From positions 202,474-266,473 of the forward strand of contig JAUVXR010000001.1 of the NCBI GenBank assembly GCA_030603495.1: a stretch of 64,000 bases of DNA. Direction: 5' to 3'. The position numbers and the translations under genes were made by a program. How positions within the stretch are numbered: the first letter of the stretch is position 1; the number at the start of each line of letters is the position of its first letter. Origin of the DNA: a bacterium. GTDB taxonomy: Bacteria > Armatimonadota > Zipacnadia > Zipacnadales > Zipacnadaceae. Shown one piece after another: positions 1 through 64,000 of the stretch. Under the pieces are notes generated by a model. The model was not told the DNA's origin. It did no database searches and was given only the letters and a program-made list of their open reading frames with translations.

Positions 1-2
1 AA

Positions 3-296
3 TTTAATTATCATAGAGGACAAGTGGAGGTGTCCGCCGAAGTAGAAAACCAAGAGGTAGTGATCAGAGTGGCGGATACCGGCCCGGGCATACCGCTGGG
101 GCTTCAGGACCACATCTTCGAAGCCTTCAACCGGGGCAGTGACGAGATCAGCCGGGCAGTGGAGGGAGTCGGTCTGGGCCTGGCCATCGCTACGCACATG
201 AGCAAATTGCTGGGGGGCCGTATCAGCGTAGAGAGCCAGCTGGACCACGGTAGCACCTTTGCCCTCCATCTGCCGGCGGCCAGCGACAATGAATAA
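3..296 (+). CDS. Sensor histidine kinase, C-terminal HATPase_c domain (5' part outside window)
   Basis: Frame open from the window edge (FNYHRGQVEV...). G1 box VADTGPGIP, F box IFEAF, G2 box GVGLGLAI and terminal GSTF. Directly upstream of a response regulator. Confidence 0.9.
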   Translation, partial: FNYHRGQVEVSAEVENQEVVIRVADTGPGIPLGLQDHIFEAFNRGSDEISRAVEGVGLGLAIATHMSKLLGGRISVESQLDHGSTFALHLPAASDNE

Positions 297-310
297 CCAA
301 GGCGGCGACC

Positions 311-3833
<3,523 letters not shown>

Positions 3834-4018
3834 CTGTCAGCATTCCTTGGTGGGTTCACGCCAGAATAGAGAAGCGCTCGTAATCAACCGCGCCTTGAAC
3901 CAGCCGGTCGGCAGATACAAGATCTTATGTTTTTGCGTTGTGCTTCTTCCTCATGCGGGCAGGATATCGGCCCGCTTCCGTGAACAATATGGTAGTATTG
4001 ACAGTGACTAGTTTCCTT

Positions 4019-4256
4019 GACCAGGGCAATCTGACCTCCCTTAGTCAGCAGAGCGATAATGCAGCCGGTGCATACAGAGAACTGGCGGATTCATCTATTT
4101 GTCAGCCCCGGGCACCGAGTTGACGTGCCTGGTTGCGTGCAGGTCATAATGAGCCTGACCGGGAACTATCGGTGGCCGGAACCTCTGCGCCAAGCCCGCC
4201 ACCTCGCTCGGCAACTGCATGCCGAACAGGACGAGGGTCGCCAAGCATGTCGCTAA
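4019..4256 (+). pseudogene. nfi: Endonuclease V (Nfi) C-terminal remnant with one frameshift
   Basis: Frame of ORF 4059-4256 reads LFVSPGHRVDV...GNYRWPEPLRQA, matching the EndoV C-terminal motifs PLFVSPGH and YRLPEP. The preceding segment DQGNLTSLSQQSDNAAGAYR lies in another frame. No N-terminal catalytic motifs found. Confidence 0.6.
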
Positions 4257-5425
4257 TCATTCTGGCCAACGATTTCCCCCCTAGCACCGGCGGGATTCAG
4301 CGCTACCTCTGCGAACTGGCCGCCGCACTACACCGGCGCGGCGAGGAGCTACTGGTGATTGCTCCCGACCAGCCCGGTGCTCAGGATTTCGATACAGCCA
4401 GCCCGCTGCCCATTGTACGCGTACCGGCGGGCAGCCGCCTCCAGACGGCCTGGGCACTAGCCAAAGCGGCGGCCCAGGCCATCCGCAAACAACACCCGGA
4501 TAACCCAGTGCGGGCGATTGTCGCCGGTAACTGGTGGCCGGACGGCCTGGCTGCGTGGCTGGTGCAGCGGCGCACCGGCACGCCTTATGTGGTGATGGGC
4601 TACGGCCGCGAGATGATCCAGACCGGCGCCAACCTCGCCAAGTGGCTGACGCAGAACTTGATCATTCGCGGGGCCGCCTGCGGGCTGGCCATCAGCCACT
4701 ACTCCGCCCAGCGGCTGCAGCGCCGAGGGCTAAAAGCGGACCGCGTCGCCGTGATATACGGCGGGGTGGACACCGATGCGCTCGCCGCAGACCATAACGA
4801 GGTCGAACAGATGCGGTCTGCGCTTAGTCAAAGCGGTGAGCCACTGCTGCTGACCGTGGGCAGGCTGGTGCAACGCAAGGGCCACAGCCAGGTTATCGCT
4901 GCCCTGCCCAACGTCATAGAGCAGCTCGGCCCGGTGAGATATCTCATCGCCGGCACAGGCCCGGAAGAGCAGCGTCTGCGGCGGCTTGCTGACCAGTACG
5001 GCGTCGCCGCGCTAGTCGAGTTCCTGGGGCATGTTGACGACAACAGACTAGCCGCGCTGTATCAGGCGGCGGACCTCTTCATTATGCCCAGCCGCGACCT
5101 CTACGGCCAGCCTATCGAAGGGCTGGGGCTGGTTTACCTGGAGGCGAACCTATGCGGGCTGCCGGTAATCGGCAGTGACACCGGCGGGATCGCCGATGCT
5201 ATCGCCGACGGCGAGACCGGTCTACTCGTCAATCCCGAGGAGCCCAGGGAGATCGCCGCCGCAATAGCTCGGCTACTGTCTGACCCAGACTGGGCTGAGC
5301 AACTCGGCGCAGCGGGCCGGGGGCGGGTGCTGCGCGATTTCACCTGGGACCGGGTGGCCGAGCGCTTCCAGACCGCGCTGGCAAAATGGGGCCTGGCCAA
5401 TTGGTGGCCCCCGGAGGCAGCATAG
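4247..5425 (+). CDS. GT4 (GT-B fold) glycosyltransferase
   Basis: NDFPPSTGGIQRY, LLTVGRLVQRKG, EGLGLVYLEA, GGIADAIADGETG. ATG at 4247. Confidence 0.93.
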   Translation: MSLIILANDFPPSTGGIQRYLCELAAALHRRGEELLVIAPDQPGAQDFDTASPLPIVRVPAGSRLQTAWALAKAAAQAIRKQHPDNPVRAIVAGNWWPDGLAAWLVQRRTGTPYVVMGYGREMIQTGANLAKWLTQNLIIRGAACGLAISHYSAQRLQRRGLKADRVAVIYGGVDTDALAADHNEVEQMRSALSQSGEPLLLTVGRLVQRKGHSQVIAALPNVIEQLGPVRYLIAGTGPEEQRLRRLADQYGVAALVEFLGHVDDNRLAALYQAADLFIMPSRDLYGQPIEGLGLVYLEANLCGLPVIGSDTGGIADAIADGETGLLVNPEEPREIAAAIARLLSDPDWAEQLGAAGRGRVLRDFTWDRVAERFQTALAKWGLANWWPPEAA

Positions 5426-6606
5426 TGTCAGGCAGTGGCCAACGCAAGCGCATAGCCTACATAGACCACGCCGTGGATATCGGCGGCGCAGAAAACAGCC
5501 TGGTGGAGCTGATCAGTCGCCTGGACCAGAGCCGCTTCACTGCGGTCCTGCTCCACACCGTCGGAGCCAAGTGGCTGGACCGTCCCGAGCTCAGCGACAT
5601 CGAAAAGATAGCGGTCTTTCAGCCAATATCGCTGCTGGAGAAAAGAAGAAACGAAGTGGCGGCGCGGCGCTGGCCGCTGATCTGGAATGCCCTTACGACG
5701 ATGCGGCCGGCCTGGCTCTTGAATCGGGCATTGCGGCGGGCGAAGATTGATCTGGTACACACTAACTCGCTCAAAGCTCATTTCATCGGGGGTCTGGCGG
5801 CGCGGCTGGCCCATCGGCCGCTGGTGTGGCACGTGCGGGACCTGCTCGGCGAAGATGAAGGCCTGGGCCTGCTGCGCCGAGCGGCCCGCATGCTCCAACC
5901 GCACGTCATCGCTATCTCCCAGGCTGTAGCCAGACAATTCACCGGCCTGCCTGTCGAGGTGGCCGTCATCCCCAACGGCATACCTCTAGACAAGTTCACC
6001 CCCGGCCCCGCACCGCCAAAGCTACACGCCGAGTTGGGACTCGCCCCGTATGACCAGGTTGTTGCGGTGGTCGGCCGCCTGACGCCCTGGAAGGGACATA
6101 TGAACCTGCTGGAAGCAGTCAGTATGCTGACTGAGTCGTGCCCCTCGCTCAAAGTGGTGGTGGTCGGCGAGGTAGCGTTCTGGGAGCCAGAATATGAGCA
6201 GCAGCTCAAGCAGCGAGCATCCCAACTAGGCCTGGACGAGCGGGTGGTCTGGGCGGGCTTCCGCAGCGACGTCGCCGATATTCTGCGGCTGTGCGACGTA
6301 TTCGTGCTGCCTTCGGTCAATGAGCCGTTCGGGCGGGCAATAATCGAGGCGATGGCGGTGGGCCGAGCAGTGGTCGCGACAGCATCGGGCGGCGTACCAG
6401 AAATAGTAGTTGACGGCGAGACCGGCTTGCTCGTACCCGCCGAAGACCCTCATGCACTGGCCCAGGCGATGGCCGCACTGCTGGCGGATCCCCAGAAGGC
6501 ACAGCAGATGGGGGAGAAGGGGCGGGCGCGCGCCTGCAAGCACTTCAGCGCGGATCGGGTGGCCAAGCAGGTGCAGGAAGTATACGCGCACAGGCTGGGC
6601 ACGTGA
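5425..6606 (+). CDS. GT4 (GT-B fold) glycosyltransferase
   Basis: IGGAENSL, VVGRLTPWKGH, EPFGRAIIEAM, GGVPEIVVDGETG. GTG start overlaps the upstream TAG. Confidence 0.93.
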   Translation: MSGSGQRKRIAYIDHAVDIGGAENSLVELISRLDQSRFTAVLLHTVGAKWLDRPELSDIEKIAVFQPISLLEKRRNEVAARRWPLIWNALTTMRPAWLLNRALRRAKIDLVHTNSLKAHFIGGLAARLAHRPLVWHVRDLLGEDEGLGLLRRAARMLQPHVIAISQAVARQFTGLPVEVAVIPNGIPLDKFTPGPAPPKLHAELGLAPYDQVVAVVGRLTPWKGHMNLLEAVSMLTESCPSLKVVVVGEVAFWEPEYEQQLKQRASQLGLDERVVWAGFRSDVADILRLCDVFVLPSVNEPFGRAIIEAMAVGRAVVATASGGVPEIVVDGETGLLVPAEDPHALAQAMAALLADPQKAQQMGEKGRARACKHFSADRVAKQVQEVYAHRLGT

Positions 6607-6671
6607 AGACGCCCTGACTCAGTTAACCCCCGGCAAGAGCAGCAGCTCTGCCCAAACATGGGGAGTGTGTG

Positions 6672-7778
6672 CTAGTGCCTACGCAGGAAGGCGGGGATAT
6701 CAATATCGTCCTCGTCGTAAGTGGGCAGCTCTTCCTGGAAGGGTGACTCTCCGGCAGCAGTGGGCGCTTCGGTGTCGCCCGCTTCTTCAGTGCCACTCAG
6801 ACGCCGCCGCACCGTCGGCCGGCGCGCTTCGTCGAAGCCAGTAGCCACCACCGTCACGCGCAAGCTACCCTCCATTTGCTCGTCAATCACTGCACCCAGG
6901 TTCATATCCGCGTTGTCACCCTCGCCCTGCGCTGCCTCCTGGATGAGCCGTGCAGTCTCGTGTACTTCTTTCAGCGACAAATCGGGCCCCCCCGTGATGT
7001 TGACCAGCAGAGCCCGAGCCCCCTCGATGTTAGTCTCCAGCAGCGGGCTGGCAATAGCCATATTGGCGGCTTCCACGCCGCGGTCATCTCCGCTAGCCTC
7101 GCCGATGCTCATCATCGCGGTGCCCGCACCCTTCATAACTGAGCGAACGTCGGCAAAGTCAAGATTGATCAGGCCAGGCACAACAATGACTTCACTAATA
7201 CCACGCACGCCCTGGTGCAGTATCGTATCGGCGAGGGCGAAGGCCTCCTGCAAGGTCAGCTCGGCATCGGTAAGCTCAAGCAGGCGATCGTTGGGGATGA
7301 CGATGAGGGCATCCACCTGTTCCTTGAGCCGCTTAATGCCTTCCTCGCCCGCTTCCGAACGGCGGCGGCCCTCAACCGCAAATGGCTTGGTGACGATGCC
7401 AACCGTCAGGGCATCGAGTTCGCGAGCAATCTCGGCGATCACCGGGCTGGCCCCCGTGCCGGTGCCGCCACCCATTCCCGCAGTGATGAAGACCATGTCC
7501 GATTCGTCGAGGCTCATCAGGATATCTTGCCGACTTTCCTCAGCGGCCTGACGCCCGACATCTGGATTGCCCCCCGTGCCCAGCCCGCCGGTCAGCTTCT
7601 CACCAACCTGAAGCTTCTTGTCCGCCGCGGACAGGTCGAGGACCTGCAGATCCGTATTGACGGCGATGTACTCAACGCCCATTACTCCTGCCTCGATCAT
7701 CCGGTCCACGGCGTTGGAGCCACCGCCACCCACTCCGATTACTCGGATCTTGGCATACTCTTCCACGCTGCTCAGCAT
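6672..7778 (-). CDS. ftsZ: Cell division protein FtsZ
   Basis: [12 protein letters not shown], tubulin signature [10 protein letters not shown]7 loop INLDFADV, C-terminal core DIPAFLR. ATG 7778 follows GAGGGAGG. Confidence 0.98.
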
Positions 7779-7843
7779 AGTCACCGGCCCCTCCCTCAGG
7801 GAAGTTGCTCTGAAGAATGCTCGCAAGACGGGCGAATGTTGGG

Positions 7844-7872
7844 ATTATATATTGCCGTTCCTGACCTGTCAA
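7844..7872 (-). promoter_or_regulatory. Perfect-consensus sigma70 promoter for ftsZ
   Basis: Minus strand TTGACA-N17-TATAAT. Confidence 0.8.
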
Positions 7873-8029
7873 GGACGCACTCCGCTGGCACTTCTCAGCC
7901 ACATTCGTCCGACAATCATACGACCAGGTCCCGCCGCAACACCTAGCTTGGCTAGCTACCTTCCTGTCTTCCTTCGGCGTCGGGGCCGTAGATTCCTTCC
8001 CCTTCTTCTTCCTGCTGGCAAGTTTTTTT

Positions 8030-8581
8030 CTACTCGCCTGCGCGGGCCTCTTCCGGCGTTTCAGGTCTCGTGCAGACGCACACCTCGGCCGGACGCAGGA
8101 GCCGGTCGCGCAGCTTGTACCCAGGCCGAAATTCCTCGACAATCTGGCCAGCACTTATGGCTTCATCCTCGATCAGCCTGCGCTCGATAGCTTCGTGCCA
8201 TTGCGGATCAAACTGCTGCCCGACGGTCTCGAGACGCGTCAGGCCAAATTGCTCGAGCGCCTCGCCGAGCTGGCGGTATATCATCTTTACACCGGCCAGA
8301 ACCTCCTGCGGCGACTGTTGCCCACCGTCGGCTGATTGCAGAGCCAGTTCCAAATGATCCAGTATCGGTAGCAGGACACTGATGAGCTGCTCGTGAGCGT
8401 ATTGCATCTGCTGCGCCTGCTGCTCGACCACCCGTTGCCGGTAGTTGCGCAGTTCGGCGGCGGCCCGCAGGTAGCGGTCCTCCGCCTCCGCAAGCCCACC
8501 TTCCAACTCGGTGATGCGGGCGTGAAGGTCCTCCCGGGAGGGGCCTTCAGCTATTTCGTCGGTGTTGTCATCGTCAAACAC
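8030..8581 (-). CDS. grpE: Nucleotide exchange factor GrpE
   Basis: YLRAAAELRNYRQR, LLPILDHLELAL, FDPQWHEAI, GYKLRDRLLRPAEV. Confidence 0.96.
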   Translation of the reverse strand: MFDDDNTDEIAEGPSREDLHARITELEGGLAEAEDRYLRAAAELRNYRQRVVEQQAQQMQYAHEQLISVLLPILDHLELALQSADGGQQSPQEVLAGVKMIYRQLGEALEQFGLTRLETVGQQFDPQWHEAIERRLIEDEAISAGQIVEEFRPGYKLRDRLLRPAEVCVCTRPETPEEARAGE

Positions 8582-8708
8582 TCAGTTTGCCTCCAGTTTG
8601 CGTCAGTCCGGCCAGCAAATGACCAGGCCAGAACGACTGGCCGGCCTGGTAATGCCAACGCGGCACTTAGTTGTGCTGCGCCGCAGCCGATGGTGAGAAG
8701 TGCTGAGC

Positions 8709-9770
8709 CTAGCCGGATTCGGATCGTGCCAGGACCTGGCCGACCTGCCGGGCTACACAGTCCACCGTCGAGATCACCTCACGGTATCTCATCCGCATCG
8801 GCCCGAGCACGCCCACAATACCCCGACAGTTGCTCGGCCCGGCGAAGCTGGACATCACCGAACTACACTGCTCCAGGCGGGCAATAGCGTGTTCCGAACC
8901 GATTACCACGCTGACCTCGGCACCCTCGTCAGCCATACAGAGCAGTTCGCACAGCGCCTGGTGCTCGCCGAGAGTCTCCACCAGCTCCCGCAAACGGGGC
9001 AGTTCCTGAAACTCCGGCTGCTGCAAGATGTAAGCGGCCCCGTCTATATAGATGCGACCGCCGGCGCGGGCCCACAACTGCCGATGCACCGCGCGCAGTA
9101 AATCAGCGGAAATCCCCAACCCGCGCGCCCCACCACCAGTGTCTTCACGCGGTGCTCGGGCGGATAGGCCTGCGGCGAGCTGATCCTTTATGACTCCGCC
9201 AAGCTGCTCGACCTGCTCGGCAGTGATACTCTCGGCTGACCGAACCACAAACTCCTGCCCCTGGCCATCGGCATAAATACACATGATCCGGACAGTATGA
9301 GCGCTGACCGAGCGGGCCTGGATATCAACCAACTGGTCTTGCTCGCTACCCGGCTCGAGTGCTACCGCGGGATGTTTGACGATATCGGCAAGCAGTTTGG
9401 TGCTCATGCGCAGGATCTTGTCAGGATCCAGCTCGACCCGTCGGTACTGGCTGTGAATCCAACTCACCTTGTCAATGGACAGATCTTCCCGCCCCTCCAG
9501 GTGATTGACATGGAAGCGATATGCCTTCTGAGAGGGCACTCGACCCGCGGAGGTATGGGGCTGGTGCAAGTAGCCCATACGGTCCAACTCCGCCATCTCG
9601 TTGCGAATCGTCGCCGAACTGACCGCCAGTCCATAACGTCTGGCCAAGGCCTTGGACCCCACCGGGCAGGTAGTCCTGATGTGCTCACGAACCACGGCGG
9701 CGAGGACTTGCCGCTGGCGCTCGCTTAGCTCTTCACCGGCCTCTACTGCCTGCGTTCTGTCACGAGTCAT
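8709..9770 (-). CDS. hrcA: Heat-inducible transcription repressor HrcA
   Basis: LSERQRQVL, PVGSKAL, SSATIRNEMAEL, PHTSAGRVPS, GVLGPMRMRY. ATG 9770 follows GGAGGT. Confidence 0.96.
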   Translation of the reverse strand: MTRDRTQAVEAGEELSERQRQVLAAVVREHIRTTCPVGSKALARRYGLAVSSATIRNEMAELDRMGYLHQPHTSAGRVPSQKAYRFHVNHLEGREDLSIDKVSWIHSQYRRVELDPDKILRMSTKLLADIVKHPAVALEPGSEQDQLVDIQARSVSAHTVRIMCIYADGQGQEFVVRSAESITAEQVEQLGGVIKDQLAAGLSARAPREDTGGGARGLGISADLLRAVHRQLWARAGGRIYIDGAAYILQQPEFQELPRLRELVETLGEHQALCELLCMADEGAEVSVVIGSEHAIARLEQCSSVMSSFAGPSNCRGIVGVLGPMRMRYREVISTVDCVARQVGQVLARSESG

Positions 9771-9812
9771 CAAACCGCCGACCTCCAATCATCCATACCC
9801 TCTCCAGATAAC

Positions 9813-9841
9813 AGAATACCAAGCTCCCCGCTGACTGTCAA
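9813..9841 (-). promoter_or_regulatory. sigma70 promoter for hrcA-grpE
   Basis: Minus strand TTGACA-N17-TATTCT with TG extension. Confidence 0.65.
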
Positions 9842-9913
9842 GACTCCGGTTGGGTCGCGGCCCAGGCTGACAAGCAGGTGAGACACCCTTTGCCGCAGAA
9901 CATGCCCCGTGAG

Positions 9914-10234
9914 ATGACCATTGGTGAGTTTCAACAGCTAATCGAGCGGACCTACTACGACAAGGACAGCAGCCGCGGCCTGGCGCCCAGTTTTATGTGG
10001 TTCATTGAGGAGGTCGGCGAGCTGGCGCAGGCTCTGCGCAGCGGCGACCGCAACGAGCTTGCTGATGAGTTCAGCGACGTACTAGCCTGGTTGGCCACGA
10101 TGGCCTCCATCAGTGGCATTGATCTGGAAGACGCTGCACAGAAGTATGCCTGCGGCTGCCCGAAATGCGGCGAGATGCCGTGCACGTGTCCCGAGCCGGG
10201 CGGACATCAGTCGGAATCATCGGCCTCGTGTTGA
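9914..10234 (+). CDS. MazG-like all-alpha NTP pyrophosphohydrolase with C-terminal Cys cluster
   Basis: FIEEVGELAQAL...DEFSDVLAWLATMA (EExxE...ExxD signature) and CPKCGEMPCTC tail. Confidence 0.85.
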   Translation: MTIGEFQQLIERTYYDKDSSRGLAPSFMWFIEEVGELAQALRSGDRNELADEFSDVLAWLATMASISGIDLEDAAQKYACGCPKCGEMPCTCPEPGGHQSESSASC

Positions 10235-13200
10235 CAAAGCGCCGTCCACTCACAGCTTGCGCACGGCGCTGCCTCTGAAGTTTCCGGCCACTGGCGACTG
10301 GATTCTAGTGCGACAAGCACAGCCAGGGCCCGGTCGAGCTGATCTGCCTGGCGGGCTAGCAGTGCTTCTTCCAGCGGCACATCTTCGAGCCCGTCCCCCC
10401 TGACATGGACCAGCACCGGCTGCCAGTCGCGCCCAGGCTCCGACTCGGCGGCGAGCGCGTGCTGGTATATGAACATCTGCAATGCATAGTCTTCTATCTC
10501 GGCCCCGCCCAGGTGCCGGTTAGTCTTAAAATCGGCAAACTGGCCCTGTTCTGCCAGGACCAGGTCCACCTTGCCACTGACAGCTACGGTTAGCTCACCA
10601 ACTCGGCGGACCAGGTGCACTGGCCGTTCCACTTCGTGGCCAGGCACGACAAGTTGCGCCCACGGACTGGCCGAGAACGCTTCGATCAGCTTGCGCAACC
10701 TGTCTAGGTCATCTGCACCAGCCTCGGCCAGCGCGGTCTCTCCCAGCTCCCGGATGTAGTCGTCATTCGGCGGGCATCCCTGGCGGTAGTATGCCGCGAC
10801 GTACTGGTGGAAGCAGGTGCCGATTGCTATCTCAGTCGTAGGACCAGTCTCTTCCAGGACCCGCTCCGGCCGCCACTTCTGGGTAATCCACCAGCGCCGC
10901 GGGCAGACCAAGACGTCCCGCAGTGCGCTGAAACTGGTATGTATAACCGCAGGCTGGTGGGGACGCTCGACTCGCGGGGGCAGCAGTGTCGGCAGAAGTG
11001 GCGCGGCCTGAGCGGGGCCTGGTCCGAGGGTGACAAGCTTAGCTAGTTCATCACCTGATTCTTCAATCGCACCGACCAGGTCCTCCCCCCAGGGAATCTG
11101 TGCATCTTTCTTTGTGCCGGCCGCGTAGGTTACACACAGTAGGTGCTTAGCCCGGGTCAGCGCGACGTACCAGAGGCGCTCCTCCTCCTGCATTTCCTCC
11201 TCGCTGCCGCTAAACAGCTTCCGGACAATGGTTTTGGCCGAGGCCTCGCCATCCACATTGAGGCTCGCCAGCCCCCACGTATCGTCGTACGCGCAGCCGG
11301 GGGAAGGATTCCTTGTCGGGTCCCAGGCCATCACAAAGACAGCGGGGAAGCCCAGGCCCTTGGCGCAGTGGATGGTCATGACCTGCACAGCGTTCTGGGC
11401 GGGCAGGTCGGGAGCAGACAGTGCCAGGCCGCTTTCCGCTTCGTACAGATCTACTGCCTGCACCAGCGAGGCCAGGTCAGCCTGGCCGCCCTCGCCGCCC
11501 AGTTCCCCGATAATCGCCTCGAAGGTCGCCTTGACCGCTACGGCCGCTGCCCGCTCAGCCGGGGTCATTCCTGATTCAGAAATGCTTCCCAGCATCATCT
11601 CGAAGACAGTGCGGGCAGGATACATCAGACTGGCCCGCCGCAGCCGCTGAATCAAGCCGTACAGCTCCCGCAGTCGGTCAATCGGTAGCTCATCACGCTC
11701 TGCCGACGCACGCCAGTCATCGCGCCCTTCCGCCAACTCCGCCACAGCGCTGATGATAGCCCTATCCTTGGGCCGCCGGCGCATCTTGGTCGCGGCTTCT
11801 GCCTCCTCGTCTGATGCGCTACCTTGACTTGGTAGGAGCGACATTCCTGTCGCGATGCCCGGTTCCCGCCCACACGGTATACTGACGAGCAGAAACAACT
11901 GGCGGTCATTGAGACAGAGCGGTGGTCGGCTCAGCAGCCGCACAAGCGAGTTGTCATCGCAGGGATCATTGACCACCCGCATCAGCGCCAGCAGGTCGCA
12001 GGCCAGGGGATGATCGAAGAAGCCTATCCCGCCCTGAGCCTGGTAGGGAATCCTACGTTCTTCCAGAGCGCTCTTGAGATAGCGGAAACCGTGGCGCTTG
12101 CGCATCAGCACGCAGATATCGCCGTATTCAAACTGCCCCTGCTCGCCAACAAGGCACTGGATCTTCTCAGCGATATAGGCGGCCTCGTGGCGGTGGGTAT
12201 GGCGCATTTCCTCACCCTCTTGGGCGGTGAACGGCGCGACCTTGATGATCGTGCCCGGCTCCGGCTTGGGACTGACCAGCGCCGGGTCATCAGGTCGAGT
12301 GCGCAGGGCCGCCCGGTTGGCCACCTCGGTGAGCCGCTCATCCATACGATAGGTTGTGCTCAACGGCCGGCAAATCTCGCTAGCGCCCACATTGTCTCCC
12401 AGTTGGAACGGCAGCAGCTTGTCGAGGTTCCCCGGCTTCGCATCCCGCCAGCCGTAGATGGACTGCTTCTGGTCACCCACGACCATCAGGCGGTGGTAGC
12501 TGCTGATCTCCCGAAGCTTGCCGTCCCCTTGCACCTGCAGCCGCATTGGCTGCGCTAGCGCCTGGAGCATCGCCATCTGGGCGGGGGAGGTGTCCTGGAA
12601 CTCGTCCACCAGGATGTATTCGAACTTGCGGCTGTAGCGCTCGCGCAAATCACTCCGCTCAGTTAACAGCCTCTGTGCCATCATTATCTGGTCGTCGAAA
12701 TCAATGCTGTCCGCCTCCGCCAACTGCTGCTGATAGATCTCGTAGGCCGCTGCTGCGGCAGCAATAATCGCGCGTTCGGTCTCTTGCGCACGCTCGAAGG
12801 ACCCCGTCACATCAGGGCGCCGTTCGTACCTTACTAGATCACGGTAGTAGAGCTTCTTGAAGTCGTTGACATGGTTCCGCTTGGCCTCGGAGACTGAGCG
12901 GAGTTGGACACCAGGCAGGCCAGCACGGAACCGTTCCCCAGCCACATTGGGAATGTCATCGGTATCTGCCAGACCCCAAGCATCTTCTGGAGATAGCATA
13001 GCCTCCCAGAATCTATCACTCAACTCCTGGGCCTGCTGGCGGAACTCGTCCGGCTCCAGCCCATAACTCTTGGCATAGCTGATGAGTCTAACCAGCACGT
13101 CACGCAATTGGTCGGGCGTGGCCAAGCCCAGCTGGGCCAGCCGGTCGGTTCGCAGGGCCGTAAGTTGAGCGTAATCGCCAGCAAAGATACCCTCAGCAAG

Positions 13201-13590
13201 GCGGTCCCGGGCAACCTGCTGGCGCATCTCGGTGAGAAGCTGCGGCTCGGGCGAGAGGCCCACCCGGTAGCTGGACTCGCGCAGCAGACGCGCGGCGAAG
13301 CTGTGGAAAGTATGCACCCATAGATCGCCGATCGCAGCAATGCCGTTGAGCCGCAGCAGCCGCTTGATGCGCATCTTCATCTCGGCGGCGGCGTTGTTGG
13401 TGAAAGTTAGCGTCAGTATGCGCTCAGGCGCGGTAACTTGCCCGCTGACGACCAGCCAGGCAAAGCGGTGGGCCAGCACGAAGGTCTTGCCCGACCCAGC
13501 ACCAGCCACGACCTTTAGAGGAATGTCAAGGCGCGGCTCCTCGATAATGGCCTTCTGTTCTTCACTTGGCTGCTGTTCGTACTGCATCAT
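10207..13590 (-). CDS. UvrD/SF1A helicase fused to PD-(D/E)xK nuclease; AdnB/AddA-like subunit
   Basis: Motif I VAGAGSGKT, Ia LTFTNNAA, II LVDEFQDT, III VGDQKQSIYGWR, V MTIHCAKGLGF, VI EERLWYVALTRA. Nuclease GKVD..ADFKT and QMFIY; Cys in CPRR plus CxxC-x5-C. ATG 13590 overlaps the upstream TGA. Confidence 0.92.
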   Translation of the reverse strand: MMQYEQQPSEEQKAIIEEPRLDIPLKVVAGAGSGKTFVLAHRFAWLVVSGQVTAPERILTLTFTNNAAAEMKMRIKRLLRLNGIAAIGDLWVHTFHSFAARLLRESSYRVGLSPEPQLLTEMRQQVARDRLAEGIFAGDYAQLTALRTDRLAQLGLATPDQLRDVLVRLISYAKSYGLEPDEFRQQAQELSDRFWEAMLSPEDAWGLADTDDIPNVAGERFRAGLPGVQLRSVSEAKRNHVNDFKKLYYRDLVRYERRPDVTGSFERAQETERAIIAAAAAAYEIYQQQLAEADSIDFDDQIMMAQRLLTERSDLRERYSRKFEYILVDEFQDTSPAQMAMLQALAQPMRLQVQGDGKLREISSYHRLMVVGDQKQSIYGWRDAKPGNLDKLLPFQLGDNVGASEICRPLSTTYRMDERLTEVANRAALRTRPDDPALVSPKPEPGTIIKVAPFTAQEGEEMRHTHRHEAAYIAEKIQCLVGEQGQFEYGDICVLMRKRHGFRYLKSALEERRIPYQAQGGIGFFDHPLACDLLALMRVVNDPCDDNSLVRLLSRPPLCLNDRQLFLLVSIPCGREPGIATGMSLLPSQGSASDEEAEAATKMRRRPKDRAIISAVAELAEGRDDWRASAERDELPIDRLRELYGLIQRLRRASLMYPARTVFEMMLGSISESGMTPAERAAAVAVKATFEAIIGELGGEGGQADLASLVQAVDLYEAESGLALSAPDLPAQNAVQVMTIHCAKGLGFPAVFVMAWDPTRNPSPGCAYDDTWGLASLNVDGEASAKTIVRKLFSGSEEEMQEEERLWYVALTRAKHLLCVTYAAGTKKDAQIPWGEDLVGAIEESGDELAKLVTLGPGPAQAAPLLPTLLPPRVERPHQPAVIHTSFSALRDVLVCPRRWWITQKWRPERVLEETGPTTEIAIGTCFHQYVAAYYRQGCPPNDDYIRELGETALAEAGADDLDRLRKLIEAFSASPWAQLVVPGHEVERPVHLVRRVGELTVAVSGKVDLVLAEQGQFADFKTNRHLGGAEIEDYALQMFIYQHALAAESEPGRDWQPVLVHVRGDGLEDVPLEEALLARQADQLDRALAVLVALESSRQWPETSEAAPCASCEWTALCQHEADDSD

Positions 13591-16500
13591 CCGCTGGGGT
13601 CGGCCTCCGTGCAGATCAGCACGTACGGGCAAGCACCAATTCGCGGGGTGCAGCCCTCCCTGGGCGGATGCCCCTCGAACCCAGGACACTGCTTGATTTC
13701 CCGCGCTTTGTCAGCCAGAAAGCCAGCGATCTGCTGTAACTCGCCGGCGCTGAAGTTCTCATCCTTAGGCTCGGCATCGTCGGCAACTAGCTCTATGCAG
13801 GAACGCTTACAGGGTGGGCTGATATCTGGCTTCAGACTCTGGAGACATACTCGCACCACCGGGCGACCGTCAATCATTGCCCAGGCCAGCGCGTAGATCG
13901 GGAGTTGATAGTCTTTGCGGAATGGCTCCTTGGCCTTGTCAGTTTCACGGTAGCAGAAGCTACGGCGCAGCGCGGCCGGTGCCTCGACTTTGCCGCTCTT
14001 GTAGTCAATCACCTCAACAGCATCACCTACGCCCACCACCTGATCAATACGACCTCGGAATCGATGAACCTGTCCACTGTCGTCAGTCAGCTCGATGTCA
14101 AACCACTGCTCGCTGGCAAGCGACTCTTCCCGGAAGAACTCAGTTCCAGCATAGACTTCCAGGGCCCGGCGGGCCCGCCCGTAGTGGACGCGGCGCGAAT
14201 AGTCAGACTGGAACTCCTGCGCGTACTGGGCGAACTTCTCGCCGAGCAGCTCAACGGCCCGTTCGGCAGTTCGCTCAGCTCCGGGGAGCTGGTTAAGCTC
14301 AGCCATAACTGCGTGAAGGACTCCACCGTAAACCATTGCCTCGGACTCCTCACCAGCCAGTCCCATGAGCTTCTCGAAGAAGAATCGCCGTGGACAGTGT
14401 AAGTAGGTATTAATGGAACTCGCGCTCAGCGGCCAGTCGGGCGCCAGCTCGGCCAGAATCGGCTCTTGGCTGATTGCTGGGCACACCAGACGGTCCTCTT
14501 CGGACTCGGTAGTATCCCCCGCCGGCAGTGGACGGCGGGCACAGGGGGTAACCGGACAACCCTCGTGGCTGGCACGCCCACCTGGCTTCTGTTCCACTAA
14601 CCCCCAAAAGACGCACTCAAAGCCCGCCCGGCCCTGTTCTTCAGCCAGTCCCAGAGCGAAGTCCTCGGGCAACGCTGAGATCAGGAACTCTGACGGACCG
14701 ACCTCGCCGCCCTCGTCCTCGACGTGGCAACTAAGAATAAGCCGGTGACGAGCGCGGCTGATAGCTGTGTGGAACAGCCGGGCCTCCTCGGCGAGCGCCT
14801 CGCTGGCCGCTTCGCCGAAGCCTGCGAACGTCAGCGTAGCGGTGGGTATACCCAGATGCGCCCGGGCCCGCTCGCGTAGTGCCCGGACCGTCTCCTGAGG
14901 CAGCAGCCGCGAGACAACCAGCGGCGCCGGGAAAAGACCCTCGCTCAGCCCAAGCAGATAGACGACGTCAAACTCCAGGCCACGCGCATCGTGGGCAATC
15001 ACGACCCGCACCCCCCTGCTGTCTCCAGGCACTGGCGGGACCGCATTCATCTCCACAACGCCACGGGTCTGCGCCAGGGACAGGCCTTTTCCCGTCACCT
15101 CCACCAAGGCCTCCTGGGTATTCGCCAAGCTGTTGAGCAAATAGAGCAACCCAGCCACGGCTGAAGGCGCATTCTCAGCCATCTGGCCCCAGAGACCGGT
15201 CTCGCGCAGCACCAGCCTTATTGCATCAACCGGCTTGTCTGCGGCGATTGCCTGAGCCTCTCGCACCACCTCCACCCAAAGATTCAAGGGGCCGACAGAG
15301 CATTCGACATCCTGAAGCAGCATGGACCGACGGGCGCGTTGGCCGTGCCGATACACTTCGGCAATGGCCAGCTCATCAGCACCAGCGAGGCTGGCCAGCC
15401 GGCACAGCGCCAGGTTGGCCCGCTCCGTTTCTTGCTCACGGACTGCCACAGGATAGGTGTCCTGCTCCTGGGCGCAGACCAGCAGATCAATGACGTCGCC
15501 AGCCAAACTGCGGGCGGCCCAGTTGCCTTCGGCCACCTCCTGTCCGGCCACGGGAATTTCGCGCAGGGCCAGATGCTCACGGGCCGCCTCCGCCTGGCGG
15601 TGATTGCGTACGATGACGGCAATCTCATCCGCCGCACAATCGCCTTCGTCGAGGAGCTCGATGATCTCGTCCCCCACGCCGACCAGCTCCTCACTGAACG
15701 TCCGATAGACCCGGACAGCGACCTGGCCAGGGCTATGACCCTCCGCGAGCGGAGCACTCAGCGCCCAATCCTGGGTAAACTGGCGGGCGACGTGGGCCAA
15801 CTCCGGGGCCATCCGACCTCGTTGATCCACCGACAACTGCGTGCGAGTTAGCTCGCGGTCGGGCAGCAGCGATTCCAACAACACTGCCGGGTCCTCCACA
15901 GCCCCGCGAAAGCGGTATATCGCCTGCGCCGGTTCGTAAGCACCGGCCATGCGCGTGCCTGGACCACACAGCGCGGCCAGTAGCTCTATCTGGAGGCAAG
16001 TCGCGTCCTGGAGGTCATCAGCGATGATCAGATCGTAGCGCTGGTGCCAGCGTGCGGCCAACCCCTGGTCTGTCAGCGCCAGCAGCGCCAGCCAGACGAT
16101 GCCGCGCAAATCGTAAACCTGCGCCTGGCGCAACCACTCCTGGTAGCGCTCGTAGATATCAGCCAGGTCGCCCAGAGCAGGCGCGTGGGACAAGCCCGGG
16201 ATGACCTTCTCCCGGAAGGTCTTTGTGTCTATCTTGCAGCGCTTGAGCTCCGCAATGAAGTCGGCGACATCATCACGGAAGCGAGGGCTACGGCGCACCT
16301 GCTCGGCCTGGTAGTAGCGTGCGCCTGACGTTGTCTCCCGAATGACCTCGCCGACCAGCAGCCGCTCGGGCAGCGGGCCGATCACACCACGGCCTGGGTG
16401 GCCCACGTTCTCCTGCAGAATCCGCTGGGCCAAATCCTCGTACGTTTCAACGACCGGAATTACTGTTCGGCCCGCACTGACACTGCGCTGAGCGAAATAG

Positions 16501-16664
16501 TCCCTCTGGCGCTGCTGGGCCGCTCGGTCCAGCGCGAGCCATAGGACCCGCGCCGGCGCAAGGCCACCTGTCTCGATAGCCTCCGCCACAATCCGCGCCA
16601 GGTACGTGGTCTTACCCGAGCCGGGGCCCGCTTTGATTAGTTCAGTCGTCGGCTCAACAGCCAT
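13587..16664 (-). CDS. Degenerate UvrD-like helicase fused to PD-(D/E)xK nuclease; AdnA/AddB-like subunit
   Basis: AGPGSGKT intact but motif II is IADDLQD. AIYRFRGA, HDARGLEF, EEARLFHTAISRA. Nuclease GRID..IDYKSG and QLPIY; Cys in CPRR plus a C-terminal C-x6-C-x5-C. Confidence 0.88.
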   Translation of the reverse strand: MAVEPTTELIKAGPGSGKTTYLARIVAEAIETGGLAPARVLWLALDRAAQQRQRDYFAQRSVSAGRTVIPVVETYEDLAQRILQENVGHPGRGVIGPLPERLLVGEVIRETTSGARYYQAEQVRRSPRFRDDVADFIAELKRCKIDTKTFREKVIPGLSHAPALGDLADIYERYQEWLRQAQVYDLRGIVWLALLALTDQGLAARWHQRYDLIIADDLQDATCLQIELLAALCGPGTRMAGAYEPAQAIYRFRGAVEDPAVLLESLLPDRELTRTQLSVDQRGRMAPELAHVARQFTQDWALSAPLAEGHSPGQVAVRVYRTFSEELVGVGDEIIELLDEGDCAADEIAVIVRNHRQAEAAREHLALREIPVAGQEVAEGNWAARSLAGDVIDLLVCAQEQDTYPVAVREQETERANLALCRLASLAGADELAIAEVYRHGQRARRSMLLQDVECSVGPLNLWVEVVREAQAIAADKPVDAIRLVLRETGLWGQMAENAPSAVAGLLYLLNSLANTQEALVEVTGKGLSLAQTRGVVEMNAVPPVPGDSRGVRVVIAHDARGLEFDVVYLLGLSEGLFPAPLVVSRLLPQETVRALRERARAHLGIPTATLTFAGFGEAASEALAEEARLFHTAISRARHRLILSCHVEDEGGEVGPSEFLISALPEDFALGLAEEQGRAGFECVFWGLVEQKPGGRASHEGCPVTPCARRPLPAGDTTESEEDRLVCPAISQEPILAELAPDWPLSASSINTYLHCPRRFFFEKLMGLAGEESEAMVYGGVLHAVMAELNQLPGAERTAERAVELLGEKFAQYAQEFQSDYSRRVHYGRARRALEVYAGTEFFREESLASEQWFDIELTDDSGQVHRFRGRIDQVVGVGDAVEVIDYKSGKVEAPAALRRSFCYRETDKAKEPFRKDYQLPIYALAWAMIDGRPVVRVCLQSLKPDISPPCKRSCIELVADDAEPKDENFSAGELQQIAGFLADKAREIKQCPGFEGHPPREGCTPRIGACPYVLICTEADPSG

Positions 16665-16722
16665 ATTGGCGTGCCGTCACCTGCTATCAGTCGGTTGCTG
16701 ATTACCACGACCGTCGCTGCGT

Positions 16723-16760
16723 GCCGGCTTCACTGCGTTCAACCGGCCCCTCCGAACTAC
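16723..16760 (-). repeat. Truncated REP-like repeat downstream of the RAYT gene
   Basis: Minus strand GTAGTTCGGAGGGGCCGGTTGAACGCAGTGAAGCCGGC. Shares the 24-nt GCCGG-loop-CCGGC hairpin with the copies at 17236 and 17345. The TAG of GTAG is the RAYT stop codon. Confidence 0.8.
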
Positions 16761-17221
16761 GGCCAGCTTACCAGTACTGACCACGGCCAATCTTCCCAAC
16801 GTTGGCATAGACCCTCACGCACAGGATTGTCCAAGACATACTGTATCATAGCCCGCACGTTTTCCTCCTCACGCGCATGCCTATCCCAATAACTACGCTG
16901 CCAGGCGAAATGAGCATGTCCCAAACGATGAGCTTGGCGGCTGATTTCACTTTTCAACGTGGCAATAAACGGTTGAAAACCGCTATCTCTACTATCCATC
17001 GAGCACACAACGTGCATATGGTCTGGCATCACACAATACGCATGCAAGGAGAGCCTGAAACGAACGGCCCGCTCGTGCAGCACTCTTACGACCATTGGCG
17101 CCAGGTCAGGAACAAGTAAGCTCTGCCCCTTTTTCGCGGCAATAGTGACAAAGACTGGTGAGCGATCAGTCCTGTAAACTGCCTCAGGTAGTCTAAATGG
17201 ATGTCTTCGGTTAGGTAGCAT
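16757..17221 (-). mobile_element. REP-associated tyrosine transposase (RAYT/TnpA_REP, Y1 HUH family)
   Basis: N-terminal RRHPFRL, VFVTI, HUH motif AYCVMPDHMH, WQRSYWDR, catalytic-Tyr helix YVLDNPVREGL and WPWS. Flanked by palindromic repeats. Probable start ATG 17221 (ORF track 17254). Confidence 0.88.
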
Positions 17222-17235
17222 GCACATGGCACAGA

Positions 17236-17324
17236 CCGGCTTCACTACGTTCAACCGGCGCCTCCCGGAGGGGCCTGTCGAGCAGACCGAGTAGCACGAG
17301 GTCTGCGAGGCTGGCCCGCCCTAC
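17236..17324 (-). repeat. Composite REP/BIME-like unit 1 (three hairpins, GTAG foot)
   Basis: Minus strand GTAGGGCGGGCC... with stem GCAGACC/GGTCTGC, then a CCCTCC-GGAGG hairpin, then the GCCGG-TTGAACGTAGTGAAG-CCGG hairpin. Confidence 0.8.
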
Positions 17325-17344
17325 CACAAGCCCTAGAGCACGGG

Positions 17345-17420
17345 CCGGCTTCACTGCGTTCAACCGGCCCCTCCCGGAGGGGTCTGTCGAGTGGGCCGAC
17401 TATCACGAGGCCCGCCCTAC
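17345..17420 (-). repeat. Composite REP/BIME-like unit 2 (three hairpins, GTAG foot)
   Basis: Minus strand GTAG-GGCGGGCC-TCGTGATAGTC-GGCCCAC, then CCCCTCCGGGAGGGG, then GCCGGTTGAACGCAGTGAAGCCGGC. Direct repeat of unit 1. Confidence 0.8.
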
Positions 17421-17534
17421 GTAACTTCTCTGCCCATCTCTCCACTCCTGCCCCGGGAGAGGTGAAGGACTCGTGATCATTTCGGCGAAAATACGCTCAC
17501 CCCCAGCAACCACTGTTGATCAGAGGGAGACACT

Positions 17535-18908
17535 ATGAACAGTTCGGACATAAGTATAAAGCAAATCGAGGTGGCCTTCGAGCCGTTCATCGCCCGCACG
17601 CCGCTCAAGTTTGGTGCCGTTGTTATGGACGCGCTACACTTCTGCCGGGTCAAAGCGACTGTCGAGAACGAGGATGGGCAGGTCGCGGACGGTTGGGGCG
17701 GGATATTCGTGGCTGATTTCTGGGCCTGGCCTACCTTTGAACTCACCCACGAGCAGAAGCAGGCAGCCATGACGGATGTGATACAGCGCTATGCCGACAT
17801 GGTGACTGCATACCCCGGGCCGGCACATCCGATTGATATCTTCCTGGACCTGGAAGAAGACCTGCGCGCGATGAATGAACAAGTCTGCGCGGAGCACGAG
17901 CTGATGCCCGCACAACCGTTCCTGGGCGGGCTGGTCTGTGCCTCGCCGATAGACGCGGCGCTTCACGACGCCTTCGGCAATGTTAATGGCATTGACTGCT
18001 ACGACGGCTACGGCCCGGAGTTTATGAGCGACCTGAGCAAGTACCTTGGTCCTGAGTTCCGGGGCAGGTATATCCCGGACTACATCCGCAGCGAGTACAT
18101 GCCCGAGGTGCCGATCTTCCACCTGGTCGGCGGACTGGACAAGCTCACCGAAGCGGAGAAGGATGACTCCGATCCCGACGACGGCAAGCCGGTCAGCCTG
18201 GATGAGTGGATCCGCGCTGAGGGCATGTACTGCCTGAAGGTGAAGCTGCGCGGTAACGACCTCGACTGGGACGTAGACCGTACGCTGGCCGTGTACAGGA
18301 TCGGGCGCGAAGAGTTGCCCAAGCTTGATATCGAAGAGATGCACTTGACCGCCGACACCAACGAGCAGTGCGAAACCCCGGAATACATCATCGAGATGCT
18401 CCACAGGATAAGGGAGCAATCGGAAGATTGCTTCGAGCGGATTCTGTACATCGAGCAGCCCACCGAGCGCGAGCTGACCGCGCACCGCCACGACATGCGC
18501 GAGTTGTCCCAGCTCAAGCCGGTGATCGTGGACGAGAGCCTCACCGACCTGGAGAGTTTCGAGCTGGCGATGGAGCTAGGCTGGTCGGGCGTAGCGCTCA
18601 AGACCTGCAAAGGCCACTCGTCCAATATGATCTTCGCCGCGAAAGCCCGGGAGTTAGGCATCCCCTATGCGCTCCAGGACCTGACCAACCCCAGTCTGTC
18701 GCTGATCCACTCGGTGGGCATGGGCGCACGCCTGTACACGATAATGGGCGTGGAGGCCAACAGCCGGCAGTTCTTCCCCGATGCCACCACCGAAGCCGAG
18801 CAGCGGGTACATTCCGACATCTTCAACGTCCGCCGAGGCGTGGCGGATACCGCCAGCCTGCAGGGCACCGGCCTGGGCTACCAGATGGACAAGTTGCTGG
18901 GCTCCTAG
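17535..18908 (+). CDS. Mandelate racemase/muconate lactonizing enzyme (enolase superfamily) protein
   Basis: KxK motif LKVKLRG, metal ligands ADTNE, YIEQP and VDES, ALKTCKG. Confidence 0.8.
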   Translation: MNSSDISIKQIEVAFEPFIARTPLKFGAVVMDALHFCRVKATVENEDGQVADGWGGIFVADFWAWPTFELTHEQKQAAMTDVIQRYADMVTAYPGPAHPIDIFLDLEEDLRAMNEQVCAEHELMPAQPFLGGLVCASPIDAALHDAFGNVNGIDCYDGYGPEFMSDLSKYLGPEFRGRYIPDYIRSEYMPEVPIFHLVGGLDKLTEAEKDDSDPDDGKPVSLDEWIRAEGMYCLKVKLRGNDLDWDVDRTLAVYRIGREELPKLDIEEMHLTADTNEQCETPEYIIEMLHRIREQSEDCFERILYIEQPTERELTAHRHDMRELSQLKPVIVDESLTDLESFELAMELGWSGVALKTCKGHSSNMIFAAKARELGIPYALQDLTNPSLSLIHSVGMGARLYTIMGVEANSRQFFPDATTEAEQRVHSDIFNVRRGVADTASLQGTGLGYQMDKLLGS

Positions 18909-19013
18909 CCGGACGATCTCCGGTCCTACTCCGCGGGTGACTTGCCAGGATAGTCCGACTTACGGTATCATTTGGAATGTATCCACTGGTAACGAAAGAG
19001 GTATCCCACAGGA

Positions 19014-20003
19014 ATGGCTGTCATCGAGTTTCTCGTCCTGCTGTTGATAATAGCGGGCGCTGCGATATTGCTCAGCCTCGGCGCAGAGATACTGGCCGAG
19101 CGCTACGGTGCCAACTTCACGGGCAGCATCGTCCTGGGCCTGATTACCACTATGCCCGAGTATATGTTCGTCATTTGGGCCGTGATTAAGGGCCAATACC
19201 ACATGGCTGTCGGGTCGGCGGTGGGGGCGTGCGTGATCCTGGTCACCCTTGGCTACGGTCTGGTGCTTATCGTCGCCACCACTCGGCTGAGCCGCAAACC
19301 AGTGCGGGTGGTTGAACTTTCGCGCACGACTGCCATTGACGCCTGGTATCTGGGCGGCACAGCCATCGTCGCCCTTCTGCTGGCCTGGGAGGGTAACGGG
19401 CTAGACATCAAAGACGGTATTATCCTTATGCTGCTGTTCGGCGGGTATATGTACCAGTTGGCACGTCACGCACGCGAATTCTCAAAAACGGTAGAGACCG
19501 CGCCCCCCCGTCAGCAGATGGTCAAAGCGGCCCTGTTCCTCTTGGCCGGTGCTGTAATCATATTTCTCCTGACCGAGCGATTCGTGGACTCAATGCTGGA
19601 GATAGCCCACCTGGCCGGGATAAGCCCGTTTGCGGTGGCCCTCATCCTGAGCCCCCTGGCCTCCGAGATGCCCGAGAAGCTAACGGCCTACTTCACCGTT
19701 CACCGGGACGGAAAACTAGCGGAGATCTCGGTGTGCAATTTCCTGGGCTCCAAGGTCAATCACAACAGCCTGCTGCTGGCGATGCTGCCCTTTGTGGCGT
19801 ACCGATGGCACGGGATGACTAATGTGCCCAACATTATCACGATTCCCTTTATACTAATGACAGTGATTACTTTCTTTGCCGTGGCCAACCTGGCGCGGCG
19901 GCGGCTGACCTTCAAACACGGGGTGATGTTCGCCACCGCATATCTGCTACTAATTGGGGCTGCGTACTTTGTGGCGGATCCCACTATGTTTCCCGGCCAC
20001 TGA
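19014..20003 (+). CDS. Cation/Ca2+ exchanger (Na_Ca_ex family)
   Basis: About 10 hydrophobic helices with two alpha-repeats (LGLITTMPE; SPLASEMPE...NFLGS). Confidence 0.82.
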   Translation: MAVIEFLVLLLIIAGAAILLSLGAEILAERYGANFTGSIVLGLITTMPEYMFVIWAVIKGQYHMAVGSAVGACVILVTLGYGLVLIVATTRLSRKPVRVVELSRTTAIDAWYLGGTAIVALLLAWEGNGLDIKDGIILMLLFGGYMYQLARHAREFSKTVETAPPRQQMVKAALFLLAGAVIIFLLTERFVDSMLEIAHLAGISPFAVALILSPLASEMPEKLTAYFTVHRDGKLAEISVCNFLGSKVNHNSLLLAMLPFVAYRWHGMTNVPNIITIPFILMTVITFFAVANLARRRLTFKHGVMFATAYLLLIGAAYFVADPTMFPGH

Positions 20004-20051
20004 GGAGCGGGCACATTTTCTTGCTGTAGTTGAATGGAGGGGAGCAATACC

Positions 20052-21338
20052 GTGCTCGATCGAAGGATAATTCGGGAAGAACCACAGAAAGTGCGCGAAG
20101 CGCTAGACAAGCGCGGCTGCGACTTCGATCTTGATGCCCTGATCGAGCTGGAGGCACGGCGGCGCGATCTGCTTCAGGCCGTTGAAGCGCAGAGGGCCCA
20201 AAGGAACCAGATCTCGGAGCAGGTCGCACAGACCGTGCGGGAGGGCGGCGATGCTGAGCCGCTTAAGCAGCGCTCCATCGAGATAGGCCGGCAGCTTGCC
20301 GCCAACGAGCAGGAGCTGGCGGAGGTCGAGGGACGTTTCGACCAAATGATGGCCGAGCTGCCCAATATCCCCCTGGATGAGGTGCCGGTCGGCGAGTCTG
20401 AGCAGGACAACGTGGTGATGTACGAGGTGGGCGAGCCGCCGAAGTTTGATTATACTCCCCGGCCCCATTGGGAAATCGGCGAGCAGCTCGGCATCCTGGA
20501 CTTTGACGGTGCCACGCGCATGGCCGGTGCCCGGTTCGTGACCGATGTCGGCGCGGGAGCAACGCTGGAACGAGCGCTAATCAACTTTATGCTCGACACT
20601 CACACTCGCAAACACGGCTACACCGAGGTATTTCCCCCATATCTGGCTAACGAGCGCTCTCTTTTCGGCACCGCCAACTTGCCCAAGTTCGAAGATGACC
20701 TGTTCAAGACAACCGACGGCTATTATCTGATACCCACCGCCGAGGTCCCACTGACCAACATGCACCAGGGCGAGATTCTCGAGGGCGATGATCTCCCCAT
20801 CTACTACACCGCCTACACAGCCTGCTTCCGGCGCGAGGCGGGGGCAGCAGGTAAAGATACCCGAGGGATGGTCCGGGTCCACCAGTTTCATAAAGTAGAA
20901 CTGATGAAATTCGTCAAGCCAGGGCAGAGTTCCGAGGAGCTAGAAAAGCTGGTCAAAGACGCCGAAGTGATACTGCAGGCGCTGGAGTTGCCCTACCGGC
21001 GCGTCCATCTATGCACCGGCGATATGGGCTTCCAGCCTCGCCAGACCTTTGATCTCGAAGTCTATTGCGCGGGGATGGACCGCTGGCTGGAGATTTCCTC
21101 GTGCAGCCAGTATGGCGACTTCCAGGCGCGCCGCTGCAATACCCGCTATCGCCCCCAGCCACAGGCCAAGCCCGAGTTCATTCACACTATGAACGGCTCA
21201 GGTGTAGCTGCGGGCCGCACATTGCTGGCCATCCTGGAAAACTACCAGCAGGAGGGCGGAACTGTAGTGATCCCCGAGGTATTGCGCCCCTACATGGGCG
21301 GATTGGCCGAAATCCTCCCCCGATCCCTGCTGTCGTAA
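20052..21338 (+). CDS. serS: Serine--tRNA ligase
   Basis: Coiled-coil arm, LIPTAEVP, motif 2 FRREAG..RVHQFHKVE, LEISSCS, motif 3 HTMNGSGVAAGR. GTG 20052 follows GGAGG. Confidence 0.98.
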   Translation: MLDRRIIREEPQKVREALDKRGCDFDLDALIELEARRRDLLQAVEAQRAQRNQISEQVAQTVREGGDAEPLKQRSIEIGRQLAANEQELAEVEGRFDQMMAELPNIPLDEVPVGESEQDNVVMYEVGEPPKFDYTPRPHWEIGEQLGILDFDGATRMAGARFVTDVGAGATLERALINFMLDTHTRKHGYTEVFPPYLANERSLFGTANLPKFEDDLFKTTDGYYLIPTAEVPLTNMHQGEILEGDDLPIYYTAYTACFRREAGAAGKDTRGMVRVHQFHKVELMKFVKPGQSSEELEKLVKDAEVILQALELPYRRVHLCTGDMGFQPRQTFDLEVYCAGMDRWLEISSCSQYGDFQARRCNTRYRPQPQAKPEFIHTMNGSGVAAGRTLLAILENYQQEGGTVVIPEVLRPYMGGLAEILPRSLLS

Positions 21339-21340
21339 CA

Positions 21341-21386
21341 GCGGCATCTCATCCGCCGTAGCTGTAGCGAAGGCGGATCCTGCCGC
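21341..21386. repeat. Intergenic palindrome after serS (REP-like or terminator-like hairpin)
   Basis: GCGGCA..ATCCGCC-GTAGCTGTAGCGAA-GGCGGAT..TGCCGC; no clear U-tract. Confidence 0.6.
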
Positions 21387-21444
21387 GACTTCACCAAGCC
21401 AGCGAGCAGCCTCCCACAATACCAGAGAACAGTGGACAAGACGT

Positions 21445-21507
21445 CGTTGTCTGTCGTTACCTGCCTCCATCTGCCGTTGTCTGCCCCTATCTGGTGTTGT
21501 CTGCCGT
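21445..21507. repeat. Degenerate 10-bp tandem repeat, six units
   Basis: CGTTGTCTGT / CGTTACCTGC / CTCCATCTGC / CGTTGTCTGC / CCCTATCTGG / TGTTGTCTGC. CTG recurs at 21451, 21461, 21471, 21481, 21491 and 21501. Confidence 0.7.
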
Positions 21508-21591
21508 ATTGCGGCAGGGGAACCTGGCCGGGCCGGCGAAAGTCTCATATGCTACAAGAACAGCACGCCCGTGTTCGGGAGTTGAACAGCA

Positions 21592-22680
21592 ATGTATCAG
21601 GCAGCGGTATTTGCCGTGATCCTGTTTGTCAATGGCGTACAGATCCCCATGTCGGCCCCGGCAGTAGTCGAGGGTGAGACTACCTGGATACCGCTCCGAG
21701 CCGTCTTCGAGGAACTGGGCTGGGAGATAAAGTGGGATGACGCCACCAAGTCAATCAATATCACCGCGCCGGATCAACCGGAAATCCGCATCCAGATCGA
21801 CAACTCCAAGGTGAGAATCGGCACCCGACTGGACGATTTTGCCGCCGCTCCCCGGCGCCGCGACGGCGTGACCTATATTCCCGCGAGCCTGCTCAAGGTC
21901 ATACCGGGAGTGCAACTGCGGTGGGACAATGAGAAGAAAGCCCTGCATATTGACGCTGTGCCCACCGGGCGTCCTGTCGCCGTGACCATCGGCGAACTGG
22001 TCGCCAATCCGCCTGGTTGGCTGAACAAGACAGTGACCCTCACCGGAGAGTACACCGGCTGGCAGGGCGACCCCTTTAGCCCCACCACCAGCCAGGGCCC
22101 GCCCGTGACGCGCAGTGATTGGACCGTCCGCGACGCTACCGGGTCCATATACTGCACCGGCGGCTGCGATACCCGCGGCGAACGCCCCATATCACTGATG
22201 CCCTATGAAGACTACGGGCGGCGCATCACCCTGACCGGTGCGGCCCGCCTGGCCGTGGACGGCTACCCGTACCTCGAGCCGACCGCAATCGCGCCGGTAA
22301 GCGGCCTGGCCGGCTTGACCTGCTTCGTGAGTACCGACCGCCGCCAGTACCAGCCCGCCGATACGCTCGTCATAGAGATGACCGTGGCCAACCCCTTCGC
22401 GGAGACAGTAATGCTCCAGTTCACATCCGGTCAGACCTATGACTTCATCATTCGCGACGCGAAGGGCAACAAGGTCTGGCAATGGTCGGACGGCAAGGTC
22501 TTCACAATGGCCTTAACATCCCGCGAACTGAAAGCGGGAGAAAGCTACCGGGTCTCGGCCCAGTGGACCGTGCCGACAGGTGATAAGGCACTTGCCCCGG
22601 GGCGATACCGTGTCTACGGCATTGTCAATGCCGACGTTTCAGCCTACCCCCATACCATCGCGATTGCGGCACAAGACTAG
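21592..22680 (+). CDS. Secreted protein: copper amine oxidase N-terminal (stalk) domain, central OB-like domain, BsuPI-type Ig domain
   Basis: Hydrophobic N-terminus; TWIPLRAVFEELGWEIKWD and RRDGVTYIP (CuAO-N); LQFTSGQTYDFII..KVWQWS..FTMAL (BsuPI family). Confidence 0.72.
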   Translation: MYQAAVFAVILFVNGVQIPMSAPAVVEGETTWIPLRAVFEELGWEIKWDDATKSINITAPDQPEIRIQIDNSKVRIGTRLDDFAAAPRRRDGVTYIPASLLKVIPGVQLRWDNEKKALHIDAVPTGRPVAVTIGELVANPPGWLNKTVTLTGEYTGWQGDPFSPTTSQGPPVTRSDWTVRDATGSIYCTGGCDTRGERPISLMPYEDYGRRITLTGAARLAVDGYPYLEPTAIAPVSGLAGLTCFVSTDRRQYQPADTLVIEMTVANPFAETVMLQFTSGQTYDFIIRDAKGNKVWQWSDGKVFTMALTSRELKAGESYRVSAQWTVPTGDKALAPGRYRVYGIVNADVSAYPHTIAIAAQD

Positions 22681-22706
22681 CCACATATGAGCAAAGAACT
22701 CGCGGA

Positions 22707-23666
22707 GTGATGCCAGTGGCTGGGCCGAAAGGCATAGAGAAGTCAGTCTTAGTCTACCTCATCCTGGCGGGAGTGGTACTCGGTGGCCTGGCCGGCTGGA
22801 CAGTCCGGGCTAACCGACTTCGCTCCCCCCTAGAGTTGCCCCCAACTGAACTGATTGACGCCGCTACGGCTGACAAAGAGCAGACGCTCGGGCATCCCCT
22901 CGTCTTCACTACCGAGGACACCCCGCCGGCGGCCACACCCGACCTACTCTCCGCCGAGGCCCCACAGATCTACTGCTTTTACCGCTTCCCCGACCTCCCG
23001 CCGGACGCCCAGGTGACTGCACACTGGTGGCACAACGGAGCAGAGCTTGGCCCTATCGAGAGGACCCCGCCCGACCAGCCCGAACTGGTGCGCGGGCGGC
23101 AAGATATGCAAGATATCCCAGAGGTGCCGGAGGGAGCAAAGGAACCATCAGAGCGCGAGGAGCATCTGCCGCACCTAGTCCTCCGGCCGCCAGGCGAGGC
23201 TGAGGCGTTCGCGCCAGGCATTTACGAAGTAGAACTACGCGGCCTCGGCCAGGAGCTGGGGCGGGGCTCGTTTGCAGTGGCGGAGGGCGCGGAGGAGATT
23301 CTGGCTGCCCAGCCCTCGGAAATGGGGCAGACGCGGATCATCAACTGCCTCACCGCCCGCCGCTTAAGCGCCAAGGGCGAACCCGAGCAACCCCAGAAGA
23401 CCTTCCGCGGCACCGACAAGGTCTTCGTGGCCTTTACCTACATCAACGGCACAGCGGGCGGGGTCTTCCGCGTCGAGTGGTACTGTCAAGAGCAACTCAT
23501 TGAACAGGCCACCCAGGAGCTTGAGATCAAGGGCGGGGCCGGGCGGGGATCCGCCTGGCTCAAGGCGGCAGAGCAGCGTCTTCCCGCCGGCGAGTACCGG
23601 GTGGCAATATTCCTGCAGGGAGTATCACAACCGCTGGCGCAGGCCCGATTCACAGTGCAGGACTAG
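22707..23666 (+). CDS. Membrane-anchored hypothetical protein with two predicted beta-sandwich domains
   Basis: N-terminal TM helix; two similar blocks (IYCFYRF...AHWW...PGIYEVEL and VFVAFTY...VEWY...AGEYRVAI); RBS CGGAG. Confidence 0.7.
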   Translation: MMPVAGPKGIEKSVLVYLILAGVVLGGLAGWTVRANRLRSPLELPPTELIDAATADKEQTLGHPLVFTTEDTPPAATPDLLSAEAPQIYCFYRFPDLPPDAQVTAHWWHNGAELGPIERTPPDQPELVRGRQDMQDIPEVPEGAKEPSEREEHLPHLVLRPPGEAEAFAPGIYEVELRGLGQELGRGSFAVAEGAEEILAAQPSEMGQTRIINCLTARRLSAKGEPEQPQKTFRGTDKVFVAFTYINGTAGGVFRVEWYCQEQLIEQATQELEIKGGAGRGSAWLKAAEQRLPAGEYRVAIFLQGVSQPLAQARFTVQD

Positions 23667-23712
23667 GACGACGGAGAACGGCTGAGGACACGTCCAGGGA
23701 ACACCCGTGGCC

Positions 23713-23741
23713 TTGCCTGTGCCGGCGCAGGACTGTATAAT
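23713..23741 (+). promoter_or_regulatory. sigma70 promoter
   Basis: TTGCCT-N17-TATAAT with TG extension, upstream of the CDS at 23797. Confidence 0.6.
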
Positions 23742-23796
23742 TCCCCTGTAATGTGCATCCTGGCTATCGGCGCACGACTCAAGGAGGGAGCCTGAA

Positions 23797-24213
23797 ATGA
23801 GTGAGAACGATCAGGGCCAGCAGTTCGAGCAGGGCGCGCAGCCCCCGGCCACGCCCCCCGGTCCGCCGACCCCACCCCCGCCCACCGCTCCCATACCCCC
23901 GCCGGTAGCGGCGAATACCTCGGGTACCGGCGGCCCCGTCCCCGAGGAAATCAAGGGCTGGAACTGGGGCGCATTCTGGCTCAACTGGATCTGGGGGATC
24001 GGCAACAACGTCTGGATTGCGTTGCTGGCCTTCTGTCTGCCGCTGATTTGGCACATCGTCCTGGGCGTCAAGGGCAACGAGTGGGCCTGGCAGCACCGCC
24101 AGTTCGACAGCGTCGAGCAGTTCAAACAGACCCAGGCCGTGTGGTCCAAGTGGGGCTGGATAATCGGCCTTGCGATAGTCGCATTTTGGGCTCTGGGGAT
24201 GATCATACAGTAA
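23797..24213 (+). CDS. Small Trp-rich membrane protein with Pro-rich N-terminus (WNWGAF family)
   Basis: Strong RBS GGAGGGAG; KGWNWGAFWLNWIWGIGN...GNEWAW...FKQTQAVWSKWG, a recurrent uncharacterised membrane domain. Confidence 0.75.
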   Translation: MSENDQGQQFEQGAQPPATPPGPPTPPPPTAPIPPPVAANTSGTGGPVPEEIKGWNWGAFWLNWIWGIGNNVWIALLAFCLPLIWHIVLGVKGNEWAWQHRQFDSVEQFKQTQAVWSKWGWIIGLAIVAFWALGMIIQ

Positions 24214-24395
24214 TGGTTGGTGCGTGGGCGGCACTATCTTCCAGAGACAGCGACCAGCCCGGCCCATACCCGATTGAATCGTAGCCACAAAGCGAAGATG
24301 AACCAAGCCTTCACCGACCCTTCCCTAGTCTGCCGGCGAAGACTGTTTGCTCCGGGCAGGCCACGGGCGCATAGTAGGCGCTGCTCCCGCCGCCT

Positions 24396-24977
24396 TCAGG
24401 CCTGTTCCGGCACCAGGTAATCTGCTATTGCCTGCCCCAGCACCTGGTAGCCCTCGGGGGTAAAGTGGACGCCGTCGGGCGCCAGGAGCGCTTCGGGATC
24501 GTTATCCATCACTGCACGGTACAGGTCTATTGACTCCACGCCCCTCTCCGCCATCACGGCATCGGCGATCTCATTGTACGCGATGACATCCTCGTTCCCC
24601 CGCCCGAACGCCTTGACCGCCTGGTGGCGCTTGTCAATCACTGGTGTCGTCCGCGCCCAGATCAGCCGTGGCAAGTAGGCCAGCCCCTGCAACCGCGCCA
24701 CGATGTCCCGCAGATTCGCCTCGTATTGATCCGCCGGTGTGGCCAGCTTGTCCTCCTCCCGCGCGACATCGTGCAGCCCACAATTGAGCAAAACCACGTC
24801 CGGGTCATATCCCGCCAGCCAGTCGTCCAGACTCTCGACGATGCGCGTGGAGGGCCCGGCATTCGCCGGGCAGTGCATTACTGCATACGTCTCAGCGAGT
24901 GACTCTACCAAGACCACAAGAAGATAGCCCAGCGAGATCGAGTCGCCGATAGAGTAGAGCATCTTATACTTACGCAT
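24396..24977 (-). CDS. SGNH/GDSL hydrolase
   Basis: Block I IGDSIS, block III LNCGLHD, block V DGVHF. Confidence 0.9.
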   Translation of the reverse strand: MRKYKMLYSIGDSISLGYLLVVLVESLAETYAVMHCPANAGPSTRIVESLDDWLAGYDPDVVLLNCGLHDVAREEDKLATPADQYEANLRDIVARLQGLAYLPRLIWARTTPVIDKRHQAVKAFGRGNEDVIAYNEIADAVMAERGVESIDLYRAVMDNDPEALLAPDGVHFTPEGYQVLGQAIADYLVPEQA

Positions 24978-26157
24978 GGCTGACTTCGCCTCCCCGTGGC
25001 TCCCCGTCCAACTCCAGCGCGATCACCGAGATGTGCGGATCAGGGGGCGCTTCCGGCAGCGCCGGAAAGATGACCCGATCGCCCTCCTGGACGAACTCAA
25101 GCTCCTCCCCAGTGGTCAGCAGCCGGGCATTTTGCACCGTGTTATCCAGCTCGCTGAAAGCCCACTGCTGCCCCGGCCACAGCAGCATATGCAGATACAG
25201 CGTATTCCCCTGGGCGGTAGCGCCGCCGTTGACGAAAGTGCCGTGGCTGCCATACTTGCAGCGCTGCGCTCCGTAAATCGCCTCGCCGTGCCGCGCCAGC
25301 CACCGGCCCATCTCGCGCAGGATCTCCTGCTGCGGCTCGGGGATAGCACCGTCGGCCCTCGGCGAGATGTTCAGCACCAGATTGCCACCCCCGCCAGCGA
25401 TGTGCACCAAGTCCAGCAGCAGTCGCGTGGGCGGCTTGTAGTACTGCTCGTTGCAGTAGAAGCCCCAGCGGTGGCCGACAACCAGGCAGCTTTCCCACAT
25501 CCGGCCTTCCTCGAAAGCCTCGATTGTCTGCTCCGGCGTATCGAAATCGGCAGGCAGCAAGCCACGATTGTTAATCAGACAGTCCGGCTGGAGCTCGCGG
25601 ATCATCTTTGCCAGTTTCTCCGCTCGCCAACAGGCCGCACATCCCGGGCCACCGCCGTCAAACCACATCACGTCAAGCGGCCCGTAGTTGCTGCACAGCT
25701 CGCGGACCTGCCCGTGGACATACTCGATAAACCCGGGCCACTCGTCCGACTCCGGCCCCGCCTGCCAGCCGGGATGATGCCAGTCCGCCAGCGAGTAGTA
25801 CAAGCCCGCGCGCATTCCCCCCGCCCGTGCTGCCTCAACGTACTCAGCGATCAGGTCGCGTTTGGCCGCGCTTCTTGGCGCAGTGAAGTCTGACAAGTCG
25901 CTGTCATACAGACAGTAACCGTCGTGGTGACGCGCGGTCAGCACCATATACCGCATCCCTGCCTCCTGGGCCAGACTCACCCAGTCTCTCGGATCCCAGT
26001 CATCGGGCGCGAACTGGTCGGCGTACCGGCGATACTCCTCGAAGGGCATTTTCTCGTCGTGCAGCATCCACTCAGCGTGCGCCGGCACGGAGTATATCCC
26101 CCAGTGGATAAACATCCCAAACTTCGCTTCGTTGAACCAACTGGCATCCGGTGGCAT
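24970..26157 (-). CDS. GH29 alpha-L-fucosidase
   Basis: WFNEAKFGMFIHWG, LTARHHDGYCLY, YYSLADW, nucleophile MWFDG, GGNLVLNISP. Confidence 0.92.
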   Translation of the reverse strand: MPPDASWFNEAKFGMFIHWGIYSVPAHAEWMLHDEKMPFEEYRRYADQFAPDDWDPRDWVSLAQEAGMRYMVLTARHHDGYCLYDSDLSDFTAPRSAAKRDLIAEYVEAARAGGMRAGLYYSLADWHHPGWQAGPESDEWPGFIEYVHGQVRELCSNYGPLDVMWFDGGGPGCAACWRAEKLAKMIRELQPDCLINNRGLLPADFDTPEQTIEAFEEGRMWESCLVVGHRWGFYCNEQYYKPPTRLLLDLVHIAGGGGNLVLNISPRADGAIPEPQQEILREMGRWLARHGEAIYGAQRCKYGSHGTFVNGGATAQGNTLYLHMLLWPGQQWAFSELDNTVQNARLLTTGEELEFVQEGDRVIFPALPEAPPDPHISVIALELDGEPRGGEVSHA

Positions 26158-26348
26158 ATTTCGGTCCTCCTCAGGTGATAGGCGTTCCGTGTATCATTCC
26201 ACCATCCGCCGGATTCTCCTTCGCGGCATGAGTAGACTATTGACCGCCGCAACCTTGACCTGGTGCCTCTTGACTCGTACTACCCTCGGCGGATAATCTT
26301 TACGCAAGTGATGAGGGACTATCGCCGATAGCAAGGAGAGCGGCCCAA

Positions 26349-26852
26349 TTGGCACAGCAGCTATTTGAGGCACTGCGCAACCTGTCTCCGGAGTGGGTCG
26401 TTGTTATTCTTTCCGCCGCGCCCATCAGCGAGGTGCGCGGCGGCATTCCGGCAGGAATGATTATGGGTATGCCGCTGGCCCATATCCTGCCGCTGGCAAT
26501 AATCAGCAACGTGGTCTCGGTCATCCCTGTGGTCCTGGGCTTCAACTGGGCCGCCGAACGACTGGCGGACAAGCCACTTCTAGGAGGGTTGATCACCCAC
26601 CTAATTCAGCGGGCCCGCTCCAAAGAAGCAATGGTCGAAAAACATGGTGTGTGGGCGGTCACGCTGTTCGTCGCCATCCCGCTGCCGGTGACCGGCGCTT
26701 GGACTGGCAGCGTAGTCGCGGCGGTCTTCGGCATGCGCTTTGAGCGGGTGCTTTTCTGCCTGACCATCGGTGTAATGATCGCCTCGGCGATTGTCACCTT
26801 GCTGATGCTCGGCGGCACCGAGATCTTCAGCGCAATCTCTGGCACCCCGTGA
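26349..26852 (+). CDS. COG2426-type membrane protein (putative small multidrug export family)
   Basis: PISEVRGGIP, LFVAIPLPVTGAWTG; four TM helices; TTG start after AGGAG. Confidence 0.85.
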   Translation: MAQQLFEALRNLSPEWVVVILSAAPISEVRGGIPAGMIMGMPLAHILPLAIISNVVSVIPVVLGFNWAAERLADKPLLGGLITHLIQRARSKEAMVEKHGVWAVTLFVAIPLPVTGAWTGSVVAAVFGMRFERVLFCLTIGVMIASAIVTLLMLGGTEIFSAISGTP

Positions 26853-26887
26853 CGCACCAACGGCAGGCCGCAGCCGACCGTTGGGCA

Positions 26888-26917
26888 TTGACTGGCGAAG
26901 GCGGGCTGTGGTATATT
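26888..26917 (+). promoter_or_regulatory. sigma70 promoter upstream of the structured leader and cdaA
   Basis: TTGACT-N18-TATATT with TG extension; the -10 is bracketed by the inverted repeat CTGTGG/CCACAG. Confidence 0.65.
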
Positions 26918-26920
26918 TGC

Positions 26921-27077
26921 CCACAGTGAAAGGTCCCACACGTTCGGAGCGACGCGGAAAAGATCGTAGTGCGCTGTCGCCAGGACGGTACGTCCTGAGC
27001 ACTGGTTCGCGGAACCTTCCTTTCGTGGGAAGGCCACACCCTGTTTGAGGGACAGGCGCGGACCTCGCGGACTGGTG
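26921..27077 (+). ncRNA. Candidate structured RNA (unidentified leader or small RNA)
   Basis: Non-coding. The ends pair (AGGTCC/GGACCT; CACAGT/ACTGGTG) and enclose the hairpins CAGGAC/GTCCTG, CCTTCC/GGAAGG, CCTGT/ACAGG and GCGAC/GTCGC. Begins at the predicted transcription start. Confidence 0.45.
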
Positions 27078-27097
27078 AAAGGAGCATGCCAGAATAG

Positions 27098-27910
27098 ATG
27101 TCTGTGCTGCAAAGTGCTTGGGAACTGCTCAGCCACATAAAGCCGCGTGATGTTGTAGACATCGTGCTGGTGGCCATGCTCGTGTACTACCTGGCTCGCT
27201 TGTTCCGCCGCACGCGGGCCACATCCCTGGTCAACGGTCTGGTGGTCGTGTTCCTCGTGGTCCTGCTTTCTACCGGCCTGCCTACCCTCAACTGGCTACT
27301 GCGCGGGTTGACCGTTGCTGGTGTGTTGGCACTGGTTGTGATCTTCGGCCCGGAGCTACGCCTGGCCCTGGAACGGCTGGGGCGCGGCGGCCTCTTCAGC
27401 AGCGCCCTGAGCCCGATGGGCACTCAGAGGCAGCAGTCTGCAGTAAACCAGGTCGTAGACGCCGCCTACCGCCTCTCGGAAGAAGGCTACGGAGGCCTCA
27501 TCGTCCTGGAGCGACAAAGCGGCCTGATGGATATCATCCGCACCGGCAAGACCCTTAACTCCCGGCTCTCCGTGGAATTGCTGCTCACCATATTCTACCC
27601 GGGCACGCCGTTGCACGACGGCGCAGTGGTCATCCGCGAGGACGAGATCGTCGCTGCCGCGTGCGCCCTGCCGCATTCAGAGAGCCCCGGCCTCTCGACC
27701 AGTACGGGCATGCGCCACCGCGCTGCTCTGGGGCTCGCCGAGCGTACCGACGCCGTCTGTGTAGTCGTTTCCGAGGAAACAGGCGCTGTTTCAATCGCGG
27801 TCAACGGGGCCTTATCACCGCGCATCGAGCGTCCCCAGCTTACCGAACGTCTCATGGCGCTGTTCGAGGCCGAGCAGGAGCAGTTCGGCTTCTTCTTCTG
27901 GCGCAAGTAG
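27098..27910 (+). CDS. cdaA: Diadenylate cyclase CdaA/DacA
   Basis: Three N-terminal TM helices, VIFGPELRLALERLG, catalytic PLHDGA and GMRHRAA motifs. Confidence 0.96.
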   Translation: MSVLQSAWELLSHIKPRDVVDIVLVAMLVYYLARLFRRTRATSLVNGLVVVFLVVLLSTGLPTLNWLLRGLTVAGVLALVVIFGPELRLALERLGRGGLFSSALSPMGTQRQQSAVNQVVDAAYRLSEEGYGGLIVLERQSGLMDIIRTGKTLNSRLSVELLLTIFYPGTPLHDGAVVIREDEIVAAACALPHSESPGLSTSTGMRHRAALGLAERTDAVCVVVSEETGAVSIAVNGALSPRIERPQLTERLMALFEAEQEQFGFFFWRK

Positions 27911-27936
27911 TATCAAGCCGGCCGCGGGTACGAGAT

Positions 27937-29055
27937 ATGAGGAATGTGGCGCGAAAAATCGCCGAAGCCATCGAGAACGAGTGGCCACTCAAGATTCTTT
28001 CCCTGGCCCTGGCCCTCGTACTGTGGGGATATGTCATCACCACAACAAACGCTCCCACCCAGGAGCAGAGAACGCTGGCAGTGGAAGTGGTCAATACTCC
28101 AGGGAGACTGATCCCTACCACCATCCAGCCGGGCGAGGTCGAGGTGACCTTCCAGGGGCGCCGCCGGTCCCTGGCCGCGGCTGACCTGAGCGAGGTTACC
28201 GTCATCGCCGACCTCACCGACCTGAACGACGAACAGATCGGTGAGCACCGTATCCCACTGCAGACCCGGCCACTGCCAACTGGCATAAGCGCGGTCCTGA
28301 GCAAACCGATGGCCCGCATAACGCTCGACCAAAAGGGCTCCACCGAGCGACCCGTGGAAGTTGAGCTTTTGGGAAAACAAGCACCAGGATTCCAGATGGG
28401 CGCCCCCCGCGCCAGTCCTACCCAAATAGCCATCGAGGGGGCCAACAGCGCCCTGCGTGAGGTGGCGCGGGTGGTGGCGGTAGTAGACGTCTCCGGCTTC
28501 AACTCTACCGTGCAGAAGAAGATTACCCCAGAACTACGTGACGAACGGAACGTGCCGATAACCGGCCTGCAGACAGGGCCAGCTACGGTCGAGGTCACTG
28601 TGCCCATCACCAAGCTGGCGACCAAGACCGTCCCCATCATACCCCGACTAAGCGATCCGCCCGGCGGCTACCAGATAGAGTCAGTGCAGACCAGTCCGAG
28701 TACAGTCACCATAGCTGGAGACGAGAGCACTATCGAGGAGATCGAATCGGTCAACACAGCCCACATCAACATCAGCAACTTGCAGGGCAAGGCGACGTTC
28801 ACGCCCAACCTGGTCTTCGATGCCGACGTGAGATCAATGGGGGTGAGCGCAGCGACAGTCACAGTTACCACCAAGCGCGTGGCGCTGCCACCACCATCGG
28901 AGCAGCCCGAGCCGGAAGAAGGTGAGCCGGGTACGGATTCATCTGGATCTGCGCCACCGGCCTTGTCGCCAGACACTGACACGGAAACACCTACCGACGA
29001 AGCCCCGCTGGCTGATGATACCGAGGACGCTGCCGGGGCGGACGAGACTGGATAG
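27937..29055 (+). CDS. cdaR: CdaR/YbbR-like regulator of CdaA
   Basis: LKILSLALALVLW anchor, repeated YbbR-type blocks (P..V.I.G), acidic Pro-rich tail; directly downstream of cdaA. Confidence 0.88.
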   Translation: MRNVARKIAEAIENEWPLKILSLALALVLWGYVITTTNAPTQEQRTLAVEVVNTPGRLIPTTIQPGEVEVTFQGRRRSLAAADLSEVTVIADLTDLNDEQIGEHRIPLQTRPLPTGISAVLSKPMARITLDQKGSTERPVEVELLGKQAPGFQMGAPRASPTQIAIEGANSALREVARVVAVVDVSGFNSTVQKKITPELRDERNVPITGLQTGPATVEVTVPITKLATKTVPIIPRLSDPPGGYQIESVQTSPSTVTIAGDESTIEEIESVNTAHINISNLQGKATFTPNLVFDADVRSMGVSAATVTVTTKRVALPPPSEQPEPEEGEPGTDSSGSAPPALSPDTDTETPTDEAPLADDTEDAAGADETG

Positions 29056-29072
29056 GCACGTTCAGTAAACGG

Positions 29073-30185
29073 TTACTGCTCGCCAAGCAATCGCTGCAGG
29101 CGCTCGTAGTTGAACTTTGTTGCGGGAAACTCGGGCGTCTCCTCGTACATCTCCTCCCACTGTTTAAAGCTGGCCTCAAGCTGCCCGAGTCGCTCCAGAG
29201 CATGAGCATACACCCGCCACCCGACCCCCTTTGCTCCCAACTCGACGGCTTTACGCAGATAAGGCAGCGCCAATTTATACTTCTTGAGGTTGAAGTAGTG
29301 CCAGCCGAGGTAGTAGTGGCTCAGGGGATTGTCCGGCAATATCTGAATGGCGCGGTGGTAAGTGCCGATCGCTTCGGTGTTGTAGCCCAGGCTCCACTGC
29401 AGCCAGGCAACGTCGCTGTAGGTTTCGACCAGGTCCGGATCCATCAGCAGGATAACCTCCAGGCAGCGGATGCACTGGCTGTAGTCTCCCCAATGCCACC
29501 ACCAGTCCGACTCGGCTTTAAGAGCTCCGATCACTGCCTGCCAGATTGCGGAGGCTTCGCCGGTCGAAACCGAGGCCTCCTCCTTGTCGGCCGCCGGCGG
29601 GAGCACCGGCGCAGGCTCGGCCAGGGCTGCCGCTATCGTACGGTTGATGAAATCGGGCTGCCCGGGCTGCATGGCCTGGAGCGCATGGCGAGCCGAGTCC
29701 GAGTTCAGCCGACTCAGGCCCAGCACTGCGTAGTAGCGAATCCAGGTCGGCTCGCCAATCAGCGCCGCCTCGGCAGCCTTCTGCCCGCGCTGATCACCCA
29801 GACATGCCAGCGCGATGCCGGCCTGTATGCGCACATCGCGGCAGCCGTCACGAGTGGCCTGAACCAACGGCGCGCAGGCGGACAGATGCCCGATCTGACC
29901 GAGGAGAAATGCCGCCCGCTGGCGCTGCTCCGTGTCGCCCTCGCTGAGCAAACTGGTTAGCACTGGGACCATCTCGCTGTGCCCCCACATAACCGGCAGG
30001 GGGGCCCATTCCGGACGATCCGTCCGCATTGCCAGCTCTTCTAGCTCCGGCGCATGGATGCCAGCTATTCCGAAATCGGGAGCTTCTTCCGACGCAGCAC
30101 TGTCGGCCTCCGGGGCTGCGCCCGCAGACCGTACCAGTAGCACAAGCAGGCAAGCCGTGACAATAATTCGGGGCATATCCTGCAC
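29073..30185 (-). CDS. Exported HEAT-repeat plus TPR protein
   Basis: Signal peptide; HEAT-like repeats (RQRAAFLLGQIG, VRIQAGIALACLG, IRYYAVLGL); C-terminal TPRs (AIGTYHRAI..PDN..SHYYLG..ALPYLRKAVEL). Confidence 0.8.
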   Translation of the reverse strand: MQDMPRIIVTACLLVLLVRSAGAAPEADSAASEEAPDFGIAGIHAPELEELAMRTDRPEWAPLPVMWGHSEMVPVLTSLLSEGDTEQRQRAAFLLGQIGHLSACAPLVQATRDGCRDVRIQAGIALACLGDQRGQKAAEAALIGEPTWIRYYAVLGLSRLNSDSARHALQAMQPGQPDFINRTIAAALAEPAPVLPPAADKEEASVSTGEASAIWQAVIGALKAESDWWWHWGDYSQCIRCLEVILLMDPDLVETYSDVAWLQWSLGYNTEAIGTYHRAIQILPDNPLSHYYLGWHYFNLKKYKLALPYLRKAVELGAKGVGWRVYAHALERLGQLEASFKQWEEMYEETPEFPATKFNYERLQRLLGEQ

Positions 30186-30204
30186 TCCTCACTGGCCCCG
30201 CGGC

Positions 30205-31410
30205 CTAGTTAACCGTCAGGGTGAAGTTGATGTTCTCTAATACTCTTCCGCCGCCGAGAAGTTCGACCTCCCGGCCGATGGTATGGTCGCCATAAGTGAC
30301 TTCAATACGGTAGTCCCCTGGCGGCACGAACAAGTAGTAGTAGCCGTCGGTGTCAGTGGTATCTTGACCGAGCACAACGCCACGGTCAAGTTCCAAAGCC
30401 GTCACCACCGCGCCCGAGTTGTCGGGAGCGCCCAGCAAGGTGACCCGTCCAGTGATGGTGTAGGGGTCACCCGGAGGCTGTGGCGAGAACTCGGTGAGCA
30501 GAATCCGGAGGGGCTCGATTCCAGGCAGCACGTTTATGACCGTGTAGTAGTCATCGTAGCCCTCCGCACTGGCCAGCACCGGCTGCTCACCGACACCAAC
30601 ACCGGACACCGAAAAGCTCCCGTCGAGCTCGCTTACGACCGGGAGCTGGTCACCGATCTGTACGGTAGCCCCTGCCACCACCGCCTCCGTGCGTATCTCG
30701 AGCACCTGTCCGCTGACGGTGATCGTAGATTCCCCGCTGAACAGCGCAAAGTTGAGCCGATCGTTTTCGCCGACCGAGTCGGCCACGACGGTGAGAGCGG
30801 CTGCGTCTTCGAGATAGCCCACAGCCTGACAGGCCACCTCAACCGAACCGGCGGGGATGCCCCCCACAACATAGAAACCGCCCTGATCGGTGAAGCCCTT
30901 GACCAACACCGTATCCGAGGCCGGCACCACCGTCCCTTCAAAGCTGACTAGCGCGTTGATGAGCGGCTGACCGGTATCCACATCGGTGACCGTACCCGCC
31001 ACAGTGCCAGTAGTATCGGGGTCTGCCGGTGTCATCGGCACACTGGCTGTAGTGTAGCTGAACTCATTGAGGGTCAGCGTCTGGGAGGCGGTGACGTACC
31101 CCGGAGCAGTAGCGGTGAGCGGCTGCTGGGGCGGGCTTGCCGAGCCCAGCGGCACACCCTCGAGTATGACCCAGTTGTCCTGCAGATTCGTTTGGCCCCG
31201 CACCCCACCGACTACCACATCCGCCGGCACATCAAGGAATTCCTCGCTGCCCTCGATAAGACACTCGACGATGACCGTTGTGGTTACCTGCTCACCGGTC
31301 CCCTCGGTGCTCACCCCCCCGCAGCCAGCCAGGTGCGCAACTGCCGCAAGGCAGCCAACAAGCCCCAATATTGCGAGCAGATTCGACTTGACAAAACCTC
31401 TCTTGACCAT
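30205..31410 (-). CDS. Lipoprotein with tandem carboxypeptidase-regulatory-like (Cna-B type) beta-sandwich domains
   Basis: Lipobox LAGC; repeats GTVTDVDTGQPLINALV, TDQGGFYVV, TDTDGYYYLFVPPGDY. Confidence 0.8.
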   Translation of the reverse strand: MVKRGFVKSNLLAILGLVGCLAAVAHLAGCGGVSTEGTGEQVTTTVIVECLIEGSEEFLDVPADVVVGGVRGQTNLQDNWVILEGVPLGSASPPQQPLTATAPGYVTASQTLTLNEFSYTTASVPMTPADPDTTGTVAGTVTDVDTGQPLINALVSFEGTVVPASDTVLVKGFTDQGGFYVVGGIPAGSVEVACQAVGYLEDAAALTVVADSVGENDRLNFALFSGESTITVSGQVLEIRTEAVVAGATVQIGDQLPVVSELDGSFSVSGVGVGEQPVLASAEGYDDYYTVINVLPGIEPLRILLTEFSPQPPGDPYTITGRVTLLGAPDNSGAVVTALELDRGVVLGQDTTDTDGYYYLFVPPGDYRIEVTYGDHTIGREVELLGGGRVLENINFTLTVN

Positions 31411-31443
31411 AAAGCCCTTACCGAAACGAGCAGGTGATCTGTT

Positions 31444-33672
31444 CTACATCGGTGGAAAGACAAGCCGCGCGCCCTCTGCGGTGAGGCACCGTACCCAATA
31501 ACCGGCGAAGGGCTGAAGCGTCTGAGCCAGCACGTATCCGCTCTGCTGGCTGTACCCGTACACCCCCGCCTGCATCCAGCCCCGCGTTACTGCTTCGCTG
31601 AAACTGACCGCCCCGGCGGTGCCGACCTCCACTTGCAGGTCGGCCAACGCTACCGGCTCGAGCCGGGGGCTGCCGATCATATTCCAGCCCAGGTCCACCG
31701 CCACCCCACAGCTTCTGTCCTCCTCGGGTATTACGCCTTGCAGGGCAACGGTGACGTCATCGAGCAGGCGTATCCAGAAGCCGCGACCGGGCGCAAACGG
31801 CGCGATATCCGGCCAGATCTCGTAGCGGCCACGGGGCGGCCGGCTCGGGTCCCAGCGGGCAAGCAGTAGATCGCTACTCGGTATTCCCAAGATCTGAGCG
31901 GCGTCAGCTTCCTCGTAGGTCATCGGCAGCGTAGTCATTAGCAGCCCGCTGGCGCCGGCGTAGAAGGTATGACCGACGGCAGACTGCCCGCCGCCCTCCA
32001 GGAAAATCACATACGAATCCCAGCCGACATTCACCCAGCGAGTAAAGCTATCCCCCTGCGGGTTGGTCGTAGTCACCTCAAGCTGGGCCGGCGTAAGGCG
32101 TGCGCCACTTATGCACGCGCCGAACACGGCGCGCTCCGCCGAGATACCAGACTGGGCGAAGCCGCCGGTTACGTCAATGGTTGCCTCCGGGCCGCCGCGG
32201 AGGCCGCCGTACAGGTCATTCTCGCCGGGATCATACCCGCGTACGGCGTACGGAAAGGGATACTCCCGGCGCAGGCCGTTGAGGTCAATCTGAACGGTTA
32301 TCTGCTGAGGGCCACCCACGTTGTAGAAGGTGGGGATCAGGTAGCCCTCTCCGGCGCTAGGGCCGCTGCTGGCCACATCAATAACGTAGCCCTCCTCGGC
32401 GTACAAGCTCAGCGTACGGCTGTAGTTCCAGTAGATGCAGCGGCCCTGGCCGCCACGCGGCGACTCGTCCCCGCTACTGTCGGTGCTGTAGTGCTCCGCA
32501 ATAAGCGCCACTGACTGCACCAGCGGGATATTCCAGGTGTAAAGCTTGCTGCCCGTGCGGATGCTGGTATCCAGCACGTACTGGCGTTCGTACCAGTCGT
32601 AGAAGTTCATACCTTCGACCGTGCCGATGGCCGAGGTCGCAATATCCTTAAGACCAGGAATATCCCCCGGTAAGCCCTCATAGAAGCTCTGATAGTAGAT
32701 CTGGTTGAAGTTGGCGAAGAACTGGGGGTCCTCGATATAGCACTTATACCAGGCGGCGCGGGCCATGGCCACGCGCCAGACCAGCATGCCGGCAAAGCCC
32801 GAGGCGGGGTAGAAGGTGCTGTTGCCTAGCTCAGGCTGGTTCTCCGCCTCGTAGACCGACAGACAGTAGAACGGGCCCGGAACAACCGGATCGTAGCCCG
32901 GGGCCACCCCGGGACTGATCTGGACTGCCGTGGCCGCCGCCCCGATGAAGCCTTGCTCCCAGGCATCGTAGAAGAAGGCCACATCGTCGTGGAAAGCGTT
33001 GAGCACCAACATCATCAGGACGAAGGTGTCCTCGACGTAATTGCCGGACAGCGGCGCGAGATGGATCTCGTTGGCAGTCGCGTCGTATATCCCGCCCTGG
33101 ATCTCCGCCAGGGAGTCGTCGCGAATCACCGTCACCGTGATGTCAAACGCCGGCGGCCCGTAGATCATCCGCGCCTTGGGCATTGCGCCGTCCAGGTACC
33201 CCTGCAGCGCCGCCTCCTCGGTCTCGGTGAAGCCCTGGAATTGAAAGGTAATATCGTTGGCCGGATCGCCCAGACCGGTGCCGCCTTGCATGGCCCGAAC
33301 CAGGTCAGGTAGCTGCACCTGGCCCTCGCGGATGTGGTAAGCCGTGCGCGGGAAGCGCAGCCGCGCCGCCGGGCTCTTCAGCCCCAAGCCCTGCAATAGC
33401 TGCATAGTGCGCTCCGCACGCTGCAATGAAGCCGGGCTGTGCTGCGCAGCAGCCACCTGGCTGACTACCGCCTGGACAGATGCCAAGCCCGGCGGAGGCG
33501 CCGGCACCAGAATCGCCCCGACCGGTCCGTCCGCCCGGGTCGCAAAGGGCGTGTTATCAGTATTCCCGAACTGCGTGCCAGCAGCCGGGTTGGCGGTCAC
33601 GGCACAGGCCATCACCGCAAGTCCCAGCATAGCCAAACGAAATCTGTTGTTATTCATTTGCCAGATCACCAC
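31444..33672 (-). CDS. Large secreted hypothetical protein (zincin-like middle region; C-terminal GWN domain)
   Basis: 742-aa ORF with a signal peptide; start overlaps the upstream stop; LNAFH...WEQG; C-terminal PGRGFW...GWNMIGSP...PFAGYWV. Confidence 0.75.
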   Translation of the reverse strand: MVIWQMNNNRFRLAMLGLAVMACAVTANPAAGTQFGNTDNTPFATRADGPVGAILVPAPPPGLASVQAVVSQVAAAQHSPASLQRAERTMQLLQGLGLKSPAARLRFPRTAYHIREGQVQLPDLVRAMQGGTGLGDPANDITFQFQGFTETEEAALQGYLDGAMPKARMIYGPPAFDITVTVIRDDSLAEIQGGIYDATANEIHLAPLSGNYVEDTFVLMMLVLNAFHDDVAFFYDAWEQGFIGAAATAVQISPGVAPGYDPVVPGPFYCLSVYEAENQPELGNSTFYPASGFAGMLVWRVAMARAAWYKCYIEDPQFFANFNQIYYQSFYEGLPGDIPGLKDIATSAIGTVEGMNFYDWYERQYVLDTSIRTGSKLYTWNIPLVQSVALIAEHYSTDSSGDESPRGGQGRCIYWNYSRTLSLYAEEGYVIDVASSGPSAGEGYLIPTFYNVGGPQQITVQIDLNGLRREYPFPYAVRGYDPGENDLYGGLRGGPEATIDVTGGFAQSGISAERAVFGACISGARLTPAQLEVTTTNPQGDSFTRWVNVGWDSYVIFLEGGGQSAVGHTFYAGASGLLMTTLPMTYEEADAAQILGIPSSDLLLARWDPSRPPRGRYEIWPDIAPFAPGRGFWIRLLDDVTVALQGVIPEEDRSCGVAVDLGWNMIGSPRLEPVALADLQVEVGTAGAVSFSEAVTRGWMQAGVYGYSQQSGYVLAQTLQPFAGYWVRCLTAEGARLVFPPM

Positions 33673-36668
33673 TGCGGGAAGCCACTGGAGTAGTCCTGGT
33701 GGGAGCTGCCCTGCCGACCCCGCTCCGAGCCGCCGTAGCTCGACCAGTCCTGGCCGAAGCCAGCCTGGTAGCCGCCGAAGGTGCCGCGCCGCTGTCCGGT
33801 ATCCATCGTCGCGCTGGGCCCCCTGAACCCAGCTCTACCCATGCCGCTGGCGAAGCTGCTCTCCAGCCCCAGCATGAAGGTATGAGCGTTGTAGTCTTGA
33901 CTTTGGGCGACAACTCCGGTGTATCCGATAAAAGGCGAACTGGGCTCGCCGGCCCGATGCCCAATGAAACGGTAGCTAAAGGTTAAGTCGCTCTGCCCCA
34001 TATCATAGGTCACACCCAAATCGGCGGTCTGCTTGCGGAACGCCGCGTAGCCGCTATCAAAATCGGAAAACCCCGCCCGTCCGGTCAGAGTTGCCTTATC
34101 ACCGAGCCGGTAGTGGAGTTGCCCGGACAAGTCAGTCAAGTCAGTAGCAGTCTGATAATATCGCTCGTGACCGCCGATCAAGACATAAGAGGGGCTGTTA
34201 CCCGACATCCGGTTTACCGACAGATCAAGGCCCCAAGGTCTGTCCTTGGGTTGATAGTCCACACCGAAGATGACAGACTGGCTGGTCACTGCCCCTCGCC
34301 CTTCTTCGAAGAACCGAAGAACGTCATCGCTGAAGTTGGTGGTCAACCTTATTTCGTCGGTGGCGCGCCACGTCATCGCCATGTTCTGGTACTTCTGGTC
34401 GCTGTCAGCTAGATAGCCACTGCCGCCACCGCTAAGATAGTTGCGCTGCCCGATGCTCAGCATCAGGGACAGTCTCCTGGTGGGCTGGTAGGTCGCGCTG
34501 AGGTTGGTAGTGGTATCTTCGTAGTGCGGGACCTCGTCGTCCTCGTCATCCTGCGCCGGCCACATCCTGCCAGCAGTCGGACCAAGCTCACCGTCCACTG
34601 CCCCGGCAATCGGCCCGGGGAAGCCGCCACCCCCGCCGTAGCCACTGCCCGGAAAGTCCCCGTAGAAGCCGCTGGTGACCCGGCCGTGCGACTTCGAGGC
34701 GCTGCGGTCCACGGTGAAGCTCAACTTCTGCGACGGTGACCAGCTACCACGTAGACGGACGTAGTCCGACTCGGAGCGATTGTCCTCACCACCCACGGCC
34801 GCAGACCGGTTGCTGCCCACCTGAGCATGCAGATTGAGTGAAGATGAAGGATCGTACCGCAGCACAAGCCTCTGTTCACGGGTCGCGCTGCCGAGCACCG
34901 CGTCCGTTTCTGCGGTACCTTGATTGCGCTGCTCGGTGTCTGACAGCGAGAGGTCCGCCCGCAGTTTGCTGCCAAAGCCGTGAGACAGGTCTAGGGAGGT
35001 CCGCACGTAGTTGCTGTTGCTTTGCGTACCGCCGGCGTTGGACATCGTCTCGCGGCTCAGTGTCGCCGTCGGCCAACTGGGGAAGCGCAGCTCGACCGCC
35101 ACGTCCGTACGCTTGGTCCCGACATCTCGCACCGGTGTAGTCTGCAACGGCCGCACACCTTCGGCCTGAAGCGGATAGTAGCCGGTGTTGAACCCGGTGC
35201 CACCACTGTACCCACTGTAGCCAAACGAGTATCCCTGAGTGCTATCCATATCCTCCAGATGGCTGCGTATGCTGACATACCGGCCCGGCCGCCAGCCCAA
35301 ATTGAGTTTGAGCCCCTTATCATTGCGGCGAAAACCGGTGGAGTCTATGTAGGTGAACTGCGGTGCGACGTCCCGATAAGTGGCCAACAGGTCATACGTA
35401 GGCTGCTGGTAGCTGACAATTGTCTGGAGAGCGCGGCCGGAGTTGCCCTGACTGTCGCTCTGGGCAAAAGCGGTCCGCAACCATAGGTTCTTACTTGCTT
35501 CGTAGCTGAGATCCAGACCGCTCACCTGCGCATCACCCGAAAGAGCGGTCTCGCCTAGTTCGTAGTAGTACTGAATGTGCACCAGGGAGGTCGGCGGGAC
35601 CGCCAATCGGAAGATAACCCGGCCGATCTGCCGGTAAGCGTCGTAGTCTACACCCTCCAGCATCTGCACGTTGTCCACAAAGACTTCCAGCGCCTCAGTG
35701 ATTGTCTGCGCCTGGCCCTGGTAGATGACCTCGGCGCCGTCAGCAATGATGGGCCGGAAATTGGTGTCGAACGGCCCCGTGCTGCCCGAACCGTAGTAGA
35801 CATCTTCCTGGTAGGCGACCGTGTCGCCCTGGCCCGCCTCGGGACGGTCCTGCTCCAGCCACGTGACCCCAACCACCAGCTTGCCAGCTTTCAGGGGCAT
35901 CTGAACGCGTGCGCCGGTGAGGATGCCGGCATTGCCGAAATACCCCGACGACTGGTAGCTCACAGAAATGGTCGAGGTGCTGGGGATGACCTTGCCCGGG
36001 CCCTCTACCGGCACGAACCACAACTCGCCGGTCTGGTAGTTGAGGCTGTAGTCCACACCCCGCTCCTGGACCTGCTCATCCACCTTGACTGCTTCGCTGC
36101 CGTCAATGATGGGCGTGTAGCTGAGAAAATACGGCCCGGGGGTATCGTTGCCGGACAAAGTTTCGTTGCGCGTGTAGCCCTTCGTCTCCGAAGTAAAGGC
36201 ACGGAGCAGGCCGTCACCGGGCAGTTTCTGGTCAAGCTGCCAGCCCTTCAGGCTCTTGGCGAAGCTGGCAAATTCGTTGTTGCGCATGCTGATGTTGAGA
36301 TCGCCGAAGTACAGCGCAGTATCGTGGCCCACATAGCCCACCAGCCAACGGGAGTAGCTGGCGCCGTAGCCCGAGAACGAAAGATCGCTCTGGAAGCCGA
36401 GCTCCTTCCAGATCGGCCCTTCGACTCTCAGACTGGTCTGCCGCTGCAGTGTCCCGGTGTCCCAGCGCTGACTCTCAAAGACTGCGGCAGCCCCTTCGAT
36501 ACCGTGCTCTTGCAGGGTCAGCGTGTTGTGACCCGATATCTGGACGCCCTGGAACAGCCCCCACCTGTCGGAGAGGCGATCAAGGCTCTCTAGTGGATTG
36601 CCGCAGGCCTGACCTGCTGCTGCCAACAGTCCAACAGCCGCCAGCAGCACAGACAGCCGCCGTATCAT
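33666..36668 (-). CDS. Large outer-membrane beta-barrel protein with two SprA-like inserted domains
   Basis: Signal peptide; long runs of alternating beta-strand pattern; two copies of G..GP(Y/F)....PII.G.E.V.VD....GVDY......G; last strand FMLGLESSF followed by a G/S/Y-rich tail. Confidence 0.7.
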   Translation of the reverse strand: MIRRLSVLLAAVGLLAAAGQACGNPLESLDRLSDRWGLFQGVQISGHNTLTLQEHGIEGAAAVFESQRWDTGTLQRQTSLRVEGPIWKELGFQSDLSFSGYGASYSRWLVGYVGHDTALYFGDLNISMRNNEFASFAKSLKGWQLDQKLPGDGLLRAFTSETKGYTRNETLSGNDTPGPYFLSYTPIIDGSEAVKVDEQVQERGVDYSLNYQTGELWFVPVEGPGKVIPSTSTISVSYQSSGYFGNAGILTGARVQMPLKAGKLVVGVTWLEQDRPEAGQGDTVAYQEDVYYGSGSTGPFDTNFRPIIADGAEVIYQGQAQTITEALEVFVDNVQMLEGVDYDAYRQIGRVIFRLAVPPTSLVHIQYYYELGETALSGDAQVSGLDLSYEASKNLWLRTAFAQSDSQGNSGRALQTIVSYQQPTYDLLATYRDVAPQFTYIDSTGFRRNDKGLKLNLGWRPGRYVSIRSHLEDMDSTQGYSFGYSGYSGGTGFNTGYYPLQAEGVRPLQTTPVRDVGTKRTDVAVELRFPSWPTATLSRETMSNAGGTQSNSNYVRTSLDLSHGFGSKLRADLSLSDTEQRNQGTAETDAVLGSATREQRLVLRYDPSSSLNLHAQVGSNRSAAVGGEDNRSESDYVRLRGSWSPSQKLSFTVDRSASKSHGRVTSGFYGDFPGSGYGGGGGFPGPIAGAVDGELGPTAGRMWPAQDDEDDEVPHYEDTTTNLSATYQPTRRLSLMLSIGQRNYLSGGGSGYLADSDQKYQNMAMTWRATDEIRLTTNFSDDVLRFFEEGRGAVTSQSVIFGVDYQPKDRPWGLDLSVNRMSGNSPSYVLIGGHERYYQTATDLTDLSGQLHYRLGDKATLTGRAGFSDFDSGYAAFRKQTADLGVTYDMGQSDLTFSYRFIGHRAGEPSSPFIGYTGVVAQSQDYNAHTFMLGLESSFASGMGRAGFRGPSATMDTGQRRGTFGGYQAGFGQDWSSYGGSERGRQGSSHQDYSSGFPQW

Positions 36669-36830
36669 ACCGTGCGCCGTCGTTGCTTCACTTCCTCAAA
36701 TCAGCTTGGAATCACAGGTCTAGGTTTGACGCCGTTACCAGGTGATTTGTTCCCGCGCAGAGGTTCTGCGCGCCAGATACCACACTGCACGCGCCACTAT
36801 TGAGCAACCAGTAAGCGCCTCTCAGCCATC

Positions 36831-36859
36831 TTGACAGCCCCGAAGGGTTGCGGTAGTAT
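36831..36859 (+). promoter_or_regulatory. sigma70 promoter of tRNA-Leu
   Basis: TTGACA-N17-TAGTAT, ending 16 nt before the mature tRNA. Confidence 0.8.
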
Positions 36860-36875
36860 GAAGCTGAACTAGGGT

Positions 36876-36962
36876 GCCGAAGTGGTGGAATTGGTAGACA
36901 CGCTGTCCTCAGGAGGCAGTGGGCTTCGGCCTGTGCCGGTTCGAATCCGGCCTTCGGCACCA
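36876..36962 (+). tRNA. tRNA-Leu (anticodon CAG)
   Basis: Acceptor stem GCCGAAG/CTTCGGC, D-arm GGTAGAC, anticodon arm CTGTC-CTCAGGA-GGCAG, long variable arm, T-loop GGTTCGAATCC, encoded CCA. Confidence 0.97.
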
Positions 36963-37008
36963 CCGGCCAACAGCCCCGCGGCAGCATCTCTGCCGCCATT
37001 ATTGCTCT

Positions 37009-37998
37009 CTACTTTTCCGGGCCGATGGTCACCACGGTGATCAGATCGGGGTTAGACTGGCCGAGGAAGTACTCTGCGCAGGCGGCCTGGAGGTAGTTAC
37101 GGGCTGCCTCAGGCTCCGCTGGCTCAAGGCCTACTTCTCGACGCTTTGCGGTCAATATGTCCAGTCCTACCGTATCCAGAGCCACCGGGTCTGAGGACAG
37201 AAGCAAGCCGGCATATTCCCAGCGGGGGCTGGGATTGGCAGCAGTGGGCGCCGCGTAGTACGGATGAAGAGCAAGCAGAAAGTGGAAGATGACCTTCTGC
37301 CGGACCAACGGCTGCGCGGCGACTGAGGCCAGTTGCCGCGGTTCCGAGACGACCTGTTTGACATCCGCCGGTGGCACACAGGACAGATGATTGTGGATCG
37401 CACCGGTCATACCCAACTGCGCATGAGGGTGCAGATAGGCTAGGTTGATGACCTTGTCGCACATATCAGCGAGGATCCGGGTCAGGCTGTGGCGATAGCC
37501 CACCGACGCCGCCCCGTAGCACTTCACTCCTGGGCGGTCGTGACGCAGCGAGAAGCCGGCAGCAAACAAATCCCGTTCATCTCCCGAGAATATCAGGATA
37601 TTGTCAGTCCTGACACCCACCAGGACCAATTGCTCGATAATCGCCTCGACCACAATGATTGGGATAGGCGGCTCCTGGACATCAATCATCAGACCAACGC
37701 GGTCGTTGGGGCTAAAGTACTGCCGCCAGAAGTCCTCGGGCTCCTGCTCACCGGACCACGCCGTAACCGCACGGCTAAGCAACGTAGTGACCACCTCGTA
37801 GTCTATTTTGCCCTCGGGGTAGATAAACTTGGGGGTCAGCGGTGAATCGGGCAGGTAAACGTGATCGCCCCGGGCCAGGCCCACTGTCGCCGGACCAGGT
37901 ATCCGGCCCGGATCGGTCCAGCCAACGCCGAGACTCGCCACCAGCAGGGCCACCCCCACCAGCGCCCAAGCCAGCAGGCCGCGAGCAACTCTGTCCAT
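37009..37998 (-). CDS. DUF362-like exported/membrane-anchored protein
   Basis: N-terminal hydrophobic anchor; FSPNDRVGL, VINLAYLHPHAQLGMTGAIHN (divergent DUF362 INxPxLKxH motif), SSDPVALDTVG. Start uncertain (37998 or 38031). Confidence 0.65.
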   Translation of the reverse strand: MDRVARGLLAWALVGVALLVASLGVGWTDPGRIPGPATVGLARGDHVYLPDSPLTPKFIYPEGKIDYEVVTTLLSRAVTAWSGEQEPEDFWRQYFSPNDRVGLMIDVQEPPIPIIVVEAIIEQLVLVGVRTDNILIFSGDERDLFAAGFSLRHDRPGVKCYGAASVGYRHSLTRILADMCDKVINLAYLHPHAQLGMTGAIHNHLSCVPPADVKQVVSEPRQLASVAAQPLVRQKVIFHFLLALHPYYAAPTAANPSPRWEYAGLLLSSDPVALDTVGLDILTAKRREVGLEPAEPEAARNYLQAACAEYFLGQSNPDLITVVTIGPEK

Positions 37999-38118
37999 TA
38001 GCGATGCTGTCTCGTGTTTACCTATGGACATAATCACACAGATATGGACACCCCCGCAGCCCCATAGTTTCAGCCCGCCCCGCCAACCTCTGGCGCACCG
38101 GCCATGAACCTGCAGTCC

Positions 38119-38152
38119 CAAAGTAAAGCCCCCCGCCATCCCGGCAGGGGAC
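38119..38152 (-). terminator. Rho-independent terminator after the PorV/FadL-like gene
   Basis: Minus strand GTCCCCTGCC-GGGAT-GGCGGGGGGC followed by TTTACTTTG. Confidence 0.6.
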
Positions 38153-38231
38153 TTTATCGTTTGGCGAGCACTCGGCCAGTCACAGCCGAGCAGTCGCTGG
38201 CTGATGTCGTTCTGTCCTCGCTGCCCGCTGG

Positions 38232-39077
38232 CTACTTGAAGGAGCGGGAGAATGTAGCGACGATCTCGTCGTCCACAGCAGGCTGCTCAGATTCTGCCCA
38301 GGCCAAGTCCAGTTTCCACGTACCACCGTCATACCCAAGGCCAGCGGTAAGTTCATCGCCGCCAATGAGGCCGGCACGCACCGCCCACTCATTGGGCGCA
38401 ACATACTCCACGCCGAGATTATACGTACTGTCAATCTCGTCGCTCACGTCCCACCAGTCGGCTACCAGCAGCACATCCTCACGCAGACACCGGGCCAGCG
38501 GCACCGCTATGCCCAGGTTGAAGAACGGGCCATTGTTGGTCTCGTCGGTTAAGTCCTGCAGGTGAAGCCCGAGCCTGACCGGTTCATAGCTTGCGTCCTC
38601 TTGAGGAACCTCGTACAGCAGTCCGGCGTGCAAGAGAGTGTCGCTGCCACCGCCACTGCCGAGGTTCTGCACACCGAGGCCCCAGCTCCAGTTTGCGCCC
38701 TGCTGCACACCGAATCCAACCGACCATTCATCAGCTCCCATGGTGTCCGCCCAGTAGGCACCAAGACCATAGCCATTCTGGCTGTTGCCACCCGCCAAAT
38801 GTAACGCCTTGTAGTCCAGATCGCCGCTGACTTCCAGAGAGCCAGCCACCTGCCAATCCCACGGGTGAGCCCAAGGATCGTACTGTGGGTGCGCGGCAGC
38901 CGGGAGCGCAATATCCAGAGAGGCCAGGTTGGCCGGATTAAACTGCAGCGCTCCGGCATCGTCTGCCACGGCAATCCCGGTCATGCCCATGCCCAGGTAA
39001 CGGGCCGTCTGGGCGAAGGCGACCGTGCTAGCCAGCAACAGCGCTACTGCGGCTACTACCAACGATATCGGTTTCAT
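38232..39077 (-). CDS. FadL/PorV/UPF0164-like outer-membrane beta-barrel
   Basis: Signal peptide; N-terminal hatch motif ARYLGMG...ADDAGALQFNPANLA; amphipathic strands; C-terminal strand ending in F-K. Confidence 0.75.
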   Translation of the reverse strand: MKPISLVVAAVALLLASTVAFAQTARYLGMGMTGIAVADDAGALQFNPANLASLDIALPAAAHPQYDPWAHPWDWQVAGSLEVSGDLDYKALHLAGGNSQNGYGLGAYWADTMGADEWSVGFGVQQGANWSWGLGVQNLGSGGGSDTLLHAGLLYEVPQEDASYEPVRLGLHLQDLTDETNNGPFFNLGIAVPLARCLREDVLLVADWWDVSDEIDSTYNLGVEYVAPNEWAVRAGLIGGDELTAGLGYDGGTWKLDLAWAESEQPAVDDEIVATFSRSFK

Positions 39078-39139
39078 CTGTTTCTTCCCCCCATGCAGCG
39101 AATTGTGCGGCACAATGGACTCCGACCTGTGGCGACGAC

Positions 39140-39799
39140 TCAGAATATGCTCAGCCCGGCTTTGTCCCAGTCGTCCAAGAAGCGCGCAAGTCCGACGTCA
39201 GTCAGGACGTGGTGGAAGCACTGTTCCAGCGCCTGGAAGGGTATCGTAGCGACATCCGCGCCGATCAGGGCCGCCTGAACAAAGTGCTGGGTGTGGCGCA
39301 GGCTGGAGGCGATTATCTGGCTGTGCAGGTAGTCGTAGTTATCCAGAATCTGCCTGATCTGGGCGACCAACTCCATCCCGTCATGGCCGATATCATCGAG
39401 CCGCCCGACAAACGGCGAGATGTAGGTAGCTCCAGCCTTCGCCGCCAACACCGCCTGGGCCGGTGAGAAGCACAACGTGCAGTTGACCCGGATACCCTCC
39501 TGGCACAGGACAGTTATCGCCCTAATACCCTCGGGAATCAGCGGGATCTTCACGACGACATTGGACGCCCACGAAGAGACCTCCCGGGCCTCGGTCAGCA
39601 TTTCTTCGGCATCGGTGGCGACCACTTCTGCGCTCACCGGCCGGTCGCCCATAATATCACAGATCTCCTCAACTATCTCCCGGAACGGCCGCTTCTCGCG
39701 ACCCGCCAGCGTAGGGTTGGTGGTTATCCCGTCCAGTATACCCCAGCCGTCAGCCGTACGAATGTCGTCAGCATTAGCAGTATCTAAGAAGATCTTCAT
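39140..39799 (-). CDS. fsa: Transaldolase / fructose-6-phosphate aldolase (short TalC/Fsa type)
   Basis: MKIFLDTAN, GITTNPT, VVVKIP (Schiff-base Lys), NCTLCFS, YISPFVGRLDD. Confidence 0.93.
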   Translation of the reverse strand: MKIFLDTANADDIRTADGWGILDGITTNPTLAGREKRPFREIVEEICDIMGDRPVSAEVVATDAEEMLTEAREVSSWASNVVVKIPLIPEGIRAITVLCQEGIRVNCTLCFSPAQAVLAAKAGATYISPFVGRLDDIGHDGMELVAQIRQILDNYDYLHSQIIASSLRHTQHFVQAALIGADVATIPFQALEQCFHHVLTDVGLARFLDDWDKAGLSIF

Positions 39800-39835
39800 G
39801 TTGGTTTCCTCCTGTGCGTGGCGAAGCGGCGCGAG

Positions 39836-40063
39836 CTATGCAACGGCCTCAACCGCCTGCACCTCGGGAAGCTCCTCTTTCAGGATGGCCTCGATACCCA
39901 TCTTGAGTGTCTGCTGGGCCATGGGGCAGCCCTGGCAAGCACCCTGGAGGCGGACGCTAACCACCCCCTCATCGCTCACTTCCACCAGTTCCACATCACC
40001 GCCGTGCGCTTGCAGGTTAGGTCGCAGTTTGTCCAAAACCTCTTCGACTTGTTCTTTAAGCAT
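39836..40063 (-). CDS. NifU/NfuA C-terminal domain protein (Fe-S carrier)
   Basis: [31 protein letters not shown]. Confidence 0.93.
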
Positions 40064-40206
40064 TGGCTCGCTCGTTCCTCCAAACACGCCCTCACGGGCA
40101 CTAGTATGCTACCCATCTGGATAGATTGTAGGAAACTATCCTGGCAGTGTCAACCCCAGCAGGCTTGCCGATAGTACGCCATCCGCCCACTGCTGGCCCT
40201 CATCCC

Positions 40207-42558
40207 CTACTCGTCCTCTGGCACCTCCACCTCGGTGCGCTCCCCGTCTTCCAGCGGTCGGAACATCTCGCGGGCTAGCGCGCGGACCGGGCCGGGCGAC
40301 CTCTTGACCATTAGCACTGAGCACTTCGCCTGCTTGGCAACAGTCTGCGTGACTGAGCCGAACATCAACTGCTGCACCGCCGACTCGCGCGCTGAGCCGA
40401 GCACCAACAGATCAAACTGCTCGGAACGGCGCACCAGCTCAGCGGCCGGTGACTGCGCCTCCCAGATGGTGATCGGTAGGCGCTTACTGGAATCCTCCGG
40501 CTCAATGTAGTGCTGCTTGATTACGTCACTGATCGGTTCCCCGGGCTGAAGAATGTGGGCGTAGGTGACCTCGGCACCCAGGAAGTCCGCAAAAGCCTGC
40601 GCCGCTTCAAGTACCAGCGGATTCTCCGGACTGCCCGTCACTCCCGCCATGATCCGCTTGATCTCCCGAATCGGCGCAATCGCCCTGAGCACCGCCAGAT
40701 CGCACTTAGCCTGGCGGATCGCGGGATCGAGCGTCGTCCCCATTACCCGGCGCGATTCGGCCGTCCACCCCCGCCAACCCAGCACCAGCATGTCAACCTC
40801 GTCGTCTTCGATAGTGTTGATGATCGCCTGGTGGACCCGATGTCCCACCCGGGCCACTGTGCGAATGGACACCCCGAGCTCCTGCCCAAGATCTCGGGCC
40901 GCCTCCAGAATCCGTTCCGCAGAGCCCAGAAAGCGTATGCCCTCTTCAACGGGTAGAATATCAGGTACGGTAATGACGTTCAGCGCGGTGATATCACCGT
41001 CGAGCCGATCAGCCAAAGCCGCACCGGTCAGCAACAGATTCTCCATATGTTCAGGATTGGCCACTGGCACCAGCACCTGATAGGTTTCGAAGTCCGGTGG
41101 CACTCGCTCAAAGACCACGGGTGCGGCTCGCTCCTTCTCCTTCTTCTTCTGGGGGGCCAGGTACAGATAATACAGAGCAACACCCAGCCCGATCCAACCG
41201 AGTGCAAAGGCCCAGGCAATCCAACTGAACTGGAACATATTGATGGCCAGGAAAAACTGGGTGGCGATCCCGACAATGGGTATGTAAGGCATCAGCGGGA
41301 CCATGAAGCCGCGCTTGAGGTCGGGTCGCCGTCGCCGCATCGTGATAACCGCCACGTTCACCTGAAGAAACAGGATGAGGAACATGATGTTGGCAGCACT
41401 GGCCACATCGTGAAGGGGCAGGGCCAGGGCCATCAGGGTGACTATACCCGCCGAAGTGATAATGGCGATATGGGGCGTGCGCCGCTTGGGGTGCACATGG
41501 CTCATCGCCCTGAGCAACTCCCGGTTGCGCGCCATTGAAAACGAGACCCGCGACGACGAGTAGATCGTAGCGTTAAGTGCCGAGCTGGTCGAGAGCAGCC
41601 CGCCGATGATCCATAGCAACCCACCGATTGCCGGGCCGCCCAGCATTATCATTCGGGCGGCCTTCACCAGTCCGACCGGGCCCTCGGCACCCAGCCATTG
41701 CCAGTTCGTGGCAAGATCATGGGCACCCGGATTAATCCCGCCCAGGGCAGCGACCACGATCAGGCAATATATTGGCACAACGATCGCCACCGCCAGGAAC
41801 ACCGCCCGGGGCAGGTTGCGGCGGGGGCTCTTAACCTCCTCCCCACACTGGGTGATGATCTCATAGCCCTGAAAGGCGATGAAGGTGAGTCCCATCGCCG
41901 TCACCACACTGCCGGATCCCCGAGGCATAAAGGGCGTGAACGACCCCTGCCAGTCCGGCCGCAGGAACATATAGTAAAGCCCGGAAACAATGAACACGCC
42001 GAGCAGCACGATCTTGCCCAGCGTGATGAGGACCGCGATCTTGCCGGTCTCCGACGCGCCGCGGAAGTTGATGTAGGTGAAGACTGCTATCACCGCAACC
42101 CCCAGGATCTTATGCAGCCACTCCTGGACAAACAGCTCGGGTGGCAGGCCAATGGTGACTCCCATTTTCTCAGTAAGGTGCAGCAGCAGCTCTCCGAAGT
42201 AGACACCGAAGCCTAGTGCGTACAGGCTGCACGCTGTCGCGTGGGCAAACCACAACATCCAGCCCGCCAGGAAGCCGTTCGGCCCAGGCAGCGCCTCCCG
42301 TACCCACAAGTACCCGCCACCAGCCCCCGGGAAGGCCGAACCCAGTTCGGCATAGGAGGCAGCGGTAATCAGCGTGATGAGACCGTTGAGGGCGAAGGCC
42401 AGAATTAGAGCCGGACCGGCTACACCCGCGGCGATGGGCATGAGCACGAAGATGCCGGCGCCAATCATCCCGCCGACGCCGATCATCGTGATATCCAGCA
42501 GCCCCATATCCCGGCTGAGGGACACCTCTTGTCGTGCTGCCTCCGGCTGGACAGCCAT
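40207..42558 (-). CDS. APC-family amino acid permease fused to two universal stress (USP) domains
   Basis: GGMIGAGIF, AELGSAFPGAGGGY, AFQGYE..GEEVK, SSRVSFSMAR; 12 TM helices, then VLVPVANP...DMLVLGW...GTTLD and LLVLGS...FGSV USP motifs. Confidence 0.9.
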   Translation of the reverse strand: MAVQPEAARQEVSLSRDMGLLDITMIGVGGMIGAGIFVLMPIAAGVAGPALILAFALNGLITLITAASYAELGSAFPGAGGGYLWVREALPGPNGFLAGWMLWFAHATACSLYALGFGVYFGELLLHLTEKMGVTIGLPPELFVQEWLHKILGVAVIAVFTYINFRGASETGKIAVLITLGKIVLLGVFIVSGLYYMFLRPDWQGSFTPFMPRGSGSVVTAMGLTFIAFQGYEIITQCGEEVKSPRRNLPRAVFLAVAIVVPIYCLIVVAALGGINPGAHDLATNWQWLGAEGPVGLVKAARMIMLGGPAIGGLLWIIGGLLSTSSALNATIYSSSRVSFSMARNRELLRAMSHVHPKRRTPHIAIITSAGIVTLMALALPLHDVASAANIMFLILFLQVNVAVITMRRRRPDLKRGFMVPLMPYIPIVGIATQFFLAINMFQFSWIAWAFALGWIGLGVALYYLYLAPQKKKEKERAAPVVFERVPPDFETYQVLVPVANPEHMENLLLTGAALADRLDGDITALNVITVPDILPVEEGIRFLGSAERILEAARDLGQELGVSIRTVARVGHRVHQAIINTIEDDEVDMLVLGWRGWTAESRRVMGTTLDPAIRQAKCDLAVLRAIAPIREIKRIMAGVTGSPENPLVLEAAQAFADFLGAEVTYAHILQPGEPISDVIKQHYIEPEDSSKRLPITIWEAQSPAAELVRRSEQFDLLVLGSARESAVQQLMFGSVTQTVAKQAKCSVLMVKRSPGPVRALAREMFRPLEDGERTEVEVPEDE

Positions 42559-42619
42559 AAAACAAACCTTCCTAACGTCTGAGGGGAGAGATTCGACTAT
42601 GCTACTTTGATCGCCCCAT

Positions 42620-42648
42620 ATTGTACAATTCTGGCCGAGCTAACGCAA
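42620..42648 (-). promoter_or_regulatory. sigma70 promoter of the permease; -10 within a perfect palindrome
   Basis: Minus strand TTGCGT-N17-TACAAT with TG extension; ATTGTACAAT (42620-42629) is self-complementary. Confidence 0.55.
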
Positions 42649-42827
42649 GGGTGCACAACTCCACCGGCACGCGCCGCATACGTACTCGTTCGGGAGGAAA
42701 TTCGGGCAAAAGCGCGAAGAAACCCTCTCACAGTACCCACATTTTTCATATCACGCAACGCCCGTCGCACGGAGGCTCGATGATGTGCAAGACGACAGCC
42801 GCAGTACCTGGCCGGAGCGACTGAGCT

Positions 42828-43787
42828 ATGTCCGCAGAGACTGACAAACGGCTGGCGCAGATTGCCCTGATGTGGCACGGCCGCATTGGGCCGGCGGGCT
42901 TCCGCCGATTAATCGGGCACTTTGGTGACACTTCGGCTATCCTCGGTGCCTCCGAGCAGGAACTCGCCCTGCCCAGTGTGCGCCTCGACGCTGAGCAGAT
43001 CGCGGCAATATCCAGCCTGGGCGACAGGCTGGCCGAGGTCGAAGAGCAGCTCGACGGGCTTGACGACCAGAACATCCACGTCGTCTGCGACTTTGAGCCC
43101 GACTACCCCGAGATTCTTCAGGATATCCCCAACCCACCACCGGTACTGTGCATCGCCGGCCGTATTCTGCCTATTGACGACCCAGCGGTAGCCATCGTCG
43201 GCACGCGCAGTCCCAGCCAGGAGGGCTACCAGATGGCCCACGATGTGGCGGCGGCGTTGGTCGAGCACAAGATCACCGTCGTCAGCGGCCTGGCACTGGG
43301 CTGCGATACCGCCGCGCACCATGGCGCGTTGGCTGGGGGCGGCCGCACCATTGCTGTGCTAGGCTCGGGAATCCTGGTCGTCCACCCGCGCACCAACCTC
43401 GACCTGGCCCGTCAGATCGCCGAGCATGGCGCAGTTATCTCCGAGCAGTCACCTACCGCCGATCCCGCCGTGGGTCGGCTCATGGCCCGCAACCGCCTCC
43501 AGAGCGGATTGTCCCGCGCGGTCATCGCCATTGAAGCGGGAGAATCCGGCGGGACAATGAAGACGGTGGAACGGGCCCGGCGCCAGGGCCGGCTCGTGTG
43601 CACAATAAAATGGCTGGAAATGGGGGAAAAGCGCGCCGGGCCTGCCCAGCTTCTGGCGGAAGGCGCTGAGCCGATTGACGGCCCGGAGCAGATCGCGGCC
43701 TTCGTGAGGGCACTGTACTTCCACCGCGAGCAGATGCGCTGCGATCACGCCGAGAAATCTCAACAGCAACTCTTTGCCGAGGAATAA
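42828..43787 (+). CDS. dprA: DNA-processing protein DprA (Smf)
   Basis: SAM-like N-terminus, YPEIL..I.NPPPVL, VAIVGTR, VSGLALGCD..AH..AL, TIAVLGSG, RNRLQSGLS, SGGTMKT. Confidence 0.92.
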   Translation: MSAETDKRLAQIALMWHGRIGPAGFRRLIGHFGDTSAILGASEQELALPSVRLDAEQIAAISSLGDRLAEVEEQLDGLDDQNIHVVCDFEPDYPEILQDIPNPPPVLCIAGRILPIDDPAVAIVGTRSPSQEGYQMAHDVAAALVEHKITVVSGLALGCDTAAHHGALAGGGRTIAVLGSGILVVHPRTNLDLARQIAEHGAVISEQSPTADPAVGRLMARNRLQSGLSRAVIAIEAGESGGTMKTVERARRQGRLVCTIKWLEMGEKRAGPAQLLAEGAEPIDGPEQIAAFVRALYFHREQMRCDHAEKSQQQLFAEE

Positions 43788-43863
43788 GCGCGTGCAGCGC
43801 AGGCAGGTGGAACCGGTCCCTCCAAACCTGTTTGGCATGAATACACCATCTGCCGGTAATTGG

Positions 43864-45024
43864 CTATGCGGCTGTCTCTGCTTCGTCTGCCGGCAAAGCC
43901 AGCAGGACTAGTGCTGAGAGGATCATTATTGTTCCACTGATCACGAAGGGCCCGCTGTACCAGTGCTCAAATACCGCTCCGGCTATCAATGGGCCCACTA
44001 TCCAACCCAGAGAAGCCACGGCAAAAACCTTACTTACGTCACGCCCTCGTGTGGCGGGACGCGAGTACCTCTGGATAAGTTTGCTCTGGATGGGAATCCA
44101 TACTCCGGCACCGAACAGGTCATGGGTAAGCCAAACTACAGCTGCAGGCAGGAAGCTGGGCATCAGACCGGAGAGGGCCAGTGCTATTCCTTCGAGTATC
44201 ACAAACGTTACATAGATCTGCTTGAGATGCCGCTTGACCACCGACCCTACGAACAACATGGGAAGGCCCAAAGTGAGGCGGTGAATCATAAGGATGGTTC
44301 CAACACCGGCAGGAGAGACACCAAACTGTCTGGACCAGAAGAGTTGCATTACGAAACAGTGACTGACCGCCAGGCCCGCGGTGAAAACGAAAGCCGAAGC
44401 AGCCAACACGAGAAGAGGCCGAGGTAGATCCAGCGCAAAGATACCTGGCAGCGACTCCCCAGTAGACTGACGGGTCTTGCCGGCTCGCTGGCGGTATCCG
44501 GCCAGGAACATCACAGCAGCAGCAAACAGGACGAAGGCCGAAAGCGCGAAAGCACCGGTGTAAGCTCGGCTGACCAAGAGCCAACCAGCTCCGAACACAC
44601 CGGCAGCCGCGGCGATGGCCTCCAGGCCCCGTACTTTGCCCATCCGGTCCAGATATCGCCAACGCTCCTCATCGTGCAGAGCAAGCTGGTACATGCTGTC
44701 AAAGACAGTGCTGCCCGCATCGCGCAGACTCTTCAGCACCATCTGCATCCAGAAGATCGGCGCGTAAGGCGTCAAGCCACTGACCGCAGAGGTCACTAGT
44801 AGAGAGGCAGCGTAGAGACTCTTGCGGCCCACACGGTCCGAAAGCTCTCCGGCATAGACCCGGACGATAAACACAAACATAGCCCCAGCCGCATAGATCA
44901 CACCCAGCCGCTGCATCGAGATGCCATGTTCATCCAGGAAGTATGGCAGGACAAACTCATAGATCCCCAAACCCAGTCCAAACATCAACGACCCAGCTAC
45001 GAGAAACGCATAATTGCGGTTCAT
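43864..45024 (-). CDS. MFS transporter
   Basis: 12 TM helices; motif A GELSDRVGRK; RG..VSK loop. Confidence 0.88.
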   Translation of the reverse strand: MNRNYAFLVAGSLMFGLGLGIYEFVLPYFLDEHGISMQRLGVIYAAGAMFVFIVRVYAGELSDRVGRKSLYAASLLVTSAVSGLTPYAPIFWMQMVLKSLRDAGSTVFDSMYQLALHDEERWRYLDRMGKVRGLEAIAAAAGVFGAGWLLVSRAYTGAFALSAFVLFAAAVMFLAGYRQRAGKTRQSTGESLPGIFALDLPRPLLVLAASAFVFTAGLAVSHCFVMQLFWSRQFGVSPAGVGTILMIHRLTLGLPMLFVGSVVKRHLKQIYVTFVILEGIALALSGLMPSFLPAAVVWLTHDLFGAGVWIPIQSKLIQRYSRPATRGRDVSKVFAVASLGWIVGPLIAGAVFEHWYSGPFVISGTIMILSALVLLALPADEAETAA

Positions 45025-45095
45025 TATCTATCCTCAAAGTGCCTCTTCGCAACGCAGCGGCGGGCACAGAGCAAAAGCTGGCTGACAGTGCTCAA

Positions 45096-46607
45096 TCAGG
45101 TTGAGGGTCGGCGCGAGACGGTGATGGCAGGTGCTGACTCCTGGTTGCCTACTGGACAGACGTGCTCGCACTGCCCACAGCCGACACACTTATCCAGCCG
45201 CATGAATGGACGCAGTTGCCCCTCGTGCATCTCGGCCACGACCGCCTGATACGGACAATGTTCTACGCAGACCAAGCACAGCCGGTACTCCTCGCCGCGT
45301 TGCCACGGTAAGCAAGTGTCGGGATTGATGGTGGCCAACCCCAGCTTGATATCGTTCTTCTCCTCGATGGTGTGGAGCCGCAGTGCCCCGGTGGGACAAA
45401 CCCGGCTGCATACATTGCACTCCTGCTCGCAGAAGCCAATCTGCGGGATGAGCACCGGCGTGAAGACTCCGTCCCACCCCGCCTGGCCCAGCGCCGGCTG
45501 CAGCCCGCCGGTGGGGCAGGCTCGCATACAGTTGCCGCAGCGCACGCACAGGTCGCGGAACTCCTGCTCACTCATGCGCCGGAGAAGGCCGCTGGGTGGG
45601 CGGATGATTGCCCCCGGAGGCCGAATGAGCTTGGGATGAACTTCCAGCCGGTGCAGACCCAACCTCACTGCCACGCCGTAGGTCGCCCCCACACCCAGCG
45701 CAGCCATGAACGCCCGGCGGCTGGCGTGCGTAGCGCCGTCCGCACCTCCCGACATAGCCGCGTGAAGGCCGATGCCCATTGTACCCGGCCGCGGGCAGGC
45801 CACACAGTCGTAGCACAATATGCACTCAGGTGTGTGAGTCTTCGCGCAATCATCAGCGGAGATAACGCCCATCTTGCAGGCGGTCGCGCAGAACCCACAA
45901 CTCGTGCACTGCTCAGATACACGCCGCTTCCACAGGCCGAAGCGCCCGACAAAGGCCAGCAGTGCCCCCAGTGGGCAGAAGGTCCGGCACCACATCCGCC
46001 GGGCAAAGAAGCTCATCCCCAGCACCGCCAGGAACATCAGGCCGACAGCCACCTCAAGATGAAAGTGGCGCACAACAACCGGGTAAAGATACAGGTCGAG
46101 CCGGCGCAGGATCGGTTCAGCGTGAATCACAAGCAAGTTATACGCGCCGAGGCTCAGCGGGTAGACGACCGTAGCGCTGGTGCGCGTGAGCAGAGGGATC
46201 GGGTCAAGCAGCCAGGCAATCTGTGTACCGAACAGCGCCGCCACCAGGACCGCGGCCAGGACGTAGTATTTCCACGGGGGACGGACATACCTGGGGCGCT
46301 GGCCACCACGGTGGCGGAAAAACAGCGTGTCGGAGATATCAATACAGGTACCCAGGGGGCATATCCATCCACAGAAAAAACGCCCGAAGACGACGGTCAG
46401 CGCCAGCAGCACCAGTCCTGGCAGAACATACGTCAGGACAATAGGCCCGTGCGCCAACAGAGTCGTTAGGACGACCAGCGGATCCGTACGCAGGAACACC
46501 GGGGATGGTATCTGCCCGTCGGGCACCCAGCGCGACTGGTGAAGAAGCCACCCGAAGGCCAATAGCGCCGACAGTTGGACTATCCGCCGAGTCCATCTGA
46601 CATGCAT
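45096..46607 (-). CDS. Membrane polyferredoxin (NapH/YccM-like fused to a MauM/NapG-like domain)
   Basis: GRFFCGWICPLG and MWCRTFCPLG motifs, several CxxCxxCxxxC clusters, internal Tat-like SRRAF segment followed by IRPPGA. Confidence 0.88.
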   Translation of the reverse strand: MHVRWTRRIVQLSALLAFGWLLHQSRWVPDGQIPSPVFLRTDPLVVLTTLLAHGPIVLTYVLPGLVLLALTVVFGRFFCGWICPLGTCIDISDTLFFRHRGGQRPRYVRPPWKYYVLAAVLVAALFGTQIAWLLDPIPLLTRTSATVVYPLSLGAYNLLVIHAEPILRRLDLYLYPVVVRHFHLEVAVGLMFLAVLGMSFFARRMWCRTFCPLGALLAFVGRFGLWKRRVSEQCTSCGFCATACKMGVISADDCAKTHTPECILCYDCVACPRPGTMGIGLHAAMSGGADGATHASRRAFMAALGVGATYGVAVRLGLHRLEVHPKLIRPPGAIIRPPSGLLRRMSEQEFRDLCVRCGNCMRACPTGGLQPALGQAGWDGVFTPVLIPQIGFCEQECNVCSRVCPTGALRLHTIEEKNDIKLGLATINPDTCLPWQRGEEYRLCLVCVEHCPYQAVVAEMHEGQLRPFMRLDKCVGCGQCEHVCPVGNQESAPAITVSRRPST

Positions 46608-46653
46608 ATCTCAATAAGCCGTTGCTTGCCTGTGATAGGTTAGTAGATGAGAG

Positions 46654-47157
46654 CTACTGACCGGTCGAGCCGAACCCGCCTGTACCCCGCGTGCTCTCGG
46701 GCAGCTCTGTGACTGCCTGCCACCGCGCGCGGCTGACAGGGGCGATGATCAGTTGGGCAATGCGATCTCCGTGATGTATCACAAACGGCTTCTCACCCAG
46801 ATTGATAAGAATGATCTTGACCGTGCCCCGGTAGTCGGCATCAATAGTTCCCGGCGAATTGAGCACCGTCACCCCAGCGTTGATCGCCAGCCCGCTGCGC
46901 GGCCGCACCTGCGCCTCAAAGCCTGGCGGCAGCGCGATGCGCAGTCCCGTGCTCACCAAAGCCCGCTGCCCGGGCTCGATTACGATCTGCCCACCCTCGC
47001 AGTCGCTCAGAGCCGCCCGCAGGTCCATGCCCACCGATTGCTCGGTCTCGTACGCGGGCAGGGGTAGGTCTTCAGCTTCCGCCATTACCTGTACGGCAAC
47101 GGTGACCGACGCAACGCTCGGCTTTGACTGGCTTGCTTCGTCTTGGTGGAAACTCAT
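46654..47157 (-). CDS. dut: dUTP pyrophosphatase
   Basis: [44 protein letters not shown]. Confidence 0.96.
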
Positions 47158-47272
47158 CGGCGCTATTATAGCAGACGGCTGTGCGCCAGGCAACGTTCGC
47201 CAGATTCCTGCCGACTCCGCCCTCCGGCCTACAGATTCTCGTGAAGACTGTAACGGGGAATCGTGACCGATA

Positions 47273-47301
47273 TTGACACCTTTCCTGCGCTGGGGTATAA
47301 T
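47273..47301 (+). promoter_or_regulatory. Perfect-consensus sigma70 promoter ahead of the cinA-recA cluster
   Basis: TTGACA-N17-TATAAT. Confidence 0.82.
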
Positions 47302-47425
47302 GATAAAGAGGAAAGTTAACATAACCAAACGGCATCGGACCCCGAAACGATTGTCTACCGTAATGCCGTAATACTGTAATAGCCCGCAACAGACACAACG
47401 AATCGCTTGACGTGTCAGATATTGA

Positions 47426-47683
47426 TTGCTCGCTCTCGAGCTGAACGAGAAGTTCCCGATAGAGGGGCACAGCGAAATGCCCAGGGAGATTCTCCTGCGA
47501 ATGCGACTTACTAACCATATGGTGTACGACTGCGCGCCCCAGGACGAAGTGAGTGGCGTTCACTCGGACAACCCGGAGGTGGCGGCGGAGTTTTCGTTGG
47601 AGCCGCCCCACGAAGATCGGCTCGAGAGCGCTAGCAAAGAGACTAACGAGCAGGAATCTGACCAGGACGCTACGGAGGATTGA
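47426..47683 (+). CDS. Small acidic hypothetical protein
   Basis: 85 codons, between a consensus promoter and cinA, same orientation; TTG start with no strong RBS; no recognisable family. Confidence 0.5.
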
Positions 47684-47758
47684 GCAGGAGAGTCATTTTC
47701 TCTGCATTCTGACCACGGCAGGCGATCGGCGGGCCCTACTTGAGGGCAGAAGCAGCGC

Positions 47759-49009
47759 GTGAAAGCCGAAATCGTCGCCATCGGGACCGAGTTACTCTTA
47801 GGCGAGATAGACGACACTAACGCCACCTATATATCCCGGGAGCTTACCACCATCGGGATGGACGTTTACCTGCGCCACACCGTGGACGACGATCTGGGTC
47901 GCATCGTCCAGGTGTTGGGGGCAGCGATGCGGCGCAGCGATGTGGTCGTCATCTGCGGCGGACTGGGCCCGACCCCTGACGATCTCACCCGCGAGGCCAT
48001 CGCCCAAGTCACCAATCGTGCCTTGCAGAGCGTGGTCGGCGCCGAGGACCAGCTCCGCCAGTTCTTCGCCCAGCGTCACCGGACGGTGACCGAGAATAAC
48101 CTTAAGCAGTGCCAGGTGCCCCGCGGCGGCCGGCTCCTGGATAACCCGGTTGGCACCGCACCGGGAATCCTCGTGGAGCACGAAGGCTGCACGCTTGTTG
48201 CCGTCCCCGGCCCGCCCCCAGAGATGCGCGAGATGATGAGCAACCACGTGATGCCGTTCCTGCGCAGCAAGCTCGAGGAGCGAGGCGATGTGCCCTTGTT
48301 CACCCGCTCGCTGCGCCTGGCCGATATCGGCGAATCGGAAGCGGCCAATGAACTGGCGGACATTCTGGACCAGGCAACCGATCCAGCCGTGGCTCTGTAC
48401 GCCTCGCCCGGGGAAGTGCGTATCCGCATCGCGACCAAGGCCGCATCTGAAGCGGAGGCCAATAAGAAGCTGGGCCAGATTGAGCAGATTATCCGCCAGC
48501 GACTCGTCGAGCATGTCTACAGCGTGGACGAGGAGACAATGGAGGTGGCGATTGGCCAGGCCCTGAGGGCGGCGGGGGCAACACTGGCAGTCGCGGAAAG
48601 TTGCACCGGCGGGCTGATTGCCAGCCGTATCACTGATGTGCCGGGCAGCTCGCGCTACTTCCTTAACGGATATGTCACCTATAATAACGAATCCAAGCAG
48701 CGGCTGCTCGGTGTGCCCGCCGCGATCCTGGAGCAGCACGGCGCGGTCAGCAAAGAATGTGCGCAAACAATGGCTGAAGGCGCACGCAAGGACAGCGGCG
48801 CCGGCTATGCTGTGGCGGTGACGGGCATTGCTGGGCCGGACGGTGGGACTCCTGAGAAGCCAGTCGGCCGGGCCTATATCGCCGTGGCCGACGAGCGGGG
48901 GACGATCTGTGAGCAGTTTGACTGGCCGGGTACACGTACCCAGTTCAAGCAGCGCGTCTCGCAGATGGCGCTCAACCTAGTCAGAAAGCGGGTGCTGGGC
49001 CTTGCCTGA
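47759..49009 (+). CDS. cinA: Competence/damage-inducible protein CinA (MoCF-biosynthesis-like domain plus PncC NMN deamidase domain)
   Basis: IGTELLLGEIDDTN, GGLGPTPDDLTRE, PGPPPEM, AESCTGG, TGIAGPDGG. Confidence 0.96.
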   Translation: MKAEIVAIGTELLLGEIDDTNATYISRELTTIGMDVYLRHTVDDDLGRIVQVLGAAMRRSDVVVICGGLGPTPDDLTREAIAQVTNRALQSVVGAEDQLRQFFAQRHRTVTENNLKQCQVPRGGRLLDNPVGTAPGILVEHEGCTLVAVPGPPPEMREMMSNHVMPFLRSKLEERGDVPLFTRSLRLADIGESEAANELADILDQATDPAVALYASPGEVRIRIATKAASEAEANKKLGQIEQIIRQRLVEHVYSVDEETMEVAIGQALRAAGATLAVAESCTGGLIASRITDVPGSSRYFLNGYVTYNNESKQRLLGVPAAILEQHGAVSKECAQTMAEGARKDSGAGYAVAVTGIAGPDGGTPEKPVGRAYIAVADERGTICEQFDWPGTRTQFKQRVSQMALNLVRKRVLGLA

Positions 49010-49673
49010 GACGCTGCGGCTGTTCTTTGCTGTGCCTCTGCCGGACGAGCTGCGGACGGCAGCCTGCGAGCTGCAACAGGAGTGCGCCTGCCCAGACGTC
49101 AAGATTGGCTGGACCAGGCCCCAGAATATGCACTTCACGCTGAAGTTCCTGGGGGATATACCCGCGGACCGGGTGGCGAAGCTGGTGGAAGTGGCCGCAG
49201 AAGTCGCTCAGTTGCGCCCGGCCCACCGTGTTACCGTAGGGACGGTGGGCGCGTTTCCCAACAAGCGGCGGCCCCGGGTGATATGGATTGGCTGCACCGA
49301 TGGCGCGGACGAACTCGGGCAGCTGGGTACAGATCTGGACTGGGCGCTGGCACAGGCCAAGCTCAGCCAGCGGGAAAAGCGCGATTTCGTGCCGCATCTG
49401 ACCCTGGGGAGGGTTCGCGGGGGGCGTGACTTCAGCGAGCTCAATACAGCGCTGGACCGGCTGGCCGACCGCACGGTCGGCGAGATGGTAGTGGATCACT
49501 TCACACTGATGCGCAGCGACCTGCAGGCGGGACAGCCGCCAGTGTATACCGAGCTGGGCCGGCTTGAACTGGGTGCAGAGTGCCGAGGCCAGAGCCAACA
49601 AGGGCGGGAAGGCGCAATTTGCCAGAAGGGATGCGATGACAATGGCAGACGAGAAGAGCAGCAAGAAGGATAA
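49002..49673 (+). CDS. thpR: RNA 2',3'-cyclic phosphodiesterase (2H family)
   Basis: RLFFAV, two HxT motifs ([17 protein letters not shown]), FP....PRVIW. The C-terminus runs into recA. Confidence 0.93.
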
Positions 49674-50697
49674 GGCTCTCGATCTGGCGGTGAGCCAGAT
49701 CCGCAAGCAGTTTGGCGAGGGCGCGGTGATGCGATTGGGTGAAGAGCCCACGGACCTGGCCATTGCTGCCATCCCCACCGGGGCCCTGTCCCTGGACATC
49801 GCCCTGGGTGTGGGCGGGCTACCCTGTGGCCGGACTGTCGAGATATACGGTGCGGAGGGTTCGGGGAAGACCACGCTGGCGCTGCAGGTCGTGGCCGAGG
49901 CCCAGAAGCGGGGCGGGACCGGCGCATTTATTGACGCCGAGCACGCCTTCTCCCGCGAGTATGCCCAGAACCTGGGTGTGGACCTGGACGAACTGCTCGT
50001 CTCGCAACCCGATTTCGGCGAGCAGGCCCTCGAGATATGTGACACGCTCATCCGCAGCGGGGCGCTGGATGTGGTAGTGATAGACTCAGTGGCGGCACTG
50101 GTGCCACGCGCGGAGCTCGAGGGGGAGATGGGCGACGCGCATGTCGGGCTGCAGGCGCGACTGATGAGCCAGGCGCTGCGCAAGATCACCGGGTCGGTGG
50201 CCCAGAGCAACACCCTGGTCATTTTCATCAACCAGATTCGCGAAAAGATCGGGGTGATGTTTGGCAATCCCGAGACCACGCCGGGGGGCCGAGCGCTGAA
50301 ATTCTGGTCTTCGGTGCGCCTGCAACTGAGCCCGCGCGCGGGCATCAAACGGGGCAGTGAATCAATCGGCCGGCGCATCAATGTGCGGGTGGTCAAGAAC
50401 AAGGTCGCCCCGCCATTCAAGCACTGCGAAGTTGACCTGATCTACGGCCAAGGCATATCCCAGGCCGGCTGCATTCTGGACGAGGCCCTGGAGCTCAACT
50501 TGGTGGAGCAGTCAGGAAGCTGGTTCAGCTACAATGACGAGAGTATCGGCCAGGGCCGGGATAATGCCGTGCAATTCTTCGATGAGCACGAAGACATCCG
50601 CACGGCACTGGCGGACAAGATCCGCCAGGCCCACGGTCTAAGCCCGACCACTCCAGAGGCCGCCAGCGAACCAGCGCCCGAGGAGGACCAGCCATAG
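49636..50697 (+). CDS. recA: Recombinase RecA
   Basis: Walker [26 protein letters not shown], signature [41 protein letters not shown]. Confidence 0.98.
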
Positions 50698-50731
50698 CAC
50701 AGCGAGCGGCCCGTGAGGGAGCGATTGGGCA

Positions 50732-51376
50732 GTGGACAAGACGCCGCGAATCACTGCGATTAAGCCGCAGAAACGTAACTCGCATCGGTATGCGATATTC
50801 GTCAACGACGAGTTTGCCACCGGCGTAAGCGAGGAGGTGATACTCAAACTACGGCTGCGGCGCGGCGAGCCAGTAACGGCCGAGCGGCTCGCGCAGATCA
50901 TAGCCGTGGAACAGGACAGCCAGGCACGGCGGGCAGCTCTGAACCTGCTTGAGTACCGAGCCCGAACCCGACGCGAACTGGCCCAACGGCTGCGCAAAAA
51001 GGGTCTGCCGGATGAGTCAATTGAGCGCGTCATCGCAGATCTCGAGGCCAGCGGGCTCGTTGATGACGAACAGTTCGCCCAGCAGATGACCAAAAGCCTG
51101 ATCCGCAGCAGGAACCTGAGCCATAGAGCAATATTGAGCAAGCTGCGGCAGGCGGGGGTGGACTCGGATACGGCGCAGGCAGTGGTCGAACAGGAGCTGG
51201 GCGACTACGATGAGCACAGCCGCGCCGAGCAGGCCGCAGCCCAGCAGATGCGGCACCTGAGCCGACTCGACCAGACTACGCAGCGTCGCCGTCTGTACGG
51301 CTACTTGCAGCGCCGCGGGTTCCCGCATTATGTGATCGCTCAGGTTGTCCAACAGTTCCTGGATAATGACCAGTAA
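50732..51376 (+). CDS. recX: Regulatory protein RecX
   Basis: ALNLLEYRART..EL..RL..KG, GLVDDEQFA, YGYLQRRGF; directly after recA. Confidence 0.93.
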   Translation: MDKTPRITAIKPQKRNSHRYAIFVNDEFATGVSEEVILKLRLRRGEPVTAERLAQIIAVEQDSQARRAALNLLEYRARTRRELAQRLRKKGLPDESIERVIADLEASGLVDDEQFAQQMTKSLIRSRNLSHRAILSKLRQAGVDSDTAQAVVEQELGDYDEHSRAEQAAAQQMRHLSRLDQTTQRRRLYGYLQRRGFPHYVIAQVVQQFLDNDQ

Positions 51377-51501
51377 CTAGGCAGAGGAAGTGCGCGGCGG
51401 TCAGGCTGACTGGGTACGTACTGCGACTGTACAGCCGGCAGACTGCTGCAAGCAGCACAGGTAGCACTCGGACCTAATCAACAAGATCGGAGGTGCTCCA
51501 G

Positions 51502-53070
51502 ATGAACCTGGAGACCCTTTCACATATGCTGTACGAAAACACTATGGCAGTGCTCATCACCGGCTTCATAGCCCTGGTTTTGTTCCTGTTTCTCCTGCAG
51601 CGGGTGGTGCGCGTGCGGCAACTGCTCAAGCAGGTCAAAGCGGATGCGGCACAGCAAGTGGCAGAAGCACACAAGCAGCTCGAAACGGAGCGGCGAGCGC
51701 TGGAAGTAGCGGCCAAAGAGCAGATACTCCAGACCCGGCAGAAGATCGAACAGGAGTTGGCAGAGCAGCGCAGCGAGGCAGAAAAGACCAGACGCCGCCT
51801 GGAGCAGCGAGAGGATACTCTCGACAAGCGCCAGGTGGAGTTGGACCAACTCAGCAAGGATATAGCCGCGGGCCAAGAGCAACTCGCCCAGCAGCGGGAG
51901 CAACTCGAGGATGCCATCGGGGAGCAGATCGAAGAACTCGAGCGGATCGGGACGCTAAGCCGCGGCGAGGCGCGCCAGGAACTGCTGCGCCAGGTGAATG
52001 ATGAGCTGCGGCAAGAACGGCTCCAGTTGATCCAGCGTAGTCAGCAGCAGGCTGAGGAACAAGCTGAACGGACTGCCCGTAACACCATCGCTCAGGCGAT
52101 TCAGCGCTGCGCAGTTGACCACACCACCGAAACCACCGTATCGGTGGTACAGTTGACCAATGACGATATGAAAGGACGGATAATCGGGCGCGAAGGCCGC
52201 AACATTCGGCACTTTGAGGAGCTGACCGGAGTTGACCTGATCGTGGATGATACGCCGGAGGCAGTAGTGCTCAGCGCCTTTGACCCGGTGCGGCGGGAGG
52301 TGGCCCGAATTGCGCTGGAGCATCTGATCCAAGACGGGCGAATTCATCCCGGACGCATCGAAGAGATGCTGGAAAAGGCCCGTCAGACGATCGAAGGCCG
52401 CATCCGGGAGGCCGGAGAGGCCACCTCACTGGAAACCGGTGTCACCGGCCTACATCCGGAGATTATTCGGTTGCTGGGCAAACTGCAGTTCCGTACCAGC
52501 TTCGGACAGAACGTCCTGCGCCACTCAGTCGAGGTCTCGCACCTGGCTGGTGCCATGGCCGGAGAAATCGGAGCCCGGGTGCCCCTAGCACGTCGCGCCG
52601 GATTGCTCCACGACCTGGGTAAAGCTGTTGACTTCGAGCGCGAAGGCACCCACGCCCAGATCGGTGCGGAGATCACCCGTACCCACGGCGAACACGAGGA
52701 TGTCGTGCACGCCGTCGCGGCCCACCACGGTGAAGTTGATCTGGAATCAATCGAGGCTGCCCTAGTCCAGGCCGCCGACGCTATTTCTGCCTCGCGCCCG
52801 GGAGCACGCCGCGAGACGCTGGAGAACTACCTCAAACGGCTGGAGAGTCTGGAGAGCATCGGTATGGGGTTCGAGGGTGTGAAGAAGGTCTACGCCATCC
52901 ACGCCGGACGGGAGATTCGCGTCCTGGTCAAGCCCGAGGAGATTGATGACCTGGTGGCCTACGAACTGGCCCGCAATATGGCCAGCCGGATTGAGCAGGA
53001 GATGGACTATCCCGGCGAGATTAGGGTCACGGTCATCCGGGAGACACGGGCTGTTGAGTACGCTAAATAG
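51502..53070 (+). CDS. rny: Ribonuclease Y
   Basis: N-terminal TM helix, coiled coil, KH domain ([13 protein letters not shown]), HD domain (LLHDLGK...[15 protein letters not shown]). ATG 51502 follows GGAGG. Confidence 0.97.
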
Positions 53071-53129
53071 CATAACCATCAGCTATCCGGACGGACAGCG
53101 GGGGGCAATTTCGGCCAGGAGAAGGCAAT

Positions 53130-53936
53130 TTGAACATACTTTTTATCGGTGATGTCGTCGGCCGGGCCGGTCGGCGGACGGTGGCCGAGGCCCTGCCCAC
53201 TCTGACGCAGAAACATAGCGTTGACTTCGTCATCGTCAACGCGGAAAACGCTGCAGGCGGGTACGGGCTGACGCCGCAAACGAGTCTTGAGCTGCTGAGG
53301 GCAGACGTGGACTGTCTGACCTCGGGCAACCACATCTGGGCGCAGCGGGAGGTCTACGAACTCCTGCGACAGGACAGACGCATCCTGCGGCCGGCAAATT
53401 ATCCACCAGACGCGCCGGGCGGCGGTGCCCAGATCTATCGGACCTCCGCAGGGAGCTCAGTGGGGGTGATCAATCTATTAGGGCGCGTCTTCATGGACCC
53501 AGTGGACTGCCCCTTTCGCCGTGCCCAGGAAGAAATTGAACAGATGGCCGGGCACGCCGACCTGATAGTCGTGGATTTCCATGCCGAAGCCACCTCCGAG
53601 AAGCAGGCTATGGGCTACTTCCTCGACGGCCAGGTAAGTGCAGTGGTCGGGACGCACACCCACGTACAGACCAGTGACGAGCGGATATTAGAAGGGGGCA
53701 CAGCGTACATCACCGACTGCGGGATGACCGGGCCCAGCGATACGGTTATCGGCGTGGAGAAGCAGATCGTCGTGGAGACCTTCCTTACCCGCTTGCCACA
53801 GCGCTTTGTGGTGCCCAAAAGCGGGCCTTGTGTAATATCGGGCGTAGTGATACAATGCAACTGCCAAAATGGATTAGCTCAGGCCATAACGAGGATAAGC
53901 CTGTCCTATCCGGACTTGCCAAGTGGCTATACCTGA
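53130..53936 (+). CDS. ymdB: YmdB/TIGR00282 metallophosphoesterase
   Basis: FIGDVVG, NAENAAGG, TSGNHIW, RPANYP, DFHAEATSEK, GTHTHVQT. Confidence 0.95.
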   Translation: MNILFIGDVVGRAGRRTVAEALPTLTQKHSVDFVIVNAENAAGGYGLTPQTSLELLRADVDCLTSGNHIWAQREVYELLRQDRRILRPANYPPDAPGGGAQIYRTSAGSSVGVINLLGRVFMDPVDCPFRRAQEEIEQMAGHADLIVVDFHAEATSEKQAMGYFLDGQVSAVVGTHTHVQTSDERILEGGTAYITDCGMTGPSDTVIGVEKQIVVETFLTRLPQRFVVPKSGPCVISGVVIQCNCQNGLAQAITRISLSYPDLPSGYT

Positions 53937-54102
53937 GGACAACTCATCGAAACCGCCTATTCCCAGCAATCTTTCGCCGAGGTAGTACAGATAATACCGC
54001 TTGCCAGCCCATCGTGAACAGCAATCTTAGTACAAATATCCGCCCTTACCGCCGCCAGTGGGGCAAAACGCAGCGAGAGACAGCGAAAAAGGGGGAGTAG
54101 CG

Positions 54103-54369
54103 GTGACTGTTCTCAGGATAGGGTCCAAGTCCGATCCCAACAAGGTCGCCGGCGCACTGGCCGGTACCATCCGGGAAGAGAACCGTTGCGAGATGCAGAC
54201 GATCGGGGCAGGCGCCCTCAACCAGGCAGTCAAGGCTTTGGCTATCGCGCGCGGCTTCCTAGCTCCTTCTGGGATAGATATAGTCTGCTATCCAGCCTTC
54301 GTAGACGTAGACATTGATGGTAATGAGCGTACAGCTATCAAGCTATTCGTCGAGCCCCGCGAGCGCTGA
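54103..54369 (+). CDS. spoVS: Stage V sporulation protein S family
   Basis: S.PNKVAGALA, IGAGALNQAVKALAIARGF, PAF...IDG.ERTAIKL; RBS GGGGAG. Confidence 0.95.
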   Translation: MTVLRIGSKSDPNKVAGALAGTIREENRCEMQTIGAGALNQAVKALAIARGFLAPSGIDIVCYPAFVDVDIDGNERTAIKLFVEPRER

Positions 54370-54415
54370 GTATGATCGCCCAGCCAACGACCAGCCCGCC
54401 AGCCAATATGACTAT

Positions 54416-54448
54416 GCTCCGGTTTCCCGGGTGGAGACGGGGCTTTTC
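54416..54448 (+). terminator. Rho-independent terminator after spoVS
   Basis: GCTCCGGTTTCC/GGAGACGGGGC stem (one bulge) followed by TTTTC. Confidence 0.6.
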
Positions 54449-54572
54449 GGTTAACGCCCCCAAGAGCAGCACCAAGCGGGCTACCAGCGGCGGGAGCTTG
54501 GCCCGGCCATTGCTGGTACACTAAGGGTCTCAGTCGCTAACGCGCACGCCAAGAACCCCGGAGGGTAAAGCG

Positions 54573-56255
54573 ATGAGAGTAGATATGACCTGGCAGCAGC
54601 GCGCGCCACGGTTCGTCATCTATCTACTGCTGGCCCTGGCTCTGATATTTGTGTACCTGGTATTCATGGCCGGGCAGTTCAAGGGCCTCAGCGATGAAAA
54701 TGCCATGGATTACGGCCAAATCGGCCGGAACCTGGCCCAGGGCGAAGGCTTTACCACCAACTTCATCAAGCCGCTCAGCCTCACGCGGGACCTGAGTTTA
54801 GACCGCCACCCCGACCTTACTTATCCCCCCATCCATCCCTGGCTGATCTCAGTGGTCATGCGCACGATAGGGATGCATGGTCGGGCTGTGGCGATAGCCA
54901 GCGGCATTCCCTTCCTGCTTAGCGTACCGCTCATCTTCATATTCGCGCTCTGGATCTTTGATAGCCGCGTAGCCTGGCTCACAGTGGCCCTGTATGTCAC
55001 CAACGTTGGCATACTTCGCTACAGCATCTCCGGACTCGAGGTCCCCTTGATAGCCCTCTGGGTCACCGGGCTGTTCATGATACTGTACCAGTATGCTCAA
55101 CGTCGCCAGTACCGGCCACCGCTAGCGGCGGCAGCGGGCGTGGTGGTGGCCCTGATCTATCTGACCAAGTATCTGTGGGCTGTCGTGCTCATACCCGTCC
55201 TGATATACCTCTACTACGTTTCTGAGCGTCGCCAACGCGGTCAGGCCCTGCTAATCTTAATGGTCGCCTTCGTCATAGTGATAGCCCCATGGTGCTGCCG
55301 GATGTACAATGTCAGTGGCAACCCCTTCTTTACCTGGCGCTGGTATGAAGCCACCATGGCCACGCGGACCAACCCCGGAATGACCTTGTATCGGTCGTTT
55401 CCTGAGGCGCTCACTCCCCTACTCACTTATGCCCTGCACTACCCAATGGAGATGTACGAGAAATTCCGCACTGGTGTGGGCACCTTGTACGGGGTCTTAC
55501 CGGCAGTTGGCGGGCATTACGTAACAGCCTTTTTCCTTGTCGCTATCCTGGTACCCCTGGGCACCCGGAACTTCGAGAGGCTCAGATACTTGCTGTATGG
55601 GATGTTCGTGCTGGTGTTGCTGGCCTTGGTAGTGGTTATGGCTGCTCCCCGGCTGCTGTACCCTTTCGCGCCGTTCATCACTCTGATTGCCGCCGGATTC
55701 TTCTACCGCATACTCCTGCCCCTCATCCAGAACATGGGAGCTCGCGAGCAGAGGCGCTACACAGCCGTGGCCGTGGGCGCATTGCTGCTGCTGCAAGTCG
55801 CTCCCCTACTGTTAGCCCTGAGTGCCCGCCCGCCCGCGGGGGAACCGGTCCAGCAGCAGGTCAAGACGGCGACGCGCGAGGCCAAGGAGTTGGGCGGCGA
55901 GCCGGTCATCACCGATGTCCCCTGGCTGGTAGCCTGGCACAATGATATGGTCGCCATCTGGCTGCCCAAGACACCCCAGGACCTGATGCGGATCCAGGCC
56001 AAGATCGGCCAAGTCCCCTGGCTGCTGTTGACACCCGCAGTGTCCCGCAACGAAGTCACCGAGCGCACTCAGCCGTGGTCGCAGCTATGGCGGGAGGCGA
56101 TAGTCAGGGATGTACAGCCTTATCATGGGTTCGTCGTCCAGGAACGGTTAAGTGGCGGCTTGTGGGTGCTGTTCCGCAAGATACCGTTGGCTCCTGCCGA
56201 GCCGACACTAACAGAAAGTGCACCAGTGCCTAACTTGCCCGAATCGGAAAGCTGA
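54573..56255 (+). CDS. GT-C fold membrane glycosyltransferase (ArnT/PMT_2-like)
   Basis: First loop carries acidic DENAMDY..IGRNL..GEG and YPP; about 12 TM helices; C-terminal soluble domain. Confidence 0.82.
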   Translation: MRVDMTWQQRAPRFVIYLLLALALIFVYLVFMAGQFKGLSDENAMDYGQIGRNLAQGEGFTTNFIKPLSLTRDLSLDRHPDLTYPPIHPWLISVVMRTIGMHGRAVAIASGIPFLLSVPLIFIFALWIFDSRVAWLTVALYVTNVGILRYSISGLEVPLIALWVTGLFMILYQYAQRRQYRPPLAAAAGVVVALIYLTKYLWAVVLIPVLIYLYYVSERRQRGQALLILMVAFVIVIAPWCCRMYNVSGNPFFTWRWYEATMATRTNPGMTLYRSFPEALTPLLTYALHYPMEMYEKFRTGVGTLYGVLPAVGGHYVTAFFLVAILVPLGTRNFERLRYLLYGMFVLVLLALVVVMAAPRLLYPFAPFITLIAAGFFYRILLPLIQNMGAREQRRYTAVAVGALLLLQVAPLLLALSARPPAGEPVQQQVKTATREAKELGGEPVITDVPWLVAWHNDMVAIWLPKTPQDLMRIQAKIGQVPWLLLTPAVSRNEVTERTQPWSQLWREAIVRDVQPYHGFVVQERLSGGLWVLFRKIPLAPAEPTLTESAPVPNLPESES

Positions 56256-56848
56256 TGGCACAGAGCCCGGAGAGCAATTTGGTCGCGAAATGCTACCGGT
56301 GCGACACGCCCATCACCGAGGGGACCAAGGCCTGTCCCAACTGTGGACGCAACCAGTTTCGCACCTGCTACTGCGGCGCAGATATTCCAGTGACAGCACG
56401 GACCTGCCCCGACTGCGGCGCGGACTGGTCGGGCAGTTACCGGCTCCGGCGCCAAGCCAGGTCTCGGCAACTGGATTGGAAGCGGATGGCAAAGTTTGCG
56501 GTCGCCGGGAGCCTGCTCGCCCTGGTAACCGCTGGCGTGCTCAATGCCATCATCACCGGGCTGGCGCGCCACAGTCTACCCAGCGGCCAAGAAATCCCCG
56601 CCTCCGTCATCCAGAGACTAGGGCTGGCCCTTAACTCGGTTTGGATGACCTTGGAAACCATGGGGCACCGCCTGGCTGAGATAGGCGGCGGGCTGGGTAC
56701 TGTTACGGTGGTGTTGGTGGCCGGTGCCGGGCTTGGCGCCCTGGCGTACCTGGCTCGGGAAGGTTTCTTGCGGCTACGCCGCCAGCACAGACATCCAGTT
56801 AAGCGCAGGCGCAGTTCTCGACAGTCTGGTTCATCGAGCCAGCGATGA
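56255..56848 (+). CDS. Double zinc-ribbon membrane protein
   Basis: CYRC..CPNCG..CYCG..CPDCG, then two TM helices and a basic tail; start and stop overlap both neighbours. Confidence 0.8.
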   Translation: MAQSPESNLVAKCYRCDTPITEGTKACPNCGRNQFRTCYCGADIPVTARTCPDCGADWSGSYRLRRQARSRQLDWKRMAKFAVAGSLLALVTAGVLNAIITGLARHSLPSGQEIPASVIQRLGLALNSVWMTLETMGHRLAEIGGGLGTVTVVLVAGAGLGALAYLAREGFLRLRRQHRHPVKRRRSSRQSGSSSQR

Positions 56849-57732
56849 GCACTCCGGTGATTGAGCGAACCCACCAACCCCGGCGCGAACCGCACGATGG
56901 TGGCACAGTCTCGGTGCCTCAGTTGATCGCGCTAGCCGTAGCGGTGCTACTTGCCTACGGCCACTTCCTCCTCTGGATGGTAGACTGGTGGTGGAGAAGC
57001 CAGTACTATGGCCACGGATTTCTGATCCCGATCATCAGTGGCTACCTGATCTGGCGCCAGCGGGAAAGCCTGCGCAAGCTACCCAGAGAACATTTTAGTC
57101 CGGGGCTGACAATCATCATTGCCTCGTTACTCGTGCACCTGGGTGCCACCCTTGGCGATATTCACTTTCTTTCCGGCTTTGCCCTGGTGGGCACCATATT
57201 TGGTCTGGTCGTATGGATCGGTGGTCGGCAGTGGGGCTGGGCCCTGGCGTTTCCCACAGGCTTCCTCCTGTTTATGGTGCCCCTGGACCGGCTTCTGGTA
57301 GATCAGCTTGCCCAGCCACTGCAGGTGTTCTCCGCACGGATGGCAGGGGGCGTTGTCGCCGCCATCGGCACTGACGTGATTATCGAGGGCACACTCATTC
57401 ACACACCAATCTACACCTTCGAAGTGGCCATACCGTGCAGCGGTCTGAAATCAACCATCGCCATGACGGCGCTGGCGGCGCTGTTCGCATATTTGGTGGT
57501 GGCGCCACCGTGGAAAAGGCTATTCCTGTTTGCCGCTGCCTTCCCCGTGGCGCTGCTGGCTAATGCGGCGCGCATCTTTGCCACCGTAGTCCTGGGCACA
57601 ACGCTCAGCCCAGCACTAGCCGAAGGCTTCTTCCATAGTATCTCCGGAATCCTGGTCTTCCTGTTGGGTCTATCCGGTCTGTTCGGTGTCGGGAGGTTGC
57701 TGGGGTGTCTGCAATTACGCGACGATATGTAG
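56845..57732 (+). CDS. Exosortase/archaeosortase family transpeptidase
   Basis: YYGHGFLIP, LLFMVP, catalytic Cys (VAIPCSGL), Arg (ANAARI) and His (FFH); about 8 TM helices. Confidence 0.92.
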   Translation: MSTPVIERTHQPRREPHDGGTVSVPQLIALAVAVLLAYGHFLLWMVDWWWRSQYYGHGFLIPIISGYLIWRQRESLRKLPREHFSPGLTIIIASLLVHLGATLGDIHFLSGFALVGTIFGLVVWIGGRQWGWALAFPTGFLLFMVPLDRLLVDQLAQPLQVFSARMAGGVVAAIGTDVIIEGTLIHTPIYTFEVAIPCSGLKSTIAMTALAALFAYLVVAPPWKRLFLFAAAFPVALLANAARIFATVVLGTTLSPALAEGFFHSISGILVFLLGLSGLFGVGRLLGCLQLRDDM

Positions 57733-58412
57733 CGGCGCTGGTAGCAATGGTCGTCACTGCCGCCGCGGTCGAGGGCATCCACACGATCAGTGAGGCGCCT
57801 GCCGCCTATGAGCCCCGTTTCGAACAGCTATCCCTGGGGATCGCCGATTACAAGGGCGAGGAACTGGAGGTGGATGAAAGCATCTTCCATTTCCTCGGTG
57901 CAGACGCAATGATCGAACGGCTTTACAGCGGTGCGGACGGTTGGGTGAGTGTGACACTGATCTACGGGGCGCATTGGCGTAACGTGCACTCGCCCACCGG
58001 CTGTTACCCGGCCCAGGGCTGGCTGATCGTCACCGATGAACCTATCGAGGTGCCTGGCCCCGCTAACTCTCCCACCGAAGGCCCCATCCAAGCTCGGCTG
58101 CTGCGAGTGACGAAGAACGAGGAGCAGCGGCTGGCCATGTTCGCCTTCTGCCACCCGGGCGGGACCACCTCAGACTGGACCTGGCAGGCCGTGAAGGTAA
58201 TGTTCGGCCAGCTCTTCACTCAGCGGGGTGCAGGGGGTGTCATCATTATCCTCAACACCGCGCCAACGCCCAGCCCGGCTGCCGGTGCAGAGCGCATGAA
58301 GCAGTTCCTAGCCGAGATCTACCCCTATGCGGTCGGGTTCTGGTATGAAGAACCGGCCACCGGACGGTCAGAAGTCAGGCATGACCCGGTCCTGAGCACG
58401 ATGGAACACTGA
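57705..58412 (+). CDS. epsI: EpsI-family exosortase-associated protein
   Basis: N-terminal anchor, ERLY, HSPTGCYPAQGW motif; overlaps the exosortase stop. Confidence 0.85.
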   Translation: MSAITRRYVAALVAMVVTAAAVEGIHTISEAPAAYEPRFEQLSLGIADYKGEELEVDESIFHFLGADAMIERLYSGADGWVSVTLIYGAHWRNVHSPTGCYPAQGWLIVTDEPIEVPGPANSPTEGPIQARLLRVTKNEEQRLAMFAFCHPGGTTSDWTWQAVKVMFGQLFTQRGAGGVIIILNTAPTPSPAAGAERMKQFLAEIYPYAVGFWYEEPATGRSEVRHDPVLSTMEH

Positions 58413-59966
58413 GACCACGCTGTTCTCATACACCTGCACCCATCCCGTCTCGCCGACCAGCTCCCCCAGCGCCTCTTTGGGCAGATCCGCCGCCCAGGTT
58501 GGTAGGGGCAGATGTCGCGGAATCATCAGCGTGTTGACTCCGTAATGGGCGATGACTTGCCGAATCCGGCCGGCACGATCAAAGGGAATCTGTACCACGG
58601 GACAGCTGCTGTAGTAGCGGACCAGGTATGGATAGTGGGACATTACCACGGTATCCGGGGGGAGATTCGAGCCTAGCCAGTGGGCCGCAGCGATGTGCGG
58701 CTGCAAGCCCAAGTGCGGTGAGCCGGAGTCGAGGCGCCACCAGCCATAGCCGCCTACCCCCAAGCCCGCCACCAGCACCGTCACCACGAGCAACCCCGCG
58801 GTCGCTTGCCGGAGCGAGCCAAGAACCTGCTGAGAGATCGTCAGTCCCCCCGCTGCCGCGCTCAGCATAATCACCGGCACTATCGGCAGTAGTAGCCGAG
58901 GGTAGGGCACCCACAGGACGGCAAGCCCGGCGACGAATAATCCCAGGAAGACCCATAGCCGCCGTGCTCGCCGATGATATTGCGGTATCACGACCAGGAG
59001 TGAAGGAAGCACAAAGAACAGACCAATTCCCCCGAACAGCTCACGCCCGGCGCGACCCAGCTCGCGGAAGCTCCTCCCCGCACTGCCCAGGACTCCGCTC
59101 GTTCGCAGCCACTTATCCAACGACGGCAATGTCTCGCCCCAGTAGACATGCATCAGCGCCCGGCCGGAGTCATCCGTGCCGATGTGGCCGGCGGTGCAGA
59201 GATTGGTCGAGTAGAAGGGCTGGCCGAAGAGGCGGTAGTTACGCACCAGCATCGGGGCAGCGAAAACCAGAGCTATGCCTACGAAGGCGGCCAGCCAGCC
59301 CAGCCGTCTCCACACAGGGAGACGTGAAGCATCGAGCCAGAAGAAGACCGCCAACGGCAGCACCAGAAACAGCGCGGCAGGCTTGACGGTGTAGGCCAGG
59401 CCCAACGTGGCCCCGGACGCGACTATCAGGCCGGGCCGGTTCCAGGCCGCAACCAGCAGCAATAGAGCCAGAAGGGTCAGATCAATAAAGAGCACGTCGG
59501 CGCCGGCGCTCAGTGATTCCTTGAGCCAGTGTGGCCAGGCCAGAAACAGCACTGCAGCAGCGAAACAGACCGGAGGGGCGAGCAGCAGTCGGCGGGCCAG
59601 TGCATATACCAACAGAGGGCCGGCCAGCAGGCCCAGGAGCAGGTTGGGCAGCGTCGCAGCGAAGGGAGTCTCACCCAGCAGCCTCATACTTGCCGCCAGA
59701 ACCAGCGACCACGCCGAGGCTCGGCGGTCCTCGGGATGCAGCACTTCGGGGTACTGACGGTAGAAGTTACCAACGACCTCACTGCTCAGGCCCCGCCCCG
59801 TGAGCACATTGCGCGCTACCTCGACGTAGTTGGCCGCATCGTAGGGCTCTATATAGGGATTAAGCCAGGCAACGGTCATACCAGCCGCCAGCGCCACGCC
59901 GCAGACCGCAAGCAGGATGCGCAGGTACAACCGATATGCCGCCTGAGCACTGACTTTTTTTGTCAC
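58368..59966 (-). CDS. GT-C fold membrane glycosyltransferase (second, divergent)
   Basis: PYDAANYVEVARN..GRG first-loop motif, LAYTVKP, PMLVRNYRLFG; many TM helices. Probable GTG start at 59966 after GGGAG (ORF track 60032). Confidence 0.8.
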   Translation of the reverse strand: MTKKVSAQAAYRLYLRILLAVCGVALAAGMTVAWLNPYIEPYDAANYVEVARNVLTGRGLSSEVVGNFYRQYPEVLHPEDRRASAWSLVLAASMRLLGETPFAATLPNLLLGLLAGPLLVYALARRLLLAPPVCFAAAVLFLAWPHWLKESLSAGADVLFIDLTLLALLLLVAAWNRPGLIVASGATLGLAYTVKPAALFLVLPLAVFFWLDASRLPVWRRLGWLAAFVGIALVFAAPMLVRNYRLFGQPFYSTNLCTAGHIGTDDSGRALMHVYWGETLPSLDKWLRTSGVLGSAGRSFRELGRAGRELFGGIGLFFVLPSLLVVIPQYHRRARRLWVFLGLFVAGLAVLWVPYPRLLLPIVPVIMLSAAAGGLTISQQVLGSLRQATAGLLVVTVLVAGLGVGGYGWWRLDSGSPHLGLQPHIAAAHWLGSNLPPDTVVMSHYPYLVRYYSSCPVVQIPFDRAGRIRQVIAHYGVNTLMIPRHLPLPTWAADLPKEALGELVGETGWVQVYENSVVSVFHRAQDRVMPDF

Positions 59967-60340
59967 AGGGCTCCCTGTCCGTCGCTCTCCTCTAGCCAAG
60001 ACGCCTCCGTATCGCAAATAGCTTTCCCGCATAGAAGGAGGTTAGTCGTGGACAGCGGATAGCCCTTCCCTTGGCCCACCTCAGCCCGGCGATGTCGGGA
60101 TGGGACAGATGACCCAGAGCGGTATGAACCGCTCACCGCTAATTATCCCAACATCGAGGGGATGATGCTTGACGATTTCTCTAAGCTCATCCGCCAGCGC
60201 GACTGCAAGCAGTGCCCAGCAGATCGGATGATTGTCACTGCCGTTCAGTAAACCACCTATTCTTTCCCGCATTCAGAGCTTGTGAACCTGACTCGTCGGC
60301 TAGTGTGCTGTACTATTGGAGATAGATGATAAGCCGAAGC

Positions 60341-61861
60341 CTATCTTTCCCCGAAGCGGAAGGCATGCAGCTTCGCCCCGAACTGCAGCTCGAAGCGCAG
60401 CCGTATCGGCTGGCCCGCCAGCGCTGAGACATCCGACTCACCTCTGCGCCAGGTGACCACCCGGTCAACCGTATTGGCTGTATGTACCCGATCGCAGTCG
60501 TCCAGCGTGTAGCCCTCGATGGGAGTGCCGTCGGCATCCTGAATCTCCACTCGCGCCAGGCCCAGCGCCGAAGTCTCGATGTTAAGATGCAGCGCCTCAC
60601 CCTCAAATTGCACCGGGCAGGTGGTGAACTTCCCACCGGTGTAATCCGCCTCCACCGCCGTGAAGCGGTCCTTCAGCAGCACCACCCGGCTCAGGGTAGG
60701 CGTACGCTGAACACCTTTAAAGTCCCCGTGCAGGGCGTCATAGCCGATGTAGTACATCCAGATCTCGTCACCATGGCTGAACATGCCCGCACACATGTAC
60801 ACGCGCTTGGAGTCGAAACTACCTTCGGGCCCCAGGGGAATCCAGGGCTTGCGCTCGTATCTGTGCCAGTTAGTCCCATCACGGCTGGCCGCCAGAGCTA
60901 TGTCGAGGGTACCAGCATTCAGCGAGCCTACTGAATGACGCCCGTAACCTGATAGGTCATCAGCCAAATACCAGTCTTCGTAGTGCAAATAGCGGGAATT
61001 GAACAGGTAGTAGGCGTCCTCGGCATAAGGATACTGCACTACCTCGGGCATGTAAACATCCATCACGGACACGCCTCCGAACTGCGGGTCCTTCTCGTCA
61101 AATTCAAAGACCACCTCGGGCATAGGGAAGCTGGACAGATCGTCAGTGACCGACCGCCCAATGGTCCGCATAAAATACGTGTCCTCCTGTCCTAACCTCT
61201 TTGCCCATCCGGCAAAGTAGTCCCGCCGTTCCGGCGGAGCCGGATAGGCCTTGTTGACCCGCACATACGCCACATACTTGTCAAGCCGCGTGTCATAGAA
61301 GCACTTGTTGTGGCTGTCCATGCCCCGGGGATACAACGCTCCCCCCGGAAAGATCCCCTGGTGCATAAGCTCCCACTTGGCGCCGTCGCTCGAAACGCTG
61401 ATCTTGTTCCTCAATCCATCGAACAGCTTGTATCGCTCCTCGGGCGGGGCAGTAGGATCCACAAAAGGCAACCGGTCTCCGTTGTACAGACCCAGCAGAT
61501 CGTCGGGCTCCGGCGCCGTCCCCGGGGCGACCCGCCGCCAGTTAACACCATCCTTGGTCAAAGCGTGGAATCCCCGGAAGGTGCCGTCAACTGGAAAAAT
61601 CGTCACATACGTATGCAGCCAGCCACTCAGACACTGCTCATAGGTCTTGCGCGGTGGGCATAGCACGATGCGACAGCCCTCAGTTGAGTCCATGTAGCGC
61701 CCGTCAATGAAAACCTGGTTGCGATCGCCAATGTCCACGATCTCGCCTCCTTGCTGCGCAATTCCAGTGTCCGTGCAACTGACGATGAGCAGGCCCATCA
61801 TTAGCCACAGAAACATGCACGCCGTCATGCGCTCGCCTACGAAGCTAACCGTCTTCATCAT
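60341..61861 (-). CDS. Exported beta-propeller glycoside-hydrolase-like protein (GH32/43/130-clan-like, unassigned)
   Basis: Signal peptide, Asp-box repeats (TKDGVNW, SSDGAKW, SRDGTNW), G.FDS motif, C-terminal beta-sandwich ending IRLRF...KLHAFRF; RBS GGGAGG. Confidence 0.7.
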   Translation of the reverse strand: MMKTVSFVGERMTACMFLWLMMGLLIVSCTDTGIAQQGGEIVDIGDRNQVFIDGRYMDSTEGCRIVLCPPRKTYEQCLSGWLHTYVTIFPVDGTFRGFHALTKDGVNWRRVAPGTAPEPDDLLGLYNGDRLPFVDPTAPPEERYKLFDGLRNKISVSSDGAKWELMHQGIFPGGALYPRGMDSHNKCFYDTRLDKYVAYVRVNKAYPAPPERRDYFAGWAKRLGQEDTYFMRTIGRSVTDDLSSFPMPEVVFEFDEKDPQFGGVSVMDVYMPEVVQYPYAEDAYYLFNSRYLHYEDWYLADDLSGYGRHSVGSLNAGTLDIALAASRDGTNWHRYERKPWIPLGPEGSFDSKRVYMCAGMFSHGDEIWMYYIGYDALHGDFKGVQRTPTLSRVVLLKDRFTAVEADYTGGKFTTCPVQFEGEALHLNIETSALGLARVEIQDADGTPIEGYTLDDCDRVHTANTVDRVVTWRRGESDVSALAGQPIRLRFELQFGAKLHAFRFGER

Positions 61862-62177
61862 GCTTTCCTCCCTCTTTAGACTGTTGCAAAGGTCGCTAGG
61901 TACTTGCTCTCTGAGATCTCCCGCGTGGGTCTTGAGCCATTATGCGATTGCTGGCTCGCTCGCCTAGTTGCTCCCACGCCAGCCGCGTATGTGCAAGATG
62001 CAGGGGTTTTGTGGGCTCCTGACAGGATCCTCACCGCGAACCGGGCAGTTATCACGTCCTGACGACGCGCATCCTGATAGAGGTTGACCGAATAATCGAC
62101 ACCACAGCCTGCCAGTACCACCAGCAGGTGGACAAGTAAGCTGCCCGCCCTATCGTGCCAATTACCAGGCGGGCAAG

Positions 62178-63794
62178 TTATCCCACCTTCGGCACAGGCG
62201 GCTGGGCCGGTCGCTGGAACATCGCCCCCACCCACAGAACCACACAGATGAAAAGCAGGGGAAGGTCGCCGATACGGTGGTAGATGGACAGCCCGGCCAG
62301 CGGGTAGATCTTGTGGTGTACGATGCCGCCCACTCCCGCCGGCGCCTGCATCAGTGGCTGCCCGTAGGGATTGATGACAGCCGAAGGCCCCATAGTGGCG
62401 GCGCGCACCACAAACCGCCGGCTTTCCACCGCCCGCACCGGCGCAGTGACTGCATGCTGGCCCAGTTCAAAGCTCCCGGCCGCCCAGGAGTCGCTGGTGA
62501 TAAAGATGAGGAACTGCGCCCCTTCGCGACATAGCTCCCGGGTCGGCTCAGCGAGCGTTGCCTCCCAGCAGATGATGGTGCCCAACCGCCAGTCAGCGAA
62601 TTCCATCACATTACGCTCTCGACCTGGTGAGATGTTGTAGGAGCGGACTGGGTACCGCTTGACCAGGGCGTTGAGCGGACCTAAGTTGGGCACATATTCG
62701 CCGAACAGCACCAGGTCACCCTTGCGGTAGCTATCCACCCATTCGCCCTCGGGGTTGAACAGGTAAGCGGTGTTATACAGTCGGCCGTCTTTGCCCTCTT
62801 CCAGCGCCCCCATCAGTAGATGGGCTCGAGCATCGCGTGCGGACTGCTGGACATCCTCCAGATAGAAGGGGCGGCGATTGAGCACGACCGGAATAGCGGT
62901 CTCCGGCCAGACCACCAGGTCTGCTTTGAGCTCGCGGGAGAATTCGCCGGTTCCATAAGTATAGACGAGCCGGCATTGGTCGGCATCGTCTTCGGTGGGC
63001 GGCTGCTGGACCGCCACATTACCCTGGACCACGAGCGGATGGCAGCTCCTGGCTGCCTTAATATCCTTGACTCGCGGAGGCACAAAAGTAGCAGTCTGGA
63101 CGACGGTTGCGCCACCCAGTATCACGGCAAGAACGACGGCGTAGCCCCCGAAAACTGGCTTAGCCAGCGAGGCACGGCGCTGCCTAGTGCTTGAGTCATA
63201 GGGGTGGAGTCTAAGCTGCAAGAGCATCTCCGCCAGCAGGCCATTGGCGAAGACCACCGTCATAGTCACCGCTCCCGCGCCCAAGACACTAGCGATCTGG
63301 AGCACCGACAGTATCTGATGTTGGCTATAGGCTAGGTCTCCGAAGGTGAGCGAAAGCGGACCGATGTGACCGCGCAGGTATTCGATCAGCGTCCAGGCCG
63401 CCGCCGCTCCCGCTGCCCGCAGGAGCAGGCGCTTCACCGGTCGCAGGTAGACCATCAACCAGCCAAACAACCCGAAGAACATCCCCTGAAACAGCGCCAG
63501 CAAAATCAGAGGGAAGATACCGTATCGCGCGATGTACGAGAAGAACAGCCCGAAGAAGACGGTCCCGTAGATCAGCCCGGTCAGGCCGCCTTGCCAGGGT
63601 AGGCGAGCCGCGCCCAGCGCGTAGAGCAGCGGGATCAGAGCAAACCAAGCTAATGGCCCTAAGTCGATAGGTGGGAAGCTGAGAAAGACCAGCACTGCCG
63701 AGAGCAGTGCGCCTAAGACCATTAGCGTCCAGGGGGCCGAAACGTTACTCTTCGAGCCAGCAGACGGATTCGGGGCGAATTGTACTGGGGTCAT
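62178..63794 (-). CDS. lnt: Apolipoprotein N-acyltransferase
   Basis: N-terminal TM bundle; nitrilase triad VVWPET (Glu), YRKGDLVLFGEYVP (Lys) and IICWE (Cys); RAVES..R. Confidence 0.95.
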   Translation of the reverse strand: MTPVQFAPNPSAGSKSNVSAPWTLMVLGALLSAVLVFLSFPPIDLGPLAWFALIPLLYALGAARLPWQGGLTGLIYGTVFFGLFFSYIARYGIFPLILLALFQGMFFGLFGWLMVYLRPVKRLLLRAAGAAAAWTLIEYLRGHIGPLSLTFGDLAYSQHQILSVLQIASVLGAGAVTMTVVFANGLLAEMLLQLRLHPYDSSTRQRRASLAKPVFGGYAVVLAVILGGATVVQTATFVPPRVKDIKAARSCHPLVVQGNVAVQQPPTEDDADQCRLVYTYGTGEFSRELKADLVVWPETAIPVVLNRRPFYLEDVQQSARDARAHLLMGALEEGKDGRLYNTAYLFNPEGEWVDSYRKGDLVLFGEYVPNLGPLNALVKRYPVRSYNISPGRERNVMEFADWRLGTIICWEATLAEPTRELCREGAQFLIFITSDSWAAGSFELGQHAVTAPVRAVESRRFVVRAATMGPSAVINPYGQPLMQAPAGVGGIVHHKIYPLAGLSIYHRIGDLPLLFICVVLWVGAMFQRPAQPPVPKVG

Positions 63795-63829
63795 AATCGT
63801 AGCAGCTGCCGGCCGGGTCTTTACATCGG

Positions 63830-64000
63830 TCAGATGGGCGCTGGCGCAGGCTCCTCGAGTGAGACATCCCCCGTGGCCAACTTGTCCAGGAAGCGCTCCA
63901 TCCGCCGCAGCGCCTCTTGGAGCTGCTCGAGGCTGGTGGCGTAAGTACAACGCAAGTAGCCACGGCCACTTTCGCCAAAGGCCTCCCCCGGCACCGCTGC
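63830..64000 (-). CDS. PLP-dependent aminotransferase class I/II, C-terminal end (5' part outside window)
   Basis: AAVPGEAFGESGRGYLRCTYATSLEQLQEALRRMERF, matching the conserved PG..F...G..RxxY terminus. Confidence 0.9.
   Translation of the reverse strand, partial: AAVPGEAFGESGRGYLRCTYATSLEQLQEALRRMERFLDKLATGDVSLEEPAPAPI

Follow-up and report, generated by a model that had tools for sequence, protein, structure and literature searches.

The locus analysed here is in all likelihood a REPtron, i.e. a RAYT gene, coding for a domesticated transposase of single-stranded DNA, embedded in its cognate REPs. It lies in a 64-kb stretch of Armatimonadota DNA, hereafter called the window. The RAYT gene is immediately flanked by its REPs, five of which were matched by a covariance model (CM), and the same was found at eight homologous loci. 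Elements of this kind (REPtrons) are already known; what is new is the member, a GGAG-footed REP/RAYT family in Armatimonadota, by which the REP/RAYT pattern is extended to a poorly studied phylum. No description of its REP was found in the searchable literature, and a search with the REP core as a string returned unrelated primers only. Loci and contigs outside the window are designated by L numbers and metagenome runs by X numbers.

Table 1. Features of the REPtron and adjoining genes (positions in the window)
Feature	Position	Strand	Details
REP type 1, C1	17342..17374	-	CM 63.6 bits, E=2.9e-13; fold z -2.6
REP type 1, C2 (GGAGGCGCC...CCGGTC)	17234..17265	-	CM 52.5 bits, E=1.4e-10
REP type 1, C3	16722..16753	-	CM 59.5 bits, E=2.8e-12
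REP type 2 (long), A2	17267..17317	+	CM 43.6 bits, E=2e-8; fold z=-2.95
REP type 2, A1	17376..17417	+	CM 16.6 bits, E=0.066; folds poorly, z=+0.3
Tail-to-tail linker C1-A2, 24 nt	17318..17341	.	includes second GTAGGGC; homologous to longer L003 linker
RAYT (TnpA_REP-type HUH/Y1 nuclease) gene	16757..17227	-	156 aa from ATG
AdnA/AddA-like UvrD-type helicase + PD-(D/E)XK nuclease gene	13587..16664	-	Pfam UvrD-helicase, UvrD_C, PDDEXK_1
Enolase-superfamily (MR_MLE_C) gene	17535..18908	+	Pfam MR_MLE_C 1.2e-10

Judged by its sequence, the protein is a RAYT and not an IS200 transposase, as the preliminary description of this DNA had proposed. It reached 101 bits (cut-off 80) with the NCBIfam model REP_Tyr_transpos (NF047646) and only 24.8 bits (cut-off 55) with the IS200 equivalog (NF033573); with Pfam Y1_Tnp the score was 32.3 bits (cut-off 23). 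In the PDB comparison, the best solved relative was E. coli TnpA_REP (4ER8, E=3.9e-10), and IS608/ISDra2-type TnpAs were found at about 0.03. The HUH motif, H70-M-H72, is aligned on the HMH of 4ER8, and the tyrosine Y130 (in IQYVLDNPV) on E. coli Y115. The W-Q...D-R..R stretch (AWQRSYWDRHAR) corresponds to E. coli W94, Q95 and R104, with the changes E100D and H101R. The roles of E. coli residues W94, Q95, E100, H101 and R104 were taken from PMC6006769; substitutions of the E100D/H101R type were reported by Quentin et al. for the REP-associated subclasses 2.5 and 2.7 (PMC6006769), and they suggest one of these two subclasses for the protein. The residues reading GTAG in E. coli are kept in the Armatimonadota RAYT although its REPs have a GGAG foot. 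Gene callers begin the gene instead at a TTG that lies within REP C2 (17254), for a protein of 165 aa.

The AdnA-like gene is located downstream of the RAYT gene in the same orientation. It is followed by a second long ORF (10207-13689, - strand), and the two form an AdnAB/AddAB-like pair. The enolase-superfamily gene is divergent from the RAYT gene, makes the left border of the REPtron and is syntenic in L001 and L003. Inside the AdnB/AddB-like ORF, an exact canonical GTAG-type REP (GTAGGAGCGACATTCCTGTCGCGA) was seen at 11832-11855 (+ strand). The AdnB/AddB-like protein has a 22-aa in-frame insertion (TGMSLLPSQGSASDEEAEAATK) that is missing from the L003 orthologue. The GTAG REP family of 11832-11855 also adjoins GGAG REPs in L002, L006, L009 and L017; a RAYT belonging to it was not found in the window.

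Relatives were collected by scanning species-representative genomes with the core of one hairpin of the repeats (hairpin C, see below), which gave five loci. These belong to three MAGs of Armatimonadota, of which two are Ca. Zipacnadia and one is 'Armatimonadia'. Three more true members, L006, L009 and L017, came from a scan of metagenomes. The other metagenome 20-mer matches (L007/8/13/14, L010/11, L012, L015 and L016) were unrelated or due to chance and were discarded. On two AT-rich contigs (L010 1325-1345 and L011 1624-1644), GAGGGGTTGACCGGTTGAACGNAGTGAAGCCGGTTTC follows a perfect hairpin and stands beside TTATCCACA, which is DnaA-box-like; these sites are probably a chance 20-mer match, though the extra GAGGGG is odd. 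RAYT homologues with 42-78% identity were found at L003, L018, L019, L020, L021, L023, L028 and L031, all of them with flanking GGAG-footed hairpins. The repeats had been called cognate REP-like elements, and the GGAG-stem core shared by these eight RAYT loci bears this out. L003 is the syntenic locus: its RAYT is 78% identical, with one module upstream and a single REP downstream. At L018, hairpin C is found upstream of the RAYT gene and an inverted copy with an additional internal stem downstream. The flanks of L023 and L028 are arrays or inverted pairs of GGAGGGGCCGG-loop-CCGGCCC. Tandem direct GGAG-hairpin arrays with periods of about 81 nt and about 135 nt were observed with the RAYT homologues of 42-43% identity at L023-L027 (about 1256-1603 and 2120-2384) and L021; each flank of the L023 gene terminates in one inverted copy.

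In the window, two upstream direct modules (85% identical over 78 nt, start-to-start distance 109 nt) and a downstream partial copy (34 nt, 16720-16753) accompany the intact HUH/Y1 gene, as first described. The stems GCAGACC/GGTCTGC, GGGCC/GGCCC, CCCCTCC/GGAGGGG and GCCGG/CCGGC were also found as stated there. The 25-mer GCCGGTTGAACGCAGTGAAGCCGGC occurs three times at two mismatches or fewer, compared with none expected from 100 shuffles. Occurrences of GGAGGGGCC at 7786 and 8537, of which one falls in a start region and the other in a coding region, were attributed to chance and set aside. The preliminary description had read each module as a GTAG foot followed by three independent hairpins, A, B and C. 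From the comparison of loci, the unit is instead one hairpin REP and not a three-hairpin composite, because the flanks of the relatives show split feet, sides that are reverse complements and lone hairpins.

Each REP is made of a 5'-GGAG foot, a stem GGGCC(G/T)G/C(C/T)GGCCC and an invariant tandem G.A/A.G internal loop. The 7-bp GC stem is GGGCCGG/CCGGCCC, with a T.T mismatch in type 2. Inward from the stem come a T.G pair, a Y-R pair, the G.A/A.G 2x2 loop, an R-Y pair and the tip, which is a C-G pair with a GNA triloop in type 1 and a variable apical stem-loop in type 2. In C1, the GGAG foot and GGGCCGG/CCGGCCC are followed by T.G, T-A, G.A, A.G, A-T, C-G and a GCA triloop.

The CM was trained on short REPs only, the long forms being outside the training set. 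It found exactly five copies in the window, three on the - strand and two on the + strand. No further REP was found in the 64 kb, the next-best CM match having E=0.29. This match (43797-43827, - strand, GTTTGGAGGGACCGGTT, 13.9 bits) resembles the 5' half of a REP and may be a decayed REP remnant or a chance match. Matches on the + and - strands abut at 17266 and 17375, which is the inverted-pair arrangement used to recognize a BIME or REPIN. In the sense of the RAYT gene, the layout is <A1 C1> linker <A2 C2> RAYT C3>. Each module can thus be assigned as a type-2 REP (+ strand) head to head with a type-1 REP (- strand). A2 is inverted with respect to C2, from which it is separated head to head by a 1-nt spacer. 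It folds into a single long hairpin that contains the 2x2 GA loop, and the former hairpin A is its apical stem, CAGACC/GGTCTG. A1 stands head to head with C1 and is a deletion variant without the 3' part (…CGAGGCTGG), the gap being visible in the alignment. Hairpin A of module 1 is partly another register of the same sequence, because the 13-nt length difference between the modules is a deletion in module 1. C2 ends 6 nt before the RAYT ATG and holds the alternative TTG start. C3 stands alone in the space that separates the RAYT stop from the adnA-like start, with an orthologous copy in L003 and in the RAYT-less L001.

The short-REP CM also recovered all long inverted forms in the relatives. 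Inverted doublets occur in L003, L004, L005, L009, L019, L020 and L028; tail-to-tail pairs and single copies occur too (L005, L009 and L001). In L020, the 'A side' is simply the reverse complement of the 'C side'. The distance between CCCCTCC and GGAGGGG is 10 nt in L004, 29 nt in L019 and about 65 nt in L020. Hairpin B is therefore not a hairpin of its own: as read from these loci, it is two feet with the first stem bases side by side.

These data bear directly on the new REP class that had been suggested, in which the mobile unit would be a co-oriented tandem composite of GTAG and hairpins A, B and C, with the third copy as a cleavage/rejoining product. The direct repetition of two modules at 85% identity speaks for it, as do L019 and L020, where a complete A..C module is directly repeated to the left and right of the RAYT gene, and the A-C doublet present in one piece inside uppP in L004. 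The head-to-head doublet may well be the unit that moves. However, GTAG is not conserved, the A half is an inverted REP (CM E=2e-8), hairpin B is split in L004, L019 and L020, and tail-to-tail pairs and single copies exist in L005, L009 and L001. As for the claim that all copies are co-oriented, unlike REPINs, the hairpin A half was found on the opposite strand, so that the modules are inverted head-to-head doublets, i.e. pairs of the two versions of one repeat and not tandem three-hairpin elements. The third copy is a plain single REP, which L003 and the RAYT-less L001 have in the same position. GTAG had also been said to supply the RAYT stop codon: the GTAG at 16759-16756 does contain the TAG, but this is a local coincidence, the stop codon being TAA in L003. 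The composite is thus largely refuted already in its foot, its orientation and its third copy, and as a whole we regard it as very unlikely.

The foot was examined on each hairpin's own strand. GGAG is the invariant tetranucleotide in all parsed copies. L003, L004, L019 and L020 lack the GTAG that precedes the window modules on their 5' side; relatives have GGTG, ATGA, ATAG or ACGA there, and the GTAG foot was consequently abandoned. Canonical REPs have a 5' GT[AG]G located 0-2 nt from the stem and a basal stem of at least 7 paired nt (PMC6006769, Methods). The REPs described here have such a basal stem, followed by a loop or bulge and a second stem, and do not carry the GT[AG]G foot. A loose CGT(A/T) (CGTW) motif was noticed 0-3 nt 5' of GGAG in about 60% of the copies (L009, L018, L019, L020, L023, L028 and L031); it might mark a cleavage site or be an extended foot.

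The folded structure is supported by comparison of copies. The G.A/A.G loop is invariant in the 23 parsed copies. The first inner pair is Watson-Crick in 23 of 23 (T-A in type 1, C-G in type 2) and the second (A-T or G-C) in 21 of 23. In the short-REP alignment, 94.9% of the cells are paired and double changes occur at three pairs; this was equalled by none of 500 shuffles, and controls with the alignment slid reached 26-51%. In type 2, the apical stem is 95% paired within the window group, with two covarying pairs, and its sequences are unrelated among the window group, L019 and the two L020 copies. The earlier proposal that the structure of hairpin A, rather than its sequence, is conserved is confirmed in this respect. 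When copies were folded singly in the REP orientation, 10 of 13 (A2 included) gave the foot, the stem, the 2x2 loop and the apical stem, and z was -2 or lower in 7 of the 13. Whole modules folded no better than shuffled sequences (z -0.6 to +1.2), so the structural support is comparative and not energetic. On the opposite strand, each G.A pair reads as a C.T mismatch; each REP copy therefore has one well-folding strand, which fits single-strand recognition.

A coding origin with a period of three was considered for the loop differences between L018 and the window, which fall on every third base, the L004 copy being in frame; it was rejected. In two half-sites, which lie 9 nt apart and pair with one another, TGAA is replaced by CGAG (T-A to C-G, A-T to G-C) around G.A/A.G, and the reading frame of the upstream module parts differs from copy to copy. 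A coding cause was dropped because the changed half-sites pair with each other and the frames differ among copies.

REP copies were also found away from any RAYT gene, in related MAGs and metagenomes, as the preliminary description had proposed to check. Intergenic RAYT-free copies are present in L002, L005, L006, L009 and L017. In L004, a head-to-head GGAG-REP doublet (2643-2738, in ORF 2018-2968, - strand) is inserted in frame within the uppP/BacA gene (Pfam BacA 244 bits), and the encoded UppP has about 65 residues in place of the 18-residue loop of E. coli UppP (5OON). On metagenome contigs (runs X1-X3), type-1 REPs have many different flanks. The GGAG REP family looks small and low-copy, unlike classical REPs, since there are only one or two exact REP cores per related MAG and none outside the REPtron in the 64 kb.

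Comparison of the relatives documents loss of the RAYT gene by deletion between its own direct REPs. An empty site in a relative, which had been suggested as a check, is provided by L001, where the same intergenic region is present without the RAYT gene and one REP is kept about 60 nt upstream of the adnA-like start. DNA identity is 94-95% between L001 and L003 and 87-88% between the window and each of them; as L001 and L003 are closer to each other than the window is to either, the RAYT gene is probably ancestral at this site and was probably lost in L001. The single REP of L001 aligns to both flanking REPs of L003, the right one and the degenerate left one, and this is the mark of a deletion that removed about 610 bp between direct repeats. 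Two further RAYT-less alleles were found on metagenome contigs from related populations: in one, 16754 is joined to 17267 (X4) and in the other, 16753 to 17339 (X2). The endpoints of these junctions are inside direct type-1 REPs.

The same alleles are relevant to the possibility that the locus is an IS200/IS605-type insertion sequence, whose hairpins would be the left and right ends used by TnpA and which would transpose as a whole. RAYT-less alleles exist, RAYT homologues occur in at least four different gene contexts within the clade, and co-oriented type-1 hairpins (C2 and C3) stand directly on either side of the gene, all of which would suit such an element. Against this, a REP remains at the empty sites, whose endpoints fall within direct repeats, which is what recombination predicts. 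The protein is under the cut-off of the IS200 equivalog, no tnpB was found at the RAYT locus, and the ends are identical and not distinct LE and RE. The gene is single-copy in the 64-kb window, and it occupies the same locus in genomes whose DNA identity is only 87%, an indication of vertical descent. The probability that we give to an insertion sequence is accordingly very small.

It was also considered whether the repeats are primarily RNA elements, acting on the adnAB-like and RAYT transcripts as stabilizers, attenuators or terminators and maintained by host selection, the link with RAYT being incidental. C3 is kept about 60 nt upstream of the adnA-like start even without the RAYT gene (L001), C2 abuts the RAYT start codon, and effects of REPs at the level of RNA are known (PMC3733652). 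However, the repeats are found in both orientations at unrelated intergenic and intragenic sites and at eight RAYT loci. No relevant Rfam match was obtained for them. The scan found no promoter-like site, and no terminator-like signal in the REPtron interval 16722-17417; its sole terminator-like match (17599-17616) is inside the enolase-like gene and within chance expectation. Folding of one strand (G.A versus C.T) fits recognition of single-stranded DNA at least as well as it fits RNA. A role primarily as RNA elements is thus hardly to be expected.

For the REPtron, a mechanism can be proposed by analogy with E. coli TnpA_REP and the biology of IS200. The RAYT would bind the folded REP on single-stranded DNA and would read the foot and the mismatched internal loop. 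It would then cleave and rejoin DNA, by which REPs or doublets would spread to new sites. The direct type-1 copies also serve as substrates for recombination events that delete the RAYT gene, and RAYT-less alleles were found. As C2 overlaps the RAYT translation start, it may damp RAYT expression. A further and more doubtful proposal, possible but not favoured, is that a RAYT clade so far confined to Armatimonadota switched its guide/foot from GT[AG]G to GGAG, reads a tandem sheared G.A hairpin with a GNA triloop or a freely varying apical stem, and is still active. Present activity is suggested by the in-frame REP insertion in uppP (L004) and by the lineage-specific arrangements of doublets. 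If this proposal were true, the family would be a compact natural example of how an HUH/Y1 enzyme reads DNA shape versus sequence. The covariation-backed model of a non-GTAG REP (GGAG foot, tandem G.A loop and variable apical stem) could guide binding and cleavage work on substrate recognition by TnpA_REP.

Among known systems, TIRtrons/TIRYTs and the atypical REPs of TnpA_Y1 subclasses 2.6 and 3 (PMC3733652; PMC6006769) are similar in having RAYT-like genes flanked by repeats without the GT[AG]G tag, in families of only moderate abundance. In contrast to them, the repeats described here are compact foot-plus-hairpin REPs of canonical layout and not long TIRs, the TIR motif GGGGWSAS is not matched, and the protein keeps the W-Q...R residues typical of REP-associated subclasses. 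With IS200/IS605 elements (IS608, ISDra2), the locus shares the HUH/Y1 fold, a presumed single-strand chemistry and hairpins on one strand on both sides of the gene. It differs from them in a protein that falls short of the IS200 model and in flanking hairpins that are identical copies of a repeat found also without the gene; nothing indicates that the unit transposes as a whole.

In Pseudomonas REPINs (Bertels & Rainey 2011; PMC3116915, PMC3337134), likewise, two inverted REPs make a larger hairpin as the likely mobile unit, and they are tied to a vertically inherited single-copy RAYT. Here, however, the halves belong to different subtypes and are unequal in length, pairs may be head to head or tail to tail, single REPs exist as well, and abundance is low. 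This low abundance is closer to that of RAYT Groups 1 and 4, for which 12-14 occurrences of the flanking 16-mer were reported (PMC5581495).

In the REPtron of E. coli K-12, tnpA_REP/yafM is flanked by Y and Z2 REPs in inverted pairs/BIMEs (Ton-Hoang 2012 and Messing 2012, as summarised in PMC6006769 and PMC3733652). The Armatimonadota locus differs from it by its foot (GGAG versus GTAG), by the tandem G.A of the internal loop, by the variable apical stem of type-2 REPs, by a copy number that is apparently a handful and not hundreds, and by its host, a member of Armatimonadota (class Ca. Zipacnadia or a relative), with a protein match of only E=3.9e-10. The two are alike in having one HUH/Y1 gene, for a protein of about 160 aa, two REP subtypes that alternate in orientation as doublets around it, a 4-nt foot 5' of an imperfect hairpin, and loss of the REPtron by deletion in some strains. 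They also share a conserved 2x2 mismatch in the stem, AA/GC in E. coli and GA/AG here. Changing the AA/GC mismatch to paired residues abolishes cleavage in E. coli (summarised in PMC3733652), and by this parallel we infer a role of the GA/AG loop in recognition.
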